From the IMG/VR virus record IMGVR_UViG_3300020716_000034, positions 1 through 27,730 of that record: 27,730 bases of DNA; one strand, written 5' to 3'. Source of the DNA: a virus. Taxonomy: Duplodnaviria; Caudoviricetes. Each line of letters opens with the position of its first letter. The first letter of the stretch is position 1. This document shows, one piece after another, positions 1 through 27,730 of the stretch. A model generated the notes under the pieces. The model had not been told where the DNA came from and made no database searches. It was given only the letters and a program-made list of their open reading frames with translations. A program made the translations under genes and the position numbers.

Positions 1-354
1 ACGTAATCCTTCTTCATATTGTTTATCTCTTTGTTTACGTGACTCTTGATCAACATCAATAAAATCTAAATATTCTTGAGCTAAAGCGTTAAGAACATCC
101 TCATCAAACACTTCAGCCAAGTTCTCATAGAACTCTGGGTTTTTGCGTGGGCTTTGTTTTTCTTGGAAGTTAATAACTACCGAACCATCATCCAATTCAA
201 TGACTTCTTGTTCAGCATCTTCTGCATCAAGACCTAACGTATCAGCGTAATACTCTACTTCAGAATCTTTTTCGGCTGCATCTTGGATATCATTTTCTTT
301 GTCCAGACTAGGAAGTGCTGCACCGGCTTGAATAGGTAACTGTGGATTTGCCAT
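1..354 (-). CDS. portal protein, N-terminal part (runs off window)
   Basis: Manually translated open frame from ATG at 354: MANPQLPIQAG...FYENLAEVFDEDVLNALAQEYLDFIDVDQESRKQRDKQYEEGLR. The FxxNLAE...D.D.xSR...YxxGL pattern and the position downstream of terL fit phage portals. Not in the ORF track. Confidence 0.7.
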   Translation of the reverse strand, partial: MANPQLPIQAGAALPSLDKENDIQDAAEKDSEVEYYADTLGLDAEDAEQEVIELDDGSVVINFQEKQSPRKNPEFYENLAEVFDEDVLNALAQEYLDFIDVDQESRKQRDKQYEEGLR

Positions 355-367
355 GAATTTGTATGAA

Positions 368-664
368 TTATTTGATCATCCCAAGCTCAACGAGCTTAGG
401 TTTGAGAATAGAGAATTGCTCTGGTGTGAATGTGGCGCTTACCGAGCCATCTTTTGCAAATTTGAATTTTGGAGGTGTACGGCCATTTACCATCAATTCT
501 GCTTCCATCTGTCTTGTGGTTGGGCCACCTTCGGCAAATTTGGGGAGCATGCCAGATTCCTCAAACAAAAACTGCTTGGGGGTTTTAAGCATGCCGGGAG
601 TATCTGGGTTGATGCCAGCCTCTTCCAAAAGCTTTTGATGGGGAGTTTTAAGCAGATCGATCAT
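368..664 (-). CDS. hypothetical protein (98 aa)
   Basis: ORF between terL and portal, AGGA RBS, preceded by the phage promoter motif at 681-691. Confidence 0.75.
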   Translation of the reverse strand: MIDLLKTPHQKLLEEAGINPDTPGMLKTPKQFLFEESGMLPKFAEGGPTTRQMEAELMVNGRTPPKFKFAKDGSVSATFTPEQFSILKPKLVELGMIK

Positions 665-680
665 AATTGTGTCCTATTTA

Positions 681-712
681 TACTAATGCATAATTATGCT
701 GGTAACCGCCCT
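681..712 (-). promoter_or_regulatory. putative phage promoter (AGGGCGG-N15-TGCATTAGTA)
   Basis: Minus strand reads AGGGCGGttaccagcataattaTGCATTAGTAtaaatagg; same core as six other gene-upstream sites. Confidence 0.7.
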
Positions 713-2153
713 ATTGGGCGTATGGATTAGAAAATCTTTTACCGGCAATATCGTCAGCATAGTCATAATCACGTGCAGGGAGGAAATCAAGCTGAAGCCA
801 CCCAGAATCCCTAAGAACCCGAAGTGCTTGGGAGAGGGAATCCACATAGTCATCGTGACCTTGCATTTCTGGAAACGAGCATACCTGACGGATAAACCGT
901 TTGGCCCAAGAAGCAAACTCGCCTTTTTGTTCAGGATCTTCTGGAATAAACACTTTGCCCTTAGCAACCAGTGGGGCCACAATGTTCAAACGTTGCACTT
1001 TGTCAGCGCGCCCAGGATTGTATCCACGGACTGGCACACCAGAACCTTGGAGTTCTTGGATGAGCGAGATACCCGCCGATTTGTCTTCCATCAGTATGAG
1101 GTCTGCTTTACGGCCTTTACCAAAATCATTGTCCGCGCCATACACAACCTCTTTAAAGTCCGAAATGACTTTACGACGCAGTTCAGGATAGGCAAGGTGT
1201 TCGTCCCATGAGTCTAACAGAATAACCGCAGTGCCAGCGTCTTGTTGTTCAAACACACCCCACACCGTACAAGCAGTTGGGTCGTTCATTGTCTTTTCGC
1301 TGGTGGCCGGATCGTATGAAGCAATCACATACTCGAGCGTTGGGGTTGGTCGATTGGCCGGCCACAGACGGAACTGTTTGCGTTTGATAATACCAGCAGA
1401 CTCTGGATCTAAAATCTCGCCATAAATTTCCTGACGACCAATGTCGGTGCCATCGTACGTCTCTAACTGTTTGAAAAATGTAGCAGACAGGTTATCTTTG
1501 TTGTCGTATGAACTGGCATTAACAACATAAACGTCGCCGCCTATCTTACCTTCATTAAGGTCGACGATGAGTTCCCGAGGTTTGGGGGTTGTAGTGATAA
1601 TCTGTTGCACCCGAGGGATGCGGGGGTCTTTAAGTCGAAGGGTAAACTGAACGCCATCATAAGCGTCGTCGAGGTAATCGAAAGCGCACAGCTCGTCGAA
1701 CCAGGCTCCATGGTATTGCTTACCTCGATAACGTTCTGGCTCGGAGGCGGGGATGCCTTGGATAATGGATCCGTTAGTGAGGGTGATTTCAAAGAGAGAC
1801 TTGTTGTAGTCTCGGATGAGGCTACGTGGGATAATATTAAGGAGTCCGGAATCTCCCTCAAAACAAGTCGCTCGTATGTCGTTAGAGGTTGGGGCGGTGA
1901 CGAGCCAGCGTGTGTTGTCGTACTTCCAAGCGCGAATGCCAATCCAATGGCTAGCAGTGTGCGTTTTGCCAGATCCGCGACCGGCAAGCATAAGAAAGGT
2001 GTCGTATTCTCCATCTTCAGGTTCTTTTTGATGAGGTAGCGCCTGAAGCGCCCATTTGACTTGCCATAGAGTAGCTTCAAGTTGTTGTTTTGGCCAGTGT
2101 TTGTGCGCTTCGGCAAATTTTTTAAGGGTGAGTTCTTGTTTTGGGGTTAACAT
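711..2153 (-). CDS. terL: terminase large subunit
   Basis: Walker A AGRGSGKT, Walker B AWFDE, coupling motif ITTTP, RNase H-like nuclease residues (SYDPA, MEDKSAG, HDDYVDSLSQAL). Confidence 0.95.
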   Translation of the reverse strand: MLTPKQELTLKKFAEAHKHWPKQQLEATLWQVKWALQALPHQKEPEDGEYDTFLMLAGRGSGKTHTASHWIGIRAWKYDNTRWLVTAPTSNDIRATCFEGDSGLLNIIPRSLIRDYNKSLFEITLTNGSIIQGIPASEPERYRGKQYHGAWFDELCAFDYLDDAYDGVQFTLRLKDPRIPRVQQIITTTPKPRELIVDLNEGKIGGDVYVVNASSYDNKDNLSATFFKQLETYDGTDIGRQEIYGEILDPESAGIIKRKQFRLWPANRPTPTLEYVIASYDPATSEKTMNDPTACTVWGVFEQQDAGTAVILLDSWDEHLAYPELRRKVISDFKEVVYGADNDFGKGRKADLILMEDKSAGISLIQELQGSGVPVRGYNPGRADKVQRLNIVAPLVAKGKVFIPEDPEQKGEFASWAKRFIRQVCSFPEMQGHDDYVDSLSQALRVLRDSGWLQLDFLPARDYDYADDIAGKRFSNPYAQ

Positions 2154-3139
2154 ACTGCGATAAATCCTTCTCCGACAAGAATTGAATTATTTTCCCCGTC
2201 AGTCTCAATGTGAACGCACATACGCGGCGCAACGGGTTTAATCTGCGCAATAAATCTGCGCCCATAATGTACTTTCACTGGCGGTGAGACCTGATTGTGT
2301 ACAAGTGGGATGCGAGATTTAAAAGTAACAGTGTAATCTTTCTTCCATTTATTATACTCGATAATCGTTTTGCTGCCAAGTGACTCTACCAGACCAGCAA
2401 CTTGTAAGACAGTGCCATAATGTCCATTCGTAAACCGAAACTCATCGTACTTTGGCGAATACTGGCGCGATTTGGCGTGCAATATGCCACGCAGCAACTC
2501 AATTCGCTGCTCGACGGACGCAAGCAGATAGTTTTCCGGAATTTTGGTCGGGACATTGGGGATTAACTGGCTGTGAATCGTGGGGCTAACGGAAAACGCG
2601 CGATTTTTGGTACGCAGTATCTCGTGATTGCGCACTTTGTAACCATGGTCTTTGAATTGTTCGCGCACAAATTCCTCTTTGTCCATGGGAGCAGCAAGTT
2701 TTCCGGTGGATTGCCGGGCAAAAAACCAAAATCCGAATAGGAAAGGCGGGATTGGGAGCGTCTGGTGTGGGAATTGGAGCGGGTGCGCTGTCGGAATGGA
2801 GTACAACGACCGGTTAAATCCATTTCGTAGCGGCGTTTCTAGCAGATCATCGGTCGTGTAATACTTTAACGGCCGTCTGAATTTGCGTTTGCCCTTGTAA
2901 GCTAAGAGGCGCTCACGATATTTCTTTGTTTCCAATAGGAAACCAAGCTTGCTGTCGCCCGTTACCGATAGGTGGTCGTTCAGAATCACCTCGTAGCAGG
3001 TCTCTGAGTAGTATTGCTGCACCAGTTTTACTTTTACCAGCTTGCCAGTGTTGTCAAACAGGTAGTCGCCTTGGATTATTTTGCTAGCGGGTTTCCAATA
3101 ATCAAGGGTTAGTACTTTTTCGTTTGCTGATATCGCCAT
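2147..3139 (-). CDS. free-standing intein-like protein (Hint + LAGLIDADG fold), catalytically degenerate
   Basis: N-terminus AISANEKVLTLDYWKPASKIIQGDYLFDNTGK resembles intein block A; IPPFLFGFWF and ELLRGILHAKS sit at the two LAGLIDADG positions; C-terminus RFIAQIKPVAPRMCVHIETD..ILVGEGFIAVC resembles blocks F/G but lacks the terminal HN. Confidence 0.75.
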   Translation of the reverse strand: MAISANEKVLTLDYWKPASKIIQGDYLFDNTGKLVKVKLVQQYYSETCYEVILNDHLSVTGDSKLGFLLETKKYRERLLAYKGKRKFRRPLKYYTTDDLLETPLRNGFNRSLYSIPTAHPLQFPHQTLPIPPFLFGFWFFARQSTGKLAAPMDKEEFVREQFKDHGYKVRNHEILRTKNRAFSVSPTIHSQLIPNVPTKIPENYLLASVEQRIELLRGILHAKSRQYSPKYDEFRFTNGHYGTVLQVAGLVESLGSKTIIEYNKWKKDYTVTFKSRIPLVHNQVSPPVKVHYGRRFIAQIKPVAPRMCVHIETDGENNSILVGEGFIAVC

Positions 3140-3410
3140 AAAAATTTTCTAAGACCCAACGGTCTAACCAAAGCCCAAGCGGGGCGCGAATTCTATTTTG
3201 AATCACGACGGGCAGCTTTTGGATATCCAGATTGGCCGTTGTCACTTTAAGCCGGAACTCAATGTACTTGGCTGTTTCTTTATCCAATATTTCTACTGGC
3301 ACATCGACAGAATCAAAATTGTACAAGTCACAAACCAAAACCCGAAGACCGGTGAGTCTTCCAGCTGTATTTTCCAATGCGCCTTGGATTTGGTAAACAT
3401 ACTTGTTCAT
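3102..3410 (-). CDS. hypothetical protein (102 aa), first gene of packaging operon
   Basis: ORF overlaps the start of the next gene; its ATG follows the promoter motif almost immediately. Confidence 0.7.
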   Translation of the reverse strand: MNKYVYQIQGALENTAGRLTGLRVLVCDLYNFDSVDVPVEILDKETAKYIEFRLKVTTANLDIQKLPVVIQNRIRAPLGLWLDRWVLENFYGDISKRKSTNP

Positions 3411-3416
3411 ATACCA

Positions 3417-3427
3417 ACTAATGCAAA
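3417..3427 (-). promoter_or_regulatory. putative phage promoter TTTGCATTAGT, probably leaderless transcript
   Basis: Minus strand TTTGCATTAGTtggtatATG; ATG 6 nt after the core with no room for an SD. Confidence 0.7.
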
Positions 3428-3462
3428 GAAATCCACGTTTGTGACGTTGTTTTAAAAATAAA

Positions 3463-3660
3463 TGCGGTGAAGACGGGGTTGTCGATGTATTTTCAACTCC
3501 ATTTGAGAATATTAAATTTATTTTTATTTATTTTTAAAATAAGTTAAATAAACATCGGATACACCGGATACCCCGCAGTGCCTTGATTTCATTGAAGAAA
3601 ATTTACAAAAATTGTGCGGGGTTGACGGGGAAGACGATGAAGACGGGGAAGACGACGTTT
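3463..3660. repeat. origin-like iteron element, copy 1
   Basis: 9-bp-period CG repeats (GCGGGGTTG ACGGGGAAG ACGATGAAG ACGGGGAAG) and inverted arrays flanking an AT-rich core. 3545-3585 (41 bp) and 3614-3639 (26 bp) are identical to 10621-10661 and 10690-10715. Confidence 0.75.
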
Positions 3661-3663
3661 GTT

Positions 3664-3672
3664 TGTGGATAA
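3664..3672 (-). promoter_or_regulatory. DnaA box
   Basis: TGTGGATAA is the exact reverse complement of the consensus TTATCCACA, next to the iteron element. Confidence 0.6.
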
Positions 3673-3844
3673 CTCAGGTTTTGATGTTGTAAAAAAGAGA
3701 CACTTTTGTAGCAAAAAATTATAAAAAAAAATTTACAAACTTGCGTTTTGACCGGGTCCCCGGCCCGGGGGGAGGGGGTCTCCTTTTAAGGGGTATCGAC
3801 TTTAAAACAAACCCCCTCAATGCCTGCCCGAAAGCATGCTTATA

Positions 3845-3879
3845 TACCGCATTGCGAGATTACATTCCGCATTATGAAA
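3845..3879. promoter_or_regulatory. two IclR-family-like 15-bp palindromes
   Basis: TACCGCATTGCGAGA and TTCCGCATTATGAAA; related TTTCACAATGTGAAA at 10739-10753 and TCTCACATTGTGAAA at 23940-23954. Family assignment is tentative. Confidence 0.4.
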
Positions 3880-3893
3880 CAATACAGCGATGC

Positions 3894-4086
3894 GTTAGTG
3901 AGCGCTCACACACTTAGGCTATGCACCACAATGGTGCACTGCGTTGCAGCGCAGCATGATAGTGAGTACTTACTGACGATGCACCAGGTTGGTGCACTAC
4001 ATTGCGGCGCAGCATAGCAGTATGCCAATGCACCAGTATGGTGCACAGGATGGGGGCTAGCATTATGTTAGTGAGCGCATACTAAC
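3894..4086. repeat. three 20-bp imperfect palindromes approximating GTTAGTGAGCGCTCACTAAC
   Basis: 3894-3913 GTTAGTGAGCGCTCACACAC, 3958-3977 GATAGTGAGTACTTACTGAC, 4067-4086 GTTAGTGAGCGCATACTAAC. Confidence 0.75.
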
Positions 4087-4137
4087 ATAGAGGCAGGGCA
4101 GCAGGCTGGCGGTTAAGCAATGCACCAATATGGTGCA
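3922..4137. promoter_or_regulatory. four perfect NtrC-consensus sites TGCACCA-N3-TGGTGCA
   Basis: Copies at 3922-3938, 3980-3996, 4029-4045 and 4121-4137; only the 3-nt spacer varies (CAA, GGT, GTA, ATA). Confidence 0.8.
3945..4014. promoter_or_regulatory. two PhaR-like boxes (TGCRNYGCASMA)
   Basis: TGCAGCGCAGCA at 3945-3956 and TGCGGCGCAGCA at 4003-4014, each 6 nt after an NtrC box; a partial third copy lies near 4215. Confidence 0.5.
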
Positions 4138-4229
4138 TGAGCTGGTCGCGGCAATATGGCGGGACGCGTACGCGATGAGGCGGCATTGAGGGTGGGCGGA
4201 ATACTGTTAGATTGTGCAGCGCGGGATAT

Positions 4230-4255
4230 ACCACAAGATCCCACAATCTCCCACT
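4230..4255 (-). promoter_or_regulatory. MraZ-like direct repeats
   Basis: Minus strand GTGGGagattGTGGGatcttGTGGT: three GTGG cores at exact 10-bp period (CCAC at 4231, 4241, 4251). Confidence 0.55.
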
Positions 4256-4337
4256 AAGGGTAAACCCTATTAGGGTTTAAAGTTTGAAAACCTAGGGTTT
4301 TCCCTAATATACATAGCGTATAGATAGCCGTTATATT
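4256..4337 (+). promoter_or_regulatory. putative early promoter with AGGG-W4-CCCT palindromes
   Basis: AGGGTAAACCCT (4257-4268) and AGGGTTTTCCCT (4294-4305), then a -10-like TATATT (4332-4337); similar layout at 5239-5280. Confidence 0.5.
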
Positions 4338-4386
4338 GTGTATATGGCAGCAATTAAGCAGCCATTACATAAGAGGATCTAACATT

Positions 4387-5040
4387 ATGAATACTATCAA
4401 ACTATCGAAGACAAGCAAACTAGACGGCATTATGTCATGGAGCTTGCAAGCATTAGACACTTGTCCAGGCAGCAAGGCCGAAGGCGGCGGCCTAGTGCCA
4501 GCATGTCAAGGCTGCTATGCCACAACAGGGAATTATAGATTTAAGAATGTCAAAGCGCCGCGCGAATTCAATCGCAAAGATTGGCAGCGCGCCGAATGGG
4601 TTCGCGATATGGTTCAGGCGCTGGATTCGTCCCGTTACTTTCGTTGGCTAGATTCAGGCGATCTATATAGTGTAGATCTCGCTCGCAAGGTTTACGAAGT
4701 AATGGCCGCGACACCATGGGTTAAGCATTGGTTACCTACTAGAATGTATAAGTTTGCCAAGTTTGCCGATGTATTGGCGGCAATGGAGGCGCTGCCCAAT
4801 GTAGTAGTAAGGCGCTCTAGTGATTCAGTAAGCGGCGAGATTGTAAGCGGCGCGCACTCATCAACCATTATAAGCAGCGCGGAGCAGCTGCCAAGCGGCG
4901 CGACATTGTGCCGCGCGTATGAGCATGGCGGCACTTGTAACGGCTGCCGCGCATGCTATGACAAGGCCGCGCCAATTATTGCTTATATGGCGCATGGCAA
5001 AAGCATGGCCAAGGTAATACGTATCATGGCGGCGGCTTAA
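4387..5040 (+). CDS. Gp88-like protein (Cys-rich, putative Fe-S/radical-SAM-related)
   Basis: LSKTSK..SWSL..TCPG..CQGCYA..GNY, FRWLDSGD, HWLPTR and C-terminal CxxCRAC. ATG 4387 with AGAGGA RBS is preferred over the track start 4336. Confidence 0.75.
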   Translation: MNTIKLSKTSKLDGIMSWSLQALDTCPGSKAEGGGLVPACQGCYATTGNYRFKNVKAPREFNRKDWQRAEWVRDMVQALDSSRYFRWLDSGDLYSVDLARKVYEVMAATPWVKHWLPTRMYKFAKFADVLAAMEALPNVVVRRSSDSVSGEIVSGAHSSTIISSAEQLPSGATLCRAYEHGGTCNGCRACYDKAAPIIAYMAHGKSMAKVIRIMAAA

Positions 5041-5042
5041 TC

Positions 5043-5198
5043 ATGGAGGCGCGTTATATTTTTGTGGTCTTTTACCGGCACCATGGCGAAGATTACAGCG
5101 CCGTATTTCAGGGCATGCGCAAGGCGAAGGCCTTCGCGCGTGTCACCGGCGGCAGAGTAGAAGCACAATTGTCCAATGTATTTAATAGGGAGGTTTAA
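5043..5198 (+). CDS. hypothetical protein (51 aa)
   Basis: Manually read ORF MEARYIFVVFYRHHGEDY...; starts 2 nt after the gp88-like stop. Confidence 0.5.
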   Translation: MEARYIFVVFYRHHGEDYSAVFQGMRKAKAFARVTGGRVEAQLSNVFNREV

Positions 5199-5237
5199 TC
5201 ATGCTTAGAATTATGTACTCTTATGTTGTGGATCTAT

Positions 5238-5280
5238 TAGGGTATATCCTAATATCATTTATTTGGTGCGGCGTTATTCT
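5238..5280 (+). promoter_or_regulatory. second putative early promoter
   Basis: TAGGGTATATCCTAAT followed by CGTTATTCT, paralleling TAGGGTTTTCCCTAAT...CGTTATATT at 4293-4337. Confidence 0.45.
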
Positions 5281-5313
5281 TGCACTATTCGATTGTTTAT
5301 AAGGGGTTTGATT

Positions 5314-5478
5314 ATGAGAAATTATAGAGTAGTGACTAGGCAATATACTTATTTAGTGGCTAATGTTATGGCTAATAGTAAAGAAGAGGCCGGCAAAATC
5401 GCCTTAGAATCTGATGCTTTAGACTGGGATTGGTGCGATTATGGCGATTCAGAAATTGAGTTAGTAGAGGAGGATTAA
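5314..5478 (+). CDS. small acidic hypothetical protein (54 aa)
   Basis: ATG 5314 after AAGGGG; in frame with track ORF 5263..5478. Confidence 0.7.
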   Translation: MRNYRVVTRQYTYLVANVMANSKEEAGKIALESDALDWDWCDYGDSEIELVEED

Positions 5479-5480
5479 TT

Positions 5481-5624
5481 ATGTACTACTGCAATGAATT
5501 TTGGTTTGATACATACGAAGAGGCGCGCGAATACGCCAATTTTCTAACGCGTCACGCCGGCATATATCGCGCTATTTTTACCCGCGCTGAAATGATCGCG
5601 CATAATATGGAGGCATTATCATGA
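5481..5624 (+). CDS. hypothetical protein (47 aa)
   Basis: GAGGAGG RBS; MYYCNEFWFDTYEEAREYA...; ATGA overlap with the next gene. Confidence 0.7.
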   Translation: MYYCNEFWFDTYEEAREYANFLTRHAGIYRAIFTRAEMIAHNMEALS

Positions 5625-5875
5625 GATCAATCCAATCACTAGCCGCGCAAGCCGGTAGAGAAGCCCGCGCCAATGGTTTACCATGCGATCCCAATGGCGG
5701 CACGTATCGCACCCGTACAGATGACGAGCAAGCCCAATATGAGAGCGATCAAGCATGGTGGGCTCGTCAATCTATTATTAAGTGTTACGGCTCAATGGAT
5801 AATTATTGCCGCATTTTGCGCCGCCAGCATGGCGTACACGATCACCCAGTAAAACCACAGGAGCATACAAAATGA
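5621..5875 (+). CDS. hypothetical protein (84 aa)
   Basis: GGAGG RBS; coupled overlaps at both ends. Confidence 0.7.
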   Translation: MRSIQSLAAQAGREARANGLPCDPNGGTYRTRTDDEQAQYESDQAWWARQSIIKCYGSMDNYCRILRRQHGVHDHPVKPQEHTK

Positions 5876-6177
5876 TTGATTTAAACGATATTGAGATTAT
5901 TGAAGGCGATACAACGGCCACAACCCAGCAATACTATGAATCCATTCAGAAGGCCATCAACACCGGCTTATGGGGTTTACAGGGCTCTTATGGCCGCACA
6001 ATGATGGCGGCTATTAACGATGGCTATTGTATGCTAGGCCGCAATGAAGCGCACGACTACTACGGCAACCATATACCAAGCCGCGACCAAGTGCAAGCCG
6101 GTACAAAGGGATCATTTGATTATGTCGCGGCAGAGTGCGGCGAAGGATGGGCACAACATATGAGCGAGGTGAAATAA
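5872..6177 (+). CDS. hypothetical protein (101 aa)
   Basis: AGGAG RBS before ATG 5872; contains W.LQGSYGR motif familiar from phage early proteins. Confidence 0.75.
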   Translation: MIDLNDIEIIEGDTTATTQQYYESIQKAINTGLWGLQGSYGRTMMAAINDGYCMLGRNEAHDYYGNHIPSRDQVQAGTKGSFDYVAAECGEGWAQHMSEVK

Positions 6178-6353
6178 TGAATGTAGATAAAATTAAAGCA
6201 ATGGTATCGGATCTTAATTACCAGTATTCTAATTTAGTAGAAGCCTCGGTACAAGAGGCAATAGATGGGCAACCCGATGCCGAATGCGACACCATGTTTG
6301 CAGAGATTCAAACCTTAGTTAAATTGATATACAAAGAATTGGAGGAGGTATGA
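6177..6353 (+). CDS. hypothetical protein (58 aa)
   Basis: GAGGTG RBS, TAATG overlap. Confidence 0.7.
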   Translation: MNVDKIKAMVSDLNYQYSNLVEASVQEAIDGQPDAECDTMFAEIQTLVKLIYKELEEV

Positions 6354-6601
6354 TGGACAAACTAGAGCAAGCCTATACCATGGATTTATTGGCGCGTCTT
6401 ACTGAATCGATCGAGACATACCTAGACGATGATCGCTGGGATGGCATAGACGCGATGCACAAGGAGATTAAAGAAGCCAATAAGCTAGTACGCAAATACT
6501 ATAAACGTATGCGTGCACAACAGGCAGCAGAAGAGCAAGACGCGAAGCAGACTGAATGGTTACGAAAGGCCAATGCAGCAATTAGAGAAGGGAGCGTATG
6601 A
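6350..6601 (+). CDS. hypothetical coiled-coil protein (83 aa)
   Basis: GGAGG RBS, ATGA overlap. Confidence 0.7.
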   Translation: MMDKLEQAYTMDLLARLTESIETYLDDDRWDGIDAMHKEIKEANKLVRKYYKRMRAQQAAEEQDAKQTEWLRKANAAIREGSV

Positions 6602-6741
6602 TGACTAGATATACCATCACCATGGAGATTACAGTCGCGGACACAGACGCGCCGCCGAGCGACTGGATGCCAGTATCAATTGAGGCATTGATGGAAGACG
6701 GCGAGACAATCGACTATTTTGTATGTGAGGAGATTAAATAA
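6601..6741 (+). CDS. small acidic hypothetical protein (46 aa)
   Basis: Manually read MTRYTITMEITVADTDAPPSDW...; GGGAG RBS; fills the gap exactly. Confidence 0.65.
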   Translation: MTRYTITMEITVADTDAPPSDWMPVSIEALMEDGETIDYFVCEEIK

Positions 6742-6962
6742 TGAGATACGAAGTGCAACAAGCTACTATATGCGACGGATGGACAAATACTTGGCATGAG
6801 TACGACGATGACAACAACGAAGTACCAATGACCTTCGATACATTCGAGGAGGCTCTATTGGAGCTAGACGAGTACTTGTACGACATTGAGAAAGCATACA
6901 ACATGGGAGATATTGATTCACCTGAAGACCGCGACAATTTTAGAATTGTAGAGGTGAAATAA
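6741..6962 (+). CDS. very acidic hypothetical protein (73 aa)
   Basis: GAGGAG RBS; about 21 D/E versus 5 K/R. Confidence 0.75.
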   Translation: MRYEVQQATICDGWTNTWHEYDDDNNEVPMTFDTFEEALLELDEYLYDIEKAYNMGDIDSPEDRDNFRIVEVK

Positions 6963-7195
6963 TGAAGCGAGAATATACTGTAAATTTATTGGTGCGTCGT
7001 TCTGATTCAATTGAACCATGCCAAAAATGCAGCCTCCAATACCAATGCGATGCGAATCGCTTAGCATGTACTCAGTTTAGATTTTTTGTAAACACTGGCC
7101 GCATGCCAGTCGATAGTGCGCGATATCCAACACGCGAGATTTATATGGATGTATTTCACAATGAACCAGCAATGACAAGGAGAGCAACATCATGA
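6962..7195 (+). CDS. Cys-rich hypothetical protein (77 aa)
   Basis: PCQKC..C..LAC..F pattern suggests a metal ligand; GAGGTG RBS. Confidence 0.7.
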   Translation: MKREYTVNLLVRRSDSIEPCQKCSLQYQCDANRLACTQFRFFVNTGRMPVDSARYPTREIYMDVFHNEPAMTRRATS

Positions 7196-7401
7196 GAGTA
7201 GGCACAATTTACTATAACAAAAACACCGATACCACCGAAGTTAGATGGTCAGATAATTTTGTTGTAGACCAATGGATTACTAAAATGGACGTACTAAAAG
7301 ACGTTCAGGGTATAACATGGATGGCATATGATTATGTACACGACAACCATGACAACAAATACAATGGAGACGGGTATATCCCCGAAACATTACAAGGATA
7401 A
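7192..7401 (+). CDS. hypothetical protein (69 aa)
   Basis: AAGGAG RBS, ATGA overlap. Confidence 0.7.
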   Translation: MRVGTIYYNKNTDTTEVRWSDNFVVDQWITKMDVLKDVQGITWMAYDYVHDNHDNKYNGDGYIPETLQG

Positions 7402-7515
7402 ATGATGACACACACAATGAAGTTTAATAATATCAACGAGATGATAGAGTGGATTGTAGAGAATGAGTTTTACAACCTATTGCCAGTAGACTTAACCATT
7501 CATTTAGGAGAATAA
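7402..7515 (+). CDS. hypothetical protein (37 aa)
   Basis: Manually read ORF after AAGGA; fills the gap. Confidence 0.45.
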   Translation: MMTHTMKFNNINEMIEWIVENEFYNLLPVDLTIHLGE

Positions 7516-7516
7516 T

Positions 7517-7828
7517 ATGTTGCACGAGATCACAATGCGTACTATTGAAGATTACTTTCAAAAGCCAACCGATGACATTGACGAGTTAGGTCATATTGAC
7601 CGAGAGATCAAGCAGCTAGAAAGCAGAGCTCGAGCACTTAAAGCCAGACTGATTGAGCGCGGCGTTGGCGTGTATAAAGGTGTACGATTTACCGCCGAAG
7701 TGCAACACTATGCACGCGCAACCATTAGCCCCATTTTGGTTAAAGAGTTTGGCACTACCGACTTTGTCGCGCAGGTAACCCAAGTTAAATCCGTTGATGC
7801 TGTTGTAGTTAGAGAAATCGGAGTATAA
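7517..7828 (+). CDS. hypothetical protein (103 aa)
   Basis: AGGAG RBS; N-terminal coiled coil IDELGHIDREIKQLE. Confidence 0.75.
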   Translation: MLHEITMRTIEDYFQKPTDDIDELGHIDREIKQLESRARALKARLIERGVGVYKGVRFTAEVQHYARATISPILVKEFGTTDFVAQVTQVKSVDAVVVREIGV

Positions 7829-7832
7829 TTAA

Positions 7833-8009
7833 ATGCGATTCGTTGGGTTTATACTTTTAATCATTGGCGCAAATGCCTATGAACACGATTACTACAATGG
7901 AATAGAGGGCATAAGATGGGATACACTTGGCATGGTTATTGTAGGATTTTTATTGTTATTCCCGAACTTCATCAGTTTATTCGGGGATAGAAATGTCAAA
8001 AGAAAATGA
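7833..8009 (+). CDS. small membrane protein (58 aa)
   Basis: Manually read MRFVGFILLIIGANAY...LGMVIVGFLLLFPNFISLF; GGAG RBS; two hydrophobic segments. Confidence 0.6.
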   Translation: MRFVGFILLIIGANAYEHDYYNGIEGIRWDTLGMVIVGFLLLFPNFISLFGDRNVKRK

Positions 8010-8568
8010 TTTATTAAGCGACTACCTAAACTCACTATATGGCATTGAACCATTGACAACCGAGGAGGAACACGAGCTAGCTGCTCGTATCTCCCAAGGT
8101 GATGCACTGGCATTAGACAAACTTATTACCCATAACCTTCGGTTTGTGGTGTATGTGGTGCGTAAGATGACAGCATGGGCACATGGCAAAGTGCCAGTAG
8201 AGGATATGATCGCGATGGGCAATGAAGCGTTATTCAAGGCGGCGCGGCAATGGACACCAACCAATAACGCGCGCTTTGCCACCTTTGCAAAATCGTTCAT
8301 TTTGATGGATGTCAGGCGCAATCTTGACAATACCGCCAATTTGATTCGTTTGCCTATCAATATCATGGAACAAATTAAGAAACTCAATTACAATGATAGA
8401 GTGTTATTTCAGATGCTTGGGCGCAAACCCAAATCGTCAGAATTAGCAAAGATCATGGGAATATCGGAATCAAAGGTGCACCAGCTACAAGGGTATATCA
8501 CACGCGAACCGATATCACTTGATAACATTAACCAAGAAAAATACATTGAGGAACTTAACGATGATTAA
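7993..8568 (+). CDS. sigma-70 family RNA polymerase sigma factor (regions 1.2-3, no region 4)
   Basis: Region 1.2 DYLNSL..PLTTEEEHELA, 2.1 LITHNLRFVV, 2.2 EDMIAMGNEALFKAA, 2.3 RFATFA, 3 LIRLP..LGRKP..ELAKIMGIS, ending shortly after ISLD. Confidence 0.9.
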   Translation: MSKENDLLSDYLNSLYGIEPLTTEEEHELAARISQGDALALDKLITHNLRFVVYVVRKMTAWAHGKVPVEDMIAMGNEALFKAARQWTPTNNARFATFAKSFILMDVRRNLDNTANLIRLPINIMEQIKKLNYNDRVLFQMLGRKPKSSELAKIMGISESKVHQLQGYITREPISLDNINQEKYIEELNDD

Positions 8569-8857
8569 ACTGACCGATGAACAACAAAAAGCCTACGACC
8601 GCTTTATAAAGGCTAGAAATCGAGTCGGAATTGTAAGAACGGCCAAGCAATACCCGTATGTACCATTAAAGGAAGTAATACAGACAGTTGACCAGGAGCA
8701 GTTAGGCCATCCCTTGTTTGAAATAAATATGGAATGGCTGGAGTATTTAGAGGCATCGCTAGCATGGTGGAAAGTTGAACCATCGTTCAGGCATGACGAG
8801 CGTATGCGTATGAGCCGGGGAGATTACGGCGTAGAGGATTCTTGGGAGGATCGATAA
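8561..8857 (+). CDS. hypothetical protein (98 aa)
   Basis: GAGGA RBS before ATG 8561; coupled to the sigma and MTase genes. Confidence 0.7.
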   Translation: MIKLTDEQQKAYDRFIKARNRVGIVRTAKQYPYVPLKEVIQTVDQEQLGHPLFEINMEWLEYLEASLAWWKVEPSFRHDERMRMSRGDYGVEDSWEDR

Positions 8858-10002
8858 TGAAATATTTATCAGTATGTAGTGGAGTTGAAGCTGCTACAGT
8901 GGCTTGGCATGATTTAGGCTGGCAACCAGTAGCATTTTCGGAGATTGAAAAGTTTCCAAGTGAAGTATTAGCGCATCATTATCCTAATGTGCCTAATGTG
9001 GGCGATATGACTAAATATAAGGAGTGGAATTTAAATGACTCAATTAACCTTCTCGTTGGAGGAACACCATGTCAATCCTTCTCCGTCGCAGGACTCAGAA
9101 AAGGGCTTGAAGACCCAAGGGGTAACCTCATGCTCACCTATGTTGGAATTCTTGACAAGTTTAGACCCAAGTGGTGCGTTTGGGAAAACGTGCCAGGTGT
9201 CCTCAGTTCAAACGGAGGACGGGATTTTGGTTCCTTCCTCGGGGCGTTGGTCGAACTCGGGTATGGGTTCGCATATCGGGTGCTTGACGCTCAAAACTTT
9301 GGAGTACCCCAGCGCCGCCGTCGAGTCTTCGTTGTTGGATGTCTTGGAGACTGGATCAGTCCATCAAAGGTTCTTTTTGAGCCCGACTGCTTGCTCGGGG
9401 ATTCTAAGAAGAGCCGCAGTAAGAAACAAGGTACTCCCGCCTTTACTTCAAGCAGCTTTGGAGGCTACAGTGAGGGCGTCGGAACAGTCAGAGCCAGCGG
9501 TGGAGATCTCGGTGGCGGATCAGAAACCCTAATTGCTACACCAGACTTAGAGCACACCATTGATACAACTGGCACGCAAGGTGTTGCGTATGGGTTTACC
9601 CAATGCGACGCAGCCCGTGACATTGGTGATGATGTCAGCCCAACATTACGCTCGGGTGGTGATGGTGGTTATCCTAACCACGCTGTTGCATACTCGATTC
9701 GTGAAGACGCTAAAGCAAACAACTTCTCTGCCACAGCGTTAGAGGTGACACCAGCGCTCCAGGCGTTACGCCCTTCGGTTCAATCACACCATGCTCAAAC
9801 TTTCATAGCACAGACCATGGCAGTGCGTCGCCTAACACCAGTGGAGTGTGAACGCTTGCAAGGCTTTCCCGACAACTACACCAACATCCCATGGCGTAAA
9901 AAAGACGAGGCACCAGACGGCCCACGCTACAAGGCAATGGGTAACTCCATGGCGGTTCCTGTGATGAAATGGATTGGACAAAGAATAGAGGAGATGGTAT
10001 GA
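8857..10002 (+). CDS. DNA (cytosine-5) methyltransferase
   Basis: Motif I LSVCSGVEA, IV GGTPCQSFS, VI WENVPG, VIII GVPQRRRRVF, IX RRLTPVECERLQGFPD, X YKAMGNSMAVP. Confidence 0.95.
   Translation: MKYLSVCSGVEAATVAWHDLGWQPVAFSEIEKFPSEVLAHHYPNVPNVGDMTKYKEWNLNDSINLLVGGTPCQSFSVAGLRKGLEDPRGNLMLTYVGILDKFRPKWCVWENVPGVLSSNGGRDFGSFLGALVELGYGFAYRVLDAQNFGVPQRRRRVFVVGCLGDWISPSKVLFEPDCLLGDSKKSRSKKQGTPAFTSSSFGGYSEGVGTVRASGGDLGGGSETLIATPDLEHTIDTTGTQGVAYGFTQCDAARDIGDDVSPTLRSGGDGGYPNHAVAYSIREDAKANNFSATALEVTPALQALRPSVQSHHAQTFIAQTMAVRRLTPVECERLQGFPDNYTNIPWRKKDEAPDGPRYKAMGNSMAVPVMKWIGQRIEEMV
9035..9532 (+). CDS. overlapping alternative-frame ORF, M.EcoHK31I beta-subunit-like
   Basis: 165-aa +1-frame ORF nested in the MTase with its own AAGGAG RBS; C-terminus SSLLDVLETGSVHQRFFLSPTACSGILRRA..LPPLLQAAL matches my recollection of this family. 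Confidence 0.65.
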   Translation: MTQLTFSLEEHHVNPSPSQDSEKGLKTQGVTSCSPMLEFLTSLDPSGAFGKTCQVSSVQTEDGILVPSSGRWSNSGMGSHIGCLTLKTLEYPSAAVESSLLDVLETGSVHQRFFLSPTACSGILRRAAVRNKVLPPLLQAALEATVRASEQSEPAVEISVADQKP

Positions 10003-10193
10003 CGATAATACCTACAGACATTTATGACAAAGAGGGCAATATGCTCCGCATTGAATTCCATGACAGCAAGGGTGATTTTGCCTTTCAGGTGTTATGGGAT
10101 CCAAGAGACGAGCAAACCAGTACTAATTGTGAGGAGTTGCGTAAGTATGCCTACCGGATGGCTGACCAATTAGGCTATGAGGTGAACAAATGA
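9999..10193 (+). CDS. hypothetical protein (64 aa)
   Basis: GAGGAG RBS, ATGA overlap with the MTase stop. Confidence 0.7.
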   Translation: MTIIPTDIYDKEGNMLRIEFHDSKGDFAFQVLWDPRDEQTSTNCEELRKYAYRMADQLGYEVNK

Positions 10194-10291
10194 CCAAGCA
10201 GCAACGCTCAGACCTATTGATCAAATGGCTGCTTGTTTTTGCAGCAGCTTACTTTCTTGGGCATATTGCCCTATATCTCGTGAGGTTATAA
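10190..10291 (+). CDS. small single-TM protein (33 aa)
   Basis: Manually read MTKQQRSDLLIKWLLVFAAAYFLGHIALYLVRL; GAGGTG RBS. Confidence 0.55.
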   Translation: MTKQQRSDLLIKWLLVFAAAYFLGHIALYLVRL

Positions 10292-10425
10292 TGAAGACAC
10301 TTATCTGTGCAGTTTGGTTATATGCCGTTTCTTTACCGGTTTTTGCTGATGTGGTGGTTATTCAGACTCCAACCGGTCCTCAAACCACTTGCATCGTTTT
10401 AAAAGGGTTAATTAGCTGCTCATAA
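10291..10425 (+). CDS. small exported protein (44 aa)
   Basis: MKTLICAVWLYAVSLPVFA-D signal-peptide-like start; two Cys in the mature part. Confidence 0.55.
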   Translation: MKTLICAVWLYAVSLPVFADVVVIQTPTGPQTTCIVLKGLISCS

Positions 10426-10454
10426 TCGACTCTGTCTCCATTTAAATCGTTATG

Positions 10455-10715
10455 AATCAACGACTTGCGGGGTATCCGATGTTTGTGCGGTGTTTGAAAT
10501 GAAAAATGCTGAAAAAACCACTTATAAATCAACGACTTGCGGGGTATCCGATGTATCCGATGTATTTTCAAGTCATTCCATATAATATTTATTTTTTATT
10601 TTTTATTTTTTAAATAAACATAAATAAACATCGGATACACCGGATACCCCGCAGTGCCTTGTTTTTAAAGGAGATTTTTTGGGAAAATCGTGCGGGGTTG
10701 ACGGGGAAGACGATG
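10455..10715. other. putative replication origin (iteron element copy 2, with IHF sites)
   Basis: 25-bp inverted arms 10539-10563 and 10628-10652 (1 mismatch) around an AT-rich core; two WATCAANNNNTTR IHF matches (10455-10467, 10527-10539); directly upstream of primase-helicase. Confidence 0.7.
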
Positions 10716-10731
10716 TTCATAAAACTGTCAC
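10714..10731 (+). promoter_or_regulatory. Pho-box-like site
   Basis: TGTTCAT-AAAA-CTGTCAC versus PhoB consensus CTGTCAT-A(A/T)A(T/A)-CTGTCAY. Confidence 0.4.
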
Positions 10732-10759
10732 AATTATTTTTCACAATGTGAAACGAGGA

Positions 10760-10771
10760 TTTGCATTAGTA
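10760..10771 (+). promoter_or_regulatory. putative phage promoter TTTGCATTAGTA
   Basis: Ends about 20 nt upstream of the primase ATG. Confidence 0.7.
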
Positions 10772-10791
10772 AGTATAACAAAAGAGAAAAA

Positions 10792-13095
10792 ATGATCAAA
10801 CCGACACCACTACCAGTCCAGTTCAACAGCATACCGATGGAACTCAAGCGCATCCCGCGTTGGGTACTTTGGAAGTTTGTTGAAATTGGCGATGAAAGCA
10901 ATAAACGCTGGTCAAAGATCCCCACACAGGCATCCGGCCAACCTGCCAGCTCAACCAATCCGGATACATGGACAGACTTTCTGACTGTCCAGCATGAGTA
11001 TGAAGCCAACCCAACCAAATACGCAGGCATCGGATTTGTTTTCTCCGGTGACGATGATATCATCGGTGTCGATCTGGACGACTGCTACGATGTCCATGCC
11101 GGCAGTTTCATAAATGCTGCATCGCAACAATTAGCCTCCCAAATTGATGGCTATATGGAGATCAGCCCATCGGGCACTGGCGTCAAAATATTCACACGCG
11201 CCAATCTGCCAGCCAGCCACGTTGACCATGCCATCGGTTTGGAGATATACCCCAAATCGCGATTCTTTACAGTCACTGGGCACCACCTTAGCGGCGCCTT
11301 ACCGAGCGACGTTCAAGACCTGACGACTATCGTGCCACCACGCACGATAACTCGGACAGGGGATGCCTTTGCTGACTATGTGCCACCACTCGAAGACTAT
11401 GACGTGGCGCGGGTCGAGACTGAGATCCTGGCCAATCTACCCCAAGAGATGTACGGGTATGACGATTGGCTTAAAGTCGGCATGATCATGCATCACCAGT
11501 TTGATGGCGACGTTGAAGCGTTAGAAGCATGGGATCGTTGGAGCTCACAAGGACCGGACTACCACACCGATGCATGTGCCAGCAAGTGGCGAACATTCAA
11601 AGGATCTGGCGCAACATTGCGCTCGCTCTTATTTATTGTCAATCAGGCCAAACAGGTCGAGGCGCTCAAACGCGGCGAGATTATCCTTGATCAAAATGTC
11701 ATGAATCAGGCGCGTGTATTCCTAGACAATACGTACTCCAGTGAAGAAGGCTATCGTCTTGTGCACTATGCTAGTGACTTTTATATGCATGCCAAGACAC
11801 ACTACGAGATTATCGAAGAGGCCACGATTCGCTCTGAGCTGTACAAGCTCTTAGACAAATGTCAAAAGACTGGCAAGCAAGGCGCTCTTTTGCCGTTCAA
11901 TCCAAACCCAGCGTCTGTCTCTGCAGCCCTTGATGCTACTAAATCCATTGTGCACTTGCCAAACCATGCACATACCAAACCACCGATTTGGTTAGCTGAC
12001 TATGCTCAGTCCAAACCGGACGCATCTAAATTGATTTCACTGCAAAATGGTTTATTCCATCTTGAAGACTCAATTTTGCTGCCACACTCACTAGGTTTCT
12101 TTACTCAGAACTCATTGCCGTTTGAGTACAACCCACAGGCACAGTGTCCGGTGTGGATGCAGTTCTTACAATCTGTATGGCCGGACGATCAAGAGTCGAT
12201 TGACTGCCTGCAAGAGATGTTTGGTTATATCATCTCAGGCGATACTCGCCAACAGAAGTTTTTTAATATCATCGGCCCACGCCGTTCAGGCAAGGGAACT
12301 ATTAACAAAGTGTTAGTCGAGCTATTGGGGCAACACAACACTGTCGCACCTGAATTAGGAGAACTTTGTGATACCTTTGGTCTGCAGCCTTGGCTGGGTA
12401 AGCTCCTCGCTTCTTTTACTGATGCAAGAGCACCTGACCGCAATCGATCTGCTGTTGTATCTCAGTTGCTCCGTATTGTGGGCGGCGATACCATTACTGT
12501 CAACCGAAAAAACAAAGAGTCTTGGAATGGTTATCTCCCTACTCGCATTGTTATTTACTCTAACGAGGTTATTCAGCTAACGGAAAACTCCAACGCGCTC
12601 ACCGGCCGTATGATTATGTTTAAGATGACCAAGTCGTTTTGGAGTAAGGAAGACACCGATCTGTCATTCAAGCTGCGTGGTGAATTGTCCGGTATCTTTA
12701 ACTGGGCAATGGAAGGACTCAAGCGCCGCTTAGCCCGTGGCGGTTACTTCATTCAGCCTCAGTCTGGTAAAGAGCTTTTAGACCTTGCTGCTAAATCAGG
12801 CAATCCGTTCTTGGAGTTTATGGAAGACACACTAGTACTAGATCCAATGGCATCGGTTAAGAAGTCTGAGCTGTATGAGTGCTGGAAACATTGGGCGATT
12901 AAGAAGGGCATGCCGCCTGGCACCGAGCAGGCGTTCAAGCGTCGCTTTGCAGCGGCAACACAGGAGAGCGGCATTCAGGCACAAGAGACTCGAGTGAACG
13001 GAGAGCGTCTCAATCTATTTGCCGGTGCGAAGTTTACTGAAAGGGCGCAACGCCACGTGGATCAGCAGGTAATTTTTGAAGAGGACATTTACTAA
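10792..13095 (+). CDS. primase-helicase (PrimPol-type primase, PriCT-2, D5/P4-type SF3 helicase)
   Basis: IPMELK..PRWVLWK, IGVDLDDC, EISPSGTG, YDDWLKVGM..WDRWS, Walker A GPRRSGKGT, IVGGDTITVNRKNK. Confidence 0.92.
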   Translation: MIKPTPLPVQFNSIPMELKRIPRWVLWKFVEIGDESNKRWSKIPTQASGQPASSTNPDTWTDFLTVQHEYEANPTKYAGIGFVFSGDDDIIGVDLDDCYDVHAGSFINAASQQLASQIDGYMEISPSGTGVKIFTRANLPASHVDHAIGLEIYPKSRFFTVTGHHLSGALPSDVQDLTTIVPPRTITRTGDAFADYVPPLEDYDVARVETEILANLPQEMYGYDDWLKVGMIMHHQFDGDVEALEAWDRWSSQGPDYHTDACASKWRTFKGSGATLRSLLFIVNQAKQVEALKRGEIILDQNVMNQARVFLDNTYSSEEGYRLVHYASDFYMHAKTHYEIIEEATIRSELYKLLDKCQKTGKQGALLPFNPNPASVSAALDATKSIVHLPNHAHTKPPIWLADYAQSKPDASKLISLQNGLFHLEDSILLPHSLGFFTQNSLPFEYNPQAQCPVWMQFLQSVWPDDQESIDCLQEMFGYIISGDTRQQKFFNIIGPRRSGKGTINKVLVELLGQHNTVAPELGELCDTFGLQPWLGKLLASFTDARAPDRNRSAVVSQLLRIVGGDTITVNRKNKESWNGYLPTRIVIYSNEVIQLTENSNALTGRMIMFKMTKSFWSKEDTDLSFKLRGELSGIFNWAMEGLKRRLARGGYFIQPQSGKELLDLAAKSGNPFLEFMEDTLVLDPMASVKKSELYECWKHWAIKKGMPPGTEQAFKRRFAAATQESGIQAQETRVNGERLNLFAGAKFTERAQRHVDQQVIFEEDIY

Positions 13096-13226
13096 TGATT
13101 AGTTTATTGACTGCATTTTTTATGTATTATTCCGATGCACCATGGTATTGGTGGGCTGTATGGATTGTAATCTTCACAGTCCGCAGTCTGTCTCAACTCA
13201 TCTCTTTGTATATAAAGATGCAATGA
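13095..13226 (+). CDS. small membrane protein (43 aa)
   Basis: Manually read MISLLTAFFMYYSDAPWYWWAVWIVIF...; GAGGA RBS, TAATG overlap. Confidence 0.6.
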   Translation: MISLLTAFFMYYSDAPWYWWAVWIVIFTVRSLSQLISLYIKMQ

Positions 13227-13498
13227 AATCGTTTCAATTTCCACGCATCGTCAAACGCAAACTCTTCACCATCATCTTTGGCGGTGTGGGTAAGCGCCGC
13301 TACGTGCAGGACTTTATGTCATACACACCAAGCCCACTGACGCGTGTTGTTGCGCCCCTATCAGTCAAGCGTTTTAAAATGCAGAAGATCCGCCGCGCTC
13401 ATCAAGGCTGGCGCAACAGAACGTTTGGCACTATTCAGGCAATTAAGATTCGGCTACAATTTGGCAGACGACCTGTAGTGCCACAGTTTAGGAGATAA
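13223..13498 (+). CDS. basic hypothetical protein (91 aa)
   Basis: ATGA overlap; Arg/Lys-rich. Confidence 0.55.
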   Translation: MKSFQFPRIVKRKLFTIIFGGVGKRRYVQDFMSYTPSPLTRVVAPLSVKRFKMQKIRRAHQGWRNRTFGTIQAIKIRLQFGRRPVVPQFRR

Positions 13499-13499
13499 C

Positions 13500-13697
13500 A
13501 TGAAGCTATATAATTTAAAACATGGTGACAACTTCAAGATCATTGATCAAGAGATCAAGGTGCCACCAGCCGCACCACAACCAGCCGATGACGTAACGTA
13601 TCACTACACCCACGTTGACGGTATGTACGCACCATGCGAAGGCACAGACGGTGAGCGTTATTATTTTGCCGCATGGACAGAAGTGGAGCTAGTATGA
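13500..13697 (+). CDS. hypothetical protein (65 aa)
   Basis: AGGAG RBS. Confidence 0.7.
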   Translation: MKLYNLKHGDNFKIIDQEIKVPPAAPQPADDVTYHYTHVDGMYAPCEGTDGERYYFAAWTEVELV

Positions 13698-13888
13698 GAG
13701 ACGGCGGCAAGGGTGACAAGCAACGCCCACTTAGCGTACCAAAGGAGCAGTTTGAGAATAACTGGGACGCTATATTTGGTAACAAGAAAGAAGAGTGGGA
13801 TCCATACGAGTACCTATGCCCAAACTGTGTATCACCATGGAAGTGCAATGGACCACACATACAGGAAGAAAACGATGAACGCAAATGA
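13694..13888 (+). CDS. hypothetical protein (64 aa; DGGKG..RP..F..NWD.IF motif, CxxC)
   Basis: GGAG RBS; NinD-like N-terminus and C-terminal CPNC..C..H. Confidence 0.65.
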   Translation: MRDGGKGDKQRPLSVPKEQFENNWDAIFGNKKEEWDPYEYLCPNCVSPWKCNGPHIQEENDERK

Positions 13889-14069
13889 ACTAGCTGAACT
13901 AATTGAGCACTTAGAAAATGCAAAGTATATTGGTGCAAGTAAAGCTGCCACCATGCTACGCCAGCAACAAGCTGAAATAGAAGCGTTGAAAGAAGCATTG
14001 AGTATGAAAGTTATTCTTAACGAACATGCCCAACAGTCAATGAAAGAAATCAAGGAGCTATTGAAATGA
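13875..14069 (+). CDS. hypothetical protein (64 aa)
   Basis: MNANELA..AATMLRQQQAEIEALK, a common phage coiled-coil motif. Confidence 0.7.
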   Translation: MNANELAELIEHLENAKYIGASKAATMLRQQQAEIEALKEALSMKVILNEHAQQSMKEIKELLK

Positions 14070-14422
14070 CCACCTTCACCACACAAGACCGGCAAGATGC
14101 CGAACGAGACGGAAAATGCCAACACTGCCAAAACGGGTGTATTGCCTGTGATGCTAGAGTTTTATTAACTCAAGAAGTGTTACGCATCGGTGAGATATTA
14201 GGCTTGAAGACAACCAGCTCCGACTACAACGCCTTCAAGGTAATGGAAGTCATCAAGCAACTCATCGACGCCAGCCGACTCGCCAGCAAGCCAATGAAAA
14301 AGCGCCCGTTGACCGACCAAGAGTTACTTAAAATGGCATCAGATAAGTTTCATTACACCGAGTACAAACTCGCAATCGAGTTCGCCCGTGCCATCGAACG
14401 CGCCCACGGAATAGGAGAATAG
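14066..14422 (+). CDS. hypothetical protein (118 aa)
   Basis: AAGGAG RBS; CQHC..CIACDA and PLTD.E..FARAIERAHGI motifs. Confidence 0.75.
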   Translation: MTTFTTQDRQDAERDGKCQHCQNGCIACDARVLLTQEVLRIGEILGLKTTSSDYNAFKVMEVIKQLIDASRLASKPMKKRPLTDQELLKMASDKFHYTEYKLAIEFARAIERAHGIGE

Positions 14423-14496
14423 GAGAATAGGAGAATAGGAGAATAGGAGAATAGGAGAATAGGAGAATAGGAGAATAGGAGAATAGGAGAATAGGA
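14409..14496 (+). repeat. perfect tandem repeat (GAATAGGA)x11
   Basis: 88 bp read directly from sequence. Confidence 0.95.
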
Positions 14497-14675
14497 TGAT
14501 TATAGAAAACGACAGCATTCAGATTAACATTTATAAAAGCACATGGTTCACTGGCACACCATTCCAGTGGAACAACAAGAGACTTAACGGTGGTGACATG
14601 TACTCATGCTACCGATTTGGACCGCTACTTATCCACGTTAGAACCAAACCCAGACAATATGAATGGAAACCATGA
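14496..14675 (+). CDS. hypothetical protein (59 aa)
   Basis: Manually read MIIENDSIQINIYKSTWF...; the SD is supplied by the tandem repeat. Confidence 0.6.
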   Translation: MIIENDSIQINIYKSTWFTGTPFQWNNKRLNGGDMYSCYRFGPLLIHVRTKPRQYEWKP

Positions 14676-14791
14676 GCTTCACCATCTACCAAGCAGACGG
14701 GCTCAAAGTCATCCAGTGGTTCCGCTCAACTGATGAACTAATTGCCAGTATGCTGGCCAACCCTAACCACAAGTATCACCGAAATGACTAA
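14672..14791 (+). CDS. hypothetical protein (39 aa)
   Basis: MSFTIYQADGLKVIQWF...; ATGA overlap. Confidence 0.55.
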   Translation: MSFTIYQADGLKVIQWFRSTDELIASMLANPNHKYHRND

Positions 14792-14981
14792 ACTGCCTAA
14801 ACATCAAACCAAAAAAGAACAAAAAGAGATGGACAAATACCTCAAAGAGAAGTTTGCAGAAATTTCGAGAGGCCAAGAGCTCATCCCTGTTGTGCTTGAC
14901 CGCGCAACATGGGAAGGCATAGTATATTCAATTAACTTAGCATTAAAACTGGAGAAAAAACATGGCAACAAAAAAGATTAA
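14784..14981 (+). CDS. hypothetical protein (65 aa)
   Basis: ATG 14784 in frame with track ORF 14742..14981. Confidence 0.6.
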   Translation: MTKLPKHQTKKEQKEMDKYLKEKFAEISRGQELIPVVLDRATWEGIVYSINLALKLEKKHGNKKD

Positions 14982-15243
14982 AGTAGTAGAACCAGCAATC
15001 GTAGAAAAATCTGGCAAAGTAGTTAAAGGCACACCAGCCGAGAGCCACGAACAAATTATCAAAAAGACTGGCAAAGCAGCCAAAGGTGCTAAGCATGAAT
15101 TTGTATTATCCGATGGCAAGATTGCTACTCGCACCAAAGCAGCCAAAGTCGCTAAGGCCGCTGGTGAAGTAAAGAAACCTGGCAAAAAACTACACAGCCA
15201 TGAGCTACGTCAAGGCCTTGGTATCAAGAAAGCCAAAGAATGA
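14962..15243 (+). CDS. Lys/Ala-rich basic protein (93 aa)
   Basis: GGAG RBS; roughly one quarter Lys. Confidence 0.75.
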   Translation: MATKKIKVVEPAIVEKSGKVVKGTPAESHEQIIKKTGKAAKGAKHEFVLSDGKIATRTKAAKVAKAAGEVKKPGKKLHSHELRQGLGIKKAKE

Positions 15244-15455
15244 CCAAGAAAAAACCACTTAATATAGAGTTTGTACCCGGCTGGGCTGACGAAATGGAGT
15301 TGACCCAAGATGAATATGATGCGCTGGTAGATGGCATAAAACAATTAGTAGCTACAGGAGAGATTTTTGAAAACGCAACCCCAATCGACGAGCTGGACGA
15401 AGAAGAGCAGCAGGAGATCCTCGAATCGCTCAATCGCAAAAACGTTCGCCACTAA
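15240..15455 (+). CDS. acidic hypothetical protein (71 aa)
   Basis: ATGA overlap; acidic core. Confidence 0.7.
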   Translation: MTKKKPLNIEFVPGWADEMELTQDEYDALVDGIKQLVATGEIFENATPIDELDEEEQQEILESLNRKNVRH

Positions 15456-16038
15456 GCGCCCGTACTATGTAGCAGACACCGGCCATTTTGGTATTCCAAT
15501 CAAAGTGTGCTTCTCGGATAGCGCATTCCAGCAGGCTGTCAAAGATTCTAAAATCACGACACGCCACAATGCTTTAGACGTGGGGCTTGCCGAGTCCCAT
15601 TTTATCGAGCAAGAGGGCACACAGAATGCCATGTTGGCCATTGTGTTTAACTACGAAGAGATGGCCAAAGAGACTGCACTCGAGCGCATGGGTGTGATTT
15701 ACCATGAAGTAAGCCACACTGTTACGCACGTATTCGAATTCATTGGTGAAGACGATGCAAAGATTGGCGATGAGTCACGCTCCTACCTCGGTGAACATAT
15801 TTTTAAACAGGTATTCAGTATTTACGCAACGGAGGAAGATAAGCGTGAGCGTTCTGGAAAAAGAGATAGAGAAGCATTTAAACAACTTGGTGAAAAAGTC
15901 AAAGGGACTAAGCTACAAGTGGATCAGCAGCGTGACCGGAGTCCCGGATCGGATAGTATTCATCAACCAAAAAGTGTTTTTCGTGGAACTGAAAACAGCG
16001 ACGGGGACTCTGAGCAAGAGACAAGAACTGGTTTTTGA
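15367..16038 (+). CDS. HEXXH-motif protein (putative metallopeptidase-like); start uncertain
   Basis: GVIYHEVSHTV with downstream DESRSY glutamate. Confidence 0.6.
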   Translation: MKTQPQSTSWTKKSSRRSSNRSIAKTFATKRPYYVADTGHFGIPIKVCFSDSAFQQAVKDSKITTRHNALDVGLAESHFIEQEGTQNAMLAIVFNYEEMAKETALERMGVIYHEVSHTVTHVFEFIGEDDAKIGDESRSYLGEHIFKQVFSIYATEEDKRERSGKRDREAFKQLGEKVKGTKLQVDQQRDRSPGSDSIHQPKSVFRGTENSDGDSEQETRTGF

Positions 16039-16120
16039 TGCCATCGGTGAGGCTGGTTTTCCAGTACATGTACTCCATTCCAAAGAAGACGTAGAGGATT
16101 TTATCAATGGCATTAAGTGA
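15845..16120 (+). CDS. VRR-NUC domain nuclease (Holliday junction resolvase-like)
   Basis: LEKEIE..GVPDRIVF..FFVELK..G.LS..Q; GTG start after GGAGG. Confidence 0.88.
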   Translation: MSVLEKEIEKHLNNLVKKSKGLSYKWISSVTGVPDRIVFINQKVFFVELKTATGTLSKRQELVFDAIGEAGFPVHVLHSKEDVEDFINGIK

Positions 16121-16472
16121 AAAAGAATGGCATATTGGAAGATACTTTGATGCGGCAAGAAGAAGAGCACGTTTAAAGGACATTCCGTTCAACCTCACTT
16201 TGGAATATTTAAGAAGTATTGAATCCGACTTTTGTCCTATCTTTCACACCCAGTTAGAATGGGGGCGTGCTAAAATGGGCCGAGGAAAAATGAAACCAAA
16301 TGGCGCGCAGTTAGACCGCATCATTCCAGAATTAGGATATGTGATTGGCAACGTGGCTTTTATATCTCACCGCGCTAATCGAATAAAAGACAACGGCACA
16401 ATGCAGGAACATTATGACATTGCCGATTGGATATGGAACCACATACATGCTAAAAAGAACACAACTACATAA
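16107..16472 (+). CDS. HNH/His-Me-finger-like endonuclease
   Basis: IPFNLT..CPIF..LDRIIPELGYVIGNVAFISHRANRIK. Confidence 0.75.
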   Translation: MALSEKEWHIGRYFDAARRRARLKDIPFNLTLEYLRSIESDFCPIFHTQLEWGRAKMGRGKMKPNGAQLDRIIPELGYVIGNVAFISHRANRIKDNGTMQEHYDIADWIWNHIHAKKNTTT

Positions 16473-17790
16473 CTACCAGCAAGCCATGATAGAAAATGCC
16501 AAGACGCACCCGCATCTTGGCTTATTTCTGGAAGTAGGCTTAGGTAAAACGGCAACCGCATTGACCATCATTGCGGAACAGTACAAAGGCAAAACGTTAA
16601 TTGTTGCGCCCAAAAAGGTAACAGAGACAGTGTGGCATAAAGAAGCTGCAAACTGGGAGCATTTATGCCATTTAAAAATATCGATAGTGCTCGGTTCTGA
16701 GAAACAGCGTATTGCTGCTTTGCAACAGGACGCTGACATCTATGTAATTAATCTTGAAAACTTAGTATGGCTAACCAGCCGCCCAGAAATGTTAGTGTTC
16801 ACTAACTTTGTTGTTGACGAAAGCCAAAAGTTTAAGGATACAAGCACCAAAAGATTTAAGGCAATTAAGAAGTTTCTTAAACAGTTTAAGCATAGACTTA
16901 TATTAACCGCTACGCCGTCACCACAGGGCCTACAAGACCTTTTTGGGCAGGTTGGTATACTGGACCTAGGAGAACGCCTTGGAAAGTCTTTAACGGCCTT
17001 TAGAGAAGCCTATATGATGCCGGATCAAATGAACCGACATACTCGAGTGGTATATTCTTGGAAACTAAGACCTGGAGTTGATACGATATTGAATCAAAAA
17101 ATATCGGATATCTGTTATTCTCTCAAAGCCGAGGACTATCTGACATTACCGCCTGTAACAAATATTATACACAAAATAGAATTGTCTAATAACGCAAGGA
17201 AGCAATATGACCAACTTAGAAAAGACATGGTGCTTGAAATGGCGGGGGAAACAATTACAGCCCCAACTGCAGCGACACTATCGAACAAATTATTGCAATT
17301 CACTTCGGGCGCAACATACACGCAGGGTGGAGAATGGGTCGAAACCCATAGCGATAAAATGGAATTCCTTGCTGAGATCATGGAGAGTAATGTATCGCCG
17401 ACCCTCATCTTTTACAACTACAAACATTCTTTGGAACGACTCAAGGCCGAGTTTCCTCAAGGTGTGGTGCTGGATGCTTCCAACATTGAGGCGTGGAAGT
17501 CTGGTGAAATTTCAATCCTATTCGCACACCCGAAATCCGCAGGCGCTGGGCTCAATCTTCAAAACAACTCAGGAAAGCTGGCCCAAATCGTATGGTTTGA
17601 CAGCACTTGGAGCAGTGAAGAATACACCCAAGGCAACGGGCGTATTCACCGTCAAGGCCAAACGTCTCCGGTTATCATTCATCAATTAGTAATGGAAAAC
17701 ACATTGGATGAACACGTAGTCAAAGTTCTAGAGGGCAAAATAAATTTGCAAGATGCCCTTTTAGATGCCCTAAATTTTGCATTAGTATAG
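16447..17790 (+). CDS. SNF2-family helicase
   Basis: LHNYQ, GLGKT, VVDESQKFK, LTATP, GAGLNLQ, QGNGRIHRQGQ. Confidence 0.92.
   Translation: MLKRTQLHNYQQAMIENAKTHPHLGLFLEVGLGKTATALTIIAEQYKGKTLIVAPKKVTETVWHKEAANWEHLCHLKISIVLGSEKQRIAALQQDADIYVINLENLVWLTSRPEMLVFTNFVVDESQKFKDTSTKRFKAIKKFLKQFKHRLILTATPSPQGLQDLFGQVGILDLGERLGKSLTAFREAYMMPDQMNRHTRVVYSWKLRPGVDTILNQKISDICYSLKAEDYLTLPPVTNIIHKIELSNNARKQYDQLRKDMVLEMAGETITAPTAATLSNKLLQFTSGATYTQGGEWVETHSDKMEFLAEIMESNVSPTLIFYNYKHSLERLKAEFPQGVVLDASNIEAWKSGEISILFAHPKSAGAGLNLQNNSGKLAQIVWFDSTWSSEEYTQGNGRIHRQGQTSPVIIHQLVMENTLDEHVVKVLEGKINLQDALLDALNFALV
17776..17787 (+). promoter_or_regulatory. putative phage promoter TTTGCATTAGTA inside helicase 3' end (leaderless ACP transcript)
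   Basis: TTTGCATTAGTAtagatATG; same core-to-ATG spacing as at 3410. Confidence 0.7.
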
Positions 17791-17792
17791 AT

Positions 17793-18083
17793 ATGGATAA
17801 AATTGAACTGATGAACGGCATCATCAAACTGGCTAGGCCAGCAATGCCGCAAGATTACAAACTGACTTCACTAGATACCCCATTATCTGATACGGGTATG
17901 GACAGCCTGGATTTTCTTATGGCCAGCATATATCTATCAGATGTGTATGGGGTATCGGAAGATGATCTCAAAGCTATGGTGATGACCCCAGAAAGCACAA
18001 TAAACGACCTATTTGCTTACATGGAAGCCCACGCAACCATCACGCCAACCAACGCACAAGAAGCATTAAAGGCACTGGGATGA
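17793..18083 (+). CDS. acyl carrier protein
   Basis: 96 aa, acidic, phosphopantetheine motif DTPLSDTGMDSLD, with ..TINDLFAY in helix IV position. Confidence 0.85.
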   Translation: MDKIELMNGIIKLARPAMPQDYKLTSLDTPLSDTGMDSLDFLMASIYLSDVYGVSEDDLKAMVMTPESTINDLFAYMEAHATITPTNAQEALKALG

Positions 18084-19189
18084 CCATTTATCTGTCAGAC
18101 TACCGCACTGCCAGTACGACCTACACAGAAATGTTGGAGGATGTGGATTACCCACAACGGGTGCATTGGTTCCCCGATACTTATGCCAAAGTAAAAACAG
18201 GCTTAACTTATGTGCCACACAAACTGGCTGATAAGGTTCTCGACCCCGCCTTATTGGCCAGCTTGCGCGAACGTTGCGGTAAAACCGCATTCATATTAGC
18301 TGCGGGTAATGCCCATTTTGCTGGCATCAACCCCAAAGATCCAGCGCCAAATCGTTTTGCATACGACTATCGGTTCTTAGCTCTGTCGCTTACTCAGGTA
18401 TATGCTGGACGGATAGCCCAGCTGTGTGGGGCTCAGGATATGGTAATTACAGATTCATCAGCCTGCGCGTCCAGTCTTAAAGTCATGATGGATGTGTATA
18501 GCCTAATTAACTTTTATAAGTTTGATCGCGTTGTAGTACTAGCCGTAGAAGACACTGTAAACAACACAGTGCTAAAATTCTTTGGCGAAACAAAAGCGTC
18601 TCTTACAAAAGACATTGAAGACACAGGCATTAAACCATCAGCTTTTGATGACCACAACTACGGATTTAATATAGGGCAAGGTGCGGCGTTTGCGGTATTT
18701 GAGAATGATTCTTATTGTCAAATGCCTGTGGCCCGTTTACTTGGAGCTTATGCTTCCAGTGAACAAAGCACCAACGCAATCGGGCAGCGAGAAGATGGTG
18801 AAGGGTTTGTTAAAGCAGCGGCGGGCGCCCTGCGGATGGCCAACATGTCACCACGAGACATTAGCATTGTAAAGACCCATGGCACCGGCACAAAGTCAAA
18901 CAATCAGTCGGAACGCAATGCTTTGTCAACACTGTTTGATTCGCCGTTTATTGCCACGTCTTATAAACAAGTAATTGGCCATACTATGGGCGCATCAGGT
19001 TTATTGGAAACCTGTTTGTTATTAGACAGTTTACGTTCTGGTCTAGTACCAGCAATCCCAAACAAAACAAAGCAAGATGACGTTTATTTGTCAAATGATT
19101 ATCCTGTTACAAAACCAGTAAAGATTTTGTCTCAAGCTGCAGGAATGGGAAATATTTATGCAGCAGCAATTTTTGATACTCAGTTATGA
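18080..19189 (+). CDS. beta-ketoacyl-ACP synthase (FabB/FabF-like ketosynthase)
   Basis: Cys-His-His triad intact: DSSACASS, VKTHGTGT, YKQVIGHTMGASG; also PSAFD..GFNIGQGAA and GMGN at the GFGG position. Confidence 0.9.
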   Translation: MTIYLSDYRTASTTYTEMLEDVDYPQRVHWFPDTYAKVKTGLTYVPHKLADKVLDPALLASLRERCGKTAFILAAGNAHFAGINPKDPAPNRFAYDYRFLALSLTQVYAGRIAQLCGAQDMVITDSSACASSLKVMMDVYSLINFYKFDRVVVLAVEDTVNNTVLKFFGETKASLTKDIEDTGIKPSAFDDHNYGFNIGQGAAFAVFENDSYCQMPVARLLGAYASSEQSTNAIGQREDGEGFVKAAAGALRMANMSPRDISIVKTHGTGTKSNNQSERNALSTLFDSPFIATSYKQVIGHTMGASGLLETCLLLDSLRSGLVPAIPNKTKQDDVYLSNDYPVTKPVKILSQAAGMGNIYAAAIFDTQL

Positions 19190-19503
19190 AGAAAACAATA
19201 AGAACAAAACACAGAATTAAAGCCAGTACGCCGCGCCTGTCAGACGAGGATCCGGATCCAATTGAGCAGGATGACATGGAAAGCATCTCAGCCCAGTTGA
19301 TTGAGGGATGGTTGCCATGGGATCCAGAAGACATTAATGATATCCGCAAGTTGATAGAAAACAACATGCCGCAAAAACAACAGTTTGTGCTTGAAGCGTT
19401 TTTAGACGGTTTAAATTATAATGATCTTCATGTAACTGAGAAGTATTGGCGGTATCATTTTGCTAAGGGCGTAGAGTTTATTAAAAAGGAACTGGGACTA
19501 TGA
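19186..19503 (+). CDS. hypothetical protein, sigma-70 region-4-like C-terminus
   Basis: DIRKLIENNMPQKQQFVLEAFLDGLNYNDL..YHFAKGVEFIKKEL resembles L..LP.RQR.V....GLSY.EI...R...A...LR..L, with a shortened HTH. Confidence 0.55.
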   Translation: MKKTIRTKHRIKASTPRLSDEDPDPIEQDDMESISAQLIEGWLPWDPEDINDIRKLIENNMPQKQQFVLEAFLDGLNYNDLHVTEKYWRYHFAKGVEFIKKELGL

Positions 19504-19691
19504 ATTTTATTATTGAACACAAAGTTAAAGGGCACTACGTCATGGAAACGTTACGTGGTGTAGAAGACATTGATACTTCCATGTACAAAGACATTATGGG
19601 TATTTGGGTTACTGACAGTGAAGAAGAAACACAGGTCATGGAAAAAGAATTAAAGGAGATGCGTCATGCACGATCCAGTGAATCAGCCTAG
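19500..19691 (+). CDS. hypothetical protein (63 aa)
   Basis: ATGA overlap. Confidence 0.7.
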   Translation: MNFIIEHKVKGHYVMETLRGVEDIDTSMYKDIMGIWVTDSEEETQVMEKELKEMRHARSSESA

Positions 19692-19899
19692 ACACTACAC
19701 AGAACATCCCTCTGGTATTGAGTGCATTCAAGTGACCGAGCACATGGGCTTTAACTTAGGCAATGCTGTTAAATATATCTGGCGTTGTGACTTAAAGAAA
19801 GATGCAGTAGAAGATTTGCGTAAAGCACAATGGTATATCGGTAGAGAGATAGCTAAGCGCATTAAGATTAACAAAGCAGATCCGGAGTGTGGAAAATGA
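19666..19899 (+). CDS. DUF3310 (T7 gp1.7-like nucleotide kinase family) protein
   Basis: DPVNQPRHY..GIECI..GFNLGNAVKYIWR..K..EDLRKAQWY. Confidence 0.88.
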   Translation: MHDPVNQPRHYTEHPSGIECIQVTEHMGFNLGNAVKYIWRCDLKKDAVEDLRKAQWYIGREIAKRIKINKADPECGK

Positions 19900-20102
19900 A
19901 CGCTTTTATTTTTGTATCTATTGTGTGCATTGGACAAAGCTGTAACTTTGTATCCAGTAACAAACCGGTAGATGAGCCAAAGTGTAAAGAGATGAAGGCG
20001 CAATTTCTAGCACTACCTTTTAGAAAAGAAACCACCCTGGCCGCCGCTCAGTGCATGGAGTGGGATGGTGAAAACAAAACAAACTGGAATATTAAATTAT
20101 GA
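19896..20102 (+). CDS. small Cys-containing, possibly exported protein (68 aa)
   Basis: Hydrophobic N-terminus FIFVSIVCIGQSC; 4 Cys. Confidence 0.6.
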   Translation: MNAFIFVSIVCIGQSCNFVSSNKPVDEPKCKEMKAQFLALPFRKETTLAAAQCMEWDGENKTNWNIKL

Positions 20103-20326
20103 TGATCGAAATTGACGACGATTTTACAGACGAAATTACTGCAGCCAACTTAGCTCAAAGCTACGTCAGCATTAAAGACATGATGAAAAACGGCACGCAT
20201 TGGCATGAAGATGACATAGTTGCTTGGGAAGAGTTACTTCCAGCAATAATGATAGTCGGTAGTTGGTATAGTATTGACTTTCCCAGTGAAATTAAAAAAG
20301 CTAAAAAAGCAGGTAAAAAGAAATGA
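20099..20326 (+). CDS. hypothetical protein (75 aa)
   Basis: Coupled ORF. Confidence 0.7.
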   Translation: MMIEIDDDFTDEITAANLAQSYVSIKDMMKNGTHWHEDDIVAWEELLPAIMIVGSWYSIDFPSEIKKAKKAGKKK

Positions 20327-20658
20327 AATTATTTTGTGAATATGACCGATTTGAACTAGAGCAAGACATCATCAAAGCATGGGGTGTTGTCGAGATGATT
20401 GAAGAGTTAGTTCGCCAACATCTAGATCGTCCGCAAGGCCCGTTTAAAGAAGACGAATTAGCAAATCGTTTAGATGGTATCAAATATGTCACTGATATGA
20501 ATTTTCAGCGCGTATGGGATGGATTTGAAATGATGCTAAAAAATGGTCACTTTGCCAAAACTCGGTTTGGTGACTCACCTGAAGTAGCAGTACCAAATAC
20601 AGATGATAATAAATTATTTGAAATTTTAACCAAAAAGAAAGGCAGTAAAAAGAAATGA
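20323..20658 (+). CDS. hypothetical protein (111 aa)
   Basis: DRFELEQDIIKAW motif typical of freshwater phage hypotheticals. Confidence 0.75.
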   Translation: MKLFCEYDRFELEQDIIKAWGVVEMIEELVRQHLDRPQGPFKEDELANRLDGIKYVTDMNFQRVWDGFEMMLKNGHFAKTRFGDSPEVAVPNTDDNKLFEILTKKKGSKKK

Positions 20659-20864
20659 CTGAACCAGTAAGCACACCGTTGGACGACAAGATTTTAAAAT
20701 TGGAATTTACGGTTAAAGAAATTAACTCTATTTTGAATCTATTGGGTAACCTCCCATTCGTTCAATCTGTTGGATTGATCAATGCCATCCAGGCACAATG
20801 CACTCCACAGTTTGATGCGTTGCAGGCAGAAGAGACTAAAAATGAATCTGAAGCAGCTGCTTAA
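20655..20864 (+). CDS. hypothetical protein (69 aa)
   Basis: LEFTVKEINSILNLLGNLPF..V.LI..IQ.Q, a common phage small-protein pattern. Confidence 0.75.
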   Translation: MTEPVSTPLDDKILKLEFTVKEINSILNLLGNLPFVQSVGLINAIQAQCTPQFDALQAEETKNESEAAA

Positions 20865-21072
20865 ACGAGCAGGTGTGAGCAGCGACATCATAGCTGAGGT
20901 TGAACGTAAGGCCAAAAGAACCACGGCCGAACAAGAGATCGAACATCAAGAAAAGGCTGCCGCAATGGCCAAAATGATGCTCAATGACATGATGCCACAC
21001 CTGCACTCAGCCTTGAACAAAACCCCTCCGCCCAAGCCCAAAAAGACCATTATCGTTCCTGACGATATGTAA
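20842..21072 (+). CDS. hypothetical protein (76 aa)
   Basis: ATG 20842 in frame with the track ORF. Confidence 0.7.
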   Translation: MNLKQLLKRAGVSSDIIAEVERKAKRTTAEQEIEHQEKAAAMAKMMLNDMMPHLHSALNKTPPPKPKKTIIVPDDM

Positions 21073-21103
21073 GGGCGGATTTACAGCGATCTTTGCATTA
21101 GTA
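21072..21103 (+). promoter_or_regulatory. putative phage promoter (AGGGCGG-N15-TGCATTAGTA)
   Basis: AGGGCGGatttacagcgatcttTGCATTAGTA; identical elements and spacing to the 681-712 site. Confidence 0.7.
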
Positions 21104-21251
21104 GATATAGGGCAAGCTGTGAAGCTCCCCTTGGGCTGGGGATACTCGGCTATCTACCATGGCTGTAAAGAAAGTCACAGGTTGCCAGTGCTTCCCTGCA
21201 TAGAAAAACTGGCATTTTTACACACATCACATTACACACAGGAGATTTATC

Positions 21252-21512
21252 ATGGTTTCACCATTTGAACTACGTTTTTCTATTTTTAACGCCGCTAAAG
21301 ACCTTATGATTAAGCAACATGAAGCCAACATGGCTGCATGGGAAGTGCTTAATAAGACAACAAAAGAGGCTGCAGAATTAGCACCATCTTTTCCAACAAC
21401 AGAAGAGATCATTGACAAGGCTATTGAAATCAATACCTTTATCAGCGGTCAGACAACAAAAGAACTAGCAAGCGTAGCTAAGAAGTTAGCTGGCGTTTCA
21501 GTAATATTCTAA
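21252..21512 (+). CDS. conserved phage hypothetical protein (86 aa)
   Basis: SPFELRFSIFNAAKDLM..FPTTEEIIDKAIEINTFIS; AGGAG RBS after an AC-rich leader. Confidence 0.8.
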   Translation: MVSPFELRFSIFNAAKDLMIKQHEANMAAWEVLNKTTKEAAELAPSFPTTEEIIDKAIEINTFISGQTTKELASVAKKLAGVSVIF

Positions 21513-21521
21513 GAGAGCATT

Positions 21522-21671
21522 ATGGCAACTAAACCCGGTTTGTACGCAAACATCCACGCTAAACAAGAACGCATTAAAGCTGGTTCTGGCGAGAAGATGC
21601 GCAAGCCGGGTGCCAAAGGCGCTCCTACAGCTAAAGCATTTAAACAATCAGCCAAGACCGCTAAGAAATAA
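21522..21671 (+). CDS. small basic conserved phage protein (49 aa)
   Basis: Manually read MATKPGLYANIHAKQERIKAGSGEKMRKPGAKGAPTAKAFKQSAKTAKK. Confidence 0.8.
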   Translation: MATKPGLYANIHAKQERIKAGSGEKMRKPGAKGAPTAKAFKQSAKTAKK

Positions 21672-21937
21672 TGGCAACCAAGAAAAAAGGCCCATCATTA
21701 GCTATTGGCCGTGGTGAAAAGCTGCCTGCATCTCAAGGTGCTGGGCTTACCGCCAAAGGTCGTGCCAAGTACAACCGCGAAACCGGTTCCAATTTAAAAG
21801 CGCCCCAACCAGAGGGTGGTCCTCGTAAAAAATCATTCTGCGCACGCATGTCTGGTATGCCAGGTCCTTTAAAAGACGAGAATGGCAAACCAACACGCAA
21901 AGCAGCATCTCTTAAAAGGTGGAAGTGTGGCAGCTAA
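21671..21937 (+). CDS. DUF6321-like basic protein
   Basis: GLTAKGRAKYNRETGSNLKAP..RKKSFCARM..LKRWKC. Confidence 0.75.
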   Translation: MATKKKGPSLAIGRGEKLPASQGAGLTAKGRAKYNRETGSNLKAPQPEGGPRKKSFCARMSGMPGPLKDENGKPTRKAASLKRWKCGS

Positions 21938-22322
21938 AAAAGCACCCCCAAACAAAAAGTATTTTACCCAAGAAATGGCAGATACCATTTTAGAAATGGG
22001 TAAACAAGGCGCGTCCCAAAAAGCCATGTATGCCGCTATTGGCATCAGCAAGGCCACTGCAGCACGCCTCAAAAAAGAAGATCCGTTTTTTGCGGAAACC
22101 CTTGATATGGCCACTGTCTATGGTCAGGCATATTGGGAGAACCTAATGCTTGCGAACATAGAAAATAAAGCGTTCAATTCTAGGGTTGCAGAAATTTGTT
22201 TGCGCGGCCAGTACCCAGAAGAATACCGCGAACGCATGGATATTAAACAGGATGTAAAACAAGAGATTACCGTGGATTTCAACAAAGAAATAGCGAGTTT
22301 GATTTCCGCCCTTAAATCCTAA
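21927..22322 (+). CDS. terminase small subunit-like HTH protein
   Basis: KY..EMADTILEMGKQGAS..AIGISKAT..FAETLD.A..GQAYWE; GTG start after AGGTGG. Confidence 0.6.
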   Translation: MAAKKAPPNKKYFTQEMADTILEMGKQGASQKAMYAAIGISKATAARLKKEDPFFAETLDMATVYGQAYWENLMLANIENKAFNSRVAEICLRGQYPEEYRERMDIKQDVKQEITVDFNKEIASLISALKS

Positions 22323-22345
22323 TTATTTATTTTTTACTTTTTTAC

Positions 22346-22375
22346 AAAAAGGGAGCTCAAAAGGCTCCCTTTTTT
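22346..22375. terminator. bidirectional-type intrinsic terminator
   Basis: AAAAAGGGAGC-tcaaaag-GCTCCCTTTTTT. Confidence 0.85.
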
Positions 22376-22384
22376 GCATTAGTA
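22373..22384 (+). promoter_or_regulatory. putative phage promoter TTTGCATTAGTA
   Basis: Overlaps the terminator U-tract, upstream of the DUF2800 gene. Confidence 0.7.
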
Positions 22385-22417
22385 GATGTAGGTAAAAATT
22401 CTTAAAAAGGTAAAAAT

Positions 22418-23542
22418 ATGACTGCTCACGCATTACTCTCGGCGTCCGGTTCAAAAAGATGGTTATCATGCACGCCTTCAGCTCGCCTTGAAAGCACCCT
22501 TCCCGATCAGAAACGCAAGCCCGGGGCTTTTGACTTCAGCCAAGAAGGAACAATGGCCCACACATTGGGCGAAATAAAATTAAGGCATTACTACAATCAG
22601 ATTGGAATTGAGGAGTTTGAACGTGAATACGAGATCATCAAAAACACGCCGTACTACAATGAAGACTTCGAAGCAAACGTCGACAATTACGTACTATATG
22701 TCCGTTCTCAAATCGGTGAGGGCGACACTCCGCTATTTGAGCAGCGAGTTGATTTTAGTGATTGGGTTCCCGACGGTTTTGGCACAGCGGATGTGGTCAT
22801 TCTTTCTGAGCATGCCATTCGAGTCATTGATCTCAAATTCGGTAAGGGTGTGCCAGTATCAGCACTCGACAATACACAGCTACGACTATATTCTCTTGGT
22901 GCATATTCAAAATTTAAAGAAGATTTTCCGAACATCAAAGAAGTTAGCTACACGATCCACCAGCCTCGCTTGGACAGCATATCAACTGACGGCACGACCA
23001 TCGCAAAACTGGTCGATTGGGCAAATTACTTCGTCAAACCCAAAGCCAAGAAAGCCTGGAGCGGTTCCGGAGAATTCCTTCCGGGTGAGTGGTGCCAGTT
23101 CTGTAAAGCAAAAGCACAATGCCGCGCCCGATCGGACTTCCAAACAGAACTCTCCAAATTAGAATTCCGCGACCCACCATTGCTCTCGGAAGATGAGATG
23201 TCAATGGTGTTAGGTAAAGCGCAGAACCTGCGCACATGGGTCAATGACGTCGAAGAGTATGCGCTCAACAAAGCAATCAGTGATAACGTAATTCCTCCAG
23301 GCTACAAGCTATCCACTAGCGTGACACATCGTCGCATCGCCGATCAAGGGTTAGCTGCTAGTGTGTTAAAAGAAAAAGGATTACCTGATGAAGCGATTTG
23401 GGAACCACGCAAACTCAAATCTCTAGCGTCATTAGAGAAGATGAACAAACAAGTGGCTGCATGGTTAGGTGATTTGGTAATGCGCCCAGAAGGCCAACCC
23501 AAATTAGTGAAAGCTAAAGACTTAAAGGCAGATTTTGAATGA
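22418..23542 (+). CDS. DUF2800 Cas4-like PD-(D/E)XK exonuclease
   Basis: HALLSASGSKRWLSC, EGTMAH, GFGTAD, VIDLKFGKG, QLRLY, CQFCKAKAQC. Confidence 0.9.
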   Translation: MTAHALLSASGSKRWLSCTPSARLESTLPDQKRKPGAFDFSQEGTMAHTLGEIKLRHYYNQIGIEEFEREYEIIKNTPYYNEDFEANVDNYVLYVRSQIGEGDTPLFEQRVDFSDWVPDGFGTADVVILSEHAIRVIDLKFGKGVPVSALDNTQLRLYSLGAYSKFKEDFPNIKEVSYTIHQPRLDSISTDGTTIAKLVDWANYFVKPKAKKAWSGSGEFLPGEWCQFCKAKAQCRARSDFQTELSKLEFRDPPLLSEDEMSMVLGKAQNLRTWVNDVEEYALNKAISDNVIPPGYKLSTSVTHRRIADQGLAASVLKEKGLPDEAIWEPRKLKSLASLEKMNKQVAAWLGDLVMRPEGQPKLVKAKDLKADFE

Positions 23543-23682
23543 ACGCAATTTTAATAGCTGGAGTCGGAGTGGTTTATTTTATAATTGCCATAGATTCGTT
23601 TAGGAAAGGGCAATTAGGTATAGGGATATCTTTTTTAGGATATTGTTTAGGAAACGTAGGTCTATATTTGGTAGCTAAATGA
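23539..23682 (+). CDS. small two-TM membrane protein (47 aa)
   Basis: Manually read MNAILIAGVGVVYFIIAID..GISFLGYCLGNVGLYLVAK; ATGA overlaps at both ends. Confidence 0.65.
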   Translation: MNAILIAGVGVVYFIIAIDSFRKGQLGIGISFLGYCLGNVGLYLVAK

Positions 23683-23936
23683 TCATAGAATATTTTGATT
23701 CAAAATTTGATATCCCGGATATACTGATTGACAAGTATGCCAAGGATTTTGATGGCTTGCCGGGCAGTAAGTACCGAGAAGGCGTCCAGCAAATCAGAGA
23801 ATCAATTGAAGAGATACTAGATTTAATTGCCGAAGAACCAGAGTTGTTACATGAGGTAGAATACCTATCTGATTTTGTTAGCGCTCTGGCCATGAAGCAG
23901 GCGCTGTCTAAACTAGGTATTTTGTACGACGCCTAA
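23679..23936 (+). CDS. acidic hypothetical protein (85 aa)
   Basis: Coupled ORF. Confidence 0.7.
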   Translation: MIIEYFDSKFDIPDILIDKYAKDFDGLPGSKYREGVQQIRESIEEILDLIAEEPELLHEVEYLSDFVSALAMKQALSKLGILYDA

Positions 23937-23970
23937 CTATCTCACATTGTGAAATATTTGTAGTAGAATT

Positions 23971-23982
23971 TTTGCATTAGTA
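23971..23982 (+). promoter_or_regulatory. putative phage promoter TTTGCATTAGTA
   Basis: Intergenic, upstream of SSB; palindrome TCTCACATTGTGAAA at 23940-23954 just upstream. Confidence 0.7.
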
Positions 23983-24047
23983 GTTGTAAGGGTAACGATG
24001 CGGCCCCTAAAGTCCGCGTCACTTAAAAAGGTAAAAAGGTAAAAATT

Positions 24048-24560
24048 ATGGCTAAATCAACTAAAGTGCAGTTTGTAACCGGTAAGGTACGTTTCTCTTT
24101 TGTTCATGTATTTGAACCAGCTGAGACACTGAACGGCTCTATGAAGTACTCCGCTTCTATTCTGATCCCAAAGACAGACAAAGAAGGAGTTGCTGCTTTT
24201 AATAAGGCATTTGAAGAAACAAAACAAGCAAACGTCGGTTATTTTGGGGGCGCTATTCCAAAGAACCTTAAAGGTGGTTTGCGTGATGGTGATGCTGAGA
24301 AAGATGACGCAGTGTATGCTGGTCACTATTTCTTTAATGCTAGCGGTAGCGAAAAGCCAGGCATCTTTGATGAAAATTCAAATGCCATTTTAGATAAGGC
24401 TGATTTTTATAGCGGTTGTTATGGAAAAGCTTCTATCACAATGTATCCATACGACATCAATGGAACACGCGGTATCGCTTTCGGTTTGAATGCCGTTAAG
24501 AAGTTAGAAGACGGCCAAAAACTCGGTGGCGCTGTAGTATCCGCAGCAGTATTCGATTAA
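24048..24560 (+). CDS. DUF2815 single-stranded DNA-binding protein
   Basis: VRFSFVHVFEP..KYSASILIPK..LRDGD..FYSGCY..GIAFGLN..K..DG..LGG. Confidence 0.9.
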   Translation: MAKSTKVQFVTGKVRFSFVHVFEPAETLNGSMKYSASILIPKTDKEGVAAFNKAFEETKQANVGYFGGAIPKNLKGGLRDGDAEKDDAVYAGHYFFNASGSEKPGIFDENSNAILDKADFYSGCYGKASITMYPYDINGTRGIAFGLNAVKKLEDGQKLGGAVVSAAVFD

Positions 24561-24581
24561 TAGTAGTACCCTGTAGTGGGC

Positions 24582-24611
24582 GGGGCGGCTAGAAACTGGT
24601 CGCCCCTTTTT
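24582..24611 (+). terminator. intrinsic terminator
   Basis: GGGGCGGCTAG-aaa-CTGGTCGCCCC followed by T5. Confidence 0.8.
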
Positions 24612-24647
24612 GCCCTTTAGACCAACCATATAACAATAAAAGAAACC

Positions 24648-25073
24648 ATGGATCAATATTACGTGTACCAGCACATAGATCCCGAAACCGGTGAATTGCT
24701 TTACATCGGAATGGGAAGTTACGAAAGAGCTTGGTTATGCCGAGGCTCTAACAGAAAGAAAAATCACCAAGAAAGATTGAATGAATTATTTGCGTTAGGC
24801 TATACAATGCAAGATGTTGTAAGCATAATGGCAAACGGCTTAAGCAAAGAAGCTGCATTAAGTTTAGAATTAACTAAGATTGAAAAGTTCAAACCAAGGT
24901 TTAATAATTTAAGTAATCCCGATTGGAAGTATCCATCAAAATTTGCTGATGAAGTTGTAACAATGATTAAAGCATTGGCAAAAATGGGATATGGTCCACA
25001 AAACACCGCCTTTTTATTAGGTGGAGATAAAAAGAAAAACGCAATGACAATTTGGAGATTAAACAATGGTTAA
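24648..25073 (+). CDS. GIY-YIG-like endonuclease with C-terminal HTH-like tail
   Basis: YYVYQH..LLYIGMG..RAW..EAALSLE..I..P.FN; AT-richer than its neighbours. Confidence 0.75.
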   Translation: MDQYYVYQHIDPETGELLYIGMGSYERAWLCRGSNRKKNHQERLNELFALGYTMQDVVSIMANGLSKEAALSLELTKIEKFKPRFNNLSNPDWKYPSKFADEVVTMIKALAKMGYGPQNTAFLLGGDKKKNAMTIWRLNNG

Positions 25074-26949
25074 GATGGATCAATACATGGAATATATAGC
25101 AGCAAGCCGTTACGCCCGTTACCAAGACGATAAGAGCCGTCGTGAAAATTGGGGCGAAACAGTTGACCGTTATGTCGATTATATTTTTAGCCGTACACCA
25201 GCAATCACACAAAACACAGAATTAAAAACCGAAATTCGTAGTGCCATTTATAATCTAGATTTAATGCCGTCCATGCGCGCCATGATGACAGCAGGAAAGA
25301 GTGCCGATCGTGACAATACTTGCGTCTATAATTGCTCGTATCTCCCAGTGGATGACCCCAAATCCTTTGACGAAGCAATGTTCATTTTGCTTTGCGGAAC
25401 TGGTGTTGGATTCTCAGTTGAATCCAAGTACATTAACAACTTGCCAGAAGTGCCAGAAAACTTGTTTGATTCCGAGCACACCATCGCAGTCCACGACTCC
25501 AAAGAAGGTTGGGCAAAGTCCTTGCGTCTACTCCTCGCCCACCTCTGGGCAGGAGAAATTCCACGTTGGGACGTTTCCAACGTACGCCCAGCCGGAACAC
25601 GACTCAAAACTTTTGGTGGAAGAGCTTCCGGGCCGGAACCACTAGTTGACTTATTTAAGTTTACGGTTAATACTTTTAAACATGCAAAAGGTCGCCGATT
25701 AAACTCATTAGAGTGTCATGACTTGATGTGTAAAATTGGTGAGGTAGTTGTAGTGGGTGGTGTACGTCGCTCTGCTATGATTTCACTTTCCGATCTGGAT
25801 GATGAAAGGATTCGACATGCAAAAGCTGGACCATGGTGGGACACAGCGCCACACCGCGCTCTTGCGAACAACAGTGCGGTGTATAACGAAACACCTACTG
25901 TCGGAAAGTTCATGGAAGAATGGCTATCACTTTACAACTCCCATTCCGGTGAACGAGGCATTTTTAATCGGGAGGCTGCTAAAAAGACGGTTGAAAAATA
26001 CGGGCATCGAGATCCAAATTTTGAATGGGGAACAAATCCGTGCAGTGAAATCATTCTCCGACCATACCAATTTTGCAATCTTAGTGAATGTGTAGTGCGC
26101 CATGACGACACAAGAGAAACCCTTTTGTCTAAAGTACGCCTTGCCGCTATACTCGGAACAATACAAGCAACTTTTACCAAGTTCCCTTATCTGCGTAGGG
26201 TGTGGCAGAGAAATACGGAAGAAGAAAGATTACTCGGTGTGTCCCTTACAGGAATTTATGACAACCCGTTACTAACAACTCAAGGAGAAAAACTAAATGG
26301 TTTACTTACAGAGCTTCGAGAGGAGGCTAGACGAGCCAATGAGGAGTTTGCAGAGTTGCTTGGAATACCTAAGAGTGCTGCAATTACTTGCGTCAAGCCC
26401 AGTGGAACCGTCAGCCAGCTCGTTGATAGTGCTTCTGGAATCCACCCTCGACACGCTAAATACTACATACGAAGAGTTAGAGGAGATAAGAAAGACCCTC
26501 TCACCCAATTCTTAATTGAACAAGGAATCCCAAATGAAGCATGCGTCTACAAGCCCGACCAAACCGTCGTTTTTTCGTTCCCTATTAAAGCGCCAGCAGG
26601 CATTACAAGAAGCGATGTCACGCCTATTTCGCACCTTGAACTCTGGCTCACGTACCAAAGACACTGGTGTGAACACAAGCCCTCGGTCACCATTTCCGTT
26701 GAAGAAAAAGACTGGCCAGAAGTTGGAGCGTGGACATGGAAAAACTTTGACGAAATTAGCGGAGTTTCCTACCTCCCGTACGATGGCGGAACGTACCGCC
26801 AAGCCCCGTACGAAGAGTGCACCAAAGAAGTCTACAAAGAGCTCAAAGCCAGTCTCCCCCAAATCAACTGGGAAGAGTTCAAAGAAAACACAGACAACGT
26901 CGAAAGCGCGCAGCAGTTAGCATGCTCTGCGGGATCTTGCGAAATTTAA
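25066..26949 (+). CDS. nrdJ: class II (adenosylcobalamin-dependent) ribonucleotide reductase
   Basis: MPSMRAM, YNCSY, GTGVGFS, VVGGVRRSAMI, GTNPCSEI..QFCNLSE, TCVKPSGTVS, C-terminal LACSAGSCEI; no beta subunit gene nearby. Start could be 25075. Confidence 0.92.
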   Translation: MVKMDQYMEYIAASRYARYQDDKSRRENWGETVDRYVDYIFSRTPAITQNTELKTEIRSAIYNLDLMPSMRAMMTAGKSADRDNTCVYNCSYLPVDDPKSFDEAMFILLCGTGVGFSVESKYINNLPEVPENLFDSEHTIAVHDSKEGWAKSLRLLLAHLWAGEIPRWDVSNVRPAGTRLKTFGGRASGPEPLVDLFKFTVNTFKHAKGRRLNSLECHDLMCKIGEVVVVGGVRRSAMISLSDLDDERIRHAKAGPWWDTAPHRALANNSAVYNETPTVGKFMEEWLSLYNSHSGERGIFNREAAKKTVEKYGHRDPNFEWGTNPCSEIILRPYQFCNLSECVVRHDDTRETLLSKVRLAAILGTIQATFTKFPYLRRVWQRNTEEERLLGVSLTGIYDNPLLTTQGEKLNGLLTELREEARRANEEFAELLGIPKSAAITCVKPSGTVSQLVDSASGIHPRHAKYYIRRVRGDKKDPLTQFLIEQGIPNEACVYKPDQTVVFSFPIKAPAGITRSDVTPISHLELWLTYQRHWCEHKPSVTISVEEKDWPEVGAWTWKNFDEISGVSYLPYDGGTYRQAPYEECTKEVYKELKASLPQINWEEFKENTDNVESAQQLACSAGSCEI

Positions 26950-26973
26950 AGTTTTTCACTTGGTGGTGATGTT

Positions 26974-27003
26974 GGGGGTGGCTTGTACAGCATCCCCTTT
27001 TTT
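26974..27003 (+). terminator. intrinsic terminator
   Basis: GGGGGTGGCT-tgtac-AGCATCCCC followed by T6. Confidence 0.75.
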
Positions 27004-27052
27004 ATGTTACAGTATTTATTCCGCCAATACGTTGGCTGCCTTAGGAGCATTT

Positions 27053-27730
27053 ATGATTTACAGTATTGACTTTGAAACACGCAGCACCATCGATCTAACC
27101 AAACAAGGGCTAGACATTTACGCCAACGATGACACAACAGAAGTGTTGTGTATTGCGTTCGGCAACCCAACAACAGATTCCGTTATTGTTACAAAACCCA
27201 GAGTTGATCCTTCAAACGAAGACCTAATGTTTTTGTTAGCCCACGTCAAACGTGGCGGCAAAATCCAAGCATGGAACGCCATGTTCGAGTACGCCATCTG
27301 GAACTGCGTCTGTGTGCCTAAGTACGGCTGGCCGCCACTAAAACTGGAGCAGTGCATTGACTCTATGGCCATAGCAGCGGCCAACAACGTACCACAATCA
27401 CTGGGCGATGCAGCCATCTTCATGGACGCAAACCAGCAGAAAGATACTCGTGGTAGGTATCTGATTCAGAAGCTGTGCAAGCCCACCAAAAAGGGTGAGT
27501 TTAATAATGACCCAGAACTGCTAAAAGAGCTGTTTGATTATTGCATGGGCGACGTACGCACAGAAATGGCCATAGGAGCCGTTTTAAGGCCCCTTACAGC
27601 CGACGAGCAGGATATCTGGACCCTCACCCAGCGGATTAACCTGCGAGGCGTTCCTGTGGACTATAATGAGCTCCACAACGCTGTCTTGGCTGTGGTAAGG
27701 GCACAGGATGCCATTGACAACGAATGCCTT
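27053..27730 (+). CDS. family A DNA polymerase, N-terminal 3'-5' exonuclease part (runs off window)
   Basis: Manually translated: MIYSIDFETRSTIDL..GLDIYA (ExoI), AWNAMFE (ExoII), LFDYCMGDVRTE (ExoIII), QRINLRGVPVD; AGGAG RBS. Not in the ORF track. Confidence 0.9.
   Translation, partial: MIYSIDFETRSTIDLTKQGLDIYANDDTTEVLCIAFGNPTTDSVIVTKPRVDPSNEDLMFLLAHVKRGGKIQAWNAMFEYAIWNCVCVPKYGWPPLKLEQCIDSMAIAAANNVPQSLGDAAIFMDANQQKDTRGRYLIQKLCKPTKKGEFNNDPELLKELFDYCMGDVRTEMAIGAVLRPLTADEQDIWTLTQRINLRGVPVDYNELHNAVLAVVRAQDAIDNECL

What the first reader, a model, noticed from the sequence alone, without database searches (positions are those of the whole stretch)
3660..4310. Dense non-coding array of unrelated host transcription-factor operators at the probable genome start (possible TF decoy, sensor or injection-assist cassette)
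Seen: in ~650 bp with no credible gene there are at least seven motif types, most in 2-4 copies. These are TGCACCA-N3-TGGTGCA x4, GTTAGTGAG..palindrome x3, TGCRGCGCAGCA x2, GTGG at 10-bp period x3, TTCCGCATTATGAAA-type x2, AGGG-W4-CCCT x2, one DnaA box and TGTTGT-A6-GAGACA. Established: several match consensus sites of bacterial regulators (NtrC nitrogen, PhaR PHA/carbon, MraZ cell division, DnaA replication), and no such regulator is recognisable among the genes in this window. Inference: one promoter does not need this many unrelated operators. The array lies just upstream of the first early gene, so it may be the first DNA injected. It could titrate host regulators without any phage protein synthesis, recruit proteins that ratchet or shield incoming DNA, or integrate host nutrient state. 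I know of no description of such a multi-TF array.
Basis: partly seen in the sequence, partly recalled or inferred. Interest (0 to 1): 0.9.

Follow-up and report, generated by a model that had tools for sequence, protein, structure and literature searches.

The report
Host-protein docking array beside phage terminase
A lake phage keeps a short gene-free stretch next to its DNA-packaging genes that is crammed with look-alike docking sites for several unrelated proteins of its probable host, which may let it coat and guard the end of its DNA with borrowed proteins before it has made any of its own.

Summary
The array is real: 13 sites of 6 types in 650 bp, shuffles at most 2. Matrices built only from phage copies find the expected regulons in a Polynucleobacter genome: NtrC (nitrogen genes), IclR-type (aceA, aceE, an iclR gene), PhaR (phaR), MraZ (mraZ), and in relatives Fur and CIRCE. 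The unnamed GTTAGTGAG palindrome matches the published SlmA site. In 45 relatives the order is shuffled (44 different orders) and site types replace one another, yet 266 of 270 core sites lie between two conserved bracket elements. Tandem SlmA-type sites occur outside the clade too: 40 of 50 loci lie just upstream of terminase, in at least 7 terminase groups. The left 200 bp is instead a copy of an origin-like iteron element. Best reading: a protein-free landing pad that coats the genome end or packaging cut with whichever host binder is available (about 0.42); decoy or division block, barrier and promoter control remain open. Termini are not mapped, binding is not shown, and the host rests on a bin. 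Closest precedent: DnaA boxes in the T5 injection-stop region.

The parts
711..2153 (-). Terminase large subunit, transcribed away from the array
   Evidence: PF03237 and PF17289, phrog_2/38
2147..3139 (-). Free-standing intein/LAGLIDADG-like protein, kept across the clade
   Evidence: phrog_15 partial match; Atlas neighbours with LAGLIDADG_3/Hom_end at 0.91-0.96 (a lead); no Pfam hit; 47-100% in relatives
3102..3410 (-). Conserved 102-aa ORF, used as the anchor for aligning relatives
   Evidence: 45-100% identity in relatives; no family
3410..3427 (-). TTTGCATTAGTA motif, probable promoter element for the phage sigma factor (inferred)
   Evidence: same word in front of other phage genes at 10760, 17776, 21092, 22373, 23971 and 675
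3463..3660 (.). Origin-like element: opposed short repeats around an AT core; not part of the operator array
   Evidence: 3483-3639 matches 10558-10715 upstream of the primase-helicase gene at 82.5%; repeat word differs between relatives; origin function inferred
3664..3672 (-). Single DnaA-type 9-mer
   Evidence: present in only 4-6 of 45 relatives; label recalled
3685..3702 (.). TGTTG-N8-CAACA-type motif, imperfect copy; binder unknown
   Evidence: better copies in 7-8 of 45 relatives; top host hits not intergenic, 1 of 15
3750..3818 (.). Left bracket: G/C-run element plus imperfect inverted repeat; candidate packaging cut or terminal-repeat boundary (inferred)
   Evidence: found in 45 of 45 regions by a short pattern; no core site lies left of it; two stems
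3844..3880 (.). Two IclR-type sites (3844 weak, 3864 strong)
   Evidence: host top hits upstream of isocitrate lyase, an IclR-family gene and aceE
3894..3913 (.). SlmA-type site 1
   Evidence: match to published SBS consensus
3922..3938 (.). NtrC-type site 1
3941..3957 (.). PhaR-type site 1
   Evidence: 14 bases identical to the site upstream of host phaR; below threshold in the leave-out scan
3958..3977 (.). SlmA-type site 2
   Evidence: holds GTGAGTACTTAC, one base from the consensus in PMC3020112
3980..3996 (.). NtrC-type site 2
4003..4014 (.). PhaR-type site 2 (weaker)
4029..4045 (.). NtrC-type site 3
4067..4086 (.). SlmA-type site 3
4121..4137 (.). NtrC-type site 4
4164..4199 (+). Right bracket: CGCG..CGCGA followed by GGTGG; candidate second boundary (inferred)
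   Evidence: found in 41 of 45 regions; only 4 of 270 core sites lie right of it
4229..4255 (-). MraZ-type triple box at 10-bp period
   Evidence: top host hit upstream of mraZ; 17 of 17 copies lie right of the right bracket
4254..4308 (.). Two TAGGG-W4-CCCTA sites, probably early-promoter elements; regulator unidentified
   Evidence: 12 of 15 top host hits intergenic against 8% background; another copy at 5236
4308..4337 (+). Sigma-70-like promoter candidate
   Evidence: 9 of 12 match, 1 found against 2.7 in shuffles, so not significant
4387..5040 (+). First early gene, GP88 family
   Evidence: PF17338

Best explanation
The 410-bp segment between two conserved brackets (about 3754-4165) is a cis-acting landing pad for abundant, tight-binding host proteins, placed at the packaging cut or inside a short terminal repeat of a lytic phage of Polynucleobacter-like bacteria. 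What is selected is dense occupancy next to the DNA end, not the regulatory output of any one protein. Shown: sites, their match to host regulons, their confinement, their interchangeability and their position upstream of terminase. Inferred: that the brackets mark a genome end; that host NtrC, SlmA, IclR-type and PhaR proteins load within seconds of entry, or of terminase cutting, without phage protein synthesis; and that the coat hinders end-loading nucleases or end sensors, or holds the end during entry. SlmA loading could block cell division as a side benefit.
For: Confinement: in 41 regions with both brackets, core sites (NtrC, SBS, sigma-54, PhaR, CIRCE) number 0 left, 266 between, 4 right; segment length 216-631 bp; first site 8-152 bp from the left bracket. 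Interchangeability: 44 different orders in 45 regions, with near single-type arrays such as L089 (ten sigma-54), L057 (five SBS), L002 (seven PhaR). All 7 regions found through proteins and not through a motif (L057, L059, L063, L089, L133-L135) carry arrays. Host match. Position in other lineages: 40 of 50 non-redundant non-clade tandem-SBS loci and 28 of 56 tandem-sigma-54 loci have terL within the locus, in every case pointing away from the array; the sampled terL of SBS loci fall in 7 groups at 45% identity besides this clade. SBS starts within 60 bp of a C/G run in 82 of 121 loci against 20 of 276 control positions, most often 2-6 bp. Scrambled tandem patterns give 0 hits against 52 and 121+. 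Contigs over the array have higher depth than neighbours in four runs (weak hint only). A T5-like terminal repeat holds Fur-type and DnaA-type clusters. End-sensing defences exist (10.1101/2023.08.10.552762), and phage end-binding proteins can carry a cost (PMC12407980).
Against: No terminus is mapped: only contigs were available, whose depth is no copy number, and contig ends do not pile up at a bracket. The early/late divergence is often the only large non-coding gap, so any cis element would collect near terminase. Five cultured phages whose records begin at the left end (phiKMV, JG068, LUZ24, phiEco32, RSB1) and Curvibacter, Rhodoferax, Ralstonia RpY1, DSL-LC05 and Caulobacter RW stretches show no such array, so it is not needed in general. 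10 of 50 SBS loci and 28 of 56 sigma-54 loci had no terL nearby. RecBCD is known to push through protein roadblocks (recalled). Shedu nicks about 13 nt from the end, closer than the first site in most relatives. Pressure drives early ejection, so a ratchet at the leading end is of doubtful use (recalled). Binding is untested.
Confidence: 0.42

Rival explanations
1. Decoy and host manipulation: as the genome replicates, hundreds of strong sites titrate host repressors and switch on SlmA, which blocks FtsZ rings and stops division.
For: SBS is the most widely shared site across unrelated lineages; SlmA bound to SBS acts on FtsZ (PMC3020112, PMC4423959); slmA is present in 5 of 5 host-genus genomes; phage NtrC copies are more symmetric than the host's best (0.98 against 0.79); the host has few strong sites of each type.
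Against: A decoy needs no fixed place, yet sites are confined between brackets and start a few bases from a C/G run. Site types are swapped freely and 12 of 45 regions lack SBS. Symmetry is not higher than the host's for IclR-type, CIRCE or PhaR sites. The plasmid-SBS division block is recalled; the paper was not held and one search found no mention.
Confidence: 0.22
2. Barrier or insulator: the protein-covered segment blocks a replication fork, a helicase or transcription between the origin-like element and the early genes, or orients terminase and sets a repeat boundary.
For: An origin-like element lies directly left of the left bracket; any tight binder would serve, which fits interchangeability; strict one-sidedness.
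Against: In other lineages the iteron-like repeats lie on the far side of the SBS array or are not seen; the second origin-like copy at 10450-10715 has no array.
Confidence: 0.15
3. Promoter control: the sites let host state (nitrogen, carbon, iron, heat) tune early transcription or origin firing.
For: TAGGG sites sit next to early-gene spacers and IclR-type sites also precede the primase and SSB genes (10738, 23939), so some motifs are probably regulatory; NtrC and sigma-54 sites co-occur in some relatives.
Against: The window has NtrC sites but no sigma-54 site in the array; sigma-54 sites point both ways, 23 minus and 15 plus; SlmA is reported not to act through promoters (PMC3020112); order and spacing to the first gene are not kept.
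Confidence: 0.13
4. Not host sites: sites of a phage protein, a structured RNA or ssDNA element, or neutral repeat expansion.
For: The segment folds well (z = -5.35); local duplications and microsatellite runs are common in relatives; small phage ORFs are mostly unannotated.
Against: Six or more different motifs each land on the matching host regulon; arms are kept in sequence, not only in pairing; no Rfam match near a gathering score; no TetR domain in 5 of 5 related records and no regulator but the sigma factor among 94 ORFs of a complete relative.
Confidence: 0.08

Closest known systems
T5 injection stop signal (iss) region with 8 DnaA boxes (Davison, bioRxiv 10.1101/866236; abstract, first 10,000 characters and passages read)
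   Same: Long non-coding stretch in a terminal region, rich in repeats and palindromes, with clustered sites for a host protein proposed to act on entering DNA. T5-like DT57C also carries Fur-type clusters there.
   Different: One host protein in a fixed arrangement, tied to two-step injection and A1/A2; here many interchangeable regulators, one poorly kept DnaA box, no sign of two-step entry. The preprint does not mention Fur or LexA and is in silico.
SlmA-binding sequences of nucleoid occlusion (PMC3020112, PMC4423959; passages read)
   Same: Sequence matches GTGAGTACTCAC and the longer SBS consensus; the motif is biased to the origin half of the host chromosome (24 of 30).
   Different: On chromosomes the sites are dispersed; here 3 to 7 are packed in a few hundred bases of a phage, mixed with other operators. 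Binding by the Polynucleobacter protein is untested.
NtrC enhancer plus sigma-54 promoter (glnAp2 type; recalled)
   Same: Tandem TGCACCA-N3-TGGTGCA sites; host copies precede glnA and other nitrogen genes.
   Different: No sigma-54 site in the window's array; in relatives sigma-54 sites come in both orientations and up to ten copies.
IHF site in lambda cos and other host-factor sites at packaging origins (recalled)
   Same: Host protein site beside the packaging region; IHF-type sites lie left of the left bracket in most relatives (33 of 35).
   Different: One architectural site with fixed geometry, against a variable multi-regulator array on the opposite side.
Phage DNA end-binding proteins such as Mu Gam (PMC12407980, abstract read)
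   Same: Possible shared purpose: guarding linear DNA ends.
   Different: Protein encoded by the phage and made after entry; here DNA only, with host proteins.

Membership tests
T5-type iss | Ordered set of 8 DnaA boxes in inverted repeats | tested here: not met
   One 9-mer in the window; 4-6 of 45 relatives have any
T5-type iss | A1/A2 genes and two-step injection | tested here: inconclusive
   No such family named among window or G042 proteins, but no direct search with A1/A2 was run; injection mode not testable
SlmA-binding sequence | Match to the SBS consensus | tested here: met
   3958-3977 one base from the 12-mer; relatives hold GTAAGTGAGCGCTCACT
SlmA-binding sequence | Host encodes SlmA and the motif avoids the terminus half | tested here: met
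   slmA over cut-off in 5 of 5; 24 of 30 top hits in the origin half, p = 0.0005; among the 7 other motifs only the TGTTG motif at 60 hits reached p = 0.018. A loose pattern in three more genomes gave 21 of 28 origin-half sites but no excess over its control, and the sites are partly orthologous
SlmA-binding sequence | Binding by SlmA and inhibition of FtsZ | not testable with these tools
   needs protein assays
NtrC-binding site | Same motif upstream of nitrogen-assimilation genes in the host | tested here: met
   20 of 41 genus genomes match, reversed control 0; of 19 loci read, 7 precede glnA, 2 a TorF-like gene, 3 an ATP-grasp gene; also upstream of glnA in G001
NtrC/sigma-54 promoter | A -24/-12 site downstream, oriented to a gene | tested here: not met
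   none in the window's array; mixed orientation in relatives
PhaR, MraZ, IclR-type, Fur, HrcA operators | Phage-derived matrix finds the autoregulatory or textbook targets in the host | tested here: met
   phaR (4th hit), mraZ (1st), aceA/iclR/aceE (2nd-5th), feoAB/OprB/HiPIP, groES and an RpoH-like sigma (top 2; groES and rpoH named from sequence recall); hrcA in 5 of 5
Sigma-54 site | Intergenic matches in the host | tested here: inconclusive
   0 of 14 top hits intergenic in G035; rpoN in only 10 of 31 genus genomes, G035 not among those tested; label recalled
Direct terminal repeat or pac/cos site | Fixed read starts or doubled read depth bounded by the element | tested here: inconclusive
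   contigs only; depth over the array 33.5 against 16-20 (X4), 12 against 6-7 (X5), 7.5 against 3-4 (X6), 37 against 32-33 (X3), open to strain collapse
Known structured RNA | Rfam match at gathering score | tested here: not met
   best 23 bits against 228.9

The most novel reading that the evidence does not exclude
Many unrelated tailed phages carry, right beside their packaging cut, a DNA-only module that recruits a mixed coat of host regulators (SlmA, NtrC, sigma-54 polymerase, Fur, PhaR, HrcA) to shield or anchor the genome end from the moment of entry: a protein-free counter-defence and entry aid of which the T5 injection-stop region would be one special case.
Probability: 0.35. Interest if true: 0.93.

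Novelty: categorically new. Interest (0 to 1): 0.82.

Why it matters
How linear phage DNA survives and enters before any phage protein is made is an open question, and terminal non-coding stretches are usually left unexplained. A module whose parts are swappable host operators, fixed next to the terminase genes in at least eight lineages, gives a direct test: delete, scramble or replace it with lacO or tetO arrays. It would also offer a new reading of the T5 iss repeats, a possible gene-free way to stop host division through SlmA, and a practical tool: the motif set reports on the host's regulators and so helps assign hosts to uncultured phages.

Tried and rejected
Rfam scan: nothing near a gathering score. 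RNA folding z = -5.35 is explained by the palindromes. blastn of the region and of five array fragments against 50,697 phage records found no cultured phage with the array. Cultured phages scanned without finding an array: Curvibacter P26059A (70 of 84 kb read) and P26059B, Rhodoferax P26218, stretches of DSL-LC05, RpY1, Caulobacter RW, MW202545, left ends of phiKMV, JG068, LUZ24, phiEco32, RSB1. The Caulobacter paper PMC11053796 (passages) gave no termini for RW; the Pureglobe5 record has no repeat annotation. Terminus mapping failed: no raw reads and no RNA holder listed. Candidate motifs M-Q and the TGTTG motif did not map to host intergenic DNA; my first sigma-54 pattern was mis-spaced and was redone. 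Helical phasing of neighbouring sites gave R = 0.19 on non-independent relatives and is not claimed. Only the sigma factor of 8 phage proteins matched the host-genus genome, so no gene-level host link. Literature: ten searches returned no description of a multi-regulator array in phages; the library lacks most subscription journals, and no supplements were read. No structure or complex prediction was run, as no protein pair is at issue.

Full report
Setting. The window is the whole record G000, part of a lytic tailed phage: terminase large subunit at 711-2153 on the minus strand, then early and replication genes on the plus strand (GP88, a sigma-70-like factor, methylase, primase-helicase, helicase, exonuclease, Enc34-type SSB, class II ribonucleotide reductase). 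The finding lies in the 976-bp gap between the two directions. Runs that hold it are freshwater metagenomes. Complete relatives are 65-68 kb.

Observation. With matrices trained without the window and its nearest relative, 13 sites of 6 types fall in 3660-4310, 9 in the other 27 kb, at most 2 in 1000 shuffles, and at most 5 in any 650 bp of a bacterial genome of the probable host genus. The PhaR-like copies and the TGTTGT motif missed the threshold in that test.

Relatives. A scan of viral contigs for two NtrC-type sites in tandem gave 52 loci; 48 of 52 belong to this clade and sit at the same place. With loci found through GP88 and terL, 58 regions were cut to 42 by redundancy and three from a bacterial bin added, giving 45. 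NtrC frequency (42 of 45) is inflated by this ascertainment, and counts in the clade use matrices trained on it; however all 7 regions found through proteins alone carry arrays. Relatives add further motifs: sigma-54-type (10-13 regions), Fur-type (16-20), CIRCE (4), IHF-type (34).

Whose sites? Three terL relatives lie in one betaproteobacterial bin, G001, which is weak evidence of the host. Its genus is Polynucleobacter. I read 1.85 of 1.886 Mb of one genus member, G035, and scanned it with matrices built only from phage copies (genes named). The NtrC matrix finds an ATP-grasp gene, a TorF-like gene and a transglutaminase; in the genus the motif precedes glnA in 7 of 19 loci read. The TTTCACA matrix finds isocitrate lyase, an IclR-family gene and aceE. 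The PhaR matrix finds phaR, and window 3943-3956 is identical to that site over 14 bases (one of 15 shared 14-mers, so this is telling only by its place). The MraZ matrix finds mraZ first. Fur finds feoAB, an OprB porin and HiPIP; CIRCE finds groES and an RpoH-like gene (names from recall of the sequences). The GTTAGTGAG palindrome matches the SlmA site published in PMC3020112 and PMC4423959 (passages); slmA is in 5 of 5 genomes and 24 of the 30 best host hits lie in the origin half (p = 0.0005). Against: host copies are few and degenerate, many are intergenic although E. coli sites are reported outside promoters, and a loose pattern was no commoner than its control. The sigma-54 matrix found no intergenic site in G035, and rpoN is patchy in the genus (10 of 31). 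The TAGGG motif is a host intergenic motif (12 of 15) of unknown owner; the TGTTG motif did not map. No TetR domain was found in 5 related records and no regulator other than the sigma factor among 94 of 96 ORFs called in a complete relative.

Anatomy. The gap has three zones. Left, 3463-3660 is a second copy of a repeat-AT-repeat element at 10450-10715 in front of the primase-helicase gene; its repeat word varies between relatives, as expected of an origin (inference). Middle, a segment between a G/C-rich left bracket (3750-3818) and a right bracket (4164-4199). In 41 regions with both brackets, NtrC, SBS, sigma-54, PhaR and CIRCE sites number 0 left, 266 between and 4 right; the segment is 216-631 bp long; 44 of 45 orders differ, and some relatives use almost one type only. 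Right, MraZ boxes (17 of 17), most TAGGG sites and the early gene start. In three long records the dense cluster occurs once per genome.

Beyond the clade. Long flanks came with 80 loci of each set. After dropping clade members, loci under 3 kb and redundant ones, 40 of 50 SBS loci and 28 of 56 sigma-54 loci have terL nearby, always transcribed away from the array (a PHROG scan of 128 of 200 listed ORFs had given 37 of 50). The sampled terL proteins of SBS loci form 7 groups at 45% identity besides this clade. SBS begins within 60 bp of a C or G run in 82 of 121 loci (redundant loci included) against 20 of 276 control positions; one search shows the pattern late side, A tract, C/G run, SBS cluster, early genes. 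The same matrices pick out six Fur-type and five DnaA-type sites at 5460-7580 of T5-like phage DT57C, where a LexA-like palindrome (label recalled) also lies. Other cultured phages tested had no array.

Is it the genome end? Not shown. Only contigs could be laid; depth over the array is higher than beside it in four runs, roughly as a 450-bp terminal repeat would give, but collapsed strains could do the same. Position upstream of terminase and two conserved brackets fit a packaging cut or short repeat by analogy only.

Mechanism. Regulators of nitrogen, division, storage polymer, iron and heat shock have no common output, and they replace one another at one fixed place. That points to occupancy as the selected property and to a role tied to position. 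I favour a host-protein coat on the DNA end, acting before phage genes are expressed or just after terminase cuts (0.42). End-sensing defence is documented (10.1101/2023.08.10.552762, passages) and phage end-binding proteins can expose a phage to Gabija (PMC12407980, abstract), which would reward a protein-free route; but Shedu cuts closer to the end than most first sites lie, and the only large gap in such genomes is here anyway. Rivals are a decoy with SlmA-driven division block (0.22), a fork or packaging barrier (0.15), promoter control (0.13, likely true for the TAGGG and some IclR-type sites) and non-host explanations (0.08).

Comparison. The nearest described case is the T5 iss region, where 8 DnaA boxes are proposed to stop injection (10.1101/866236; abstract, first part and passages). 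It works like this array in recruiting a host protein in cis near an end, but the membership features are not met. Ten literature searches found no account of an interchangeable multi-regulator array; coverage is limited to open papers and preprints, and no supplements were read. Earlier AI notes of this scan describe similar arrays in other genomes; they are not independent support.

Verdict. Observation confirmed; host-operator identity well supported by computation; position and modularity are the new facts; function and termini open. Interest 0.82.

Noticed in passing
window 2147-3139 (-): A free-standing intein-like protein with LAGLIDADG/Hom_end-like features sits directly upstream of terL in the whole clade, and no small terminase is recognised at that place; it may nick DNA for packaging or be a domesticated homing endonuclease.
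   Followed up: partly
window 10450-10715 and 3463-3660: Two copies of an origin-like element 7 kb apart, with a repeat word that changes between relatives; a bipartite origin is possible.
   Followed up: partly
window 675, 3410, 10760, 17776, 21092, 22373, 23971: TTTGCATTAGTA word in front of middle and late genes, a candidate promoter for the phage sigma factor at 7993-8568.
   Followed up: no
window 18080-19189 (+): Beta-ketoacyl synthase gene (PF00109, PF02801) with no match in the host-genus genome and absent from three long relatives; a Fur-type box lies inside it at 18697.
   Followed up: no
window 10738 and 23939: Strong IclR-type sites just upstream of the primase and SSB genes, also at like places in relatives; replication genes may respond to host carbon state.
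   Followed up: no
L520 5460-7580 (T5-like DT57C): Fur-type clusters, DnaA boxes and a LexA-like palindrome in the left terminal region; Fur and LexA are not mentioned in the T5 iss preprint.
   Followed up: partly
L029 2950-3190; L048 2870-3120; L026/L045: Unrelated phages with NtrC-type arrays (about ten copies in L029, next to an HNH gene and terL).
   Followed up: partly
L298, L320, L282, L326, L327, L301, L260: SBS clusters next to tail-fibre, primase or D5-like regulator genes and not terminase; may mark genome ends of other architectures.
   Followed up: no
L133 (array region): A further repeated palindrome, AGATCA-N-TTGATC type, four copies in one relative; binder unknown.
   Followed up: no
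window 14409-14496: Perfect 8-bp tandem run (about 11 copies) between small genes.
   Followed up: no
G035 and other genus genomes, bases 145-197: A conserved SBS-like site at the very start of the chromosome, beside the probable origin.
   Followed up: no
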